DNA of 64,000 nt from Nitrospirota bacterium (GTDB lineage: Bacteria > Nitrospirota > JACRHJ01), in the NCBI GenBank assembly GCA_963733375.1, contig CAVTDB010000001.1, positions 32,268-96,267 of the forward strand, in the 5' to 3' direction. Positions 1 through 64,000 of the stretch are shown piece by piece. The translations under genes were made by a program, and so were the position numbers. The notes below the pieces were generated by a model. It was not told the DNA's origin. It did not search any database and worked only from the letters and a program-made list of their open reading frames with translations. The stretch's first letter is position 1. Each line of letters starts with the position of its first letter.

Positions 1-452
1 AAGAGCCAGGAAGTCCGAACGATCAGCGCATCAGGGAGGACTTTTAAAACTTCCTGTTCCCCCTTCAGCTTCGACCGTCCATAAACGTTCAGCGGCCCCA
101 CAGGGTCCGTCTCGACGTAAGGCTCCTTCTTTTGACCGTCGTACACATAGTCCGTGCTGACGTAGAGCATTTTGGCTTTCGCGCCCCAGCAGGCTTTCGC
201 GACGTTCCTCGCGCCCTCGGCGTTCACGCTGAATGCTTTATCCGGCTCTTTTTCACAGCCGTCCACATTGGTGTACGCCGCGCAATGTATCACCCAGTCC
301 GGCTGGATTTCGGCGACGGTCTTCAGGATATTCAGCTCGTCAACTATGTCGAACTCCCGGCGGGTCACCCCGATTGCCTCGTGCCCGACCGAAAGCCTTC
401 GGACGAGATCGCTGCCCAGCATACCCGCCGCGCCGGTCACTATTATCTTCAT
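1..452 (-). CDS. rfbD: dTDP-4-dehydrorhamnose reductase, N-terminal part (continues beyond window start)
   Basis: Manual reverse translation from ATG at 452 gives MKIIVTGAAGMLGSDLVRRL...YGRSKLKGE, with a Rossmann GxxGxxG and a YxxxK motif. It is the last gene of the rfbA-C-B-D string. Confidence 0.8.
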   Translation of the reverse strand, partial: MKIIVTGAAGMLGSDLVRRLSVGHEAIGVTRREFDIVDELNILKTVAEIQPDWVIHCAAYTNVDGCEKEPDKAFSVNAEGARNVAKACWGAKAKMLYVSTDYVYDGQKKEPYVETDPVGPLNVYGRSKLKGEQEVLKVLPDALIVRTSWL

Positions 453-459
453 CGGTATC

Positions 460-1440
460 CTATTGGTTTTTACTCACCAGGCGGCACCACTCCTGGTTAT
501 CCGTATACCATTTGATGGTGTCCCTGATGCCGTCTTCGAAAGAGACCTCCGGCTTCCAGCCGATTTCGCGCTGGATTTTGGAAGAATCAATCGCGTACCG
601 CCGGTCGTGGCCCAGGCGGTCCGTAACATAGTTTATCAGGCTATCGGGTTTGCCAAGCTCCTTAAGTATAAGCCCCGTTATCTCTATATTCTTTCTCTCG
701 TTGTTCCCGCCGATGTTGTAGACCTCTCCGGGCGCGCCCTTTCGCATCACCATGTCCACCGCTTTGCAGTGGTCGGAGACGTGCAGCCAGTCCCGCACGT
801 TCTGGCCGTCGCCATATAGCGGGACCGGCTTGTCCTTCAGGGCGTTGTTTATAAAGAGCGGTATCAGCTTTTCCGGGAACTGGTAGGGGCCGTAATTGTT
901 TGAGCAGCGGGTGACGGCGACGGGCAGGCCGAACGTGTGATGGTAGGCCAGCGCCAGCATGTCCGCTCCAGCCTTGCTCGCAGAATAAGGGCTGTTCGGG
1001 GAAAGCGGCGTGGTCTCCGTAAAATATCCTTCCGGCCCCAAAGAGCCGTAAACCTCGTCCGTGGATATCTGTACAAAGAATTCGAGTTTTAATTTCACGG
1101 CCCGGTCGAGGAGCACCTGAGTGCCGACTACGTTCGTCATCACGAAAACCGACGGGTCCTCGATGCTCCTGTCCACGTGAGACTCCGCGGCGAAATGGAC
1201 CACCGCGTCCGCTTTATCCATCGCCTCCGCGACGGCATGGGGGTCGCAAACGCTGCCTTTTATAAACTTGTAGCGCGGGTTTTTTTCCACGTCCCGCAGG
1301 TTCTCCAGGGTACCCGCGTAGGTAAGGGCATCGAGGTTTACGACTTCCGCCTCCGGATAGTTATTTATTACGTACCGGACAAAGTTGGAGCCGATGAACC
1401 CGCACCCTCCCGTTACCATTATTTTCCTGGGGGTCCGCAT
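460..1440 (-). CDS. rfbB: dTDP-glucose 4,6-dehydratase
   Basis: 326 aa ORF with MVTGGCGFIGSNF, YSASKAGADM and a typical RfbB C-terminus. Confidence 0.93.
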   Translation of the reverse strand: MRTPRKIMVTGGCGFIGSNFVRYVINNYPEAEVVNLDALTYAGTLENLRDVEKNPRYKFIKGSVCDPHAVAEAMDKADAVVHFAAESHVDRSIEDPSVFVMTNVVGTQVLLDRAVKLKLEFFVQISTDEVYGSLGPEGYFTETTPLSPNSPYSASKAGADMLALAYHHTFGLPVAVTRCSNNYGPYQFPEKLIPLFINNALKDKPVPLYGDGQNVRDWLHVSDHCKAVDMVMRKGAPGEVYNIGGNNERKNIEITGLILKELGKPDSLINYVTDRLGHDRRYAIDSSKIQREIGWKPEVSFEDGIRDTIKWYTDNQEWCRLVSKNQ

Positions 1441-1896
1441 TTATCCGTCCTTCCTCGCCCAGTCGTATGGAATGTCGCTCTCGTGGGCAGGTTTGCGGAA
1501 CTCATCCGGGCTGGCGGCGTTGTAAGGCTCGGTGGAGCAGTTCATTACCATCGCCTCGGTATCGCTTATGCACTTGAACCCGTGCCAGACAAAAGGCGGG
1601 ATCTGAAGCAATATCTCGTTGTGCTCGCCCATAAAGAATTCGTTGACCTCGCCCATCGTCGGCGAGCCCTCCCGGTCGTCGTACAGCACTACTTTCATCA
1701 TCCCTTTTATGCAGCAGAAGTTGTCCGTCTGCTTCTTATGGTAATGCCATGCCTTTGTGACGCCGGGATACGCGGTGGTTACGTACACCTGGCCGAACTT
1801 GATGAATTCCGGGTCATCCGCGCGCATGACCTCCATAAGCCGCCCTCGCTCGTCGGGGATAGCCCGAAGCTTTTTCACCTTTGCGCCGTCGATCAT
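1441..1896 (-). CDS. rfbC: dTDP-4-dehydrorhamnose 3,5-epimerase-like cupin (short form)
   Basis: 151 aa ORF. The cupin-like sequence (DERGRLMEV, WHYHKKQTD) lies between rfbA and rfbB. Confidence 0.75.
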   Translation of the reverse strand: MIDGAKVKKLRAIPDERGRLMEVMRADDPEFIKFGQVYVTTAYPGVTKAWHYHKKQTDNFCCIKGMMKVVLYDDREGSPTMGEVNEFFMGEHNEILLQIPPFVWHGFKCISDTEAMVMNCSTEPYNAASPDEFRKPAHESDIPYDWARKDG

Positions 1897-1910
1897 TTAC
1901 TGATTCTCCT

Positions 1911-2975
1911 CTATAGTAATCCGACTTTGGAATTATCTCCCAGCATGAACCTGTATGCCGTGGGCTTCAGCGGCGACTTGCCCACCTCGACGTTCCTGCC
2001 CACCAGGCTGTCCTCAATCCGCCTGTCCACTTCCTTGATTATGCTCCCCTCAAGGACGATGCTGTGCTCTATCTCGGACGACAGCACCTGCACGTTCTTG
2101 TCTATAGAAGTGAAGGGGCCGATGAAAGAGTTTATGATTCGCGCGCCCTTGCCGATGATCGCCGGGCCGCGGACGACGCTGTTGATTACCTCCGCCCCGC
2201 TTTCCACCACTACCTTAAATTCTACCTTCGAAGAGGTGTCCACATGCCCGTCCAGACGGGTCGTCAGGTTGTCGAGCACCATCCGGTTCGCCTCCAGCAT
2301 GTCCTCAAGTTTTCCGGTGTCTTTCCACCAGCCGTTGACCATGTGCGGGTGCACGGCGTACCCCTGGTCGATGAGGTACTGGATCGCGTCGGTTATTTCC
2401 AGTTCCCCGCGTGCCGAAGGTTTTATGCTCTTTGCGGCTTTAAGGATATTACTGTCGAACATATATACCCCAACCAGCGCGAGGTCGCTTTTAGGCTCCT
2501 GGGGCTTCTCCACCAGCCGGACTACCTTCCCCTCTTCTAATTCCGCGACGCCAAACTGGTTCGGGTTTAATACCTTGGCCAGGAGTATCTGCGCGTTCGG
2601 CTTGTCCCGCATGAACTCCCCGACAAGCTCTTTGATGCCGCCCAGAACGAGGTTGTCTCCGAGGTACATTACAAACGGGTCGTCTTTTAAAAATTCCTCC
2701 GCGACCAGCACCGCATGGGCGAGGCCCAGCGGCTCCGGCTGCTCGATATAAGTGACCTTGACGCCGAAATCGGAGCCGTTCCCTACCGCCGCTTTTATCT
2801 CTTCCTTTGTATCCCCGACGACAATGCCGATGTCGGTGATGCCTGCGTCCCTTATGGACTCAATACCGTAGAACAGCACGGGCTTGTTCCCCACCGGCAC
2901 GAGCTGTTTCGCGCTGGTATAGGTTATCGGTCGAAGCCTCGTGCCCTTGCCGCCGGAAAGTATCAGCCCCTTCAT
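1911..2975 (-). CDS. rfbA: glucose-1-phosphate thymidylyltransferase (long form with left-handed beta-helix C-terminus)
   Basis: MKGLILSGGKGTRLRPITYTSAKQLVPV motif. GGAGG sits 6 nt upstream of the ATG at 2975. The 419 aa track ORF is over-extended upstream. Confidence 0.88.
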   Translation of the reverse strand: MKGLILSGGKGTRLRPITYTSAKQLVPVGNKPVLFYGIESIRDAGITDIGIVVGDTKEEIKAAVGNGSDFGVKVTYIEQPEPLGLAHAVLVAEEFLKDDPFVMYLGDNLVLGGIKELVGEFMRDKPNAQILLAKVLNPNQFGVAELEEGKVVRLVEKPQEPKSDLALVGVYMFDSNILKAAKSIKPSARGELEITDAIQYLIDQGYAVHPHMVNGWWKDTGKLEDMLEANRMVLDNLTTRLDGHVDTSSKVEFKVVVESGAEVINSVVRGPAIIGKGARIINSFIGPFTSIDKNVQVLSSEIEHSIVLEGSIIKEVDRRIEDSLVGRNVEVGKSPLKPTAYRFMLGDNSKVGLL

Positions 2976-2989
2976 AAGCATCCTCCGTC

Positions 2990-5256
2990 TTAGAACTTGA
3001 CGTTCCCCATGCCCTTGAGGTTCAGCATTACCATATATTGTTTTCTGCTTGGACCGTTGAAGTAGTCGAAGCTCACTCCCCAGCACTGCGAGCTGTAAGT
3101 CGCCGTCCCGTCCGTCTCGCGGAAATTGCCGGTGTGCCAGTCGTACCACAGTTTTGCTGTAATATCCCAATGACTGCCTATTTTGACGCCGCCTTCAACA
3201 GTCAGAAAATCTACGGTGCTCTCTTCCTGCGCTTTATTAATATTAAAATTGTTGAAAAAGTCCGTGCTGGGCGTGAAGAAATCAAAACGCGAAGGGGACA
3301 TGAAAGTCTGTTCCGCGTCAAGCGAGTATCTCTGACCGATGCCGACATGCCAGAGCTTGTCCTTGGAGTCGTACCGGAGGTCGGTGTCCACGGAGCGCAG
3401 GCTCCCCTGGTAGAAGTCGTAGCGGAAGTCGTTATTCAACGTAAGGCGCAGGCTGGAGCTGTAGCTGATTTCACTGTAGAGGCTGGAAAAGGTGCGCCTC
3501 TTCGTGCCTATGAACGTATCGCCGAAGAAGTCGTAGAACTGGCTGAGTTTGACGGTCAGGTAATCCACCCTCGGCTCTTTAGCTGCCATCTCTGTACTTC
3601 AAGACGAACCGGTTAGCGAGGGAGTAGGTTATCATGCTCCGTCTGGGGGGCAGCACGTTTATAATACGTGAGCCTGCGGGCAGGACCTCTTCGCTGTCGA
3701 GCGTGTCCACGTCGTCGAAATCGGGTAAATTTTTACCTCCCCGACTTGTGACATAATTGTAGGCGAAGGTTGGGACCAGGGTATGCCGCACGCCTTCCAG
3801 GGGGCCGCCGCTGAAAAGGAACAGCCTGTTCAAATCCGTCTGGAGCTTTATCCCCGCTCCAAACATCCCGCGCTCAGTGTCGTTTTTATCGATTAAAACG
3901 TCATTTTTGCCCGTTGCGGGATCAAACTTTGTGGCTGGATTATTATCGTCCAGATTGTACGCCGTTTCGCGGTACCCGACCTTCGGCTCAAAATTTATTC
4001 CTGCCAGATTGAAGTCGTACGAGAGGCTGGGGAACGCGTCGAACCGCGCGCCGGAGACGCCCTTTAATTTATAAAAATTCGTGGCGGAGGAGTCTAAACT
4101 GAAATAGAACGGCTGGCCCAGCAACTGTTTTTTGACCACGTTGAAACCGGCCTCCGGGAGGCGCTGCACTACAGCTTCATTGTTCTGGGTAGGGTCCAGC
4201 GTCCTCGGTATATTGGCCGAACAGATACGCCCTGCCCCAGTCCCAGCGGTCGGTGAGCCAGACATTTGAGTCCAGGGCCCTCTGTGTCCTCTCGAGCGTG
4301 GCATCGGTCAGGTCCCGGAAGAAATTCTTGTCGCTCACGCGTATATCGGCCCGGCCGGAAATGTCCGGAGCAAATACCTCCTGATACTTTAAGGACAGGT
4401 TGTACCTGTCGGCATCGATCAAACGGTCACTCATATAGTAGCCATACAGGCTCAGCTTGGTGTCCTTGTTTTGCGCATAGCGGATCTCGTCGGCGACGCC
4501 AAGGCCCCGAAGTGCCCTGTAATCGAGGGTCAGGGTGCTGTCGAAATTATCGACCGGCGCCCAATAATAGCTTTCGATAAGCCTGACGCCGTCCTTCGTG
4601 TTATATCCGCCTGACGGGATCATAAAACCGCTCGTCCGGGGCTTCAGCATGGGGAGCCAGACATACGGCATATACAGAACGGGAATGCCTTTAATGTAAA
4701 AAACGGCCCCCTTGGCGTAAACGTCCCTGTCCATCCGGACATCCAGGGATTTCGCCCTCATGTACCAGAAAGGATTTTCGGCGTCGCAGGTGGTAAATCC
4801 CCCGCCGGTGATTATATATTCCTGGTCTCCGACCTTCTCCAGTGGGTTTCCTTTGATGCGGTAGTTGCCATTCTTGACGAATATATTGCCCTGCTCGATG
4901 ACGCCCAGCTTCGTATTGAAATTTACTTTTATGACTTCCGCGAAAACGACGTTGTCAGGCGAAACGAGTCTCGCTTTGCCCATGGCCTCGGCGTCTCCGG
5001 TTTCCTCATTAAGAGTCGCCTTCAGGGAGGTCAGCGTATAGTCTTTCTGGGAAATTTTAACGTTGCCGTCGGCAAAGTAGGTATTGGTCTTCCGGTCGTA
5101 GCGGAGGCTGTCCGCCTGGATCGTCACGGGCTCTTTTGAGTCGGCTATGGATTTCATCCTGCCGCCAATTTTATCCTCATCCGCGGCGGCGGGCGGAACA
5201 AAATAAATAGACGAAAGGACTACCATCGCCATGAGGACGCCGAAGAGACTTTTCAT
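2990..5256 (-). CDS. lptD: LPS-assembly protein LptD/OstA, split over three ORFs (4177-5256, 3579-4304, 2990-3589)
   Basis: There is a signal peptide and an OstA N-domain. The beta-barrel-like repeats continue in shifted frames, with frame changes near 4210 and 3585. Confidence 0.8.
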
Positions 5257-6577
5257 GCCTTCAGGAACTGCTCCCTTTTTGATAGCCAGGCCTTCGCCTC
5301 ACCGACCACATACAATGAGCCGGTTATCAGCACCATATCGTCCGGTCCTGCCTCCGAGAGCGCCTTCTTAAGCGCCCCCGGCACGTCCGGGCAGACCTCG
5401 ACTTCCCTTCCGCCGCCGATTTTTTCCGCAAGCTCCGAGGCAGGCACTGCCCGCCCATAGTCCGCCTGCGTAATTATTATCTTATCCGCGGGAGCCATAA
5501 GGAAATCCGCCATCTCGCGGAAATCCTTATCCGCCAGAATCCCCATGACAAGGATTAATTTTTTATACCGGCCGGAGTAATATTTTCGTATTGCCCCGGC
5601 AAGCCTTCCCGCCGAATCCGTATTATGCGCCCCGTCAAGCACTACCAGAGGGATGTTGCGATACCGTCTCCAGCCTGCCTTCCCATTTGACTTCCGCAAA
5701 ACCTTTCCTTAGCGCTTCCTCCGGGACGGTCATGCCGTTTTGGGATATCACGGATAGCGCGCAAGCGGCGGCCGCCGCATTTTCAAGCTGGTGCTCGCCG
5801 GCAAGGGGCAAGGTCAGTCCTTTTATCTCGCCGCCCGGCCCCCACCAGTCAAAACCCTGGATAACCGCGCCATCCTTCCAGTGATAGTCCAGGAAGCGGT
5901 AGCCGTAGTCTTTGTCTATTATGAAAACCGGCGCCTCTTTTTCACGGCAGACGCCTTTTAAATAATCGATGACCTCCGGCTTTCTCTCCGCCGTCACAAG
6001 CGGCACGCCCGCCTTTATAATCCCCGCCTTCTCGCGCGCTATCTCGTCGATAGTATCTCCAAGATATTCCCGGTGCTCCATCTCCACGTTAGTTATCACG
6101 GCGCATTCCGGGACCACTACATTAGTCGAATCAAGCCGTCCGCCCATCCCGACTTCCAGGACGACCGCCTCCGCCCCCGCATCCCTGAAATAGTCAAATG
6201 CCATTGCGGTGGTGAACTCGAAAAATGTGGGCTTCATCTCCGGCGCATGGTTTTCCAAAAGCCTCCGGAGCCTGTCCGCGAGCGCAACAACTTCTTCCCT
6301 GGATATTTCATCCCCGTCCAAGCCTCATCCTTTCGGTGAAGCTGACAAGATGGGGAGAGGTATATAAGCCGGTCCGGTATCCCGCTTCTTTCAGCGCGGA
6401 TGCGCACAGCGCGGATACGGAGCCTTTGCCGTTGGTCCCGGTCACGTGCAGGAATTTCCTGCCGCTTTCAGGGTGTCCCAGGATTTCAAGGAGCCGGCGC
6501 GTGTTCTCCAGGCCCAGCTTCGTCCCGAACTTCTGAAGGCCGAAGAGGAAATCGACCGTCTGGTTGAAATCCATCAC
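5253..6577 (-). CDS. folC: dihydrofolate synthase / folylpolyglutamate synthase, split over three ORFs
   Basis: The pieces contain HVTGTNGKGS (P-loop), GMGGRLDSTNV and LDGAHN, colinear in three frames. The stop overlaps the lptD ATG (ATGA). Confidence 0.85.
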
Positions 6578-7428
6578 TTCCCGTTCCCGCGGAAGAAGGC
6601 CAGGATCTTCACCAGCGTTTCCTTCAGGTTTTTCCTGTCCACGATCATATCCACCTGACCGTGCTCCAACTGGAACTCCGCGCGCTGGAAACCTTCCGGG
6701 AGCTGCTTCTTTATCGTCTGCTCGATTACCCTCGGACCCGCGAAACCAATCAGCGACTTCGGTTCCGCGATTATAATATCGCCGAGACTTGAAAAGCTCG
6801 CGGACACGCCGCCGAAGGTCGGGTCCGTAAGGACGGATATAAAGGGTATCCCCTTTTCCCCCAGCTTCGCAACCGCCGCCGAAGTCTTCGCCATCTGCAT
6901 AAGCGAGACCAGCCCCTCCTGCATCCTGGCTCCGCCGGACGACGAAAAGGTAATCAACGGAATGCCCTTCTCCAGGGAATTCTCCGCCGCAAGGCAGACT
7001 TTCTCTCCGACGACGGAACCCATGCTCCCGCCCATGAACCCGAAGTCCAGGACCGCGACGGTAACAGGATAACCGCCTACTGTCGCCTCGCCCGAAATTA
7101 TGGCGTCTTTGAGTCCGGTCGCGCCCTGCGACGCCTTCAGCTTGTCCTTGTACCGGACAGTATCCTTAAACTCCAGGAAGTCTTTCGGCGAAATGTCCGA
7201 AAATATCTCGGTGAAACTGCCTTCGTCTACGAGCAGGTCCAGGCGCTCTTTCGCGGTTATCCTGAAATGATAATCGCATTTCGGGCAGACCTTGAGGTTC
7301 CTGTCGATCTCTTTCTTATAGACAATTTCTTTGCAATTGTCGCATTTTACCCACAGGCCCTCCGGGATCTTCACCTTCTTCTCCGGCTGCTGGGCCTTGG
7401 GGGCTTTAACTTTTTTAAACCAGGCCAC
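6574..7428 (-). CDS. accD: acetyl-CoA carboxylase carboxyltransferase beta subunit
   Basis: 284 aa ORF with an N-terminal CxxC...CxxC zinc ribbon (CDNCKE..CPKCDYH) and a carboxyltransferase domain. Confidence 0.92.
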   Translation of the reverse strand: MAWFKKVKAPKAQQPEKKVKIPEGLWVKCDNCKEIVYKKEIDRNLKVCPKCDYHFRITAKERLDLLVDEGSFTEIFSDISPKDFLEFKDTVRYKDKLKASQGATGLKDAIISGEATVGGYPVTVAVLDFGFMGGSMGSVVGEKVCLAAENSLEKGIPLITFSSSGGARMQEGLVSLMQMAKTSAAVAKLGEKGIPFISVLTDPTFGGVSASFSSLGDIIIAEPKSLIGFAGPRVIEQTIKKQLPEGFQRAEFQLEHGQVDMIVDRKNLKETLVKILAFFRGNGK

Positions 7429-7433
7429 TTGAC

Positions 7434-8258
7434 TTAAGCCCCTTCCAGAAGATCTCCGTACGTCTCGGGGCGCCTGTCGCCAAGGAAATTACAAAGTTCC
7501 CGAGCCTCCCCTACCTCGTCCGTGTCTACTTCCGCCATGACTACCGCGTCACCCTTCCCCGTCGGCTCTATGGCAAGCTCCCCAAAGGGGTTTGCCAGGA
7601 AGCTCTTGCCGTAGAAACGCTGGCGTTCCGCGCCGCCGACACGGTTCACACGGAACACGTATATCCCGTTCGCTATCGCGGCTGAAGTTATCATCTTCTC
7701 CCATTTGGAGGCGGAGGCGAAAGCCGCCGCCGTCGGGGCCACGACAACCTGGGCCCCTTTGAGCGCGAGCGCCCGGAAGCCCTCCGGGAAAAAAACGTCC
7801 CAGCAAAGCTGGACGCCGATTTTCCCGCACTTTGTATCGAAGACCGGAAACCCCGTGTCGCCAGGGGAAAAATAAAATTTCTCGCGCCAGAGCGGTATGT
7901 CCGGCACGTGCGCCTTCCTGTATTTCCCGGCGACGCTCCCGTCGGCGTCGATTACGAAAGCGGTATTAAAAAATTTTCCGTCGGGCGATTTTTCAAAAAT
8001 GGGACAGACAAGGACCGCTCCGCCTTCCCGCGCAAGTTCCTTCATCTTCGATATCGCCGGGCCGTCCTCTGCCTCCGCAAACGAAAAGGCATTCTCGTCC
8101 GCCTCGGCAGGGAACCACGGCAGGTGGAAGAGCTGCTGGAAGACTATCAGCTTCGCCCCGTTCTCCAGGGCGTAGTGGGCCATCTCCACCGCCTTTTTCA
8201 TGTTCTTCCCGGTATTATCCGAGCAGGACATCTGTATACCCGCAATTTTAAATCTCAT
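7434..8258 (-). CDS. carbon-nitrogen hydrolase (nitrilase superfamily) protein
   Basis: 274 aa ORF with a CN-hydrolase pattern (E..K..C triad context, including GVQLCWD). Confidence 0.75.
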   Translation of the reverse strand: MRFKIAGIQMSCSDNTGKNMKKAVEMAHYALENGAKLIVFQQLFHLPWFPAEADENAFSFAEAEDGPAISKMKELAREGGAVLVCPIFEKSPDGKFFNTAFVIDADGSVAGKYRKAHVPDIPLWREKFYFSPGDTGFPVFDTKCGKIGVQLCWDVFFPEGFRALALKGAQVVVAPTAAAFASASKWEKMITSAAIANGIYVFRVNRVGGAERQRFYGKSFLANPFGELAIEPTGKGDAVVMAEVDTDEVGEARELCNFLGDRRPETYGDLLEGA

Positions 8259-10898
8259 TTATGCTCCGTGGCACTTTTTGTATTTTTTCCCCGAGCCGCA
8301 CGGGCAGGGGTCGTTACGGCCAACTTTATTTTCCGACTTAACCGGCGTTTTCGGCTCGTCGCCCTCGCCCCGGTTCATCACGATCTTCTGGGGACGCCGC
8401 CTTGTCTCGTGCGTCATGGCATCCTGCTGCACTACCTGGACCTTCGAAAGCCGCTCCAGGGTATCCATCTTTATGCGGTCCACCATCTCCATGAACATCT
8501 CGAACCCCTCTTTCTTGTACTCCACCAGAGGGTCCTTCTGTCCATAGCCCCGAAGGCCTATGCCTTCTTTCAGGTGGTCCATATTGAGAAGGTGTTCTTT
8601 CCAGAGCGTGTCTATCATATCAAGGATGACGCGTTTCTCAAGCCACCTGAGGAACTCGGTCCCGACCTGCTGCTCCTTCTTCTCGTACGCCTCCTGGAGC
8701 GTGGCGTAGAGCGCATCCTTCAGCTCGGATAGTTCTCCTATGCCTTTCAGCTTCGCCGAGTCCAGCCGGACGCCGAAATGTTTGTTGACGGCGTCGGCGA
8801 GTCCGTCATAATCCCATTCCTCGGAATGCTTTCCCTGTTCGCAGAAGGGGTCCACAAGAGAGGCGGATACCTCTTCCATCATCTCCAGGACGTCCTGCTT
8901 CAGGTTGTCGCTTGCCAGGACCTGCCTGCGCTGCTCATATATGACGGTCCTCTGCTTGTTCATCACGTCGTCGTATTCGATAAGCTGCTTGCGTATTTCG
9001 AAGTTATGGCTCTCGACCTTCTTCTGGGCGTTCTCTATGGCCTTACTCACCATCCGGGCCTCGATGGGCACGCCTTCTTCCATGCCGAGGCGGCTCATTA
9101 TGCTGGCGATGCGCTCGGAGTTGAAGATGCGGAGCAGGTCGTCTTCCAGCGACAGGTAGAAGCGGGAAGAACCCGGGTCTCCCTGGCGGCCGGAACGGCC
9201 CCGGAGCTGGTTGTCTATCCGCCTGGACTCGTGCCTTTCCGTGCCGACTATATGCAGTCCGCCGGCCTCGACCACATTTTTGTGGTCCTCGTCGGTCATG
9301 GCTTTCCACCTGTCTATTTCGGTCTGCACGGCTGAGGGGTCTATCTCGTCCGGGTTCACCCCTTTGCTCATAAGCTCATGCTTTGCCAGCATGTTGGGAT
9401 TTCCGCCAAGGAGGATGTCGGTGCCTCTGCCGGCCATGTTCGTTGCGATTGTCACCTGGCCCGAGCGTCCGGCCTGGGAAACGATCTCCGCTTCCCTTTC
9501 ATGGTTCTTTGCGTTTAAGACGTTATGCTTTATCCCCTTCTTCTTCAGGAGGGAGGAGATGTGTTCGGATTTTTCAATGGAGATAGTGCCCACCAAGACG
9601 GGCTGATTGCGCTTGTTGCAGTCGATGACGTCTTCCACGACGGCATTATATTTCTCGCCTATCGTCTTGTATATCTGGTCGGGATAATCCACCCTTACCA
9701 TCGACTGGTTGGTGGGGATGACCATCACGTCCAGGTTGTATATATTCGCGAACTCGCCGGCTTCCGTATCGGCGGTGCCGGTCATGCCGGCGAGCTTATT
9801 GTACATCCTGAAGTAGTTCTGAAACGTGATCGTCGCGAGGGTCTGGTTTTCAGCCTCGATTTTGACGCCTTCCTTTGCCTCGACCGCCTGGTGAAGCCCG
9901 TCGCTCCAGCGTCTGCCGGGCATGAGCCTCCCGGTAAAGTCGTCCACGATGATGACCTCGCCGTCCTTCACTACATAGTCCACGTCCCTTTTATACATGG
10001 CGTGGGCGCGAAGCGCCTGGACTACATGGTGGACGAGTTCGATATTTACCGGGTCGTAGAGGTTCTGCACCCCCAGCATCCTCTCCACCTTCTCGTTTCC
10101 GGAATCGGAGAGCGCGGCGGTCTTGGACTTCTCTTCGATCGTATAGTCTTCTTCTTTAGTCAGGCGCGGGATTATTTCGTTGATGCGGTAGTAGAGGTCG
10201 GTGGATTCCTCGGACGGTCCGGAAATGATAAGAGGCGTCCTGGCCTCGTCTATAAGTATGCTGTCCACCTCGTCGACGATGGAATAGTTCAGTTCCCTCT
10301 GGACGTAGTCCTTGAGGTCGAACTTCATGTTGTCCCGGAGGTAGTCGAAACCGAACTCGTTGTTCGTGCCGTAGGTGACGTCGCTGCCGTAAGCTTCCTG
10401 GCGCTGGCGGTCGTCCAGTTCATGGGTGATAACGCCCACGGTAAGTCCAAGGAAGCGGTATATCTCCCCCATCCACTGCGAGTCGCGCTTCGCCAGGTAA
10501 TCGTTCACTGTAATGACATGCACGCCCCGGCCTTCCAGCGCGTTCAGATATACCGGGAGCGTCTCCGCCAGCGTCTTTCCTTCGCCGGTCTTCATCTCGG
10601 CAATCTTGCCTTCGTGCAGGACTATGCCGCCGATTATCTGGACGTCGAAATGCCGCATCCCCAGCGTCCGCTTCGACGCTTCACGCACCACGGCGAACGC
10701 TTCCGGCAGGAGGTCGTCCAGCGCTTCTCCGGCGGAGAGGCGTTTTTTAAACTCGTCCGTCTTCCCCCGAAGCTCCGCGTCCGTGAGCCTGGATATTTCC
10801 GCCTCAAGAGAATTTACCCGGTCCACCAGCGGCTGCATCCTCTTGAGCTCCCGCTGATTTTTCGTGCCTACAATTTTGCTGAATATCGTTGATAACAT
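8259..10898 (-). CDS. secA: preprotein translocase ATPase SecA
   Basis: 879 aa ORF with the MKTGEGKTL Walker A, a [19 protein letters not shown] box and a C-terminal [14 protein letters not shown] zinc motif. Confidence 0.97.
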
Positions 10899-11029
10899 TT
10901 CTTTGTTTTTCTCTGATTTTTTTAAGGATTAGCCCAAAGCGGGCAAGTTCAATCAAATGTGGGATTATACTATAAAAACCGGCAAATCTCCAAAGGTTTA
11001 TTTACCAATCATCCCCCGCTCCAAATAAC

Positions 11030-11061
11030 AAAACCCCGGCTGGTCGCCCGGCCGGGGTTTT
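11030..11061 (-). terminator. rho-independent terminator downstream of cspA (bidirectional hairpin)
   Basis: AAAACCCCGGC-loop-GCCGGGGTTTT hairpin flanked by T/A runs. Confidence 0.7.
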
Positions 11062-11077
11062 CTTCTTTAATTATTGA

Positions 11078-11278
11078 TTATAGCTTTACTACGTTTTTTG
11101 CCTGAAGGCCCTTGTCGCCCTGGGTTATCTCGAACTCGACGTCCTGCCCCTCGTTAAGCGACTTGAACCCGTCTTCCTGGATCTGGGAGAAATGCACGAA
11201 AACATCCTCGCCGTTCTCCTGCTCAATGAAACCGTAGCCCTTGGAGGCGTTAAACCATTTTACTTTTCCCGTCGCCAT
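11078..11278 (-). CDS. cspA: cold-shock protein (CspA family)
   Basis: [25 protein letters not shown] shows the RNP1/RNP2 motifs. The internal Met at 11278 was chosen over the extended track ORF. Confidence 0.9.
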
Positions 11279-11345
11279 GCTTAAGACCCCTTTCAATGAT
11301 GCCTTGTACAGATTTGGAGAGCCCATCGCTCTCCCTTACCTCACG

Positions 11346-12345
11346 TTATATATATTTCCTCGGGTTTACCGGGACGCCGTTCACCCATACCTCGTAATGG
11401 AGGTGGGGACCCGTGGAATTCCCGGTATTGCCCAAGGCGCCGATTACATCGCCCTTCCTTACGCGCTGCCCGGCGTGCACGTCCGCCCTTGAAAGGTGGC
11501 AGTACATCGTAGCCATACCATAGCCGTGCTGTATTTTTATATATCTGCCGTAGCTTGACGAAAGGCCGGCCTCGGAGACCGTGCCGTCGGCGCTCGCATG
11601 GACCGGCGTGCCGACGTCGTTCGCTATGTCAAGCCCGGAGTGGAACTCGGTCGTTCCGTACATGGGAGAGTTGCGGTACCCGAAATCCGATGTTATGAAG
11701 CCCTTGACCGGCCAGATGCTTGGGGGTGCAGGCGATGATGGAATTCCTTTGCTCGAAATATCCCATCAGCTTCTTTATCCTCGCCTCCTCGGAAGAGGCG
11801 TCGGATTTGAGGCCCTGAAGTTCCTGGGACATCTGAGCGGCAACCTCTTCGTGACTCTTCCTGCCGAACTCCTCAAGGCTCACCGCGCCTACCCCGGAGC
11901 TTCCGCCCGTCCCTTTGACCCCAAAACTCTTTCCGGCTGCATTGCCGGCGGCCGAACTTAATTTATCGGAAAGGCCTTTTATCCTTGCCATCTGGGTTTT
12001 CATGTCCACTACGCTCGCCGCAATCTGCATGAGCTGGGCGCGCTGCGAGGAGGCCTCCCGGCGGAGCGAGTTAAGCTCCATCACCTTTCCGGCCATACTG
12101 ACATACTCCCCGAAAAGCCCGGTGGAGAGCAGGATAAGGACAGCCGCGGCAATCAGCGAGTTCCTGAGCAGGGACTTTGATATGCTGAACTTGCGGACCC
12201 TGGAGTTCGGCCCGGGCAGGATTACGATTGTGAAGTACTCTTTTTTCCTGGCGCTTGCGTTCTTCCTGAAAAGCTCGTACTTTTCCCTTAGTCTTTGGAG
12301 CAAAAAGATGCCCTCCTTTCGTAAAACTCGCAGATTTTCTACCAC
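11346..12345 (-). CDS. M23 family metallopeptidase (LytM domain), frameshifted near 11700
   Basis: C-terminal HSGLDIA..GNTGNSTGPHLHYEV motifs. The N-terminal TM and coiled-coil part lies in another frame. Confidence 0.85.
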
Positions 12346-12361
12346 AGGGAAGAAGCGGATG

Positions 12362-13186
12362 TCAAGGAATTTCTGTGCGGGTCAAGATGCAGATTTCGCA
12401 CTCTCCGGCTTTTTTTGCGCAGCGCTCTTTCGCGAGGCGGACGATGAGCGCGTGGTACTCGTTATACAGCTTCACATCCTTCGGCAGGCAATCCATAAAC
12501 AGCTTCTGCACCTCGTGATAGTCCGAATCCGGCGAAAAAAAGCCATGCCGGGAAAAAATTCGTTTTGTGTATGCGTCCACGACGAATACTGGCATGTCCA
12601 GGGCGTAGAGCATGATTGAGTCCGCCGTTTCCTGGCCGATTCCAGGCACGGACAAAAGTTCCTCCCGGAGTTCCGCGGGCTCCCGCCGTTTCATTTTTTT
12701 AATGCTTCCCCCGTAGCTCTCCATGAAGTACGATATGAAGGATTTTAACCTTTTTGCCTTTATGTTGAAGTAACCTGACGGTTTTATCAGCTCCGCGAGC
12801 CTGCCCTCCGGCATGGCGTATATCGTCTCCGGCGCCAGCGCCCCGGCCCGTTTCAAGTTGCCGATTGCCTTCTCGACATTCGTCCAGTTCGTGTTTTGCG
12901 TGAGTATCGCGCCGACCATTACCTCAAAAGGAGTCTCTCCCGGCCACCAGTGCTGGGGGCCGAAATGTTTCAGCAGAATATTAAAAATATCGATTAATTC
13001 CCCCTTTACCGCCTCTTCCCCGGCCTTCTGCCTTCCCTCCCCCGCAAGTGGGGAGGGTAACGGTGAAGAGGCCGCTTCGGGGCGAGGGCTGAAATCGAGG
13101 GCTTCCCTGCGAATTTTATTCACCAGTATATGCGCCCTGCGGGTCAGGCTCCGGGAGGCGGTATTTCGTGCAGCATTCAAGGGCAA
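12362..13186 (-). CDS. endonuclease III-related HhH-GPD DNA glycosylase-like protein (start uncertain)
   Basis: ILTQNTNW, helix-hairpin-helix LLSVPGIGQETAD and a C-terminal Cys cluster. The N-terminal 60 aa translate a GC-rich palindromic repeat and may not be coding. Confidence 0.7.
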   Translation of the reverse strand: MPLNAARNTASRSLTRRAHILVNKIRREALDFSPRPEAASSPLPSPLAGEGRQKAGEEAVKGELIDIFNILLKHFGPQHWWPGETPFEVMVGAILTQNTNWTNVEKAIGNLKRAGALAPETIYAMPEGRLAELIKPSGYFNIKAKRLKSFISYFMESYGGSIKKMKRREPAELREELLSVPGIGQETADSIMLYALDMPVFVVDAYTKRIFSRHGFFSPDSDYHEVQKLFMDCLPKDVKLYNEYHALIVRLAKERCAKKAGECEICILTRTEIP

Positions 13187-13794
13187 TCTTGCAGGGCTTT
13201 ATCGAGGCTCACCATGTGCCCCACGGACACGAATACCGGCTTTATCCCGTCCTTCGTCCGGAGCGCGCGCCCGACCTCGGCATTTTTATAAACAAGCGAA
13301 GACTGTGAGCCGCGCCTCTTTGCCGGTTCCTTATACTCCCCCACCAGGACGGTCTTCGCGCATCCGACGGTCGGGATGCCGAGCAGGACGCCCATGTGGG
13401 ACGCCAGTCCAAAGCCGCGCGGATGGGCGACGCCGTGGCCGTCTATCAGCACCACGTCCGGCCTCAATTTAAGCTTTCTGAACGCCCGCAGGACTATCGG
13501 CCCCTCCCGAAACGCAAGCAGGCCGGGGATGTAAGGAAACGGGGCTCTTCCCGAGGCATGTACTTCCTCCACGGTCTCCATCTCCGGGAACTTCAGCACT
13601 ACTACCGCCGCGTGATAATACTCGCTTCCCTTGTCATAGGATACGTCCGCGCCGGCGACAAGACGGACATCGCCGATACGGTCTTCCATGACAAGCCGCG
13701 ATTTAAGCCTTTCCTGAACGCGGACGGCGTCCTTGTAATTTTTAGGCCAGGGATGTTTTAAAACCGGTTCAACCAAGGCGGGTATTTTCTTCAA
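13177..13794 (-). CDS. nfi: endonuclease V
   Basis: 205 aa ORF with AGADVSY, PYIPGLLAFREGP and IDGHGVAHPRGFGLASH motifs. Confidence 0.9.
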   Translation of the reverse strand: MKKIPALVEPVLKHPWPKNYKDAVRVQERLKSRLVMEDRIGDVRLVAGADVSYDKGSEYYHAAVVVLKFPEMETVEEVHASGRAPFPYIPGLLAFREGPIVLRAFRKLKLRPDVVLIDGHGVAHPRGFGLASHMGVLLGIPTVGCAKTVLVGEYKEPAKRRGSQSSLVYKNAEVGRALRTKDGIKPVFVSVGHMVSLDKALQDCP

Positions 13795-14093
13795 TCCAGT
13801 CGAGGTATGGCTCTTGAACCTTCGGATATCTTGACGGCAATAACCTCAGGCACCTCGTACGGATGGAGTTCGCGGACCCTCTTTTCAAGCAGCGTAAATT
13901 TATCCGCGGCTGTCTTAATCAGCAGCATACACTCGGGCTCGTCGAATATTTCTTCCTTCCACCTGTATATGGAGCGGACGCCCCTGATGATATTGGCACA
14001 GGCCGCCAGCCGCTCCTCCACCAGCGCACGGCCAATCATCGCCGCGTTCTCCTCGTCCGGAGCGGTTATAAGCACCGTGAGCTTTTCAGTCAT
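13791..14093 (-). CDS. cutA: divalent-cation tolerance protein CutA
   Basis: 100 aa ORF with LAACANI..SIYRWKEEI..HPYEVPE. Confidence 0.88.
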   Translation of the reverse strand: MTEKLTVLITAPDEENAAMIGRALVEERLAACANIIRGVRSIYRWKEEIFDEPECMLLIKTAADKFTLLEKRVRELHPYEVPEVIAVKISEGSRAIPRLD

Positions 14094-14642
14094 CGCATTG
14101 CAGGCCGGTGAAGCTCAGGCCTTTATCGCCGGAGGTATTCTCTATAGTGTAAGTGGACAACCCGTCTTTCAAGTCCTGCTTGATATAAAGCGGGTTGTCG
14201 CCGTGCTGGCGGAATGAGACGGGCGGGTTCATCTTCTTGACGTTCATGTTGTCCGATTCTTCCTCGGCCAGGCAGACCACCCACCAGGCAAACTCCTGGG
14301 CGGTCTCGTAGAACGTATGCCTTTCTTCGTTGTTCAGTTCGAGCAGGAATTTTTCATAATATTTACCGGATATGCAGTTCAGCCTCTCCGCGCCCGCGAT
14401 CCTGAACATATCCGGCATAAGCTCCGGGTGAAATCCCGAAGCCTTCCGAAAGCTGGGCCCGGTGTTCTTCTATATATTTCCGCAACGCGCCGCGGATCTC
14501 GGCCTCGTGGTTCAGCCTGTCGACAATATAAGTAGAATATTCCTTCATGAACTTCGGGTGCTCTATCTTCCCCTGGGCATGCGAAAGTACCGGTAAAAAT
14601 AGAAAAGCAGGAGATGAAGACTATCGCCAGAATTTTTTTCAC
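14086..14642 (-). CDS. hypothetical secreted/lipoprotein, apparently split over three frames
   Basis: The signal peptide MKKILAIVFISCFSIFTGTFAC (14642 frame) continues colinearly in ORFs 14363-14548 and 14086-14418. Confidence 0.45.
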
Positions 14643-14646
14643 GTGT

Positions 14647-17056
14647 TTATTGCTCCCTGATCTCCGCGCCGAGACGGTCTTTAAGCGCCTCGACGACTTT
14701 TTTATGAACGAGGTTGACCTCTTCGTCCGTCAATGTCCTCTCCGGTGAACGATAGGTGATACTGTATGCCAGGCTTTTCATCCCGGCTGGTATCGGTTTC
14801 CCTTCGTAATAATCGAACAGCCTTACGCCCTCGACCAAGCCCAGCTTCAAAGACTCGATCGTCTTTAAAACGGCAAACGAAGTGATATCCGCCGGGATTA
14901 TTACGGCAATATCGCGCTCCACGGCCGGATACTTGGGAAGCGGCCTGTACGATACCTCCTCCGGGCCGACCTCAACCAGCGACTGGAGGTCCAGCTCGAA
15001 TACATAGACCTCGGGCGGAAGGTCGTACCGGCTGATGACGTCGGGGTGGACCTGCCCTATATATCCCGCCACGCCTCCGCCGACCATCAGCCTTGCCGCC
15101 TTGCCCGGGTGCAGGAAAGGCATGTCCTCCGCGGCGGTAAATACTATGTTCGGCACTCTCAGAGCGTCCAGCAGCTGCTCCACCGCGCCCTTCATGTCAT
15201 AGAAGTCTATATCCCTGTCTTTGCCCTCCCAAAGCTCCGCCGACTTTATTCCGCAGGCCAGCCCGCCGATATTAAGCGGCTCGGTCGGAAGTCCCGTCCC
15301 GGTACGCAGGAATACGCGGGAGAGTTCAAAAATTTTAAGGTCCTTCACCCCGCGGCTCAGGTTCCAGGAGAGGTTATTCAGCAAGCTCGGCAGAAGCGAG
15401 GTGCGCATAACGGACTGCTCTACGGAGAGCGGGTTCTGAAGGTTTACGGTCTTCCTACGGAAGTCGTCTTCCGGCAGGCCCAGCTTGTCGAAGTCCCGCG
15501 GGTCCATGAAACTGTAATTGATGACTTCCGAAAAGCCGGAGTCGTACATTGCCCCCCTGGCCCGCTCAGACGCGGCACGCGCTTTGTCCTGCTCTTCCGC
15601 CGCCATCTTGTATTCCGGCATCGAGCTTTTGATCTTACCGTAGCCGTGGACCCTCGCGGCCTCCTCGACAAAATCTATCTCCCGCGTCAAGTCCGGCCTG
15701 AAAGTGGGCGCCTGGAGCAGGAGCGATTCCGGCCCTTCCTCGCGAATCTTTATCCGGAGCCGCTTCATTATATCGGCAATTTCATCCTTTTCGAGGTCCA
15801 CCCCGAGAAGGGCGTTCACTCTGGAAGTCCTGAGAGCGACTGTCGGCATCTTTACAGGATTCGGATATTCGTCTATCGCTCCGGTCGCTATCTCCCCGCC
15901 CGCAAGGTCAGCAATAAGGACGGCTAACCTGTTTAAAGCGTTAATAACGCCTTCCGGGTCCGTTCCCCTCTCGAAACGGTGTGACGCCTCGGTATGGAGT
16001 CCGAGTTTTTTGGAGGTCTTCCGGACGCTCGACGGGTTGAAATACGCGGATTCCAGGAAAATATCGGTGGTCTCCTCCGTCACTTCGGAGTTTTGGCCTC
16101 CCATTACTCCGGCGAGCGCGACCGGCCTTTTGCCGTCGCAGATAAGGAGCATGCCTTCGGACAGCTCCCTCTCCACGCCGTCCAGGGTCGTAAAAATCTC
16201 GCCCTTCTGTGCACTGCGGACGATTATCTCCTGGCCTGCTAAAAGCCGGTAATCGAAGGCATGGAGCGGCTGTCCCATCTCCATCATCACGAAATTCGTC
16301 GCGTCGACCACGTTGTTTATGCTGCGCACCCCAATCGCCTGGAGGCGCCTCTGCATCCATAGCGGAGAGGGCCCCACCTTGATCCCGGCAAGGAGCCTTC
16401 CGGCATAGCGCGGGCAAAGCTCCATCGTCTTCTACCGTGACCTTCATCCGCCCGCCAATCGGCGCGCCCGCCTCGGTTATTTTGAATTTCGGAACGTTAA
16501 GCGGCTGGCGGGTCAGGGCCGCCGCCTCTCTCGCAATGCCAAGGGTGCAGAGGCAGTCCGGGCGGTTCGGAGTGACGTTTATCTCCATCGCCCAGTCGTC
16601 CAGGCCTACCGCCTTGACTATATCCTCGCCCACCACCGCGTCTTCGGGGAGTATAAGCAGGCCGGAGGCTTCCTTGGCCAGCCCAAGCTCCTTCTCCGAA
16701 CACAACATCCCGAAAGAGGCAATACCCCTTAGCTTGGCTTTCTCTATCTTCATCCCGCCGGGGAGCGTAGCGCCGACCTGGGCCAGCGGGACCTTGTCCC
16801 CCGCCTTCATATTCTTCGCGCCGCAGACTATGGACAGTACCTCCGTACCGTTATCCACTTCGCAGAGCGTCAGTTTATCGGCGCCCGGGTGAGGGTTCAT
16901 GGACATTATCCGGCCAACGACAACACCCTGGATGCCTTCGCCCAGATATTCAAGGCCCTCCACCTCCAGCCCTGCCATCGTCAGCCTGTCGGAGATCTGC
17001 TGTACCGTCAGCTCGATATCGACGAATTCTTTTAACCAGTTAAAGCTTATCCGCAA
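14647..17056 (-). CDS. pheT: phenylalanine--tRNA ligase beta subunit, frameshifted near 16430
   Basis: The N-terminal tRNA-binding domain ([11 protein letters not shown]..) and B3/4, B5 and FDX-ACB regions are colinear in two frames. Confidence 0.92.
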
Positions 17057-17068
17057 TTTTAGTGTCCT

Positions 17069-17530
17069 CTAATACGGCTTTACAGACTTCTCCTTGAGGA
17101 AGTCTTCCAGGTCTTTTTTAATATTATTTGAAAAACCTACCATGTCCATAGGTATCACGCCCGTCTTCAGGGCCCCTTTCGGCGTGGAGTAGTCGATCAG
17201 GAAAAACTCCCGCGCGCGTCCCTTCTTGTCCCGCACGGCTTTAAAACCGGCCTTATGCGCCTTGTCCCATTCGCAATGTTCCCTTTTCCAGGGGTTTACG
17301 CCGTAAACCGTAAAATTTTTTTCATTCCAATCGAAAACCGGGAACTTCCAGAACCGGTAGATTGCAACTATTACGATGACATTCAGGACGTAGAGAAGCG
17401 CGAGAGGTGCGGCGGTATACGGCCCGTGGAACCTCTTCAGCAGGTAGCCCAGGATGATATCCGCCCCGACGCAGTAAAAGATGACCTCGTTCATCCTCTT
17501 CTGGGAGAGGAACATCCGGCCGTGGCGCAT
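17069..17530 (-). CDS. hypothetical membrane protein inserted between pheS and pheT
   Basis: 153 aa ORF with two hydrophobic helices. Its ATG overlaps the pheS stop (TAATG). Confidence 0.55.
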   Translation of the reverse strand: MRHGRMFLSQKRMNEVIFYCVGADIILGYLLKRFHGPYTAAPLALLYVLNVIVIVAIYRFWKFPVFDWNEKNFTVYGVNPWKREHCEWDKAHKAGFKAVRDKKGRAREFFLIDYSTPKGALKTGVIPMDMVGFSNNIKKDLEDFLKEKSVKPY

Positions 17531-18622
17531 TAAAATTGCCTTAAGAAACGCATGTCGTTTTCATAGAAGAGACGGATATCGTCGATGCCGTACTTCAGCA
17601 TCGCTATCCGCTCCATTCCAAGGCCGAAGGCAAAGCCCGTGAATTCCTCCGGGTCGTAACCCACGGCGCGGAAAACCTCCGGGTCCACCATCCCCGAACC
17701 GAGTATCTCCAGCCACCCGGTGCTCTTGCAGACGCGGCATCCCTTCCCGCCGCAAATCACGCAGCGGATGTCAACTTCGGCTGAAGGCTCCGTAAACGGG
17801 AAGAAGCTCGGCCTGAAGCGAGTGGCCGTACCGGAGCCGAACATCCGGGAGATGAAGGTCTCCAGCACGCCCTTCAGGTGCGAAAAATTTATATGCCTGT
17901 CCACCATCAGCCCTTCGACCTGGTGGAACATCGGCGTATGGGATACGTCCGCGTCGCAGCGGTAGACTTTTCCGGGCGCGATAACCTGCACCGGCGGGCG
18001 GCTCGACTTCATCACCCGTACCTGCACCGGGGAGGTATGGGTGCGCAGAACTACCTCGTCCGACACGTAGAACGTGTCCTGCATATCGCGGGCGGGGTGG
18101 TCCTTCGGCATGTTCAGGGTCTCGAAGTTGTAATAATCCAGCTCAACTTCGGGGCCTTCCGCGACCGAGAACCCCATGTCCCGGAAAATTTCCACAACCT
18201 CCATAGTGACTGAAGTTATGGGATGCGGCCTGCCTACGCCCGGCCTCCTGCCGGGCAGAGTAATGTCTATTCTCTGCGCGGTAAGTTTTTCCGAACGCTC
18301 CTTCGCCGCCAGTTCCTCGCCCTTCGTCTTGAGCGCGGCCTCATAGCGGCCAGCCAGTCTCGTTTAAAAGACGCCCCGCCTCTTTGCGGTCTTCCGGGGC
18401 TTCCTGAGGGATTTTTTTGCGGAGGATGGAGACTATGCCCTTCTTGCCGAAAAGCTCAAGCTCGACGGCCTTCAGGTCGTCCGTGGAGGACGCATATTTG
18501 TTTATGACCTCTTCCGCGCCAAGCCCGTCCGAGATGCGAGGTATCAGCTCCGTAAGCTTCCCCGCGCCCTCCAGAGTGCTTTTGAGGCCCCTTGCTTTTT
18601 CCAGAAACTGCTCCAGCGACAA
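17530..18622 (-). CDS. pheS: phenylalanine--tRNA ligase alpha subunit, frameshifted near 18350
   Basis: Class II core motifs ([41 protein letters not shown]). The N-terminal helical arm is in ORF 18341-18622. Confidence 0.92.
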
Positions 18623-18670
18623 TTACGCTCCTGATTTGATTTTCGGATTTAAATCGAATGATTATATAGC

Positions 18671-18705
18671 AAAAAAGCCTGATTTTCAATAGACAAATCA
18701 GGCTT
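18671..18705 (-). terminator. rho-independent terminator after the nitroreductase gene
   Basis: On the minus strand, AGCCTGATTT-loop-AAATCAGGCT is followed by TTTTTT. A TATAAT box (revcomp of 18661-18666) follows and may serve pheS. Confidence 0.7.
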
Positions 18706-18735
18706 GAAGTCACTGCGGGTATCTAGCGGCTCTGT

Positions 18736-19341
18736 TTATAGAAGTATCTCTTGAATTGTCTTCCTGGGCCTGGGCTCCGGCACTTCCGCCGGATAGCCGA
18801 CAGGCATGAGCGTCACCGGGAATATCCATGACGGCAGGCTCAGCAGCAAGGAAATCTTTTCCTTGTCGAAGAGGTGTACCCAGCAGGTCCCCAAGCCCAG
18901 AGACGCCGCGGCAAGCGCGATATGCTCCGTCGCGATAGCGGTATTGAATGCGGCGTTTTCTTTATATTTCATAAGCTCGTCCTCCTCGTCTTTCGTGAGG
19001 AGGTTGAGCCCCATCTTTTTTAAATCGTCCTGCGAAATCACACCGTTATCCAATAGCTCCCTGAACCTCTCCTTGAGGGTCTTGGAATAGGACAGCGTAT
19101 CTCCGCAGACGATTATCACCGCGGGCGCCTGCTTGATGTGGTACTGGTTTTTGGAGGCCAGGAATACCTGCTCCTTGAGCTTTGGGTCCGTAACCACCTT
19201 GAACTTCCAGGGCTGGGAGTTCACCCCCGACGGGGCAAGCCGCGCGGCTTCCAGCAGGAAGTCAATCTGCTCGGTCGAGACCGGGTCCGGCTTGAAATTC
19301 CTTATCGCCCTCCGCCTGCGAATCGCCTCCATAAGGTCCAT
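18736..19341 (-). CDS. nitroreductase family protein
   Basis: 201 aa ORF with RRAIRNF..APSGVNSQPW, the nitroreductase signature. Confidence 0.85.
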   Translation of the reverse strand: MDLMEAIRRRRAIRNFKPDPVSTEQIDFLLEAARLAPSGVNSQPWKFKVVTDPKLKEQVFLASKNQYHIKQAPAVIIVCGDTLSYSKTLKERFRELLDNGVISQDDLKKMGLNLLTKDEEDELMKYKENAAFNTAIATEHIALAAASLGLGTCWVHLFDKEKISLLLSLPSWIFPVTLMPVGYPAEVPEPRPRKTIQEILL

Positions 19342-19344
19342 GGA

Positions 19345-19911
19345 TTATTTCTCCGCCTTCCCCGGCACGGCAGCCGGCTTTTTTTCTTTTAAGTACCGTT
19401 CCTTTTCGCTGTATACGCAGCCGCAGTATTTCTGATGGTACATGCCGATCTCGTGAGATAATTCCTGCCCTTCCTTCCAGCCCTGCCTGAAGTCGCGGTA
19501 CAAAAATTTAATGCCCAGCTCGCGGGCGATGACATCCGCGACATGAACGAGCAGGTCGTGCTTCTGGTACTTGCTGTAAAGGAGCGTAGTGGAAAAGGCG
19601 TCGTAGCCGGAGTCACGCGCCGCCTGGGCGACCTTCCTGAGACGCATTTCGTAGCAGGCCGCGCACCGCTCTCCCTCATGCCCGACTACTCTCCTGAAAA
19701 ATTCCTCGATATCGTATCCTACCTCGCTCGCAAGCGCCATTTCCTGCGAACGGGCATAGTCTTCCAGGGTTTCCAGCCTTTTCTTGAACTCGGTGTACGG
19801 TTGGATATTCGGGTTGTAAAAAAATCCATCCACCTCCACCCCTTCCTCCCGCAACGACTTCAGCGGAAAGACCAGGCAGGGACCGCAACATATATGCATA
19901 AGGATTCTCAT
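19345..19911 (-). CDS. queH: epoxyqueuosine reductase QueH (DUF208)
   Basis: [24 protein letters not shown], the conserved Cys pattern of QueH. Confidence 0.85.
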
Positions 19912-20921
19912 AGAAGCCTCCCCTGGACGCCTTTTTCCCTGCCGTAATGTTTATAGGCCGCCGGCGTCGCAAGCCTCCCCCTGGGCGTCCTCTCTATCAG
20001 TCCCTCCTGGATAAGGAAAGGTTCGTAAACGTCTTCTATCGTGTCCCGCTCCTCGGCTACGGCGGCGGAAAGAGTATCCACTCCGACAGGCCCGCCGCCG
20101 AACTTGTCGATTATGGTAAGGAGGAGCTTCTTGTCCATGAAATCAAGTCCGCGCTCATCGACCTCCAGCCTCTTCAGGCCGCTCCTCGCCGCATCGGCGT
20201 CCACGATTTTTTTCCCGTCCACCTGTGCGAAATCCCGCACCCGCCGCAGAAGCCTGTTAGCCACCCTTGGAGTCCCCCTGGAACGCCGGGCAATCTCCAG
20301 CGCGCCTTCCATGTCGATGCCTATTCCCAGAAGGTTCGCCGAACGTATGACTATTTTTTGCAGGTCTTCCGGCGGATAAAATTCCAGCCTCGCCGCCACT
20401 CCGAACCGCTCCCGAAGCGGAGAAGTCAAAAGCCCCGCCCTCGTCGTCGCCCCCACCAGGGTAAACGGCGGGAGGTCGAGCTTTATGGAGCGGGCGGACG
20501 GCCCCTGCCCTATAATTATATCAAGCTGGTAATCTTCCATCGCCGGGTAGAGCACTTCCTCGATTACCCGGTTAAGCCTGTGTATCTCGTCCACGAACAG
20601 GACGTCGCCCTTTTCCAGGTTGGTAAGTATGGCCGCGAGGTCGCCCTGACGCTCGATAACCGGGCCGGAGGTGGTCTTTATATTAACCCCCATCTCCCGC
20701 GCGATAATATGCGCAAGCGTGGTCTTTCCAAGTCCGGGGGGCCCGGAGAAAAGCACGTGGTCCAGCGCCTCGCCCCGCTCCCTGGCCGCCTGGATGAAGA
20801 CCTTGAGGTTGTCCTTCACCCTGTCCTGCCCGACGTACTCGTCAAACGACAGCGGCCGAAGCGCCAGGTCGAGGTTTAAATCTTCCGTGTTCTTTTCCGG
20901 GCCGATTACTCGTTCGTCCAA
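19908..20921 (-). CDS. ruvB: Holliday junction branch migration helicase RuvB
   Basis: 337 aa ORF with [17 protein letters not shown] and a typical RuvB C-terminus. Confidence 0.96.
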
Positions 20922-21010
20922 AATTTATACCTGTAATGGTGCGGCTGCTGAAATATCTTCTCCAAGACCCTCAAATATTAGCAAAAAAAGATCCTTATTT
21001 CTATAAGAAT

Positions 21011-21040
21011 AAAAAAAGCCCGCGTTTCCGCGGGCTTTTA
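21011..21040 (-). terminator. rho-independent terminator after the peroxiredoxin gene
   Basis: AAAGCCCGCG-tttc-CGCGGGCTTT hairpin followed by a T-run on the minus strand. Confidence 0.8.
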
Positions 21041-21054
21041 CGCGCCTGAATAAA

Positions 21055-21618
21055 TTATATCTTCCCCACAATGTCCAGCCCTGGCCGGAGAGTCGGCTTT
21101 CCAGGCTCCCAGGACGCCGGGCATACCTCTCCGCCCGCCTCGCGGACGAACTTCGCCGCCTGGAGCTTCCGGAAAAGCTCCTTTGCGCTCCTGCCGATGC
21201 TGTTGTCGTGCATCTCGTACGCCTTCAGGACCCCGTCCGGGTCGATAATGAAGCTCCCCCGGAGCGACAGCCCCTCGCCCTCGATATACGTCCCGAACTC
21301 CCGGCATACCTTCCCCGCGGGGTCGGCGGCCATCGGGTATTTTATCTTCTTTATGGACGGCGAGTTGTCGTGCCAGGCCTTGTGCACGAAGACCGTGTCC
21401 GTACTGATGCTCATCAGTTCCGCGCCGAGCGACTTGAACTCGTCGTACATTTCCGCCGCCTCCTCTAGCTCCGTCGGGCAGATGAACGTAAAATCGGCGG
21501 GATAAAAAATGAGGACGAGCCACTTGTCCCGGTAATTGGAAAACTTTACCTTCTTCGTCTCCTCGTCCTGGTAAACCTCCACCTCCAAATCCGGGATCAC
21601 TTCGCCTATCTTTACCAT
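21055..21618 (-). CDS. 2-Cys peroxiredoxin (AhpC/Prx1 family)
   Basis: 187 aa ORF with FYPADFTFICPTEL (peroxidatic Cys) and a C-terminal resolving Cys (EVCPASW). Confidence 0.92.
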   Translation of the reverse strand: MVKIGEVIPDLEVEVYQDEETKKVKFSNYRDKWLVLIFYPADFTFICPTELEEAAEMYDEFKSLGAELMSISTDTVFVHKAWHDNSPSIKKIKYPMAADPAGKVCREFGTYIEGEGLSLRGSFIIDPDGVLKAYEMHDNSIGRSAKELFRKLQAAKFVREAGGEVCPASWEPGKPTLRPGLDIVGKI

Positions 21619-21636
21619 GCGGACATCTCCTTTCTT

Positions 21637-22763
21637 TTATTTATGATACGTTATTCTGTAAATTGCGCTCGCGTAGTCGTCCGAAACTAAAAGCGCCCCG
21701 TCCGGCATTACCAGGACGTCCACAGGCCTTCCCCAATTGATTATCTCCCTGGAGCCATCCCTGGGCGAATATCTCGTACTTGACCGGATGCCTCGCTCTG
21801 CTCATCTGGACGAAAGTTACCCGGTACCCGATCTTATTGCTCCTGTTCCAGGAGCCGTGCTCGGCGATGAATATGCCGTTTCTGTACTTCTCCGGGAACA
21901 TCTTTCCGGTATAAAACGTCATCCCTAAACTTGCCACGTGCGCGGGCAGTTCCAGCTCCGGCAGGGTGAACTCGGACGCCTTATGCCCTTTGCCGTATTG
22001 AGGGTCGGGAATATTCTTGCCGTGCCAGTACGGGAAGCCGAAATTAAGCCCCTTCTTCGGCGCGTGATTCAGTTCGTCCGGCGGCACGTTGTCTCCCATC
22101 AGGTCCCGGCCATTGTCCGTAAACCAAAGCTCTTTAGTAACCGGGTCCCAGTCGAACCCCACGGTATTCCTTACTCCGCGCGCGAAAATCTCGAACCCGC
22201 CCCCGCTCGGCCTTATCCTGGTTATCGAGGCGAAGGGGTCGCCCGGCTCGCAGACGTTGCAGGGCGCGCCGACCGGGACGTAGAGGTATCCGTCCGGGCC
22301 GAACCGGATGAACTTCCAGCCGTGGTGCGTCTTCGCGGGGTACTTATCATATATCACTACCGGCTTGGGCGGGTCCTTCAGGTGCGCTTCGATGTTGTCA
22401 TAGCGCAGGATACGGCCTATCTCGGCGACGTAGAGCGAGCCGTCCTTGAAGGCGACTCCGTTAGGTTCGTTCAGGCCCTTGGCGATCGTATATATCCCCT
22501 CCGCCTGCCCGTCGTTGTCCGGGTCGGTAAGGGCATATACCGTGTGGTTCCTCGTCCCCACAAACAGCGTCCCCTTGTCTCCCATCGCCATCGAGCGGGC
22601 GCCCTTGGCATTGCAGCATTTTCCGGCAAAAAGGGTTATATGGAAACCGGGGGGAAGCTTGATATATTTGAAGCTTGTCCGAAACATCGTCGCTGAAAGC
22701 CCGCTGGACTATTATCAGCCCTATAGCGGAAAAAACCATGAGGAAGAGGGACTTCACACGCAT
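21637..22763 (-). CDS. PQQ-dependent (soluble) sugar dehydrogenase-like beta-propeller, two frameshifts (about 22680 and about 21725)
   Basis: The signal peptide is in ORF 22461-22763 and the core is in 21641-22687. The manually found C-terminus WGRPVDVLVMPDGALLVSDDYASAIYRITYHK lies in a third frame and ends at 21637. Confidence 0.75.
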
Positions 22764-22963
22764 GGTTCGCCTCCTTTTTTTGAGCGACTCTTATATATAT
22801 ATTATAGCGTGAAAGCGGAAATGGGGGATATGACCTAATGATAGAACTTACCAAGTAGTTATCTAAGTCTCGGAATTAGCCTTATCTGGATGGGATTTGG
22901 CGGGAAATTTTACAAGATTTTTATAAAATACTATTTCGGCTACGATAATGCAGGGCTGCGGAG

Positions 22964-23566
22964 TTATCCTTTTGCCAATGCTTTCAACGCCTCTTTTATC
23001 AGAATTTCCAGCGCCATATCTTCGCCGCCCACGGCGCAGATTTTTTTGACCGCGTCTTCGGCCATATTCTTTTTATAGCCGAGATTAACCAGCGCGGATA
23101 CGGCCTCGTCCCTCTGCCGGCTGTACGCTCCCGCTGCGCACGGGCCGGATTCCGTCGCGCCAAGGGCGGCAACTTTATCCTTTAATTCCAGGATAACCCG
23201 CGCGGCGGTCTTCGGTCCCACGCCCGGTATGGTGGAGATTTTCTTCTGGTCTCCGCGCGCTATCGCGTCGGCAAGCTCTCCGGCGGGAAGGCCTGAGATG
23301 ATGGCGAGCGCGACCTTCGGGCCGATGCCGGATACGGCAGTCAGCGCGAGGAAAAGCTCTTTCTCCCTCTGCGTGAGGAAGCCGTAGAGCAGTATCGCGT
23401 CCTCGCGGACATGGGTGTGGATATGGAGAGATACCTGGTTTCCGACATCGGGCAGGCCGTAGAAAGTGGACAGCGGAATCGAAGCCCGGTAGCCGACCCC
23501 GTGGACGTCGATTACGACACTGCCGGGGTCCTTCACGAGCAGGTTTCCGGTTAAGCGGGCGATCAT
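22964..23566 (-). CDS. ruvA: Holliday junction DNA helicase subunit RuvA
   Basis: 200 aa ORF with MIARLTGNL..GVGY and HhH motifs GIGPKVA / PGVGPKTA. Confidence 0.95.
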   Translation of the reverse strand: MIARLTGNLLVKDPGSVVIDVHGVGYRASIPLSTFYGLPDVGNQVSLHIHTHVREDAILLYGFLTQREKELFLALTAVSGIGPKVALAIISGLPAGELADAIARGDQKKISTIPGVGPKTAARVILELKDKVAALGATESGPCAAGAYSRQRDEAVSALVNLGYKKNMAEDAVKKICAVGGEDMALEILIKEALKALAKG

Positions 23567-24087
23567 CTGCGGTTTTTTCCGCCGCTGCCGGACGGGCGGG
23601 CCAGCAATGTCTCTTTCATCCTCGCGCTGTGGATATGGCAGATCGCGCAGGCAAGGGCGTCCGAGGCGTCGAACGGCGCCGGGAGCTCAGTCAGTTTCAG
23701 GAGGGTCTTCACCATCTGCTGGACCTGCGCCTTATCCGCGCCGCCATATCCCACCACGGACTGCTTTATCTCAGTCGGCGTGTACTCGAAAATGGGAAGG
23801 TCGAGGTTCGCCGCCGCGAGAAGGGCAACGCCCCTGGCATGACCGAGCTTCAGCGCGGACTGGACATTCTTGGCGAAAAAGACATTCTCTACCGCCACCG
23901 CGTCCGGCTTATGCCTTGCAATGACCTCTCCCAGCCCTTCGTACATTTTCTTCAGGCGGTGGGGAAAAGACAGGCGGGAAGAGGCCGTGACGCGCCCGGC
24001 TTCCACAAAAAAAATCCGGTTCCCCTCTTCGTCCACGACTCCGAAACCGCTCGCGACGCTTCCAGGGTCGATACCAAGGATACGCAA
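23563..24087 (-). CDS. ruvC: crossover junction endodeoxyribonuclease RuvC
   Basis: 174 aa ORF with MRILGIDPGS..AVENVFF..DASDALA. Confidence 0.94.
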   Translation of the reverse strand: MRILGIDPGSVASGFGVVDEEGNRIFFVEAGRVTASSRLSFPHRLKKMYEGLGEVIARHKPDAVAVENVFFAKNVQSALKLGHARGVALLAAANLDLPIFEYTPTEIKQSVVGYGGADKAQVQQMVKTLLKLTELPAPFDASDALACAICHIHSARMKETLLARPSGSGGKNRR

Positions 24088-24162
24088 ATGCTTACCCCCA
24101 CCCGGCGACCAGAGACGGCACCCTCCCCCAAGGAGAGAGGGCTATCGGAAATACTGCCCACT

Positions 24163-24916
24163 TTAGGCTATTTTCTCCATCACGTCATCGGGGATGTCAA
24201 AGTTCGCGTACACGTTCTGCACGTCGTCGTTGTCTTCGAGGGCGTCCATCAGGCGCACCATCTGCTCCGCCTCCTTGCCCTCGAGCTTCACGTACGTCTG
24301 GGGTATCATGGTAACTTCCGCGCTCTCGAACTTCACGCCCTTGTCCTGAAGTCCCTTCTTCACGGCCTCGAAATCCTGCGGCGCGGTTATGATCTCGTAA
24401 TTGGATTCATCCGGCTCCGACTTCATATCCTCCGCGCCCGCGTCGAGGGCGACGGTCATCAGCGTGTCCTCGTCCGCGCCCTGTCTTGTCCACGAGGATA
24501 TAGCCTTTCTGCGTGAACATCCAGGAGACGCATCCCGTTTCGCCCATGCTCCCGTTGTTCTTGCTTAATACGTGCCGGACCTCGGAGACGGAGCGGTTCT
24601 TGTTGTCCGTCAGGCACTCGATCAGCAAAGCGACGCCGCCGGGGCCGTAACCCTCGTACGTTATCTCGTCGTACGACACGCCCGGAAGCTCGCCAGTGCC
24701 CTTCTGGACCGCGCGCTTGATATTGTCCTGGGGCATATTCGCTTCCTTGGCCTTTTCAATCGCGGTGCGAAGGCGCGGATTGCCGCCCGGGTCGCCGCCG
24801 CCAAGCTTCGCCGCTACGGTAAGCTCTTTGGTTATCTTCGTGAATATTTTGCCCCTCTTGGCGTCCGCCGCACCTTTTTTATGCTTTGTGGTAGCCCACT
24901 TTGAATGTCCCGACAT
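24163..24916 (-). CDS. yebC: YebC/PmpR family DNA-binding regulator, frameshifted near 24490
   Basis: [28 protein letters not shown]-terminus. The C-terminal half is in ORF 24163-24459. Confidence 0.9.
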
Positions 24917-24934
24917 CTGTCCTCCGCCTTTTAT

Positions 24935-26281
24935 TTAATGCCCAAAAAATTTTTGGAACACGCTGGTTTTTTCTTTCTTGGTTTTCTGAAGCACCCTCGC
25001 CGATGCCTTGTCCACCGGACTTTCCGGCGGCCTCTCAGGCAAACCCTCCGATACCGGCTCCGGAAGCTTCCTCCCCTCCTCCGGAGGCTTTGCCTGAGGC
25101 AGGCTCGGAGGCTCCTTTGGCCGGTCGACCGGCTTCGGCCCCGGCGGCAGTATCTCCACGGCCGTTATCGCTTCCGCGCCTTCGCCGGAAAGCTCCACGT
25201 CCAGGGATACCTTCAGCGTGACCTCTTTCATCCCGCCCTGGGTAGTAAGACGTACCGGGAGCGAAAAAGAAAGCTTCGACCCTCCCAGCGTCCTGCTCTT
25301 CGGCTCATCGTAAGTTAAAAGGTCATTGGCGGCCGGCACCGGGCCGCTTAGCGCATCCAGCTCCTGAATAAAATCATTTTCAGATAGCTCGGCAACCATT
25401 TCTTCGACCGACAAATCCTCGTACTCTTCGTCTTCCTCGATTTCCTTCAGTACCGGAGAATGGACCGGCTCTGGAGCTCTGGCATCCTGCGCCGCCTCAG
25501 GCCGGTTCCGGCTCCAGTTCCGGCGAGGCTCAGGTCTCTGCGCCGCCTCAGGCGGTTCCGGTTCCTCGTCCGGTATGGAGATAGCAGGCGCGGAGACGGA
25601 TGAGCGGATTTTTATTACATCTTTCTCAACTTCCCCGGACGCTTTGTCGTTCGCCTTTTCCCCGCTTAATTCGTCTAAATTGATCTGGTGCCCTTCCGGG
25701 TCGTGCTTTAAACTATGGAGGATGAATTTCACCATTGCGGTAAGCGTGGGGAGCACGCCTTCGCCTTTTACGGCGGACGCCTCAAAGTATGGAAGTCCTT
25801 TGGGGTTTAAATAATCCTCCATCTCCTCGACAGTCGCGGCGCCCGGCAAGTCTCTTTTATTGTACTGGATAACTAAGGGAAAATCGGCGGCATCGATGCC
25901 CATATCCGTGAGGTTCTGTTTTAAGTTCTCGAAGGACTGGACGTTCTCATTCATCATCATCTTCTGCGAGTCCGCAACGAAGACGACGCCGTCCGTGCCT
26001 TTTAAAACCAGCTTCCTCGTGGAGTTATAGAATACCTGGCCCGGCACGGTATACAGGTGAAAGCGGGTCCTGAAGCCTTTGATTTTGCCCAGTTCCACGG
26101 GCAGGAAATCGAAGAACAGCGTCCGGTCACCCTGCGTCGAGAGAGAGATAAGCTTCCCTTTGTTTTCAGGCCTTATCTTCTCGTACACGCTCTGGATGTT
26201 CGTGGTCTTTCCGGAGAGACCGGGGCCGTAATAGACTATCTTGGCGTTTATCTCCCTTGTCGCGTAATTTACGAGTGCCAC
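24935..26281 (-). CDS. MglA-like Ras-superfamily GTPase with a ~250 aa Pro/Glu-rich C-terminal extension
   Basis: NYATREINAKIVYYGPGLSGKTTN, TLFFDFLP, LYTVPGQVFY and QYNKRDL are near-identical to the MglA G-motifs. The proposed GTG start at 26281 lies 5 nt after GAGG. Confidence 0.8.
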   Translation of the reverse strand: MALVNYATREINAKIVYYGPGLSGKTTNIQSVYEKIRPENKGKLISLSTQGDRTLFFDFLPVELGKIKGFRTRFHLYTVPGQVFYNSTRKLVLKGTDGVVFVADSQKMMMNENVQSFENLKQNLTDMGIDAADFPLVIQYNKRDLPGAATVEEMEDYLNPKGLPYFEASAVKGEGVLPTLTAMVKFILHSLKHDPEGHQINLDELSGEKANDKASGEVEKDVIKIRSSVSAPAISIPDEEPEPPEAAQRPEPRRNWSRNRPEAAQDARAPEPVHSPVLKEIEEDEEYEDLSVEEMVAELSENDFIQELDALSGPVPAANDLLTYDEPKSRTLGGSKLSFSLPVRLTTQGGMKEVTLKVSLDVELSGEGAEAITAVEILPPGPKPVDRPKEPPSLPQAKPPEEGRKLPEPVSEGLPERPPESPVDKASARVLQKTKKEKTSVFQKFFGH

Positions 26282-26369
26282 TAAATCCTCTAAATGCTTA
26301 TTAAAAAAATAAAAATCGAGCCTATAGAAATAGCATGAACGACGGCGCTGTGTCAATATAAATTGGTGC

Positions 26370-27119
26370 TTACCTGGCCCTGACCACCCATGCCGGATAT
26401 CCCTCGCGGGCCAGCTTATCAGCCAGTTCCATCGCCGGTTTCCTCTCCCGGAAACTACCCGCCTGCACCCGGTTATATATTACTCCCTTTATCTGTGCCT
26501 TCGATATCCTGACGTCCTGATAACCGAGTTCCAGCCCCAGTCTCAAGTGTTCCGCGTTCTCCGGGTCCGAGAATGCCCCGACCTGCACCCTGTAAAATCC
26601 CTTTCCCGAGACGTCACCTATCTTTACTTCCTTGATATATGAGATGTCGCGTCCTATCTCCTGGACGATTACCGGCCCGGTGTCCAGCCGGCCTATAGCG
26701 CGCGACGCTCCGCGCGAGATGTCCAAATCCACGTCCAATACAAACGGCCCGCGGTCGTTTACCGTCACTACGCACTCTTTCCCGGTCTTCGGGTGCTTGA
26801 TTTTCAGTTTGGTTCCAAAGGGATACGTCTTGTGCGCGCATGTCAGGCCGTCCTGGTCGAATACCTCTCCGGACGCCGTGCGATGCCCTTGAAAGCCCGG
26901 CCCGTACCAGGAGGCAATCGCCTGGTAAACCGTACCGGCGGGCGGGGGCGGTTTGCCCGGGCCGGTATCCGTCAGGGGCATCCCGTTCCTGTCCACCTTC
27001 GGGAGCGGGCGGTGCTTTATCATTGGCGATTGGGCTTCCCTTTCCGGGGCGTGCGCGCAGGCGGAGAGAATAAAAAAACAGAGCAGGGTTATCGACAGCT
27101 TTTTATGGAAGTCCGGCAT
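26370..27119 (-). CDS. rlpA: septal ring lytic transglycosylase RlpA family protein with C-terminal SPOR domain
   Basis: Lipoprotein-like signal ending in C. DPBB region (ASWYG..TASGE..TAAHKT-like, VTVNDRGPF). SPOR-like repeat YRVQVGAF..NRVQAGSF. Confidence 0.88.
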   Translation of the reverse strand: MPDFHKKLSITLLCFFILSACAHAPEREAQSPMIKHRPLPKVDRNGMPLTDTGPGKPPPPAGTVYQAIASWYGPGFQGHRTASGEVFDQDGLTCAHKTYPFGTKLKIKHPKTGKECVVTVNDRGPFVLDVDLDISRGASRAIGRLDTGPVIVQEIGRDISYIKEVKIGDVSGKGFYRVQVGAFSDPENAEHLRLGLELGYQDVRISKAQIKGVIYNRVQAGSFRERKPAMELADKLAREGYPAWVVRAR

Positions 27120-27627
27120 GACAGGATTTTATAGGTGTGAAGGGGCTATGTCAACGGGTTTGCTCCCTTGGCCTCCTTCCTTATAACCCTCCCCACCTGC
27201 GGGGGGGGGGTCGACCGTTACTCGGAGAGGGCCGGGAGAGGGTGATTTTTAGCTTAATATAAATAAAATACGTATATACTTCATCAGGATATGAAAAATT
27301 GGTGAATGCTGGAAAAAATTATGCTTAACTTTCAAATACTTGCAAAACCAGAACCCGGATTTTCCGGCCCGCCGAAATTAACCGAAAATAGGCCGTAACT
27401 CTTTCTAATATATGATTAAAAATCCCTCCGGCGCCTGAAAAACACATGTCTCAAAAACCGCCCCCAGACCCCCAAAATCGGCCTGTAAGGCCGTAAAAAT
27501 GGCGTAAATTCATACCCCGATAAAAAAACGACGAATAAGTCATTTATATGTGAATAGGGGTAAATTAACGATGAGTTGGAACGCTCGAGCAGGAAGGGTT
27601 ATTAAGAGCAGATGGAAATCGGGGATT

Positions 27628-28059
27628 TTATTTACTGATGAGCTTCTTGTACAACTTTTTCATTTCTTCATATTGTTTTGGATTACTTTGTTGTTCCGGT
27701 GTTGCTGCAGTAATGAAAATACCTTCGTAATATCCAACAAAAGCGTCATTATAAAATTTCGCCAGTTTTTTTGAGAGAAGATTATTATTCACGAGAAACG
27801 CAAAATATTCCAGAGTATTGAAAAAAAGACTTAACCATTTTCTTGTTTCAGCGATATCTTTTTTGCTTTGATATTCTTTATAATATTTTTCTTCTAAATT
27901 TCTGATTTCTAAGAAGAAGGATTGAAAGGTAGCAATATTTCTAGAACGGGAATTTTCTCTTATGGCAAGATAATTAAAAAACAAGGCACTTACTGCTGCA
28001 AGGGCAGCTACTACTGCCCCAATCATACTCCAAAATTCGACGCTTAGTTTAGCAATCAT
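27628..28059 (-). CDS. hypothetical N-terminally membrane-anchored helical protein
   Basis: 143 aa AT-rich ORF with one N-terminal hydrophobic helix (IGAVVAALAAVSALFF). Its ATG directly abuts the stop of the upstream ORF. Confidence 0.6.
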   Translation of the reverse strand: MIAKLSVEFWSMIGAVVAALAAVSALFFNYLAIRENSRSRNIATFQSFFLEIRNLEEKYYKEYQSKKDIAETRKWLSLFFNTLEYFAFLVNNNLLSKKLAKFYNDAFVGYYEGIFITAATPEQQSNPKQYEEMKKLYKKLISK

Positions 28060-28329
28060 TTATTCATTAGGCGAACTATCAGTTGGGGCAGACGCGATAG
28101 GAGTAGCGGCAACGGGTGAAGAAGCAGGAGAAGACGTAGTTGCAGAATCGCCTGAGGATTGTACAAATTCACTGACTAAGTTGCTGTGATTAAAACTTCT
28201 TGTTATATCCGAACTATTATCTCTACCCATGGCTCCGCCTCCTATTTTAATTTGCTTGACCAATTCACTGTAATTATAAGAACCAACTACTCTTTCTAAA
28301 TCGTCTTCTTTTTCTTCACTCATATCCAC
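28060..28329 (-). CDS. hypothetical small acidic / Ser-Pro-rich protein
   Basis: 89 aa ORF with AAGGGTGG upstream of the ATG. It is contiguous with ORF 27628-28059. Confidence 0.5.
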   Translation of the reverse strand: MDMSEEKEDDLERVVGSYNYSELVKQIKIGGGAMGRDNSSDITRSFNHSNLVSEFVQSSGDSATTSSPASSPVAATPIASAPTDSSPNE

Positions 28330-28384
28330 CCTTTTGCTTTGGGTTTAAGATAAAGGGGCCCGAAACTAAGATTACAACAAGTCA

Positions 28385-28420
28385 TAACTACCACATATTG
28401 ACGTAGCTTGTCAATAGTTT
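28385..28420 (-). promoter_or_regulatory. putative sigma70-like promoter with an overlapping palindrome for the 28329-27628 cassette
   Basis: The minus strand reads TTGACAagctacGTCAAtatgtggTAGTTA. The -35 hexamer lies inside the perfect inverted repeat TTGAC-N7-GTCAA. Confidence 0.4.
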
Positions 28421-28487
28421 TCTATATGCTGTATATTTAGAGTTAGCAGAAAATCAGATACACTTCCTAATTTTAGCATGGAACTAT

Positions 28488-28570
28488 GCGTGCAGGTCGG
28501 ATTCCCAGATATGGCAGTTCTTGCAGAACCATTTGGGGACTTCGATGGCGATAACGCATCCGGCAAGTTT
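28488..28570 (-). pseudogene. truncated paralogous copy of the C-terminal half of the Zn-ribbon ORF at 29742-30082
   Basis: Minus-strand translation is ..LAGCVIAIEVPKWFCKNCHIWESDLHA*. There is no N-terminal half, and the DUF1579 terminator sits where it would be. Confidence 0.55.
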
Positions 28571-28582
28571 ATTGTGAAGGGT

Positions 28583-28616
28583 AAAATAAGGGACACAATC
28601 CCGTAAGATGTGTCCC
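28583..28616 (-). terminator. rho-independent terminator after the DUF1579 gene
   Basis: GGGACACA-N11-TGTGTCCC hairpin followed by TTATTTT on the minus strand. Confidence 0.7.
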
Positions 28617-28640
28617 TGAATTTCCGGAGTCAATTTGAGG

Positions 28641-29210
28641 TCAGGCTGCTTTGCTTGGCGCTGCTTTCGCCGCCTCCTTCCTGGTGACCGTCATCTCCAT
28701 CTCCTTCGTTTCCTTACCGCCCTCAGGAGTGATGTACATTTCATACCCCAGGGTGTTGTCATCCAGGAATTTGGTTACGCTGCGCCAACGCAGATGCCCT
28801 CTGACGGGGTCGTCAAGGGTGCTCTCCTGCGTAAGAGTCTTGCCGTCGGCGCTGGCGGTACCCTCAAAATAATTAATACCGGTGCTCATATTGTCGTACC
28901 AGATCGATACGACCTTCCCGGTCTGGTTGTCGTACCCGATGAGGTTGATGCCGTTGAACGTCTCTCCCATCATATCGCCGGTATATTCCTGCTGCAGGTA
29001 ACGTCCTCCGAGTATCATCTTCTGCACGCAGGTGCCTGTGGTTTCCATCGGGGGCTTATTGGGGTCCATCCGCGCTTTGGTCCTGGTAACCCAGCTCCCG
29101 GTCAGCTTCTCCAGCAGCTTGTGGACGGGGCCCGGAGTTGCCAGCTTCTTGTACGTTTCCATCATCGACTCCATGTCCATCTTGCCCTCTTTTTTCTTCT
29201 CTTTATCCAT
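28641..29210 (-). CDS. DUF1579 domain-containing protein
   Basis: 189 aa ORF. MDMESMMETYKKLATPGPVHKLLEKLTGSW..GINLIGYDN..WYDNMSTGINYFEGT matches my recollection of the DUF1579 pattern. Confidence 0.75.
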   Translation of the reverse strand: MDKEKKKEGKMDMESMMETYKKLATPGPVHKLLEKLTGSWVTRTKARMDPNKPPMETTGTCVQKMILGGRYLQQEYTGDMMGETFNGINLIGYDNQTGKVVSIWYDNMSTGINYFEGTASADGKTLTQESTLDDPVRGHLRWRSVTKFLDDNTLGYEMYITPEGGKETKEMEMTVTRKEAAKAAPSKAA

Positions 29211-29390
29211 CTCGAACCTCCCTGCATTTAGCGTTACTTAATAATATAATTATACCTGAAGATTGCCTGCGTCGCAGGCATCGGCATGTATGCATTGGCT
29301 TGGCAAAAGATTTGCAATCGTCAGGAAATGTTCTAAGTGAGATATTTGCGAGAAAATCCATGGCATGGTATGTTTTCAGTAGGAGACGCC

Positions 29391-30014
29391 ATGAAAAAAA
29401 ATTTACTATCGTTTGTTGCAATAGTAGTTGTAATAGGCGCTTTATTGGCAATAAGCTACGCGGCCCCTGCCGCTGCTGACGATGTGCGTCCTACCGTAAT
29501 AAATTGTACCTGCAAGGTCTGGAATACCTATGTAGATGATTGTGCGAACTGGGTCGAGAGAGGCATGAGAAGGGACGGCGTTAATCCGACCCAATTTTAT
29601 TATGAAGCGTCTAAGGTTGTGGCCAAAAGGGAAAAGGAAGCATATATAAACGGATTAATTAACGCTTACCGCGCAGTTTACTCTGTAACAAAGAAGGAAA
29701 TGTATAATTTACCCTACTGCGTCGGTCAGTATGAATCTGCATTAGATGCATATGCCAACGACCCTAAAAATGCCGACGTCCCTATTTCGGCAGCCATCAT
29801 AATCGTTAATAACAATATAGGCGGAAGTAAGGTTTCTATTGGGAGAATCCATTCTGGCCGGGCTAGCGTGCAGGTCGGATTCCCAGATATTAAGACGGCA
29901 GGCTTTGCAGAACCATTTCGGGACCTCGACGGAGAGGACGCATCCGGCCATTATGCATTCGCCCCGCTTCTCCGCATCGCGGTACTTCTCGTAATCCCCG
30001 GCTTGCACCGGTAG
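29391..30014 (+). CDS. hypothetical secreted Cys-containing protein (3' end uncertain)
   Basis: AGGAG lies 5 nt before the ATG. The signal peptide is MKKNLLSFVAIVVVIGALLAISYAAPAAA. The last ~150 nt are antisense to a region that appears to be under minus-strand codon constraint. Confidence 0.45.
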   Translation: MKKNLLSFVAIVVVIGALLAISYAAPAAADDVRPTVINCTCKVWNTYVDDCANWVERGMRRDGVNPTQFYYEASKVVAKREKEAYINGLINAYRAVYSVTKKEMYNLPYCVGQYESALDAYANDPKNADVPISAAIIIVNNNIGGSKVSIGRIHSGRASVQVGFPDIKTAGFAEPFRDLDGEDASGHYAFAPLLRIAVLLVIPGLHR

Positions 30015-30082
30015 ATAATCGGTATTATTTTTTCAGATGAGCCGCACTTGGGGCAGATAATTTTTTCGGTTGTCTTATTCAT
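29742..30082 (-). CDS. small Zn-ribbon protein (CxxC..CxxC), at least one frameshift; true end possibly near 29866
   Basis: GGAGAG RBS, then MNKTTEKIICPKCGSSEKIIPIIY. After a frame change it continues ..GDYEKYRDAEKRGECIMAGCVLSVEVPKWFCKACRLNIWESDLH. Confidence 0.45.
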
Positions 30083-30105
30083 TTTCTCTCCGCATCAAAT
30101 TCCAC

Positions 30106-30978
30106 AATTTTTACATCACGTCCGGAAGAACGCCAGGAAACTTCCGGTAAACCCGAGGAAAGTCCCGACGAATATTATGCCGAGCCATGCCGCGGGCGGC
30201 AGGAAATGTATCCCGCCATCCATGACAGGCATGGCTTTCGAGACGGATATCCAGCGCACGGCGCGCGTAAAGGAGCCCCACCGAAAGCCCGGAAGCCATT
30301 AGCCCCTGAAGCGCCCCTTCGGCAAGGAACGGCCCCATGATAAACGGCCTTGTCGAGCCAAGGAGCTTCATCACCTCTATCTCGCCCTGGTGCCGGAGCA
30401 CCGCGAGACGCAGTGTGCTGTAGCTTATAAAAACCACCCCGACCAGGACGGCCAAGCCCAGGGCAAGCCCTGCGAATTTGAAAGAATCCAGCATCCTTTT
30501 CAGACGCCCGGCCTCTTCCCGGAGGTACTGCACGTCCTCCACGCCCGCCATCGTCCGCAGGGCCTTTACCAGGTCGTCCGGCGAACCCGCCGCGCCTTCC
30601 CCCTTGAGACGTATATCGAAGGAGGCCGGGAGCGGGTTCATCCCGATGCTCTTGATAAGGGGCGTCTCATCAGCTTGCGGTATCCGAAAACTCCTTCAGG
30701 GCCTTATCCTTCGAGGTAAACACGACAGAGGCCACCAGCGGGTCAGCATTAAGGCGTTTATTGACGGCGTCCATCTGGGCCGTGGTAATCCCGTCGGACA
30801 GATAGACGGTTAAAGGGAACTTCTCGTTGACAGAGGACAAGGCCCCTTGTAAATTCAGGAACAGGGCGAGGTATGCCCCCAGGAACCCCAGGGCGACCGC
30901 CAGCGTCACGGCGGTGAAGAAGCTGGTTATCTTGCTCTCCCAGAGGTTTTTTAGCGCGGTAGTCAGAAAATATTTCAT
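30106..30978 (-). CDS. ftsX: cell division permease FtsX, at least two frameshifts
   Basis: The N-terminal TM and periplasmic domain are in 30670-30978 and the core in 30111-30641. The manually found C-terminus MDGGIHFLPPAAWLGIIFVGTFLGFTGSFLAFFRT* is in a third frame. There is no adjacent ftsE. Confidence 0.82.
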
Positions 30979-31023
30979 GGGCCGGATTATATCTGAAAAG
31001 TAATAATTTTAAAAGAAGGAGTT

Positions 31024-31446
31024 TTAAAGGCTGTGAATTAAATACACCAGCAGGAACATCCCTATGGCAAGAAGCGCGAGCGCGGTCATTAACGTCAGAA
31101 TAGGGGACGGCAGGAAGGTATCCTCGTCTATCTCTTTTTCAATCTTCCTGTACCGGATAAACGACAGGAAACCGATTGCCGCGCCCATCGCCACCAGTAC
31201 TATTCCAAAGACGGACGAATATCCCGGGCCGGGTATTTTTTTGGGCAGGGAGGACGGGACGCCGGGAACCGTCCTCATGAGGAAATATTCCGCCTCCTTC
31301 AGGAACAGCGCGAACTTCTCCACCACGAACCCGAACGCCATCAACGCGATGCTCGTCCTTATCCACGCAAGGAACGTCCTCTCGTTCGCCAGGTGCACCC
31401 TTCTGTTACGCGGCTTTTTTGTCTTCTTCTCTTCCTGAGCGTCCAT
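31024..31446 (-). CDS. DUF202 (YidH-like) membrane protein
   Basis: LANERTFLAWIRTSIALMAFGF signature with three TM helices. Confidence 0.75.
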   Translation of the reverse strand: MDAQEEKKTKKPRNRRVHLANERTFLAWIRTSIALMAFGFVVEKFALFLKEAEYFLMRTVPGVPSSLPKKIPGPGYSSVFGIVLVAMGAAIGFLSFIRYRKIEKEIDEDTFLPSPILTLMTALALLAIGMFLLVYLIHSL

Positions 31447-31513
31447 CTCCCTCCTCTTTCTATCTCTTTGTAATTATAACAGATAAAGGCTTTTGTCCAT
31501 GATATAATATCTT

Positions 31514-31873
31514 ATGAAAATTTACGCGTATCTGGCAGATTCGGTTATATTTATCCATCTGCTCTGGATATTGTTCCTGATATTCGGCTCGCTCTGGGGC
31601 GTGCGGCATAAGGCTGTAAGGGTGGTGCATATCCTTGGCCTCGGATACGCCTTCATCATAAACCTTTTCGGATTTTACTGCCCCTTAACCCACCTTGAGA
31701 CATGGCTGCAATCCAGATATTCCCCTTCCGGGGCATACTCGGGCTCGTTCATTGCCCATTACATGGAAAAGATAATCTATATCGACCTGCCCGATTACGC
31801 GATATTCCTGCTCACCGCCGCCCTGTGCGCATTTAATGCATGGGTATATCTCAGAAAAAGAAGATGGCGTTAG
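31514..31873 (+). CDS. DUF2784 membrane protein
   Basis: 119 aa ORF. LADSVIFIHLLWILFLIFG..FYCPLTHLETWL is the pattern I associate with DUF2784. Confidence 0.65.
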   Translation: MKIYAYLADSVIFIHLLWILFLIFGSLWGVRHKAVRVVHILGLGYAFIINLFGFYCPLTHLETWLQSRYSPSGAYSGSFIAHYMEKIIYIDLPDYAIFLLTAALCAFNAWVYLRKRRWR

Positions 31874-33204
31874 GCGCGATAGGGTTATTTATCTCCAGCC
31901 TCTCCCGCCGCACAAAGCTCTCCACCCACTTGTCCTCCGGGCGGTAGCGCTCATCTATCATCCGGTCGAAAACGGCGGGGTCTATGGGGAACTGGGACAT
32001 GGTCTTGACGACTAAGCCCTGCGGGGTCTCTTCGAGAACGTCCTCGGAATAAAATTCCTTCCACGCCATAATGTATCCCTCGTACAGCTCGTCCGGCGTC
32101 ATGAGCGCGGGCTTGAAAACAACGTTCGTGGTGGTGTAGCGGGAGAGGTCGCGGTCGATAATCCTTCCCTGGGCCTCCAGCTTATCATGACAGGCGCGTA
32201 CTTGGATAAGGGGTAAGGATCAGGAACTCGCACTCCTCTATGCCGGTCTTTTTGGCGAAATCCACCGTCCTCTCGAATACTCCCTTGTCGTCGTAGTCAT
32301 ACCCGAACACGAACGAGGCGATGAGTTTTATACCCGCGTCATGGAACCTCTTTATATTGTCCAGATGCTTCTCGGCCGTGGTAAACCCGGCGCGTTTCTC
32401 GCCGAACGAGGCCGCCATCCACGGGCCGACGTCCACATACAGAAGCCAGCAGCCGGATTTCACCAGCCTGTCAACGTAATCCTTATCCTGCGCGGCGGCC
32501 AGTGGGGCAAGCCCCGTCCATTTCTTCCCCATCCCCGCCATGCCGTCGAACAGTTCATACGTCCGCCGCTTGGCAAGATGGAAGTTATCGTCCACGAAGA
32601 AGATATATTCTTCCATCTTCTCCAGTTCCGCCAGCGCCTCTTTTATGGGCCTGCCCCGGTAGGACGTGCCGTAGATACCGGGCACGGAGCAGAACTCGCA
32701 GTTTACCGGGCAGCCGCGCGACACCTGCATGGACTGCATGGGGATGTATCCCTTCCCCGCCAGCAGGTCGCGCCGGGGCCAGGCGACATTTTCCATCTTG
32801 GGCCGCTCGACGCATTTATACAGCTTCTTCATCGAGCCGCTAATAAAATCTTTTACAAGTTCCTCCCACGTCCCCTCCGCCTCGCCCACCACTACCGCGT
32901 CCGCATGAAGGGCGGATTCTTCCGGCATGAGCGACGGGTGGATTCCCCCAGGACGACAGGTATATTTTTTTCGCGGTATTTATCCGCTATGTCATAGGCG
33001 CGTTTCGCCTGGCATGTCATCGCGGATATGGCCACCATGTCCGCCGGCTCGTCGAAATCAATCTGCTCGATCCGCTCGTCCGTGAAGGAAAGCTCGATCT
33101 CAGGCGGAGTCAGCCCCGCGACGGTTATCAGCCCGAGTGTGTGGATGTACCGGCGGTACTTTAAAGGGAAGTTGCCCCATTCGGGGTAGATAAGTTTAAT
33201 TCAT
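31851..33204 (-). CDS. B12-binding-domain radical SAM protein, at least three frameshifts
   Basis: The N-terminal B12-binding-like part was translated manually (KLIYPEWGNF..ADMVAISAMTCQAKRAYDIADKYREKNIPVVLG). The SRGCPVNCEFC cluster is in 32185-32928 and the C-terminus in 31851-32102. Confidence 0.8.
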
Positions 33205-33287
33205 ACTGCCCCTCTCTACGAGGGGTAGATAATCAAGTTTTAATTTTCTATCTCCTCCATGGGAGGGATTGAGGGAGGGTGATTGTT

Positions 33288-34217
33288 CTATTTCCAGAAC
33301 CTCGTGAAGCAGTACCACTGGTCGTAGTACTTGCCGATATATTTCTCGAATACCGCCGCCACTTTCTTTAGATTTTCCTCGGTGTCTTTTTCGCGGTCGC
33401 CCGTCGTTTGTGCGTAAATCGGCTCCTCGACGATTATCCTGTACCGGGCGTCCTTCTCCATCAGGATGAAAGACGGCAGTATGGGCGCGCCGGAGAGCAT
33501 CGCCAGGAGCACCGGCCCGCGCGGGAAATATGCCTCCGCGTCGAAAAACTTTATTTTCACGCCGCTGTCGTGGAAGAGTTTATCGCCCTGCATGGCGACA
33601 AGCTCCCCTTTTTGCAGTGCGCGCAGCATTTCCAGTGGTGAAATTTTTGACGGGTCCAGCCGGATTTCCTTCACGCCCCGCATCAGGCGCTTCCTGGTCC
33701 TCTCCCGCTCTATCGTCTCGTGGCCGTCCGGGAAATAAACTATGTTCACCGGATGCCCCAGCTTGGACAGTACTATGCCGCCCATCTCCCAGTTCCCCAG
33801 GTGGGCGGTAAGGAGTATCGCCCCCTTCCCGAGAGAGATGGCGTCTTTTATGTGGTCATACCCCTCGGCATGGGAGAGGATGGTATTAAGGACCTCCTCC
33901 CGCCTGTCGTTCATCCGGAAAAGGTCCACAAGATAGTACCCGTAGTTCACGCACATCCGGAAGCTGGTGGTGAAGAGCCGCCAGTTGGAGACCTCTTTTC
34001 CCAGGATGTGCTTGAGGTTATCCTGGTAGTTATGCCTTCTGGTGATGAAGAACGGGTAATATATGGAGGTGACAATCCAGGAGAACGCCCTCAACAGCCA
34101 CAGCGGCCAGTTCCGTATGGCCCAGAAGAACACCGGCATGAGCGTTGTGGCTACGATATGGTAGGGCAGGGTTTCCTGGCGGCCCTTCTTTAACTTCTGG
34201 ACATCTTGAAAAGCCAT
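33288..34217 (-). CDS. lysophospholipid / lipid A biosynthesis acyltransferase (LpxL/HtrB family)
   Basis: 309 aa ORF with an N-terminal TM, AHLGNWE (HX4D-like region) and family-typical length. Confidence 0.75.
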   Translation of the reverse strand: MAFQDVQKLKKGRQETLPYHIVATTLMPVFFWAIRNWPLWLLRAFSWIVTSIYYPFFITRRHNYQDNLKHILGKEVSNWRLFTTSFRMCVNYGYYLVDLFRMNDRREEVLNTILSHAEGYDHIKDAISLGKGAILLTAHLGNWEMGGIVLSKLGHPVNIVYFPDGHETIERERTRKRLMRGVKEIRLDPSKISPLEMLRALQKGELVAMQGDKLFHDSGVKIKFFDAEAYFPRGPVLLAMLSGAPILPSFILMEKDARYRIIVEEPIYAQTTGDREKDTEENLKKVAAVFEKYIGKYYDQWYCFTRFWK

Positions 34218-34391
34218 GAGGAATAATAACTAAATAATGGAAGAGATTCAAGGCTTTTTGTTGACAAGCGCGGCGCATTCATTTTAAATACTCATAACTC
34301 TCCCTTAATCCCCCTCCGGGGCACCCATTCTTATGGGTCGCATTAAGAGGGCCGCTTGGGCAGAGGGGGCGTTACTTCCATGGAGGCTCGA

Positions 34392-35040
34392 ATGCAATTC
34401 TTCAGATGCCAGATATGCGGCGACGTTTACATCGGGACTCATGGCCCCGTCCAACTGCCCGTACTGCGGCGCAAAGGCCAAATATCTGGTGCCGCCCGAG
34501 CAGTGGGTCGATGAAAACCTTACCATAACGAAGCTGTCGGACGTTTCCCGGCAAAACCTTGAGAGGGCGCTCCAGCTCGAAGTGGACAATACCCCTTTCT
34601 ACCGCGACGCCTCCGCGAAAGCATCGAGCCTGAAGCTCCAGGGGGTGTTCAAGGGGCTGGCGAAGGTGGAGAACGAACATGCTACCGTGGTCCGGAAGAT
34701 TTTGAAATGCGAGTTCCCGCCGCCGGACCCCGCGCACTCCACCGCGACGGGTGACGACGCCGAAAACCTCCGGGTTGCGCACGAAAGGGAGATAGAGGCA
34801 TCGAAATTTTACGCCCAGTCTTCCGTGCAGGCAAACGAGCCGCGGGTAAAAAAGGTATTCCTCGCGCTCGCGGAGATAGAGGCGGACCATATAAAGCTGG
34901 AACGGGAGTTGATGCAGCCCTCACCCCTGCCCCTCATGCGGGCATCCAGGTTAAAACCAAGCCCTGGGTCCCAAGTAGCATGGGGCGAGGGATTAAGAAA
35001 ATTTGTCATTCTGAGCGGAACGAAGAATCTGCCCCTATGA
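34392..35040 (+). CDS. rubrerythrin/ferritin-like protein with N-terminal rubredoxin-like Zn ribbon, frameshifted near 34440
   Basis: GGAGG then ATG gives MQFFRCQICGDVYIG. After the shift it reads APSNCPYCGAKA and then ExxH-type helices (VENEHATV, EIEADHIKLE). The 3' end runs into a repeat element. Confidence 0.65.
34921..35036. repeat. GC-rich palindromic intergenic (REP/MITE-like) element
   Basis: TCACCCCTGCCCC...GGGGCGAGGGATTAAG inverted arms plus a tgtcattctgagcggaacgaagaatc tail. Related GAGGG(T/A)GAT motifs occur at 13030-13060, 24088-24140, 27183-27250 and 33255-33290. Confidence 0.55.
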
Positions 35041-36424
35041 AACTATCCTGTTTTAAGGCTTACGACGTCCGGGGCAAGGTGCCGGAAGAGCTTGACGAGC
35101 TGCTGGCATACCATATTGGCCGGGCGCTGGCACAGGTGTTGAATCCGGGGGCCGTGGTGGTCGGGCGGGACGTGCGGCTCTCAAGCCCGGAGCTGGCGGC
35201 AATCTCTCTCCCGAGGGGCTTATGGATTCCGGCATGGACGTGCTGGATATCGGGCTATGCGGGACGGAGCAGGTCTATTTCTCCACCGCCCACCTTGGCG
35301 CGCGGCGGGCGTCCGGCGGAGTGATGGTCACCGGAAGCCACAACCCCAAAAGCGATAACGGGATGAAGTTCGTCAGCGAGCAGTCGAAGCCAATCAGCGG
35401 AGACACCGGACTTAAAGAGATAGAGGCGCTCGCCGCGAATGGGACGTTCAGGGATGCGGCGCGGCGAGGCGAGATTAAATACCGTCGACACCTCCGAAGC
35501 ATATATAAGCCAGCTTTTATCATACATCGAGCCTTTCTCTCTCCCGCCTTTCAAGGTCCTGGTAAATCCCGGCAACGGCTGTGCGGGCCCGGTAATCGAC
35601 ATGCTGGAGAGGCGGCTGCGGATTCCCCATCTCCCCGTCCCTCCGCTAGGGCGAGGGATACAATTCGTAAAAATATTCAGCGAGCCGGACGGGAGTTTCC
35701 CGCACGGCATCCCGAACCCGCTCCTGCCGGAGAACCGTGACGCGACCGCAAGAGCGGTAATCGAATCCGGCGCGGATATAGGCGTGGCGTGGGACGGGGA
35801 CTTCGACCGCTGTTTTTTGTTCGACGAGAAAGGGAAATTCATCGAGGGATATTATATCGTGGGACTGTTAGCTAGGGCGATGCTGGCAAAACATCCCGGC
35901 GCAAAAATCATCCACGACCCGCGCCTGACATGGAACACCATGACATCGTAAAATCCGCAGGCGGGATTCCCGTCATGAGTAAGACGGGCCACGCGTTCAT
36001 AAAGGAACGGATGCGCGCCGAGGATGCGGTTTACGGCGGCGAGATGTCCGCCCATCATTATTTCAAGGATTTCGCGTACTGCGACAGCGGGATGATACCG
36101 TGGTTACTGGTGCTTGAGCAGATGGCGAAAAAGGGTAAAACCCTTTCCGAGCTTGTCGTGGAGCGGGAGAAATTATATCCGGTTAGCGGAGAGATAAACC
36201 GCGAGATAGCCGACCCGGCGGCGGCTCTTGAAAAAGTGGAAGAGCATTACGCGCCCGGCGCGGTTTCCATAGACCATACCGACGGCGTCAGCATCGAGTT
36301 CCGGGAGTGGCGCTTCAACCTCCGCATGTCCAATACCGAGCCGCTGGTGAGGCTGAATGTGGAGGCGCGAGGGGACAGGAAATTAATGGAGCAGAAGACG
36401 GAAGAGCTGCTTGAATTTCTCTAA
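35037..36424 (+). CDS. manB: phosphomannomutase / phosphoglucomutase, at least three frameshifts (four ORF pieces)
   Basis: [24 protein letters not shown] (active-site Ser loop), [10 protein letters not shown] and [10 protein letters not shown] are colinear across ORFs 34980, 35222, 35439 and 35930. Confidence 0.88.
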
Positions 36425-36437
36425 CGAGGTAAACTAA

Positions 36438-36638
36438 ATGAAGAAATTCATATTATCTTTTGCATCAGCAGGATTTATATTGCCACTTATATTGCTTTCT
36501 ATTTCTGTTAGTATTCCAAATGCTCCTATCATTTTCGACAAAATTAAACTCGCCTTGTGGCCGAGTTCCTCGCAACTGACGGTTATATATACCTGGTCCT
36601 TCAGTGATCTAATAAATCTCTTTACATCAATAGGTTAA
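36438..36638 (+). CDS. hypothetical small membrane protein
   Basis: 66 aa AT-rich ORF with a hydrophobic N-terminus. AGGTAA lies just upstream of the ATG. Confidence 0.35.
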   Translation: MKKFILSFASAGFILPLILLSISVSIPNAPIIFDKIKLALWPSSSQLTVIYTWSFSDLINLFTSIG

Positions 36639-36786
36639 TGTTTTAATTTATTCAATAATAGGATTATTCTTTTGGTTGGGCTTGCATAAAAACCGTTTGA
36701 TTCTTTTAATCTTAATCCCATCGATTTTCTTGCTTGAATACAAATGGCTTCTTTTCATCTTCGGGCCACGATTGTTTATAAATTAA

Positions 36787-36893
36787 GGAAGAGCGTTACG
36801 CCCCCGGCGCGGTCTCCATCGACCATACCGACGGCGTCAGCATCGAGTTCCCCGACGGGCGCTTCAACCTCCGCATGGCCAATACCGAGCCGC
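36787..36893 (+). pseudogene. duplicated, diverged fragment of the manB 3' end
   Basis: It aligns with 36238-36344 with about 9 mismatches over 107 nt. In the manB frame it translates [36 protein letters not shown]. Confidence 0.7.
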
Positions 36894-36901
36894 GATAAAT
36901 C

Positions 36902-37837
36902 TCAAAAATAATTATTTGGTAATTTAATTTCTATTTCTTTTTTCCTTATTTGTTTTCCGTAATTTATTAATAAATCCATTCGTGCTTTAGCCAAAGCTAT
37001 ATCCTTTGCAAAAATTTCGAATAAATCATTCCAGTATTTATATGAACCTCGCGAAAAGAAATTAGCTTGGTCGCAATGAACAACAAGAGTGCCGAGCAGT
37101 TCATTCTTATCAGATAATACTGGATATATAATCGACGATTTGATGCGTTCTTTTTGATTATTATATAATTCTTTATAATCGTTGTTCGTTGAAGTATTTT
37201 CTATTATTTTCATACTTGGTTTTGATTCCTCATAAATTTTCGCCGTAATGGTATTATTATAAACATCGGGGTTATCTTTTCTTAATATCATACTGCGGGG
37301 TGCGCGTCCTTCTCTGTTTGCGCAAGCAGGAATTGTAATTTTTCCATCAATATACGATTTTGTCATAAACGTAACTTCAAAATCGATTCGATTTTGAAAT
37401 CTGCTAGATTTTCCAAAAGCCGCTTCAAAAGTATTATAAGCAGCTTCAACAGTATTTTGAATATATTCTATTGAAGTACTGAATGCTTCAATAAATTTTT
37501 CTTTATTTATATTCTCAATTTTCAAAGAAGATAATCTGTGTGATAACAACCTGTCTAAATATGTGTAGGCATGTAAAACAACGGCTTGTAATTCTTCTTC
37601 TTCATGATGCAATCTATCGCGGATGAAAATGATATATCTAGTAATAGCAACTAAAAAAGCAAATAATACAGTAAAGGTTATGGCATGCACCCATATAGGT
37701 TTTCCTACTTTAGCAATTTCGCCTATCCAAAAAGATAAATAAGCCGCAAAATAAAAGGGGACGGCAGTAATAAGACCGCCAATAAATATACGAAGGAAAA
37801 CTGGTAGAGCATCATATTTTTTTATGAGTGATTCCAT
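36902..37837 (-). CDS. hypothetical 2TM protein with a C-terminal GAF-like domain (tentative)
   Basis: 311 aa ORF with two hydrophobic helices (residues ~12-38 and ~48-72). The C-terminal SSIIYPVLSDKNELLGTLVVHCDQANFF..FEIFAKDIALAKARMDL resembles the last strands and helix of GAF domains. Confidence 0.6.
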   Translation of the reverse strand: MESLIKKYDALPVFLRIFIGGLITAVPFYFAAYLSFWIGEIAKVGKPIWVHAITFTVLFAFLVAITRYIIFIRDRLHHEEEELQAVVLHAYTYLDRLLSHRLSSLKIENINKEKFIEAFSTSIEYIQNTVEAAYNTFEAAFGKSSRFQNRIDFEVTFMTKSYIDGKITIPACANREGRAPRSMILRKDNPDVYNNTITAKIYEESKPSMKIIENTSTNNDYKELYNNQKERIKSSIIYPVLSDKNELLGTLVVHCDQANFFSRGSYKYWNDLFEIFAKDIALAKARMDLLINYGKQIRKKEIEIKLPNNYF

Positions 37838-39128
37838 CTTCCACCTTTGTTAAAGGGATATACTTTTCAATAAATTTTATAGTAGTCGGTATTAATATGT
37901 AATTCGGAATTTCCTTTATTGTGCTACATTCAATTATCAGAATGTTTTTCATTTGATTATTTATTCCTTCAGCAATAAACGAATTTTTTATTTCTTTACA
38001 CTTAATAATAATGCACGGCTTTTTTAATGAATATGCTAATCCAAATTCATAGTGAGAACCATGACTTTCTCCCAAAATTGATATAAATAAATCACAAGCA
38101 GCAACGTGCGCGGTACATTTTTCGACAACCTCCTTCGAAGTTAGTTCTTTATTTCCCCATTTATTAACATCTCTGTGTGGCAAAATATTGTCTATCCCTA
38201 CCTTATTTAATTTATTTCCAATTTCATTTAACATTGTTCTATATTCACCACGTAAAATTTTGCCATGTGCGGAAGATGCTTTAATTAATATTTCCTCTTT
38301 ATCTGACTCCTTTTCTATTGCAACAGCTGTAAAGGGCGCAGCTATATACGCTAATGGATAAGTCTTAGCTTCTGTTTTTTTACTTTCTGATTTTATAATT
38401 TCAGGATATTTTCTTTCTCCTGCTGTTTTTTCTTTTGCTGCATAAATAGGACTTAAAATTTTTATTTTTTCTTCTTCAACCGAATTTTCAAATAAATTAA
38501 TCTGTTCTGGAATGCTAACAGATCTGCGCAAAATAATTAATATTTCTTCCAGTATCGATTTTTGTATAGTTGAATTTCGAAAATCTACCACCTCACTATT
38601 TATTCTATAAAACGGTCCCAATTTATACGAGTTAATCCATTTATTATATAATTCATTTATATCGTCTAAATGGTTAGGAGGATAAAGTTTTTGAAAATCT
38701 CTTCCTCTAGTTGCTATTCTTTTCTTAATTATGTCTAACGGGCAATCACAATATATGATTAAATCAGGATTCGGTAATTCTAATATAAAATGATCAGCTA
38801 AGATTTTATAATTTTCATATGATCTATCATTTATATATCCATTCCGATAGAAATATTCCGCAAATATATAAATGTCTTCATAAAAAGACCTATCTAATAT
38901 AAAATCATACCTATTTGTCATTTCTTTGATTTCTATAGCTTTTTGACATAAAAATGATATTTGGGTTTCGAAAGCCCATCGTTTAGGATTATCAAAAAGA
39001 TCATTAAGATATTTCAGGCCTAATGGGCTTTCAGGTAAATAATTCCAACCCATATTACTTGACAAAGCACGGGCTAAAGTAGTTTTACCGCTACCCATAT
39101 TCCCAGCTATAGCAATAAACCAAGTCAT
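37812..39128 (-). CDS. fusion protein: deoxynucleoside kinase domain + nucleoside 2-deoxyribosyltransferase/DNPH1-like domain
   Basis: 438 aa ORF. It has the P-loop AGNMGSGKTT (res 8-16), LDRSFYEDIYIFA (an ERS-like motif) and the RIATRGRDFQ LID motif. The C-terminal half has YIAAPF (261-266) and ESHGSHYEFGLAYSLKKPCIII (354-375), typical of the NDT/Rcl fold. Confidence 0.65.
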   Translation of the reverse strand: MTWFIAIAGNMGSGKTTLARALSSNMGWNYLPESPLGLKYLNDLFDNPKRWAFETQISFLCQKAIEIKEMTNRYDFILDRSFYEDIYIFAEYFYRNGYINDRSYENYKILADHFILELPNPDLIIYCDCPLDIIKKRIATRGRDFQKLYPPNHLDDINELYNKWINSYKLGPFYRINSEVVDFRNSTIQKSILEEILIILRRSVSIPEQINLFENSVEEEKIKILSPIYAAKEKTAGERKYPEIIKSESKKTEAKTYPLAYIAAPFTAVAIEKESDKEEILIKASSAHGKILRGEYRTMLNEIGNKLNKVGIDNILPHRDVNKWGNKELTSKEVVEKCTAHVAACDLFISILGESHGSHYEFGLAYSLKKPCIIIKCKEIKNSFIAEGINNQMKNILIIECSTIKEIPNYILIPTTIKFIEKYIPLTKVEDGITHKKI

Positions 39129-39141
39129 AAAAAAATCCTTT

Positions 39142-40575
39142 CTATAAAACCGCGCTCATCAGCCGCGCCATATTCTCAAGGAACCTCTCAAGGCGCGCGC
39201 GCTTCTTGTAGCGCGTCAGGTTCAGTTCCATCGAGTTTTCCAGGTCTTCGAAGAAATGTTCGTTGAGGTGCTCCGCGACGGCCTTGGAGTAGCAGACCGC
39301 GCAGACCTCGAAGTTCAGCCGGAAGCTCCGCACGTCCATGTTCGCCGTCCCGACGATTCCGAGCTCGCCGTCCGCGCTCATGGTCTTTGAGTGTATAAAT
39401 CCTTTTTGATACTGGTATATCTTGCAGCCGACCTCCAGAAGCTCCTTGAAATACGACATGCTGGCGTACTTGATAATCTTCCGGTCGAAGTTCATGGGGA
39501 CGAGGAGCCGCACGTCCACACCCCGGAGCGCCGCCGCGACAAGCGCGGTCTGCACGGACTCGTCCGGGACGAAGTACGGCGTCGTGATATACAGTTTTTC
39601 CTGCGCGGATGTAATGGCGGTGAAATAGAGCTTCGCAACCTGGTCTATCTGCCTGTCCGGGCCGGACGGCACGACCTGGACTATCTCGCCCTGCGCGTCA
39701 TCCGGCCAGTCCTTTACCAGGTACTCAGCCGCGAGCATCTCGTTCGTGACGTAGAACCAGTCCTCCGCGAATATGAGCTGGAGATGGCTTGCCGCCGGGC
39801 CGGTAAGTTTTATGTTCGAGTCCCGCCAGTACCCCAGCTGCGGGTCGCGGCCCAGGTACTCGTCCCCGATATTTATCCCGCCGGTGTACGCGGTCTTTCC
39901 GTCCACCACCAATATTTTTCTGTGGTTACGGAAGTTCGCGTACGCGCCGCGCAGACGCGAGAAATGCACCGGCCTGTACTCCCGCACCTGGCCTCCCGCC
40001 TCTACTAGAGGCTCGAAAAATTTAAGCTTCGTGGACCAGGAGCCTATGTCGTCGTACATGAGCCGGACCTCCACGCCCGCCAATGCCCGCTCGATCAACA
40101 TATCCCGGAACTTTATCCCCGTCTCGTCCGGGCGGAATATGTAGTACATGGCGTGGATGTATTTTTCGGCCTTCGCCATCGCCTCGAACATATCGGGATA
40201 AGATTCCTTCGCGTCGTTCTGCACCTCGACTATGTTCCCGGTGGTCGGGGGCGGGCCGGGAAAGCTGTAGGCGAGGCGCATCAGGCCCCGGTGCCGCCTG
40301 ATTATCGCGGTGAGAGATTTGCTGAAAGTCTTGTCGAACTTCAGCTTTTGCCTGACGTCGCCGAAAGCCTCGCTTATCGCCTTGAGGAGACGGATGCGCA
40401 TATTCACCTTGCGTCTTCCGAAGACGAAATATGCGCCCAGCCCTATGAACGGGAGGAGCACCATCGCGAGCAGCCATGCCATGGTGGCGGCTGGACTCTG
40501 GTGCTCATAGATGATGAAAACGCAGGAAAGGATAATACCCGCGGCCAGGACGGACAGGATGAGGAGTGTCAACAT
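39142..40575 (-). CDS. cls: cardiolipin synthase (PLD superfamily)
   Basis: 477 aa ORF with N-terminal TMs and two HKD motifs (NHRKILVVDGKTAYTGGINIGDEY; IHSKTMSADGELGIVGTANMDVRS). Confidence 0.93.
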   Translation of the reverse strand: MLTLLILSVLAAGIILSCVFIIYEHQSPAATMAWLLAMVLLPFIGLGAYFVFGRRKVNMRIRLLKAISEAFGDVRQKLKFDKTFSKSLTAIIRRHRGLMRLAYSFPGPPPTTGNIVEVQNDAKESYPDMFEAMAKAEKYIHAMYYIFRPDETGIKFRDMLIERALAGVEVRLMYDDIGSWSTKLKFFEPLVEAGGQVREYRPVHFSRLRGAYANFRNHRKILVVDGKTAYTGGINIGDEYLGRDPQLGYWRDSNIKLTGPAASHLQLIFAEDWFYVTNEMLAAEYLVKDWPDDAQGEIVQVVPSGPDRQIDQVAKLYFTAITSAQEKLYITTPYFVPDESVQTALVAAALRGVDVRLLVPMNFDRKIIKYASMSYFKELLEVGCKIYQYQKGFIHSKTMSADGELGIVGTANMDVRSFRLNFEVCAVCYSKAVAEHLNEHFFEDLENSMELNLTRYKKRARLERFLENMARLMSAVL

Positions 40576-40613
40576 TCCTTTTTGTAACCAAAAACCGGGC
40601 GAATGTCAATCTA

Positions 40614-40697
40614 TTATAAACCGCTATGGGCCGAGGCATAGGCCATTAAGGTCAGAAAGAGCGATGCGGAAAGGAGAAGGACAATTTTTTTTAACAT
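40614..40697 (-). CDS. possible 27-aa hydrophobic peptide upstream of cls
   Basis: AAGGAGG lies 5 nt before ATG. The translation is MLKKIVLLLSASLFLTLMAYASAHSGL*. It is too short for the ORF track and was found manually. Confidence 0.3.
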   Translation of the reverse strand: MLKKIVLLLSASLFLTLMAYASAHSGL

Positions 40698-41004
40698 CCG
40701 GGCCTCCTTTTTTTTGACCCCTCTTAAAAAAAATACATACTATTATGAATCTATCAGCGGAAACCCCTTTCGTCAAACCGCGAGGCAGCGGGGGGGGCCT
40801 ACGAAAGCACTCAGGCAAACCATACGGACGGCCACGCCCCGGGCCGCGCCGGCATCGTAGACTGATAATCGGCAGGCGGTCGGGAAATTTCAGAAAGCGG
40901 CCGGGATCAAATGCGGGGCTGGACGCATTGTCTGGACGCTATCAAAGGCCTCTCCCCCTTATACTATTGACGCAGCTGGTTTATTCAGTGTAAGATTCAA
41001 GGCT

Positions 41005-42939
41005 ATGCATAAAATAACATTCCAACCAAACGGCAAGACCGTGGAGGCTAAAGAGGGCCAGTCCATCCTCCGGGCCGCAGGTACCCACGGCATCCATATA
41101 AATGCCACATGCGGCGGCAAAGGCAACTGCGGCAAGTGCCGGGTGATCCTGAAGGAAGGCAGAGTCCACTCCGAAGAGAGCGGGTTCCTGACCGAAAAAG
41201 AGCACTCCCAGGGCGTTCGGCTGGCCTGCCAGAGTTTTCCGGAGACGGACCTTGTAGTAGAAATCCCCCTTTCCTCCCAGATGCGGCGCGGGAGCAAGAT
41301 AGCCGCCGGCTCGAAGATCGAAGAGATCCAGAAGTCGGTTCAGAGGACTTGTGAAGGCGAGTTCAAGGCCATAACGAAAAAAATATTTTTGAGGCTCCCG
41401 CCGCCGAACCTGGACGACAACATCTCCGATACCGAGCGGATAAAGCGCGAACTCCTGAAACGGGGGCACGCGGCGGCGGAGATAAGGTTCAACCTCCACA
41501 TCTTAAGGAAGATGGGGGCCGCCCTGCGCGCGAAGGACTGGGCTGTGACGCTGACGCTTCTTTCGATGGGTAACGTCATCGAGGTGATGGACGTGCAGCC
41601 GGGAGACGCGGTAAAACCGCGTTACGGCGCCGCCGTGGACATTGGCACCACGTCCCTCGTAGTCTATTTAGTGAATATCCGTACCGGCAAGATCGAAGAT
41701 ATCGCGTCATCTTATAACCCGCAGGTCCGCTGCGGAGAGGACGTAATCTCCCGGATGATATACGCCTCGGAAAAGAACGGCCTTGACGAGCTGCGAGAGC
41801 TCGCCGTTGGCGCGGTGAACGATCTACTGATTTCCATGGCGAAAAAAAGGGGAATCGAACCTGATTGCATAGATACGATAATCGTCTCCGGCAATACGTC
41901 CATGACGCACCTGTTCTATGGCATTGATCCTTCCCATATCAGGGAAGAACCCTATATCCCCACGGCGACATTTTTTCCGATGATGCGCACGCACGCGCTG
42001 GGGCTTGGGATAAACGACTTCGGCGTCATATACGCCATGCCGTGCGTAGCCTCATATGTCGGGGGCGACATCACCTCCGGGATACTCGCATCCAAATTAT
42101 ACAAAAAGCCGGAGCTGACCCTGTTCATAGACATCGGCACGAACGGCGAGATAGTCCTTGGGAACTCGGACTGGATGGTTACCGCCGCGTGCTCCGCCGG
42201 GCCGGCGTTCGAGGGCGGCGGGGTGAAGTTCGGGATGCGGGCGATGAACGGCGCTATCGAGAAAGTATCGATAGACCCGGTCACGTTCGAGGTAAAAGTC
42301 GCCGTAATCGGGACCTGCCCGCCGTTAGGGAGCTGCGCCCCTATCGGCATCTGCGGCTCCGGGATGATAGACGCCGTGGCGGAGATGTTCCTGACCGGCG
42401 TAATCGACCAGCGCGGGAAGATAAACATGGACGCGGGGAGCGACAGGGTGCGGGTCGGCGAGGACGGCCCCGAGTTCGTGCTCGTCCGGGCCGGGGAATC
42501 CGGCTCCGAGAGGGACATCTCGCTCACCGAGCCGGACATAGACAATATCGTCCGGACCAAGGGAGCAATCTACGCCGGCTTCTCCACCCTGCTGAAAGAA
42601 GTCGGCTACACCTTCGCTGACGTGGAAAAAGTATATATCGCCGGCGGGTTCGGAAATTATCTGGATGTCGAGCGCGCCATAACTATCGGGCTTTTGCCGG
42701 ACATGCCGCTCGGCAGGTTCGAGTTCCTGGGCAATACGTCCATAATGGGAGCGTACATGGCGCTTCTGTCGAAGACACTCCGGAAGGACGTGGAAGATAT
42801 AGCCAGAAAGATGACGTATCTTGAACTCTCGGTCTCCCGGTCGTTCATGGACGAATACGTATCGTCGCTTTTCCTCCCCCACACTCACGCGGACCAGTTC
42901 CCGACGGTACGCAAGCTGATGGAATCCGTAAAAAAATAA
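41005..42939 (+). CDS. corrinoid activation/regeneration protein (RACo-like: plant-type [2Fe-2S] ferredoxin domain + ASKHA ATPase, DUF4445)
   Basis: 644 aa ORF with the N-terminal CGGKGNCGKCRV..LAC ferredoxin pattern. AAVDIGTTS and GNTSM are ASKHA phosphate motifs. Confidence 0.8.
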   Translation: MHKITFQPNGKTVEAKEGQSILRAAGTHGIHINATCGGKGNCGKCRVILKEGRVHSEESGFLTEKEHSQGVRLACQSFPETDLVVEIPLSSQMRRGSKIAAGSKIEEIQKSVQRTCEGEFKAITKKIFLRLPPPNLDDNISDTERIKRELLKRGHAAAEIRFNLHILRKMGAALRAKDWAVTLTLLSMGNVIEVMDVQPGDAVKPRYGAAVDIGTTSLVVYLVNIRTGKIEDIASSYNPQVRCGEDVISRMIYASEKNGLDELRELAVGAVNDLLISMAKKRGIEPDCIDTIIVSGNTSMTHLFYGIDPSHIREEPYIPTATFFPMMRTHALGLGINDFGVIYAMPCVASYVGGDITSGILASKLYKKPELTLFIDIGTNGEIVLGNSDWMVTAACSAGPAFEGGGVKFGMRAMNGAIEKVSIDPVTFEVKVAVIGTCPPLGSCAPIGICGSGMIDAVAEMFLTGVIDQRGKINMDAGSDRVRVGEDGPEFVLVRAGESGSERDISLTEPDIDNIVRTKGAIYAGFSTLLKEVGYTFADVEKVYIAGGFGNYLDVERAITIGLLPDMPLGRFEFLGNTSIMGAYMALLSKTLRKDVEDIARKMTYLELSVSRSFMDEYVSSLFLPHTHADQFPTVRKLMESVKK

Positions 42940-43162
42940 TAAAAGAGGCGGGGTTCCCTCTTCCGTCCGGTTGCTTCGGGGGGAGCATTCTCTGGCGAAA
43001 AATTATTATTCACAATTACGCGTCAACCGCATATTTCTATTTTACGTTCAACGATAATTTTTCTCCGAGAACACTCCCCCCTCTAAAAAATATTGCCCCA
43101 GCCTTTCGTTTTTGATATAATTCGTATACGAACTATTCGTATTCAACTGAAGGACCGGAAAA

Positions 43163-43599
43163 ATGTCCGCGAACACCGATTACCCCAAATACGATATAGA
43201 GCAAAATATCGGTTTTCTCCTGGCGAAGGCATACCAGCGCGGGTTTGCCATGTTCCGCGACAGGCTCCGGGCTACGGCATTACCCCGCCGCAGTTTTCGC
43301 TCCTGGCGTTCTTGTGGAAACAGGACGGCCTGTCCCAGACGGAGCTGTCGGAAAAGAGCCAGATAGACCGGGCGACCATGGTGGGGCTGGTGGACCGAAT
43401 GGAGGACGAGGGGCTGGTAAAACGCGAGAAACACGCCTCGGACCGGCGCGCCTGGCGCATCTGCCTCACTGAAAAGGGCAGGGCGTTCGAAGACGAGCTA
43501 TGTTCCATCGCTGCCGAGGTAACCGGGCGTCTCACCTCAAAACTCGGTGAGAGCGAAGTCCGGGAACTTAAAAAAATACTTTCAAAGATCAGGCGTTGA
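43163..43599 (+). CDS. MarR family transcriptional regulator, frameshifted at the G-run 43269-43271
   Basis: MSANTDYPKYDIEQNIGFLLAKAYQ.. joins ..YGITPPQFSLLAFLWKQDGLSQTELSEKSQIDRATMVGLVDRMEDEGLVKR, a winged helix. Confidence 0.85.
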
Positions 43600-43608
43600 C
43601 GGAGGGTA

Positions 43609-44697
43609 ATGATGCCGGAAGAGAAAAGCGAAGTCCCGGCGAAAAAAACCGGGCAACGGGAACAAGAAAAAGCGTGGTGCGGCCGTGATACTGCTGGCGC
43701 TGATCGTCATAGGCGGCTTCATCGGCATCAGGGTATATGCACTTTCCAAAATCCATGTGAACACCGACGACGCCTTCATCGACGCGCATGTTTACCAGGT
43801 CTCGGCACGGGTATCGGGATATGTGAAGCAGGTAAACGTGGACGACAACCAGATGGTGAAAAAGGGGGACCTGCTTGTATTGCTGGACCGGTCCGATTAT
43901 ATTACCGCGGTCAACGATGCAGCCGCGTCCTTGGACCTTGCGAAAAACGAAACTCACGGGGACGTGGCAAGCGTCGGCTCCGCCGAGGCCGCGGTAAACC
44001 TGGCGAAGTCCCGGTTAGACCTGGCCCGGAAGAATGATGCGCGCGGGAGAAATCCTGTTTAAAAAAGGGATAATCGCGAAGACAGGACCTGGACACGCTG
44101 GCAACGGATAAAAAGGTCGCCGCGGCATCGCTGAAAGACGCCGAGGACGCCCTGAAGAAAGCCGCCGCTACCGCCGGTTTTCTTGTCCCGGGCGGCGACA
44201 AGGCGAAGATAGCGCAGAAGGAGGCCCAGCTTGCGCAGGCGAAACTGAACCTGGACTACACCTCCATTGTCTCTCCCGCGGACGGCTATGTTACAAAAAA
44301 ATCGGTCGAACCGGGCAATAACGTGCAGCCGGGGCAGGCGCTTCTGGCCGTCGTGGAACTCAATAATACCTGGGTGACCGCAAACTACAAGGAGAGCCAG
44401 CTCACCTACGTCCGTCCGGGCCAGCCTGTGGATTTTACCGTAGATACCTATCCGAATATGAAGTTCAGGGGCAAAGTCGACAGCATAATGGCCGGCACCG
44501 GGGCGGCTTTTTCACTCCTGCCGCCGGAGAACGCGACGGGCAATTACGTAAAGATCGTCCAGAGAATACCGGTAAAAATCCTTATAGACCAGGCGAGCGA
44601 CCCGAACCATCTTCTCCGGGTCGGGATGAGCGTCGTACCTACGATAAACACCGGCAAATCCATTATGCAGGTCCTGCGGGACGCGGTTGGCATTTAG
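43609..44697 (+). CDS. emrA: HlyD/EmrA family efflux adaptor, at least three frameshifts
   Basis: N-terminal TM, then TDDAFIDAHVYQVSARVSGYV and a coiled coil, then TSIVSPADGYVTKK..NYVKIVQRIPVKI. The first shift resolves if the A7 run at 43642-43648 is read as A6. Confidence 0.85.
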
Positions 44698-44712
44698 CCG
44701 GGACTTAAATTA

Positions 44713-46260
44713 ATGGCTGAGCCCAAAAAAGTAAATAAGTGGCTTGTCACCCTCGCGGTGATGCTCCCCACGCTGATGGAGATCATCGACACCTCCGTCG
44801 CAAACGTCGCCCTGCCGCATATGCAGGGAAGTTTCAGCGCCGGGGCGGACGAGATAACGTGGGTCCTGACCAGCTACCTTGTCAGCAACGCGGTGGTGCT
44901 CCCGATGACCGGCTGGCTGGGCAGCGTCTTCGGAAGGAAAAGGTTCCTCATCTCCTGCATCACGCTTTTCACCATCGCGTCTTTTCTTTGCGGCGCGGCC
45001 CCGAACCTCGGCATGCTGATATTCTTCCGCGTGCTCCAGGGCGCGGCGGGCGGGGCGCTTCAGCCGATGAGCCAGGCGATAATGCTGGAGACGTTCCCGA
45101 CATCGGAGCGGGGATTAGCCATGGCCATATTCGGCGTAGGCGCCATGTTCGGCCCCATTATCGGCCCGGCGCTCGGAGGCTGGATAACGGACAACATAAG
45201 CTGGCGCTGGATATTCTACATCAATATCCCGACAGGCTTCGTAGCCGTGATCATGGCGAAGTACTTCGTGTTCGACCCGTCGTACATAAAGAAGAAAGTC
45301 ATGAGCATCGACTACATCGGCCTCGGTCTTTTAGTGGTGGGCATGGGTGCGCTCCAGGTAGTGCTGGACAAGGGCGAGCGGGAGGACTGGTTCAGCTCGC
45401 CTTTCATCGTTATTTTTGCGGCCGCGGCTATTATCGCGATTATCAGCCTCATATATTACGAGCTTCACCACGAGCACCCGATAGTCCATCTGAGGCTTTT
45501 CAAGGACAGGTCCTTCGCGGCCGGAAACTTCCTGATGTTCATGTTCGGTTTCTGCCTGTACAGCACCATCACGCTCATCGCGCTCCTGCTGCAGACGCTG
45601 ATGGGTTATGACGCGACGCTGGCCGGGATGGTGCTGGCTCCCGGAGGTATCGCGACTCTTCTCACGATGCCCATAGTGGGCGTGGCGCTGAAGAAATACG
45701 ACGGGAGGAAGATAGTTTTTGCCGGCCTTATTATCGGTTCGACCGCGCTTTTCCAGATGAGCCGGTTTACCCTTGACGCGTCCTACTGGACCTTCGTATG
45801 GCCGCGCGTCGTGCTCGGCATGGGGCTCGCCATGATATTCGTGCCGCTTACCACCCTCACCTTCGCGTCCATCCCGAAAGAGGAGATGGGGAACGCGACG
45901 GGGTTTTTTAACCTGCTCCGGAACATGGGCGGCGGCATCGGCATTGGCATTTCGGCGACGATCCTGCAGAGGTATTCGCAGTTCTACCAGAACGTGCTGG
46001 TAACTCACGTGAACCCGTACAACCCTGTATTCCAGCGGAATTTCAACCAGATGAAGGCGGGACTTATAGCGAAGGGCGTAGCGCCGACGGCCGCGGGACC
46101 CAAGACGCTGGCCCTGCTTTACGCGCAGATCCAGAGGCAGGCGGGGATGCTGGCATATAACCGCGTATTTTTTATATTATGCATCGCGTTCGTTTCAGTA
46201 ATCCCGTTCCTGCTTCTGCTGAAACGCGCGAAGGGAGAGGGCCCGGCGGGAATGCATTAA
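44713..46260 (+). CDS. emrB: DHA2-family MFS multidrug efflux transporter (EmrB/QacA)
   Basis: 515 aa ORF, about 14 TM, with IDTSVANVALPHM and LGSVFGRKR motifs. Confidence 0.92.
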   Translation: MAEPKKVNKWLVTLAVMLPTLMEIIDTSVANVALPHMQGSFSAGADEITWVLTSYLVSNAVVLPMTGWLGSVFGRKRFLISCITLFTIASFLCGAAPNLGMLIFFRVLQGAAGGALQPMSQAIMLETFPTSERGLAMAIFGVGAMFGPIIGPALGGWITDNISWRWIFYINIPTGFVAVIMAKYFVFDPSYIKKKVMSIDYIGLGLLVVGMGALQVVLDKGEREDWFSSPFIVIFAAAAIIAIISLIYYELHHEHPIVHLRLFKDRSFAAGNFLMFMFGFCLYSTITLIALLLQTLMGYDATLAGMVLAPGGIATLLTMPIVGVALKKYDGRKIVFAGLIIGSTALFQMSRFTLDASYWTFVWPRVVLGMGLAMIFVPLTTLTFASIPKEEMGNATGFFNLLRNMGGGIGIGISATILQRYSQFYQNVLVTHVNPYNPVFQRNFNQMKAGLIAKGVAPTAAGPKTLALLYAQIQRQAGMLAYNRVFFILCIAFVSVIPFLLLLKRAKGEGPAGMH

Positions 46261-46592
46261 GCTATTCCAACTTTCTTGATCGTCTTGACCTGAAGCACCG
46301 TATATTTCCCGCGCTCGACGCCGGTCTTCTCTTTCAGCGTCCCGGTTACAACGGCCCGCTGTCCTTTATACTGCCGCATATTCGTGTCGCCGGGGTCCAG
46401 CTCTATCTGCTTGAATATCCTTCCGCCCACCGCCGTCTCGAAATCCAGGACCAGCGCCCAGCCCGTCGTCTCTCCGCCGATGGCCATCACCTGCCGCACC
46501 GTGCCGGAAAGTTGCAGCTCTTCGGGCGCCTTGTCCGCGAAAGCGGCAGTGGCAAAAAGGGCAATACACATAAACGTAATTAAATATTTCAT
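46257..46592 (-). CDS. hypothetical small secreted protein
   Basis: 111 aa ORF with signal peptide MKYLITFMCIALFATAAFA. Its ATG overlaps the radA stop. Confidence 0.55.
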   Translation of the reverse strand: MKYLITFMCIALFATAAFADKAPEELQLSGTVRQVMAIGGETTGWALVLDFETAVGGRIFKQIELDPGDTNMRQYKGQRAVVTGTLKEKTGVERGKYTVLQVKTIKKVGIA

Positions 46593-47956
46593 TGCAGCAC
46601 CGCCTCCAGGGCCTCGTCGGCCTGCTCGACGCCAATAAGCTCAATCCCCTTCACCTTGTGCATTTTCGAGAGGTTCGCCGCGGGCAGGACGCACCGCTCA
46701 AACCCAAGCTTCGCCGCCTCGTACGCGCGCATCTCCGCCTGGCCTATCGCCCGCACTTCTCCGCCCAGGCCCACCTCGCCCATCACCACGGTCCGCGCGG
46801 ATACCGGCACGTCCTTGAACGCCGAAGCCACAGCCGCCATCAGCCCCAGGTCCACGGACGGCTCGTCCACCTTCAGGCCGCCGACCACGTTCACGTACAC
46901 GTCCTGCCCCATCAGGTGCAGGCCGACACGCTTTTCCAGCACCGCAAGCAGAAGCGTAAAGCGCCCGAAGTCCACGCCGATTGCCGTGCGGCGGGGGTTG
47001 CCGAACGTCGTGGGCGTAACCAGCGCCTGAAGCTCCGCCATGATGGGCCGCGTCCCCTCCACCGTGGACACCACGACAGAGCCGGTCACGTCGCTCCTTC
47101 GCTCCGCCAGGAAAATCTCCGAGGGGTTCTTCACCTCTTTCAGGCCCGCGCCCTTCATCTCGAACACGCCTATTTCATTGGTCGAGCCGAAGCGGTTTTT
47201 AACCGCCCTGAGTATCCTGAACGCATGGCCACGGTCGCCTTCGAAGTACAGCACCGTGTCCACCATATGCTCCAGCACGCGCGGCCCGGCGATGGAGCCG
47301 TCCTTTGTCACGTGCCCCACGATGAAGACCGGCGTCCCCGTCTTCTTTGCGAACGCGACCAGTTGCCCCGCGCCCTCGCGCACCTGGGATATGCTGCCCG
47401 GCGCGGACGAGATGCTTGCCGTGTAAAGCGTCTGGACGGAGTCCACCACGAATGCGTCCGGCTTCACGTCCGCCGCGTGGCGCAAAATGTCCTCAAGGTT
47501 GTTCTCCGCAAGGACGTATAGCCCGTCCGAGCTGCAACCGAGCCTTTCGCCCCGGAGCTTTATCTGGCGCGGGGACTCCTCGCCGGAGCAGTACAGCACG
47601 CGCTTCCCGCGCCTCGCCAGCTCGTCCATCGCCTGTAGCATCAGCGTAGATTTCCCGATGCCGGGGTCGCCTCCGACCAGCACGACGGAGCCTTTCACGA
47701 TGCCGCCGCCAAGCACGCGGTCAAGCTCTCCGATGCCGACGGAATCCCGGTGCTCGCCCTCGCTATGTATCTCTCCGATTGGCGTGGGGCGGCCCTTCGC
47801 GGTGTCGATATACTGCGCCGCTATCCCGCGCTGTGGCGGGGCTTCGCGCTCCTCGACCATCGTGTTCCATCCGCCGCACTCCGGGCACTTCCCCATCCAT
47901 TTCGGGGACATCGAGCCGCAGGCCTGACACGCGAAAAATGTTTTTTCTTTAGGCAT
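46589..47956 (-). CDS. radA: DNA repair protein RadA/Sms
   Basis: 455 aa ORF with a CxxC..CxxC zinc finger, the GDPGIGKST Walker A, KNRFG and a Lon-like C-terminus. Confidence 0.96.
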   Translation of the reverse strand: MPKEKTFFACQACGSMSPKWMGKCPECGGWNTMVEEREAPPQRGIAAQYIDTAKGRPTPIGEIHSEGEHRDSVGIGELDRVLGGGIVKGSVVLVGGDPGIGKSTLMLQAMDELARRGKRVLYCSGEESPRQIKLRGERLGCSSDGLYVLAENNLEDILRHAADVKPDAFVVDSVQTLYTASISSAPGSISQVREGAGQLVAFAKKTGTPVFIVGHVTKDGSIAGPRVLEHMVDTVLYFEGDRGHAFRILRAVKNRFGSTNEIGVFEMKGAGLKEVKNPSEIFLAERRSDVTGSVVVSTVEGTRPIMAELQALVTPTTFGNPRRTAIGVDFGRFTLLLAVLEKRVGLHLMGQDVYVNVVGGLKVDEPSVDLGLMAAVASAFKDVPVSARTVVMGEVGLGGEVRAIGQAEMRAYEAAKLGFERCVLPAANLSKMHKVKGIELIGVEQADEALEAVLQ

Positions 47957-47959
47957 TAT

Positions 47960-49100
47960 GTTTTCCTATAGCTTGTCGCCATTTCTTTAATCATTTCTTG
48001 AAATACTTCAAATTCTGTATCGAAATCTATTATATATTTAAAATCATGTCTTTATTGGCAAACAACATTAAGCTTCATTATCTCATTCTGGTAAATTTTT
48101 ATGCATTCGCAATTTCCGCTACATTTTATAACAATACTAATGGAAACCATCCTCAGTAATTAGATCTATATTCATGAACTGCCAAAGCTACGATGAAATG
48201 AAAACTGTGAATCTAATAAATGTAATTACTTATAGATTTTTTAACTACAGTCTATCAAGTGTTCTAATGGGTTTTTCATGAAATGACCATTCGGATATCT
48301 TTATCATAAAATGAAAGCCTAGATCAGTTAAATGCATACATAACTGGTCAACTTCACAAATGTCGGAAACATAAATTTATTTATTATAGCAGATGATCGA
48401 CATAATCTTCTTCGTACATATAGATTCTACAAATAGGAGATTTACAAGTTCGATTAATATGTTAACTACTCGATTAATTAATAAACGAATCTTATTAATT
48501 TACTCAATGGAAAGTTTTTAAAAAATCATCGATATTAATTAAGGAATTCAGTGGACAAAAGATTTTTAAAAACAAGGAATTTGTGATATGATACTATTTC
48601 TTAAATTAATCTGATTTCATTGATGAGCTTTAATTCTTTTATCAGATTTTTCAAATATATTTTGAAAATCGCATTCTAATTTTCACAATGTAAATTTCGC
48701 ATTTTCATTACATTGCCAATATTATCATTATTATCTTTCATGCTTCGTCTCGTATTATATAACATTTTAAGTAATGGAGCAAAATATATTTAAATACTTA
48801 AAATTAATTAAGTAAGATACTTTTTCTAGATGCATTTACTGCTTATATGACTAGAATCGAAAATGATCATAAATATAACTGGCTAAGTGCTGTTTTTATC
48901 ATGAATTTACCAAATAGTCGAATAGTATGATTTCAATTATATAACTTATAAATCAAATGTAACCTATTGGGCATAAATCTTCAATTAGTTCTAATTGCTA
49001 ACACTATCATCTAAATTGATACTTATTGATTTGACTTTACTGCTCGATTTTTTCTCTTCACTTAAAATTGATAATCTATTAGACATTATTTTCCTTAATT
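47960..49100. other. AT-rich block 3: 1.15 kb without any substantial ORF
   Basis: A hand count of 48001-48060 gives 13/60 G+C, against 38/60 for 47401-47460. Within 47972-48994 the track lists no ORF of 60 aa or more on either strand. Confidence 0.7.
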
Positions 49101-49103
49101 TCT

Positions 49104-50215
49104 TTAATACTCCCTCCCTACCCGCTTGCTCACACTGCAAAGCACCTCATACGAAATCGTATCGAGTAAGCCCGGCGACTTCTTCGGCGGTGATTTGTTC
49201 ATTGCCCTGCTGGCCGATGATTACCGCCTCGTCATAGACCTTCGCATTGGGGACTTCGCTTACGTCCACCATTATCATGTCCATGCAGACGGTGCCGACG
49301 ATGGGACAGCGTTTCCCGCCGATGAGCACGCTCCCGCGGTTGCTTAATTTGCGGTTAAGCCCGTCCGCGTACCCGATGGGGAGAGTGGCGATTAAGCTTT
49401 CCTTTTTCGTGTAGAACGTCCGGCCGTAGCTTATCGGCGTATCCGGCCCGACTTTTTTTATGTGCATGATTTTCGTCTTCAGGCTCATCACGGGCTTGAA
49501 GGTTCACTTTGCCGCGCATCTCTTCGGACGGATAACAGCCGTAGAGCATTATGCCGGGGCGCACCATGTTGAAATGCGCGGCGGCGAAATCTATCACGGC
49601 GGCGCTCCCGGACGCGTGCGCGAGAGGTATCTCTACCCCCTCTGCCCGGAGGCGCTCCACAACCATCTTGAACCGCTCCACCTGCATCTCGGCGAAAGAT
49701 TTATCCGGCTCACTCACGTCCGAGAGGTGCGTCATAAGACCCTCTACCCTCAGCCCCGGCATCTTCGATATGAGCAGGACGAAATCCACCGAGTCCTCCG
49801 GCATGACCCCGACGCGGCTCATTCCCGTATCGATTTTCACGTGCACGGGCAGGGTTTTGCCCGCGCGGGTGGCCGCCTCGGAGAACGCTTCCGCCAGTAC
49901 CGCGGTATAAATCACGGGGGTAAGGTTATATTCCAGAAGGTCATCCACCTGGTGCTCGAACACTCCGCCCAGGACGAGTATTTCCGAATTTATCCCGGCG
50001 GCTCGAAGCTCGACACCCTCCTCTACAAGGGCCACGCCAAGCATGTCCACGCCCTCGGAAACGAGCCGCCTCGCGCACTCGACCGCGCCGTGCCCGTATG
50101 CGTCCGCCTTCACCACGCCCAGAACTTTGCCCCCACCGGCGCACCGGCGCACTTCGCCCAGGTTATGCGCCAGGGCGGACAGGTCTATATGTGCGGTTGT
50201 GGGACGGCCAGTCAT
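49104..50215 (-). CDS. alr: alanine racemase, two frameshifts (about 49490 and about 49165)
   Basis: VVKADAYGHG (PLP Lys) in 49355-50215 and PIGYADG..GTVCMDM in 49147-49491. The manually found tail SYEVLCSVSKRVGREY* ends at 49104. Confidence 0.9.
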
Positions 50216-50235
50216 TTTAATACCTCTCCAAAAAA

Positions 50236-50296
50236 ATCAGGGAGGACACGCGGGTCCTCCCCTACAGTTCTGTAGGGGCCGACCCATTCGTGTCGG
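50236..50296. repeat. cluster of GC-rich hairpins (REP-like) in the divergent intergenic region
   Basis: GGGAGGAC-N6-GTCCTCCC, CTACAG-tt-CTGTAG and GGGCCGAC-N8-GTCGGCCC occur back to back. Confidence 0.5.
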
Positions 50297-50414
50297 CCCT
50301 TTAATTTAATGATGTCTCAACTTTATACTCCTTCCCTCCCCCATTCGCAACATAATTTTGATTATCCCCTCAATTTTATTGACTTTAAACGCGGTTTCAC
50401 GTATGCTTCCAGGG

Positions 50415-51408
50415 ATGGAAAGAGCAGGTTTCACCACTACCGTCCCCGTGGAAGTAATCCTCGCCGCAGGGCTTATACCGGTCGATTTAAATAACGTCTT
50501 CATAACCTCCGACGACCCCGGCGATACCGTTGACCGCGCGGAGGCTATCGGCTTCCCGAGGACGACCTGCGGCTGGATAAAGGGGCTGTACCTCTCGGCG
50601 AAGGAGATGGGCATAGAGCAAATCGTCGCCGTCACGCAGGGCGACTGCTCGAATACCCATGCCCTGATGGAACTCTGGCAGGCGGACGGACTACAGATTA
50701 TCCCGTTCGCCTATCCGTACGACCGGGACGCGGACCTTTTGCGCCTCCAGATACATAAGCTCATGGACGCTTTGGGCGCAAGCGAGGAGCGGACGCTGAA
50801 AATTTTTCGTGAGCTGATTCCGTTAAGGCGGAAACTCCGCGCGGCTGGACGAGATGACTTGGAGGGACGGTAAAGTCACTGGCGCGGAGAACCACGTCTG
50901 GTTAGTGTCGGCAAGCGATTTCGACGGCGACCCCGGCAAGTTCGAGGCGCGGCTGGATACATTTTTAGACGAGGCCGGACGCCGCGAGCCTCTGCCTGAA
51001 AATGTCGTGCGGCTTGGTTACATCGGCGTGCCGCCGATTTTTTCCGACCTCCACGAAGTTGCGGAAAAGGCGGGTGCGCGGGTAGTTTTAAACGAGGTGC
51101 AAAGACAGTTCTCCATGCCGTATGAAACAGGCGATATATATGAGCAGTACGCTCGGTACACATACCCGTACGACGTCTTCGGGCGCATCCGGGACATTAA
51201 GGAGCAGATGACGCTTCGCCGCATGGACGGCATCATACATTACTGCCAGAGCTTCTGCTTCCGGGCAATCGAAGACCTGATACTGAGGCGGGAAGTCAAA
51301 ATCCCGGTGCTGACAATCGAAGGGGACCGCCCGGGCCCGGTGGACGCGAGGACGCGCATCAGGCTGGAAGGATTTATCGAAATGTTAAGGGACAGGCTTC
51401 TAAAATGA
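50415..51408 (+). CDS. 2-hydroxyacyl-CoA dehydratase family protein (HgdB/BcrC/YjiM-like), frameshifted near 50850
   Basis: TTVPVEVILAAGLIPV, ..QGDCSNTH.. and ..IIHYCQSFCFRAIE.. form the Cys-containing family pattern across ORFs 50358 and 50854. Confidence 0.75.
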
Positions 51409-52162
51409 AACGCTGCGGGATGGATTTAGGGTCGAGGCAGGTGAAGCTCGTCTTGATCGAGGACGGCGTCGCCGTACTCAAAAAAAGCTTCGACACCGCC
51501 GCGTTTTACCGCGAATACGGGAGGACTAAGGACGGCGAACTTTCCGTCGGGCTATCTCAAGCTCGGCCTGCCTGAGGATGTCCCGCTTACGGTAACAGGC
51601 TATGGCAGAAACGCCGTAAAGGTAAAGGGCGCGCAGGTCATCTCCGAGGTGAAGGCGCACGCTCTGGGCGCGGTATTCCAGACCGGGCTTATGGGCTTTG
51701 TCCTTTTGGATATCGGCGGCCAGGACACCAAGGTGGTCAAGGTATCCGGCGGCAGGATGGAAGACTTCACGATGAACGACAAATGCGCGGCCTCGTCCGG
51801 GCGCTACATAGAGAACATGGCGAACGTCCTGGCCATGCCCCTGGACGAAATTTCACGTTACTCAGCGAAGTCCCGTCCACCTCTCGGCCACCTGCGCCAT
51901 ATTCGGGGAGAGCGAGATAATCCAGAAGATGACCGAAGGGAAGCTTCCGGAGCATATCGCCGCGGGAATAAACCTGACCGTCGTGAAGCGCGTCCTGCCG
52001 ATGCTGGCCCGGTACCCGGAGGGGCCGGTAGTCTTTGCCGGAGGGGTGGCCAGGAATGCGGCGGTAGCTTATTTCATCAAGGCAAAGACGGGCCGCGACC
52101 TGGTGACCGTCCCCGACCCGTTATTCAACGGGGCTATCGGCTGCGCGATATTCGATAAGTAA
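51405..52162 (+). CDS. BcrAD/BadFG/HgdC-type activator ATPase (YjiL-like), at least two frameshifts
   Basis: MKRCGMDLGSRQVKLV (ASKHA phosphate 1), LDIGGQDTKV, NDKCAASSGRY ([4Fe-4S] Cys) and FAGGVARN. The ATG overlaps the upstream stop (ATGA). Confidence 0.8.
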
Positions 52163-52166
52163 TTTC

Positions 52167-52195
52167 TTGCAAACCGGGCTTCACCTGTATATAAT
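52167..52195 (+). promoter_or_regulatory. sigma70-like promoter upstream of the radical SAM gene
   Basis: TTGCAA - 17 nt - TATAAT (52167-52172 and 52190-52195). Confidence 0.5.
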
Positions 52196-52229
52196 CCTGA
52201 ATAATCCTTTCTAATACGGGCGGTTTCGA

Positions 52230-53670
52230 ATGTTATCCAGAATACTTATAATCAGCACCAACCGGGAGATGTCACCCCAGCCGGTGGCCCCGGCGGGCGC
52301 GGCATGGATCGCGGAGGCGCTGTCAGGGGCCGGTTTCGATACGCGGCTTTTGGACCTGTCCTTCGAAAAGGACCCTGTTCGCCGCGTAATAAAGGCGCTG
52401 AACGACTGGAAGCCCGAAGGTATCGGGATCTCCGTGCGCAACGCCGATAACGGCGACTTCCTCTCTCCCAGGAGCTTTCTGCCGGACGTAAAGGAAATCA
52501 CGGAAGCCATAAAGCAGAACAGCTCCGCGCGCATCATCATCGGCGGGCCGGGAGTCAGTATAATGCCCCGCGAGATGCTGGACTACCTCGGGCTGGACTG
52601 GGCGTGCATGGGAGAGGGCGAGGAGGCGGTGGTCGCGTTTTTCAATGCTCAAAAACCCGAAGACGTCGCGGATTTTCCGGGCATCGTCTCTAATAAATGC
52701 CTGCTGGCGTGGAATGAGCGCAAGGAGTGGATAAGCCCGGACACGGTCCGGCCTAAGCTCCACGGCTGGGTGGACGTAAAGAGGTATCTTAATTTCGAGC
52801 CCGTGCTGCCGGTGCAGGGGAAAAGGGGCTGCGCGAACAACTGCCTGTACTGCACGTATAACCGCATCGAGGGACGGTCCTGGAGGTTAAGGGAGCCGTC
52901 GGCGGTGGCGGAGGAGATTTCGGAACTGATACTGCGCACGGGCGCCCGGACGTTCGAGTTCGTGGACAGCATATTCAACCAGCCCGAAGGTTACATGGAG
53001 GAGCTCCTGGAGGAGCTTATCAGGTGGGACCTGAAGGCGAAATTCCACGTTTCGTCCATGACTCCGAAGGGACTTGACGAAAAAGCAGGTCGCCCTGATG
53101 GAACGCGCCGGCATAACCGCGGTGGGCATAACGCCGGAATCCGCCGCCGACGAAACGCTCACCTCCCTCCGGAAGGGGTTTACGGAAGCCGAGGTGCAAA
53201 ATGCGGCGGAGCTGCTTAAAAACTCGTCCATCAAGGCGCTCTGGTGCTTCCTCATGGGCGGCCCCAAAGAAGACGAACTGACCGTAAAAAAGACGCTCGA
53301 TTTTATAAACGGAAGGATCCCGGCGAAGGACAAGGCTTTTTTGACGACCGGCATCCGGATTTATCCGCACACCGGGATGCACGAACGGGCCCTGAAGGAG
53401 GGAGTGGTCTCACCCTCGGATTCGTTGCTTATGCCGACTTTCTATTTTACTGAAAAACTCTCGCCCGAAGAGATGAGGGGCATTATAAAGAGCCGCCTCA
53501 CGGACAGCCGCAAAGTTATTTTCCTTAGCGATACGAACTTCCCGTCACTTGGCGCGCTTCGCTGGATGGGCACGAAACTCCGTCTCCCCTCGCCTTTCTG
53601 GAGCTATGCGAACTACATGAACTTGATGCTGTCCGGCAGAAGGGTGATAAACAGGGAGTGGGAGAGGTAG
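52230..53670 (+). CDS. B12-binding-domain radical SAM protein, frameshifted near 53085
   Basis: The N-terminal B12-binding-like domain, GKRGCANNCLYCTY (CxxxCxxC) and the C-terminal half in ORF 53074-53670 are colinear. Confidence 0.82.
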
Positions 53671-53765
53671 CCCGCCGGGCTTGACTTTTGACGTGTTGCT
53701 AAGCCGCGCAATGGACGCGGCATGCCCGAAAACGTCTTTAAAAACATCCCAACACTCCAAATCTA

Positions 53766-53795
53766 TTGACATCACTACGATTTTCATGATATAAA
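53766..53795 (+). promoter_or_regulatory. sigma70-like promoter for ndk
   Basis: TTGACA (53766-53771) - 17/18 nt - ATATAA/TATAAA. AGGAGG RBS at 53819-53824. Confidence 0.5.
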
Positions 53796-53835
53796 ACTCT
53801 TTTACCAAAACATTTACAGGAGGCTTTGGACAGGC

Positions 53836-54259
53836 ATGTCAATTGAACGGACACTTTCGATAGTAAAACCGGACGGAGTCAAACAGGGCAACATCGGCGG
53901 CGTCGTCTCGACATTTGAGAAGAACGGCCTCAAGATTGCGGCCATGAAGATGATATATATGGATAAGAAAGCGGCGGAAGGTTTCTATGCCGTGCATCAG
54001 GGAGAGGCCGTTTTTCGGCTCGCTCACCGATTTCATGTCCTCCGGGCCATGCGTCGTGATGGTGCTTGAAGGCGAGAGCGCCATAGCGAAAAACCGCGAG
54101 CTGATGGGCGCCACGAACCCGGCCAACGCAGCCGATGGGACGCTCCGGAAGCAGTTCGCGACCTCCGTGGAGCAGAACGTCGTGCACGGCTCGGACGCGC
54201 CGGAGACGGCGAAGTTCGAGATATCTTATTTTTTCAATGCGCTGGAGATAGTGGGATAA
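53836..54259 (+). CDS. ndk: nucleoside diphosphate kinase, frameshifted at the G-run 54000-54002
   Basis: [21 protein letters not shown] joins [31 protein letters not shown] (catalytic His) if one G is removed. Confidence 0.92.
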
Positions 54260-54340
54260 TTTTCAATCACTTTAATCCTTCCCGGGCACCCGTCAAAGAC
54301 GGGTCGGACGGGGGACTGAAGTGGGGGCTGGAGGCTGATA

Positions 54341-56152
54341 TTGTATTACGAAGAGCAGGGTGAAAGCAGGAACAGGCTCCTTAAGGAGCACATGAAGTTC
54401 GAGCTCCAGGACGTATCGGAGCCTAACCTGTTCCGGGAATACTTCCCGTATTCGGAGGTGCCGAAACTCCCCTTTTCCGACCGGGTCGTGCCGAAAGAGC
54501 TCCCGAAGGATATTTTCATAACCGACACCACGTTCCGGGACGGCCAGCAGTCGCGCCCGCCTTATACCCCGCAGGAGATGGTCACGATCTTCGATTTCCT
54601 GCACCGTATGAGCGGCCCGAACGGCGTAATCCGGCAGACGGAGTTCTTCCTGTACTCGGACAAGGACAAGGAGGCGGTCAGGCTGTGCATGGAGCGCGGC
54701 TACCGTTTCCCGGAGATAACCGGCTGGATACGGGCGGTCAAGAGCGATTTTCAGCTCGTGAAAGAAATGGGCCTCAAGGAGACCGGCATCCTGGTATCCT
54801 GCTCGGACTATCACATATTCCTGAAGCTGAACATGACCAGAAGCAAGGCGATGGAGCAGTATATCTCCGTCATAAAGGCCGCGCTCGATTCCGGCATCGT
54901 TCCCCGCTGCCATTTCGAGGATATCACCCGCGCGGACTTCTTCGGTTTCGTGATACCGTTCGCCCAGGAGCTGATGAGGCTCTCGGAGGAAGCGCGCATA
55001 CCCATCAAAATCAGGGCGTGCGATACCATGGGCTACGGCGTCCCGTATTCCGGCGCGGCGCTGCCGAGGGGCGTGCCGGAGATAATGTACTGCCTCAGGC
55101 ATTATGCGGGCGTCCCTTCCGAACTCCTGGAATGGCACGGGCATAACGACTTCCATAAGGGCCTTATCAATGCCACGACCGCATGGCTCTACGGCTGCTC
55201 GTCGGCAAACGGCGCGCTCCTCGGTTTCGGCGAGCGCACCGGCAATACTCCCGTGGAGGCCCTCCTCGTGGAATACACGAGCCTGCTGGGCGCGACCAAC
55301 GGCGCCGACCTTTCCGCCATAACCGACATGGCGTCATACTTCCAGCGCGAGCTGAGGTTCCATATCCCGACCAACTATCCGTTTGTAGGCGCGGACTTCA
55401 ATAACACCGCCGCGGGCATACACGCGGACGGCGCGATGAAGAACGAGGAGATCTATAACATCTTCGACACCACGAAGCTTCTGAACAGGCCGATGGGCGT
55501 CATCATCACGGACAAGTCCGGCATAGCCGGAATCGCGCTGTGGGTCAACGGACATCTTGCCCTGTCGGGAGAGAAAGCGGTGGACAAGCGCCATCCCGGC
55601 ATAGCGAAGATACACAAGTGGGTCATGGAGCAGTACGCCCAGGGACGCACGACCAACATCTCCCGCGACGAAATGGCGGAGAAGGTAAAAAAATACCTGT
55701 CCGAGTTCATGGTGTCGGACTTAGACGTCATAAAGCAGAAGGCGAAGGATATAGCCGTACACTTAATCGAGGCCGTGGTGGCGGAAGAGGCCTTCAAGAG
55801 GATAGACAAAAAGGAGATGGAGAAGTCTCTCCAGAAGCTCCTGGACGAGAACCCGTTCATCCAGTTCGCATACGTAGTGAATACGGACGGCAAGAAGGTC
55901 ACAAAGAACCTTACCCAGATAATCGACCGGGCCACCTATGAGCATTACGGCCTGGACGAGGACTTCTCCGACAGGAGCTGGTTCATAAACCCGATGAAAG
56001 ACGGAAAGACTTTCGTGACGAACTTCTACACCTCGAAGATAACAGGCGCGCTCGCCATAACCGTCTCCACGCCCATCAGGGACCATGAGGACGACATAAT
56101 AGGCGTGCTGGGCATAGACATGAAGTTCGAGGATCTGGTGAAGGCAGAGTAA
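54341..56152 (+). CDS. Re-citrate synthase-like / homocitrate-isopropylmalate synthase family enzyme with a C-terminal Cache/PAS-like domain (start uncertain, possibly the Met at MKFELQD)
   Basis: FITDTTFRDGQQ and HGHNDFHKG are DRE-TIM metallolyase motifs. C-terminal ..VVNTDGKKV..DFSDRSWFINPMKDGK..FYTSKITGALAITVSTPI..IIGVLGIDM follows a Cache-like pattern. Confidence 0.7.
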   Translation: MYYEEQGESRNRLLKEHMKFELQDVSEPNLFREYFPYSEVPKLPFSDRVVPKELPKDIFITDTTFRDGQQSRPPYTPQEMVTIFDFLHRMSGPNGVIRQTEFFLYSDKDKEAVRLCMERGYRFPEITGWIRAVKSDFQLVKEMGLKETGILVSCSDYHIFLKLNMTRSKAMEQYISVIKAALDSGIVPRCHFEDITRADFFGFVIPFAQELMRLSEEARIPIKIRACDTMGYGVPYSGAALPRGVPEIMYCLRHYAGVPSELLEWHGHNDFHKGLINATTAWLYGCSSANGALLGFGERTGNTPVEALLVEYTSLLGATNGADLSAITDMASYFQRELRFHIPTNYPFVGADFNNTAAGIHADGAMKNEEIYNIFDTTKLLNRPMGVIITDKSGIAGIALWVNGHLALSGEKAVDKRHPGIAKIHKWVMEQYAQGRTTNISRDEMAEKVKKYLSEFMVSDLDVIKQKAKDIAVHLIEAVVAEEAFKRIDKKEMEKSLQKLLDENPFIQFAYVVNTDGKKVTKNLTQIIDRATYEHYGLDEDFSDRSWFINPMKDGKTFVTNFYTSKITGALAITVSTPIRDHEDDIIGVLGIDMKFEDLVKAE

Positions 56153-56170
56153 GAAGCCAGGGAAATAAGG

Positions 56171-56241
56171 CAAAAGCCGCGTCCGTGTTCCGTTTATCGT
56201 GTTAAAAAAGCATGAAAAGCGGGCGCGGGCGCGGCTTTTTT
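56171..56241 (+). terminator. probable terminator after the citrate-synthase-like gene
   Basis: AAAAGCCGCG ... CGCGGCTTTTTTG forms a long-range stem with a T-run. The loop is unusually long. Confidence 0.45.
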
Positions 56242-56312
56242 GTTATACTTGATATTTAATTTCAGTAAAAGCCTTACACGAACACCAACCACGAACACGA
56301 GATACGGCTTTT

Positions 56313-56909
56313 ATGGCCATTTCCGACAACCTCTTCTGGCGCAGGCTACATTCATTTACGGGCATTCTCCCGCTCGGCGGGTTCCTTTTGTTCCACCTAT
56401 ACGAGAACTCCTACTCGTACGGCGGGCCTGCATTCTACAACGAACACGTGCGCCCTTTAAGGCAAATCCCCTACCTCCTATTGATAGAGGCTATTGTCAT
56501 CTATATCCCCCTCGCCTACCACGCGTTTTACGGGGTATATATCTGGTCCACGAACAAGAACAACATCCTTCAATACCGCTACTGCCGCAACTGGCTCTAT
56601 ACGCTCCAGCGGTGGACGGGCATTATCACACTGCTATTCGTGGTTTTCCACGTGATCGACCAGCGCCTCCGGCCTTCGCCGTCGTTTGAGAACGTGGCGG
56701 GCTCTCTGCACAATCCGATGTTCCTTCTGTTTTATATAATCGGCGTCAGCGCGGCGGCGTTTCACTTGGGGAACGGCTTCTGGAACGCGCTCATCAAGTG
56801 GGGCTTCACCTCCGGCCAGAGGAGCCAGAAAATAACCGCTATTGCCTTTACGGCGTTCTGGGTAGTGCTCGGCGCGGTGGGGATTCGGGCGCTGGTAAAT
56901 TTTTTATAA
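56313..56909 (+). CDS. sdhC: succinate dehydrogenase/fumarate reductase cytochrome b subunit (b558 family, type B)
   Basis: 198 aa ORF with five TM helices and conserved His residues (LFHLYEN, AYHAFYG, VFHVIDQ, AFHLGNG). Confidence 0.85.
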   Translation: MAISDNLFWRRLHSFTGILPLGGFLLFHLYENSYSYGGPAFYNEHVRPLRQIPYLLLIEAIVIYIPLAYHAFYGVYIWSTNKNNILQYRYCRNWLYTLQRWTGIITLLFVVFHVIDQRLRPSPSFENVAGSLHNPMFLLFYIIGVSAAAFHLGNGFWNALIKWGFTSGQRSQKITAIAFTAFWVVLGAVGIRALVNFL

Positions 56910-56924
56910 TTTTGTGGAGAGGGA

Positions 56925-57393
56925 TAAAGGGAGAACCAGGAAGTAATCACTTCCAAAGTTCTCTTCAAAAAATAATTTGATGACAAATTATTTAAAAATA
57001 TTTTTGAGCGGCTTTATATTATCTTTTTCACTTGGGAACGTATCTCAAACAACTATAAAAGTTGATAGTTTCACAATCTATTATGTACCTCTTGAAATAC
57101 AGTTTTATGTCCCGCCAACCCCGGAGTATATTGAAAAGCATGGGACTAAAATTCAAATAAAGTCAAACATGTTGACTGATTTATATAATAAAATAAAACG
57201 AAAATTCTAAATTTATTGTTTCAAATGAAGATATGAAAAGTTTGAGGGTGAAGATTCAAAGAGATAAAGATGGGAAGATTATCTATATAACCAGTGACAA
57301 ACATATTCTGTCGAATGGGAAAAGACTTACTGTAGACAAATTGATAGTTGATTCAGTTTTGAAAGAAATAAAAGAAAACATCAAACAAAAAAA
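56925..57393. other. AT-rich block 4 inserted between sdhC and sdhA
   Basis: Base composition drops abruptly. The block contains two small same-strand ORFs. Confidence 0.65.
56977..57210 (+). CDS. hypothetical small protein with an N-terminal hydrophobic segment
   Basis: 77 aa AT-rich ORF (MMTNYLKIFLSGFILSFSLG..). Confidence 0.4.
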   Translation: MMTNYLKIFLSGFILSFSLGNVSQTTIKVDSFTIYYVPLEIQFYVPPTPEYIEKHGTKIQIKSNMLTDLYNKIKRKF

Positions 57394-57397
57394 ATGA
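57233..57397 (+). CDS. hypothetical 54-aa basic protein
   Basis: Manual translation is MKSLRVKIQRDKDGKIIYITSDKHILSNGKRLTVDKLIVDSVLKEIKENIKQKK*. The stop overlaps the sdhA ATG (ATGA). Confidence 0.35.
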   Translation: MKSLRVKIQRDKDGKIIYITSDKHILSNGKRLTVDKLIVDSVLKEIKENIKQKK

Positions 57398-59142
57398 CAC
57401 AACAATTAAACATAGCGATTATCGGCGGCGGGCTCGCGGGCTTGATGTCCGCGATAAAGGTCGCGGAGTCGGGGAATAAGGTGAAGCTTTTCGCCATCCA
57501 GCCGACCCGCCGCTCGCACTCCGTCTGCGCCCAGGGCGGGATAAACGCCGCAAAGAACTTGAAGGGCGAAGACGACTCCGTCTGGAAGCATTTCGACGAC
57601 ACCGTATATAGCGGGGATTTCCTGGCCAACCAGCCGCCGGTTTTGAAGATGTGCGAGGCCGCGCCGTTTATTATCGACTTGACCGACCGGATGGGCGTGA
57701 TGTACAACCGCACGCCGGAGGGCCTGCTCGACTTCCGCCGTTTCGGGGGCACGAAATATCACCGCACGGCGTTCGCGGGCACCACTACCGGCCAGCAACT
57801 GGTCTATGCGCTGGACGAGCAGGTGCGGCGGTTCGAGGCGGCTGGCCTGGTGGAGAAATACGAGAACTGGGAGTTCCTCTCCCCCGTACTGGACGACTCA
57901 GGTACCTGCCGAGGGATTGTCGCGCTCAATTTATATACGATGGAACTAAAGGCGTTTCCAGCCGACGCGGTAATCGCGGCCACGGGGGGCATCGGCGCGA
58001 TATTCGGCAAGAGCACCAACTCCATCGTCAACACCGGGAGCGCCGCGTCCATCCTCTATCAGGCAGGCGTCGTATATGCTAACCCGGAGATGGTGCAGGT
58101 GCATCCCACGGCCATGCCCGGCGAGGATAAGCTCCGGCTGATATCGGAGTCCGCGCGTGGCGAAGGCGGACGGATATGGGTGCCGAAGGACGGGAAGCCC
58201 TGGTACTTCCTGGAGGAGTGGTATCCCGACTACGGAAACCTTGTCCCCAGGGACGTGGCTTCGCGGGCGATATTCAAGGTAGTGTACGAGATGGGACTCG
58301 GCGTGGACGGACAGCCTTTGGTCTATCTAGACATCTCGAACCTCCCGAAAGAGCAGCTGGAAACACGGCTCTTCGGGATAATGGAAATTTATCAGACATA
58401 TACCGGGGCGGACCCGCGCAAGGTCCCGATGCAGGTATTCCCCGGAGTGCATTACAACATGGGCGGGCTCTGGGTGGACTATGACATGGGGACCAATATA
58501 CCGGGCCTCTTTGCCGCCGGTGAAGCTGAGTATCAGCACCACGGGGCAAACCGCCTGGGCGCGAACTCGCTCGTCTCATGCATCTACGACGGCATCGTGG
58601 CCGGGCCTTCGGCGGTCGCGTACGCATCCGGACTCAAAACCCGCTCCGAGGAACTGCCCGCATCGCTTTTCGAGGCGGAGGTTAAAAGGCAATCCGAAAT
58701 AAATTCCCGGCTGCTCAAAAAAGACGGGAAGGAGAAGCCTCTACTCCCTGTACCACGAGATGGGCGAGGTGATGCGGGAGAACGTGACGGTCGTACGGCA
58801 TAATGACAAGCTCCGGGTTACCGATACGAAGCTAAATGAGCTAATGGAACGGTATAATGATATAAACGTGCTGGACGACTCCAGTCGAAGTAAACCAGTG
58901 CCTGGTGTTCGCGCGGGAGCTCTGGAACATGCTCACCCTCGCGCGTGCGATAACGCTCGCGGCGCTGTCGACGTAACGAATCACGCGGCGCGCATTACAA
59001 GCCGGAGTTTCCAAAACGGGACGACGAAAACTGGCTGAAGACGACGAAGGCTTTTTATACGCCTGAAGGGCCGCGTTTCGAGTACGAGCCGGTGGACATA
59101 TCGCTTTTAGAGCCGCGCGAGCGGCATTACGAACTCGAATAA
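57394..59142 (+). CDS. sdhA: succinate dehydrogenase/fumarate reductase flavoprotein subunit, at least three frameshifts (about 58745, 58885, 58975)
   Basis: IIGGGLAGL FAD fold, SHSVCAQGGINA, HPTAM and HYNMGG. The manually recovered tail ESRGAHYKPEFPKRDDENWLKTT..ERHYELE* ends at 59142. Confidence 0.92.
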
Positions 59143-59149
59143 AACGGAA

Positions 59150-59908
59150 GTGAAAATGAACCCGGGCGAGAAGTTCATAGCGAGGATAAAACGGCAGGAA
59201 GACTCCGGCTCCAGGCCCTGGTGGGAGGAGTTCGAGCTTGTCTTTCGCCCCGGCATGAACGTCATCATCGCGCTAATGGACATACAGAAAAAACCCGTCA
59301 CCCGTGAAGGCAAAAAGACGAAGCCCGTCTCATGGGAATGCTCGTGCCTTGAGGAAGTATGCGGGGCCTGCGCGATGATAATAAACGGCGTGCCCCGGCA
59401 GGCGTGCAGCACGTTGATAGAAGGACTTAAGACGCCGCTTATGATAGAGCCGCTGACCAAGTTCCCGCTGGTGAAGGACCTGGTCGTGGACCGTCACTCG
59501 CTATTCGAGAACTTCAAAAAAATCCATGCCTGGATCCCGGTGGACCTGACATACGGCGCGGGTCCGGGGCCGAGGGTAAGCCAGGAGACCCAGAGGAAGG
59601 TATATCCCCTTTCGCGCTGCATCACCTGCGGGAACTGCCTGGAGGCCTGCCCGCAGGTAAATAACCGCTCGCCTTTCATGGGCGCGGCGGTCATGAACCA
59701 GGCGACGCTTATGGACTCGCACCCGACGGGCTACATGAACAGGACCGAAAGGCTTGCGGCAGTGCGCGCTAAAGGGGGCGTCGGCGACTGCGGGAACGCC
59801 CAGAACTGCGCGAGAGTCTGCCCGAAGGAGATACCGCTTGTGGATTCGATAGCGTGGCTTAACCGGGAGGCGATAATCGACGGCCTCCGCAGATGGCTGG
59901 AGAAATAA
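59150..59908 (+). CDS. sdhB: succinate dehydrogenase/fumarate reductase iron-sulfur subunit
   Basis: 252 aa ORF with the Cys clusters CLEEVCGACAM, CITCGNCLEACP and CGNAQNCARVCP. Confidence 0.93.
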   Translation: MKMNPGEKFIARIKRQEDSGSRPWWEEFELVFRPGMNVIIALMDIQKKPVTREGKKTKPVSWECSCLEEVCGACAMIINGVPRQACSTLIEGLKTPLMIEPLTKFPLVKDLVVDRHSLFENFKKIHAWIPVDLTYGAGPGPRVSQETQRKVYPLSRCITCGNCLEACPQVNNRSPFMGAAVMNQATLMDSHPTGYMNRTERLAAVRAKGGVGDCGNAQNCARVCPKEIPLVDSIAWLNREAIIDGLRRWLEK

Positions 59909-61076
59909 TGCGCCTGCACGAATACCAGGCAAAGGAAATACTGCAGAAGACCGGTATCCCGGTGCCGAGAGGCTTTCTCGCCTCCACTCCGGGCGAGGCC
60001 AAGTCGGCTTATGAAAACCTGGGGTCGCACCTGGTCGTCCTGAAGGCGCAGGTATTGGCCGGCGGCCGCGGGAAGGCCGGAGGGATAAAGACGGCGCACT
60101 CCGCGGAAGAGGCCCAGCACACCGCCTCGCAGATGCTGGGGCGCAGGCTGGTCACCTCCCAGAGCGGGCCGGAAGGCACGCCGGTGCGAAAACTCTTAAT
60201 CGAGGAAGGCGTGCCGGCGGAGAGCGAGTATTACGTTGCGGTAACCATCGACCGCGAACGAAGACAGCCCGTGATAATAGCCAGCGCGTCCGGCGGCATG
60301 GACATAGAGGAAGCGGCGAAAAAAACGCCGGAGAAGGTGGTCAAGGAATATATCGAGCCGGTATTCGGCCTCCAGCCGTACCAGGCCAGAAAAATAGCCT
60401 ACGGGCTAGGCATCCATGGAAACCTGGCGCAGGCCTTCGTGGACGTCCTTTTGAAGCTCCATATAATTTTCCTCGTCTCGGACCTGGAACTCGCGGAAAT
60501 AAACCCGCTCGTGAAGACGGAGGAAGAGCGTTTCGTGGCGCTGGACTCGAAGATGGTTGTGGACGACAGCGCCCTTTTCCGGCATGACGACTTTAAAAAA
60601 CTGGCCGACCCCCTGGACATGGACCCGCAGGAATACGAGGCCGCGAGGCCGGGGTAAATTACATAAAACTGAAAGGCAACATCGGCTGCATGGTAAACGG
60701 CGCGGGACTGGCGATGGCCACGATGGACCTGATAAAATCGGCTGGCGGAGAGCCCGCGAATTTTCTGGATGTCGGAGGCGGCGCGGATGCGGAACATATA
60801 AAAAGGGCGCTGGGGGTACTGGTCGCCGACCCGCATGTGGAGTCTGTCCTGGTGAATATATTCGGCGGGATACTCAGGTGCGACGTCCTGGCGGAAGGGA
60901 TCGTCCAGGCGGCCCGTGAGCTGAAGTTTACCGTCCCGATGGTGGTGCGGCTGGAAGGGACGAACAAGTCGGAGGGCGAGAAGATACTGAAGAGTTCCGG
61001 GCTTCCGATTCATTTTGCGGCGACGATGCGCGAGGCCGGCGAGATGGCGGTGCATTCGATAAGAAGCAACGCATAG
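59908..61076 (+). CDS. sucC: succinate--CoA ligase (ADP-forming) beta subunit, frameshifted near 60645
   Basis: [28 protein letters not shown], and then [24 protein letters not shown] in ORF 60690. The ATG overlaps the sdhB stop (TAATG). Confidence 0.93.
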
Positions 61077-61088
61077 GAGCGACAGTTA

Positions 61089-61971
61089 ATGGCCGTCCTC
61101 GTAAATAAAAATAACCGGGTGATCGTACAGGGACTGACCGGGCGCGAAGGCTCCTTCCACGCGAAGCAGATGCTGGACTACGGCACGCGCGTGGTAGGTG
61201 GAGTTACGCCGGGCAAGGGCGGGAAGGACGTATCGGGCCTCCCGGTATTCGACTCGGTGCACGAGGCGGTGCGGGAGACGGGAGCGGACGCTTCGGTGAT
61301 ATTCGTCCCGGCGCCGTATGCCTCCGACGCAATACTTGAGGCCGCGGATGCGGGTATCGGGCTTGTCGTGTGCATAACGGAGGGGATACCGGTGCACGAC
61401 ATGCTGGTAGTCGTCCGGGCGCTGGAAAATTCTCCTTGCCGGTTAATCGGCCCCAACTGCCCCGGCATTATCACGCCGGGTGAGTGCAAAATCGGCATCA
61501 TGCCCGGCTATATCCACAAGAAAGGGAATATCGGCGTCATATCGCGAAGCGGCACCCTCACCTATGAGGCGGTCTTTCAACTGACGGCTTTGGGTATTGG
61601 CCAGTCCACCTGCATAGGCATCGGGGGGGATCCCCTTATCGGCACGGATTTCGTGGACTGCCTTCGGCTTTTCGAAGACGACCAGGAGACGGAGGCCGTA
61701 CTGATGATAGGCGAGATAGGCGGCGCTGGCGGAGGAGCGGGCGGCGGATTATATAAAAAACGGCTCATTCACAAAACCGGTCTTCGCCTATATCGCCGGA
61801 CTGACCGCACCCGAAGGCCGGAGGATGGGCCATGCCGGGGCCATCATCTCGGGAGGCTCGGGCACGGCTGAGAAAAAAGTGGACGCCCTGGCTGACGCCG
61901 GTGTTAAAATAATAAAAGACCCTTCCGCCATAGGAGAATCGGTAAAGTCATTTAAAAAAAACGGAGGTTAG
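61089..61971 (+). CDS. sucD: succinate--CoA ligase alpha subunit, frameshifted near 61715
   Basis: [11 protein letters not shown] and SRSGTLTYE. The manually recovered tail [25 protein letters not shown] (catalytic His) ..KKNGG* ends at 61971. Confidence 0.93.
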
Positions 61972-61975
61972 TTCC

Positions 61976-62179
61976 ATGAAGATGCTTCTGCCCGTGATAG
62001 ACCCGGACCTGTGCACCGCCTGCGGGCTGTGCTGCGCGGCATGTCCTTACGAGGTGCTGGCGATGAAGGACGGACTTGCCGTCGTCGTGAGGCCGAAAGC
62101 CTGCAAGGACCTCGAGGCCTGCGTCAGCGCCTGCCCCACCGGCGCGATAACCATGGAAGAACAGGAAGTGCCAGACTGA
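61976..62179 (+). CDS. 2x[4Fe-4S]-type ferredoxin
   Basis: 67 aa ORF with CTACGLCCAACP and a second, atypical cluster CKDLEACVSACP. Confidence 0.8.
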   Translation: MKMLLPVIDPDLCTACGLCCAACPYEVLAMKDGLAVVVRPKACKDLEACVSACPTGAITMEEQEVPD

Positions 62180-62193
62180 AAAAGGAGGCTTTC

Positions 62194-62706
62194 TTGGCCG
62201 AAGATTTTTCTGATTCCAAAAGGAAGTTTTTGGGCTATGCGATTGCCGGGATGGCGGGTGCGGTGGCCATCGGCTACGCGATACCGCTCGCGCAGTATAT
62301 CGTAAAACCGGCGATGAAACAGACCGAGGAGCAGTGGTCTTTGCTGTGCTGTCTGCAGGATATGCAGGTGGACGAGCCGAAATCGATTACCTTTTACTCC
62401 AACCTGAAAATCGCATGGCAGACCGAGCGCGTCCAGCAGGATGTCTGGGTAGTTAAAAAACCCGATGGAAGCTACACCGTGTTCTCGCCCGTCTGCCCTC
62501 ACCTTGGCTGCGGGTATGCATGGAATGAGCAGGCGAAGCATTTCATCTGCCCATGCCACGGCAGCGTCTATGACATAAACGGAAAAGTGCTTGCCGGACC
62601 TGCACCCAGGCCGCTGGATACCCTGCCCACAAAAATCGCCGACGGAAAACTTTACGTGAAATACGAGAAGTTCCGCCTCGGAATACCTGAAAAGGTGTCT
62701 GCATAA
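62194..62706 (+). CDS. Rieske [2Fe-2S] subunit of a cytochrome bc-type complex
   Basis: AAGGAGG then TTG at 62194, followed by a TM helix. CPHLGC..CPCHGSVY is the Rieske signature. The stop overlaps the next ATG (TAATG). Confidence 0.85.
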   Translation: MAEDFSDSKRKFLGYAIAGMAGAVAIGYAIPLAQYIVKPAMKQTEEQWSLLCCLQDMQVDEPKSITFYSNLKIAWQTERVQQDVWVVKKPDGSYTVFSPVCPHLGCGYAWNEQAKHFICPCHGSVYDINGKVLAGPAPRPLDTLPTKIADGKLYVKYEKFRLGIPEKVSA

Positions 62707-64000
62707 TGGGCTACATCCCGGCTGTTCAGTCATGGTTTGATAAGCGTATCGGCCTGTCCCGCCTTGTGGCCCCTTTGCTGTACAAGCCTCTCTCGGGCGG
62801 CGCACGCTTTCAGTTCAGCCTCGGCTCGGTCAACCTCTTCCTGTTCGTGAACCAGGTCCTGACCGGCATCTTCCTGATGATGTACTACGTCAACTCGCCC
62901 GACCACGCCTGGGATGCCGTTAAATGGATCCAGCACGAGGCCAGCTTCGGTTATTTCGTGCGCGGCATGCACTACTGGGGCGCAAGCGCCATGGTCGTCT
63001 CGGTCCTGCTCCATATTGTCCGGGTCTTTGTTTATGGAGCCTATAAGAAACCGCGCGAGATAATGTGGGTTAGCGGCACGTTCCTGGTCCTGCTCGTATT
63101 GGGGTTCGCCTTCACGGGATATCTCCTTCCCTGGGACCAGAAATCGTACTGGGCGACTGTCGTCGGGACCAGCATTCCCGGAACGATGCCCGGCGGGGAC
63201 TTTATCGTCCGCCTGGCCCGCGGCGGGACCGACGTCAGCAACCTGACCCTTACGCGCTTCTTTGCGGTACACGTGGAGATACTGCCCTGGCTTTTGGTCA
63301 TCATCGCCGGAATACATCTTACCGTACTCCAGATAGTTGACCACACCCCGCCCTGGAACCCGGCGAAGGCAAAGGTAACCGCACCCTTTTATCCGGACCA
63401 GGTATTCAAGGACATGGTGCTGATCCTGCTGGTGTTCGTGGCGCTGGTTGCGCTCGCGAACCTCTCTCCCGCGCCCCTTGAGGCAATCGCGGACCCGTCG
63501 GATAAGTCTTACATCCCGCGCCCGGAATGGTATTTCTTCTTCCTTTACCAGCTCCTGAAATACTTCCAGGGCCGCTACGAGATGGTCGGGACGATAATCC
63601 TGCCGAACCTGTTCATTATAGCGATGCTGCTTTTGCCGTTCTATGACCGTAACCCGGAACTGTCCCCGAAGAAACGTCCCGTGGCAATGGCCGCCATCGT
63701 GGCATGCGTAATCGGTTACATCGCCCTCACCACTTTAGGCGCCATGAGCGGCGTCCCTGGCGGAGGCAAAGCGACCGTGCTGCCGTTACAAAGGGAAGAC
63801 AGCTCTATCAGAAGCTTGGCTGCACATCGTGCCACAGCATCAACGGCGTCGGCGGAAAAGTCGGCCCGCCTTTGGACAAGGAGTCTGCAAAGCGGGACAG
63901 GCAGTGGCTGATAGAGCATTTCAAGGACCCGCAGAAGATGTCGCCGGGCAGCATAATGCCGAAGTTCGATTACCTGACCCCGGAGCAGTTAGCTGAGCTT
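62706..64000 (+). CDS. cytochrome b (b6 + subunit IV-like) continuing after a frameshift (about 63790) into a monohaem cytochrome c domain; runs off window end
   Basis: VRGMHYWGAS, AVHVEILP and PEWYFFFLYQ are cytochrome b motifs. The shifted frame reads GRQLYQKLGCTSCHSINGVGG (CxxCH) ..SIMPKF. Confidence 0.85.

Follow-up and report, generated by a model that had tools for sequence, protein, structure and literature searches.

A horizontally acquired gene pair in a Nitrospirota genome couples a deoxynucleoside kinase/N-glycosidase fusion to a two-transmembrane GAF protein, a candidate anti-phage module

An AT-rich block with two overlapping genes lies between manB and cls in a Nitrospirota genome, which raises the questions of how it came to be there, what its two proteins are, and whether they form a defense system. 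We analyzed the 64,000-nucleotide stretch of contig CAVTDB010000001.1 that contains it (the window). A first-pass annotation had described a block of ~2.2 kb in a ~60% G+C backbone, holding two overlapping minus-strand ORFs and nothing else, and had proposed a nucleotide-centered, possibly anti-phage system. The ~30% G+C content, the two ORFs, and the motifs quoted for them were all recovered, but the block measures 2.7 kb, the remaining window has a G+C content of ~0.55, and the ORFs are accompanied by a partial duplicate of manB and a stretch of filler DNA. The insertion and its parts outside the two genes are as follows.

36425..39141, no strand: whole foreign insertion (2.7 kb), from after the manB stop codon (36424) to before the cls stop codon (39142)
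39129..39141, minus strand: 13-nt spacer from the cls stop to the start of ORF A, which has a Shine-Dalgarno-like AAAGGA and lacks a terminator
36787..36893, plus strand: incomplete repeat (107 nt) of the 3' part of manB, 92% identical to 36238-36344, ending where the 3' end of ORF B begins
36425..36786, no strand: AT-rich filler (~360 bp), containing a 66-aa hydrophobic ORF at 36438..36638 (plus strand)

The cls and manB genes are convergent and stand only 41 and 66 nt apart in the close relatives L117 and L118, which represent empty sites. Homology to these sites stops ~5 nt past the cls stop codon and restarts at the manB stop codon. Because two relatives have empty sites and the G+C content of the pair (0.27-0.34 here) is below that of its flanks in 26 of 26 loci, the block is read as an insertion: it is horizontally acquired foreign DNA. 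The intergenic hairpin of the relatives is absent from the spacer between cls and ORF A, so read-through from cls into ORF A is possible. The manB gene beside the insertion contains three frameshifts. No relatives of the filler or its 66-aa ORF were found in our searches, and an Rfam search of the window returned zero matches. The 107-nt manB repeat was considered as the att sites of an integrative element bearing the pair; this was rejected because the segment bounded by the repeats does not include the pair and an integrase is absent. The genes flanking the pair in the window are housekeeping genes, with no defense genes among them. The locus is a clean natural case of a defense-like cassette inside a convergent intergenic spacer of 41-66 nt.

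The first of the two genes encodes a two-domain enzyme.

37812..39128, minus strand: ORF A, 438 aa, deoxynucleoside-kinase/nucleotide N-glycosidase fusion (AF2 model: pLDDT 88, pTM 0.79)
38514..39128, minus strand: kinase domain of ORF A, aa 1-205 (PF01712, E = 1.3e-38)
38367..38513, minus strand: interdomain linker of ORF A, aa 206-254, variable (pLDDT 51-72, poorly conserved alignment columns)
37854..38366, minus strand: C-domain of ORF A, aa 255-425, MilB/BlsM-like N-glycosidase of the NDT superfamily (family profile and PF05014)

ORFs as long as ORF A and ORF B would arise in such AT-rich DNA with probabilities of ~6e-18 and ~6e-13, respectively, and hence neither is a chance ORF; each has homologues in the hundreds. 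The reading of the N-terminal half of ORF A as a deoxynucleoside kinase (dNK) held up well. Residues 5-195 cover profile positions 1-197 of the 203 in PF01712, scoring 133 bits against a cut-off of 27. The domain matches dNKs in the PDB by sequence (2.6e-16) and by structure, with Foldseek E values of 1e-11 to 1e-9 and TMt of 0.79-0.86 to 8puu, 2jas, and 1j90. In an alignment of 55 sequences, the dNK residues K15, T17, Q56, D79, R80, E84, D85, R137, and R141 are invariant or nearly so. Both the profile and the predicted model identify this half as a dNK. Like the dAK, dGK, dCK, and Dm-dNK enzymes, it has a full-length domain with the same fold, P-loop, DRS/ERS motif, base-binding Gln, and lid arginines. 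Unlike in ordinary dNKs, the kinase is always fused to a glycosidase here, and the catalytic-base Glu is not universal: the window protein has E33, which aligns with the 5'-OH-activating Glu (E52 of Dm-dNK, E53 of dCK), as do 41 of 55 relatives, and the other 14 lack it. Some relatives of ORF A carry an additional, optional XRE-HTH fusion.

[quoted passage not shown] Its membership of the NDT superfamily stands, whereas the DNPH1 label applies by functional analogy only: by sequence, the closest clade is MilB/BlsM, not DNPH1 or the true NDTs. Against the PDB, the family profile of the domain matches MilB at 4e-15, BlsM at 3e-13, and the CMP N-glycosidase 4jen at 2e-12, compared with ~6e-3 to 0.8 for Rcl/DNPH1 and 0.03-0.2 for NDTs. 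DNPH1 was rejected as the nearest clade because MilB/BlsM score ~12 orders of magnitude better. With DNPH1/Rcl and the true NDTs the domain shares the superfamily and the catalytic Glu, and with DNPH1 the predicted dNMP class of substrate, while the sequence relation is marginal. PF05014 was matched by 23 of 27 family members; the window sequence scored 27.0 bits as the full protein and 29.0 bits as the domain alone, against a cut-off of 28.8. The structural match is to a viral (Hokovirus) NDT (TMt 0.66), and weak matches to DUF4062 and SLOG models were also obtained.

Comparison with MilB suggests what this half may act on. In MilB, Ser97 and Gly99 contact the 5'-phosphate, Phe22 stacks, E103 is catalytic, Phe17 confers ribo-specificity, Arg23 reads the hydroxymethyl group, and Asp78, the equivalent of NDT Asp72, contacts ribose and base; an F17Y mutation turns the enzyme dCMP-specific (PMC4081090). 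The residues Y261, F266, C338, S355, G357, H359, and E361 of ORF A are invariant among the 55 sequences. Among these, E361 aligns with E103, the residue altered in the E103A crystal form 4ohb, S355 and G357 with the phosphate contacts Ser97 and Gly99, and F266 with the stacking Phe22. ORF A and the CMP (hmCMP) N-glycosidases MilB, BlsM, and BcmB (PF05014) thus have the aligned catalytic Glu in common, as well as the [FY]-x-[AG]-[AG]-P-F and H-R...W-G motifs and the S-x-G-x-H-x-E motif, which serves phosphate binding and catalysis. They differ in that ORF A is fused to a dNK, is paired with a 2TM-GAF protein, and lies outside an antibiotic gene cluster. At four positions the residues differ from those of MilB: Tyr (Y261, invariant) replaces Phe17, Thr (T267) replaces Arg23, Asn replaces Glu62, and the invariant Cys C338 occupies the position of Asp78, where a small alignment shift in this helix is possible. 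As F17Y MilB is dCMP-specific, Y261 predicts the use of deoxy substrates (dNMPs); specificity for hydroxymethyl bases is not predicted. The Cys in place of Asp78 implies that the chemistry may differ. A deoxy-specific kinase half and a glycosidase half predicted to be deoxy-specific would fit each other.

The second gene encodes a membrane protein.

36902..37837, minus strand: ORF B, 311 aa, 2TM-stalk-GAF protein (AF2 pLDDT 94); its start overlaps the end of ORF A by 26 nt
37619..37810, minus strand: transmembrane (TM) hairpin of ORF B, aa ~10-73 (from hydropathy of both the single sequence and the aligned family)
36947..37390, minus strand: GAF-fold domain of ORF B, aa ~150-297 (Foldseek probability 1.0)

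Both parts of the earlier description of ORF B, two TM helices and a GAF-like region, were borne out. The TM segments span residues ~10-39 and 44-73 and are joined by a loop of ~4-8 residues; the AF2 model places long helices at 13-44 and 49-104, forming the hairpin and a helical stalk. The GAF domain was matched by Foldseek at E ~2e-5, with 228 PDB matches at E <= 1e-3 and TMt of 0.6-0.75 to single-domain GAFs. Pfam scores for ORF B fall below the gathering threshold (GAF and GAF_2, 16.5 versus 28.6 bits and 15.9 versus 22.4 bits), and some relatives carry precomputed PF01590 or PF13185 matches. The ORF B family profile had zero matches among solved structures by sequence, so no liganded GAF is linked to it by sequence, and searches of PADLOC, PHROGs, and NCBIfam with ORF B gave nothing meaningful. 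The GAF domain is the best-conserved region of the family, and its conserved polar and Arg-rich set (T156, T159, S161, N174, R178, S182, and R186) may mark a ligand pocket. Beyond the GAF domain, ORF B contains no periplasmic or other input or output domain.

Co-conservation of the two genes was then assessed across genomes. ORF A and ORF B are adjacent in 39 of the 39 loci where adjacency is visible (28/28 starting from ORF B and 11/11 from ORF A). As a negative control served 75 ordinary dNK loci from a metagenome scan with the ORF A profile, whose hits were mostly plain dNKs caught by the P-loop pattern; an ORF B relative is present at none of them. The two families co-diverge (mirror-tree r = 0.90, a value reached by 0 of 2000 permutations). 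The genes are spaced from -29 to +15 nt and are translationally coupled; in four loci they are convergent, so the linkage outlives rearrangement. The mundane alternative of a plain salvage enzyme beside an unrelated membrane protein is therefore contradicted by the adjacency and the co-divergence. The pair is scattered over at least 12 phyla, and the ORF B family counts ~212 representatives in 1.84 billion proteins (1.84e9). That family is absent from the IMG/VR viral contigs, INPHARED phages, and PLSDB plasmids. The positions of the pair vary and are foreign in composition, unlike those of a conserved metabolic operon, and no transporters or other pathway genes were found to be conserved near it. 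Overall, it is an obligate, rare, mobile, self-contained module that moves between bacterial phyla.

Whether the pair sits in defense islands has a mixed answer. Clear defense neighbors (Gabija, AbiE, RM, or TIR genes) are present in 4 of 8 Pfam-annotated contexts, as a raw count: locus L036 has GajA (1e-145), GajB (8e-90), a TIR gene, and a type IV REase, L035 has AbiEii (2e-193) and an IIG MTase, and L034 and L119 have RM genes. However, the window has no such neighbors, and only a minority of the 148 neighbors in 26 genome loci match PADLOC, most being housekeeping genes. A TtcA-like (TtcA/TtuA-like) PP-loop gene is added in ~40% of the loci and hints at modified-pyrimidine chemistry.

Consistent with the first-pass annotation, PADLOC and literature searches returned no named system with this architecture and no description of the gene pair. 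Membership of CBASS, Pycsar, Thoeris, AvcD, and type II retrons was rejected because their defining components are absent. In the 2.7-kb block, no CD-NTase, pyrimidine cyclase, or TIR signal synthase was matched by Pfam or PADLOC, and neither ORF had a PADLOC Thoeris match. Type II retrons (Ec86/Eco1, Sen2) use NDT-like anti-phage effectors (PMC7736814). Here an NDT-superfamily N-glycosidase is likewise present without a reverse transcriptase or msr/msd: the search for retron parts yielded only the two ORFs of the pair, with no Rfam or PADLOC retron match and no conserved RT neighbor. The type VIII Thoeris protein ThsI and B. cereus BcTpr, which are anti-phage, combine a MilB-like "CMP hydrolase" domain with TPR repeats and act with a TIR partner. 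They share with ORF A the MilB-like N-glycosidase domain and the equivalent catalytic Glu, whereas they have TPR repeats and TIR dependence and lack a kinase or a GAF-TM partner. AvcD and the defense dCTP deaminases link a nucleotide-degrading domain to a kinase-like domain with a P-loop. The likeness lies in an N-terminal P-loop kinase-like domain followed by a C-terminal deoxynucleotide-destroying enzyme on a mobile defense locus; however, the C-terminal domain has a deaminase fold there and an N-glycosidase fold here, the kinases belong to different families, and the partner of AvcD is an sRNA or nothing, where that of ORF A is a 2TM-GAF protein.

ORF B invites a comparison of its own. Pycsar (PycTM), CBASS (2TM-SAVED), type II Thoeris (2TM-Macro), and the CARF-TM protein Cam1 provide TM effectors gated by a ligand. 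Like these, ORF B has an N-terminal TM hairpin and a cytosolic small-molecule-binding domain, no other output, and an adjoining enzyme gene, which in the known systems encodes the enzyme that makes the ligand. It differs in that the sensor has a GAF fold and the partner enzyme is neither a cyclase, a CD-NTase, nor a TIR protein; no report of a GAF-fold immune TM effector was found in the literature searched. A convergent theme appears in "cluster 4" of the QueC family, in which a PP-loop enzyme, a PfkB-PF05014 fusion, and an HTH protein were read as salvage (bioRxiv 10.64898/2026.04.08.717055). The counterparts here are the dNK-NDT-family fusion, the TtcA-like PP-loop gene, and the XRE-HTH fusions, whereas the kinase fold (PfkB versus dNK) and the PP-loop branch (QueC versus TtcA/TtuA-like) differ and a 2TM-GAF partner was not reported there.

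Our leading interpretation, tentative and held with somewhat less than even confidence, is that the pair is a horizontally acquired conflict module of two genes that most likely acts against phage by abortive infection and in which the product of ORF A gates ORF B. ORF A would be a cytosolic bifunctional enzyme whose dNK half phosphorylates a deoxynucleoside and whose MilB-like half splits a 5'-phosphorylated nucleotide, probably a 2'-deoxy one, at its N-glycosidic bond, so that a free base and deoxyribose-5-phosphate, or a base-exchanged product, would result. Its substrates may be scarce in healthy cells and accumulate once a phage breaks down host DNA or makes its own dNMP pool. ORF B would be the effector: its cytosolic GAF domain would bind the product (or substrate) of ORF A, and its N-terminal 2-TM hairpin would then disrupt the membrane. 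We infer the substrates, the direction of the signal from ORF A to ORF B, membrane killing, and the anti-phage role from the insertion, the obligate pairing, the sporadic and rare spread, the invariant catalytic residues, the layout of ORF B, and the defense neighbors. Precedents are the MilB-like domains in type VIII Thoeris and BcTir/Tpr and the dNMP danger signal of PUA-Cal-HAD. The anti-phage interpretation is weakened by the housekeeping neighbors, the absence from PADLOC, plasmids, phages, and viral contigs, the relatives without E33, the Asp78-to-Cys change, and a GAF domain without a sequence link to liganded GAFs; moreover, to our knowledge, a kinase plus a hydrolase is not known as a signal synthase. 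Accordingly, the folds, the pairing, and the mobility of the proposed nucleotide system are supported, whereas its link to phage defense is one of association with neighboring genes, in about half of the contexts that carry annotation.

The same parts could be wired differently. With the roles reversed, ORF A would be the effector and starve the phage of deoxynucleosides or dNMPs by a kinase trap plus DNPH1-like hydrolysis, while ORF B would sense or regulate from the membrane through its GAF domain, restraining ORF A until a cue arrives. Depletion of the nucleotide pool is an established defense logic, AvcD and the dCTP deaminases have a comparable fusion, the ThsI effector is hypothesized to deplete nucleotides, and, E33 aside, all catalytic residues of ORF A are conserved. 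Yet ORF B has no input domain beyond its GAF domain and only a tiny TM loop, a pure regulator needs no TM hairpin, and dNMP hydrolysis uses up an ATP for each deoxynucleoside and is slower than the action of dNTPases; we regard the reversal as unlikely, if a serious contender. Quite improbable, in our judgment, is a Thoeris-like system without TIR, in which the MilB-like domain would act on NAD(P)+ or nucleotides as a glycosidase-cyclase of the TIR kind, or would exchange bases, and would produce a dedicated second messenger; the kinase would phosphorylate this messenger or gate its production, and the GAF domain would read it. The phosphate-binding S-x-G motif and the deoxy-predicting Tyr suit dNMP better than NAD+, and PADLOC Thoeris matches are absent. 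A ThsB-like TIR gene does precede the operon in L011, L012, and L036, but this neighbor is limited to one lineage and appears frameshifted in L011. What speaks for such a messenger is that the MilB-like domain of BcTir/Tpr, which has the equivalent Glu, uses up NAD+ and yields a cADPR isomer, that NDT-family enzymes perform base exchange via a covalent Glu intermediate, that the replacement of Asp78 by Cys and of Glu62 by Asn points to a changed substrate or chemistry, and that DUF4062 and SLOG are weakly matched.

The pair might also serve no immune function, as a mobile pool-sanitizing, detoxification, or modified-nucleobase module that turns toxic or modified deoxynucleosides into base and sugar phosphate, with the TtcA-like protein acting as a pyrimidine thiolase in ~40% of loci and ORF B as a membrane sensor or uptake regulator. 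DNPH1 is a pool sanitizer, MilB and BlsM feed nucleoside-antibiotic pathways, and the PP-loop partner, the salvage interpretation of QueC "cluster 4", and the many housekeeping contexts all agree with this. Nevertheless, rarity, phylum-hopping, uniformly low G+C content, and random-site insertion are atypical of metabolism, defense neighbors are frequent, and transporter or pathway genes are not conserved nearby, which makes a purely metabolic role clearly unlikely in our view. An addiction module of the toxin-antitoxin (TA) type, with ORF B as a membrane toxin and ORF A neutralizing it or controlling its ligand, would explain the tightly coupled two-gene operon, the optional XRE-HTH on ORF A, and the mobile, self-contained character of the pair. 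However, both proteins are bigger and enzymatically more complex than expected of a TA pair, our searches showed no resemblance to a known TA family, and TA and abortive-infection roles can coexist; we consider this very improbable.

Returning to the anti-phage interpretation, a more specific and speculative version, to which we give a low probability, is that the fused kinase/N-glycosidase makes a catabolite alarm (deoxyribose-5-phosphate, a free base, or a base-exchanged deoxynucleotide) from phage-liberated deoxynucleosides or dNMPs, which the GAF domain reads to open the 2-TM effector, with the TtcA-like thiolase as an optional modifier. If true, ORF B would be the first GAF-based immune receptor, and the pair would be the first defense system whose "second messenger" comes from degrading nucleotides rather than from cyclizing or ligating them. 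The module is compact, with two genes in 2.2 kb, and its function is directly testable through point mutants of K15, Y261, C338, E361, and the GAF residues R178 and R186. If the pair is anti-phage, it would add a new enzyme chemistry, deoxynucleoside kinase plus dNMP N-glycosidic cleavage, and a new receptor fold, GAF, to nucleotide-centered immunity, and would tie in with dNMPs from chromosome degradation as danger signals and with the MilB-like glycosidases of Thoeris-type systems.

Two overlapping open reading frames lie on the minus strand between cls and manB, exactly where the first-pass annotation had placed them. ORF A and ORF B overlap by 26 nt and have a GC content of 0.27–0.34, against a mean of 0.55 for the rest of the window, a value below the ~60% G+C first given for the backbone. 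Given the base composition of this DNA, uninterrupted frames as long as ORF A (438 codons) and ORF B (311 codons) would arise by chance with P ~6e-18 and ~6e-13, respectively, and homologues of each ORF number in the hundreds; both are therefore real genes.

Features of the insertion and its two genes
37812..39128 (-), ORF A, kinase/glycosidase fusion, 438 aa
36902..37837 (-), ORF B, 2TM-GAF protein, 311 aa
36425..39141, whole foreign block, 2.7 kb, from the junction alignment against two relatives
~360 bp within the foreign block, AT-rich filler carrying a 66-aa hydrophobic ORF
36238-36344 and 36787-36893, direct repeat of 107 nt, 92% identical
ORF A residues 1-205, predicted deoxynucleoside kinase (dNK) domain
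ORF A residues 255-425, probable N-glycosidase domain, PF05014 superfamily

The nearest cls relatives are from two Nitrospirota (83–84% identical), which share with the window the gene order RACo, cls, and then convergent manB, rubrerythrin, acyltransferase, radical-SAM, and FtsX, and have a cls–manB gap of 41 and 66 nt. In the junction alignment, homology to these relatives ends ~5 nt past the cls stop codon and picks up again at the manB stop, which places the foreign block at 36425..39141, an insertion between the two genes. It exceeds the ~2.2-kb block originally described as holding two ORFs and nothing else, as it also includes a partial manB duplicate and the AT-rich filler. Relatives of the 66-aa filler ORF were sought and none was found, and the 2.7-kb block contains no integrase or transposase. 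On the cls side, the intergenic hairpin of the relatives is replaced by AAAGGATTTTTTTATG, a Shine-Dalgarno-like motif followed by the start of ORF A. Because only 13 nt, without a terminator, separate cls from the start of ORF A and both genes share a strand, transcription of ORF A by read-through from cls is plausible.

On the manB side of the pair, the second repeat copy (36787-36893) derives from within the 3' region of manB and is cut exactly at the 3' end of ORF B. A simple att pair was rejected, since ORF A and ORF B lie outside the repeat-bounded segment; the 107-nt repeat is instead a recombination scar. The manB gene itself (~35040-36424) has three reading-frame switches, near 35200, 35460, and 35950, compared with the intact 451- to 453-aa genes of the relatives, whereas cls, RACo, ORF A, and ORF B are intact. 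It is either a decaying pseudogene beside the insertion or the site of local assembly errors. With the convergent terminator lost, antisense transcripts could also read through into manB.

Two other low-GC stretches were seen in the window. One, ~1.15 kb at ~47960-49100 with 25% GC, separates radA (46589..47956, -) from an alr-like gene (49147.., -); it has no ORF of at least 70 aa and no Rfam match, and may likewise be an insertion, either foreign or decayed. The 27000-30000 stretch (GC 0.40–0.48) carries small ORFs, among them one for a 143-aa protein whose N-terminal segment is hydrophobic (27628..28059, -), and may be another accessory islet.

Comparison across genomes reveals that ORF A and ORF B form one unit. 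Searching from ORF B yielded 30 genome loci in at least 12 phyla, and a relative of ORF A with both halves adjoins ORF B in all 28 loci with room for it; likewise, ORF B is present at 11/11 loci found from ORF A-type fusions and at 0/75 ordinary dNK loci. Co-occurrence, a check set by the first-pass annotation, is thus borne out. The linkage survives rearrangement, as the two genes are convergent in four loci, and the intergenic spacing is -29 to +15 nt in the 21 co-directional loci. In addition, pairwise identities in the two families are correlated (r = 0.90, reached in 0/2000 permutations), and the GC content of the pair is below that of its flanks in 26/26 loci, by 0.10 on average.

As judged from sequence and modelled fold, the N-terminal half of ORF A is a bona fide dNK, as first proposed. 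The domain matches the Pfam dNK family (E = 1.3e-38) and dNKs in the PDB by sequence (2.6e-16) and fold (TM 0.8–0.86). Among 55 relatives, P-loop K15/T17, Q56, D79-R80, E84-D85, and lid R137/R141 are invariant, and E33, the 5'-OH-activating Glu, is present in ORF A of the window but in only 41/55 relatives.

The C-terminal half was initially read as a nucleoside 2-deoxyribosyltransferase (NDT)/DNPH1-type domain. The superfamily held: the single-sequence PF05014 score is only 27 bits, 23 of the 27 members of a domain profile match PF05014, and a viral NDT is a structural match. The closest relatives proved to be others, with the 27-member profile matching MilB (E 4e-15), BlsM (3e-13), and the CMP N-glycosidase 4jen (2e-12) versus Rcl/DNPH1 at ~6e-3 to 0.8 and true NDTs at 0.03–0.2. 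MilB residues, with roles per PMC4081090, were mapped onto ORF A through the profile alignment.

MilB residues and their counterparts in ORF A
E103, catalytic nucleophile: E361, invariant
S97 and G99, 5'-phosphate contacts: S355 and G357, both invariant
F22, base stacking: F266, invariant
F17, ribo specificity: Y261, invariant Tyr
R23, hydroxymethyl reader: T267
E62, cytosine reader: N322
D78, ribose/base contact: C338, invariant Cys

Since Tyr261 is invariant and MilB carrying the F17Y substitution acts on dCMP instead (PMC4081090), the glycosidase substrates are predicted to be 2'-deoxy, in agreement with the deoxy-specific kinase half. The domain is probably a nucleotide N-glycosidase acting on dNMPs, and the family-specific changes may alter its base choice or chemistry.

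The two N-terminal transmembrane helices and C-terminal GAF domain proposed for ORF B were both recovered. Hydropathy places the transmembrane segments at residues ~10–39 and 44–73, joined by a very short loop and kept across the family, and the AF2 model (pLDDT 94) contains long helices at 13–44 and 49–104, a helical segment, and an alpha/beta domain at 150–297. The latter has a GAF fold by Foldseek (probability 1.0, 228 hits at E<=1e-3, TMt up to 0.75); Pfam GAF matches are sub-threshold, and the family profile has no sequence match among solved proteins. Conservation is highest in the GAF part, where the invariant set of polar and Arg residues (T156, T159, S161, N174, R178, S182, and R186) points to a putative anionic-ligand pocket. 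An exhaustive HMM search of 1.84 billion proteins yielded only 212 cluster representatives, nearly all ~300–320 aa long, so the family is a rare and discrete one of uniform size.

The window holds the minimal two-gene form. The only conserved neighbour family is a PP-loop ATP-pyrophosphatase gene (~310–350 aa, with SGGKDS and CxxC motifs) that abuts ORF A in ~14/34 loci (L004/L005, L007, L010-L012, L014, L015, L017, L024, L026, L029, L033, and L036), co-directional at most and divergent in L017, L026, and L029. It has no PADLOC match and is closest to the TtcA/TtuA [4Fe-4S] pyrimidine-2-thiolases (TtcA 3e-25, far below the equivalog cut-off; TtuA 2e-6), which hints that the module is linked to pyrimidine thiolation or to adenylation chemistry. 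In one Verrucomicrobiota lineage only, the PP-loop gene is immediately preceded by a ThsB/SpbK-like TIR gene (L036:6268-7044, L012:3646-4419, and L011:6969-7743, the last apparently frameshifted), so that four genes run in the same direction, at most 13 nt apart. Some Bacillota carry a standalone 186- to 193-aa dNK gene (PF01712, E = 7e-17) after the ORF B homologue (L020:10552-11112, L022:10561-11124, and L028:3412-3993). In a subset of ORF A homologues, of ~500–550 aa (e.g. proteins P0025, P0072, P0100, and P0107; loci L002, L003, L035, and L119), the kinase is preceded in the same chain by an XRE-type HTH (PF01381/PF13560), which suggests operon autoregulation. In two such loci (L035:10631-15289 and L119:10609-14784), the pair is followed, in convergent orientation, by a gene for a 1391- to 1552-aa MmeI/Eco57I-type (DrmMI/type IIG-like) methyltransferase-restriction enzyme and by a large helicase-like gene; together these may form a recurrent co-transferred island.

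Location in defence islands was another check set by the first-pass annotation. Unambiguous defence genes lie beside the pair in four of the eight Pfam-annotated contexts: L036 (type IV REase-like, ThsB/SpbK-like TIR, GajA at 1e-145, GajB at 8e-90, and an AbiC-like gene), L035 (AbiEi/AbiEii at 2e-193 and the DrmMI/type IIG enzyme), L119 (the same enzyme type), and L034 (type II RM). L120 and L001 are ambiguous, and L002, L033, and the window itself have no defence genes beside the pair. The 148 neighbours within ~3 kb at 26 genome loci are mostly housekeeping, with a minority matching defence models (type I MTases, AriA/PtuA-like ATPases, mad2/3, and PDC-S01), and the ORF B family is absent from the viral contigs, phage genomes, and plasmids searched. 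The enrichment of defence neighbours is suggestive rather than proof.

ORF B shares its layout with ligand-gated transmembrane effectors from Pycsar, CBASS, and Thoeris II systems: a transmembrane hairpin and a cytosolic small-molecule sensor without other output. The kinase–glycosidase fusion is chemically coherent: ORF A would use ATP to phosphorylate dN to dNMP, and would then split dNMP into base and deoxyribose-5-phosphate. On these two grounds, we tentatively favour a model in which ORF A would act on deoxynucleos(t)ides rising in infection, the GAF domain of ORF B would read its product, and the GAF domain would then set off membrane disruption. That ORF A is instead a dN/dNMP-depleting effector controlled by ORF B seems unlikely, and a non-immune sanitising or modified-base module less likely still. 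That ORF A signals by TIR-like chemistry on NAD or by base exchange, as demonstrated in BcTpr for its MilB-like domain, has a slimmer chance again, and a toxin–antitoxin-like addiction module is the least probable.

Membership in CBASS, Pycsar, Thoeris, retron II, or AvcD was ruled out, as none of their defining components is present. No description of a dNK–glycosidase and 2TM-GAF pair was found in the searchable literature or in PADLOC, and within that scope the initial impression that no named system has this architecture stands. The nearest precedents include ThsI and BcTpr, whose MilB-like domains serve in defence; AvcD, a kinase–degrader fusion type; the PfkB-PF05014 fusion of the QueC 'cluster 4' neighbourhood; and PUA-Cal-HAD, an m6-dAMP-triggered defence system. 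The parts are known folds, and their logic resembles known nucleotide-centred defence. Overall, the two genes make up a genuine mobile module with clear boundaries, from a rare and apparently undescribed family, and are a credible candidate for a new defence system with testable chemistry.
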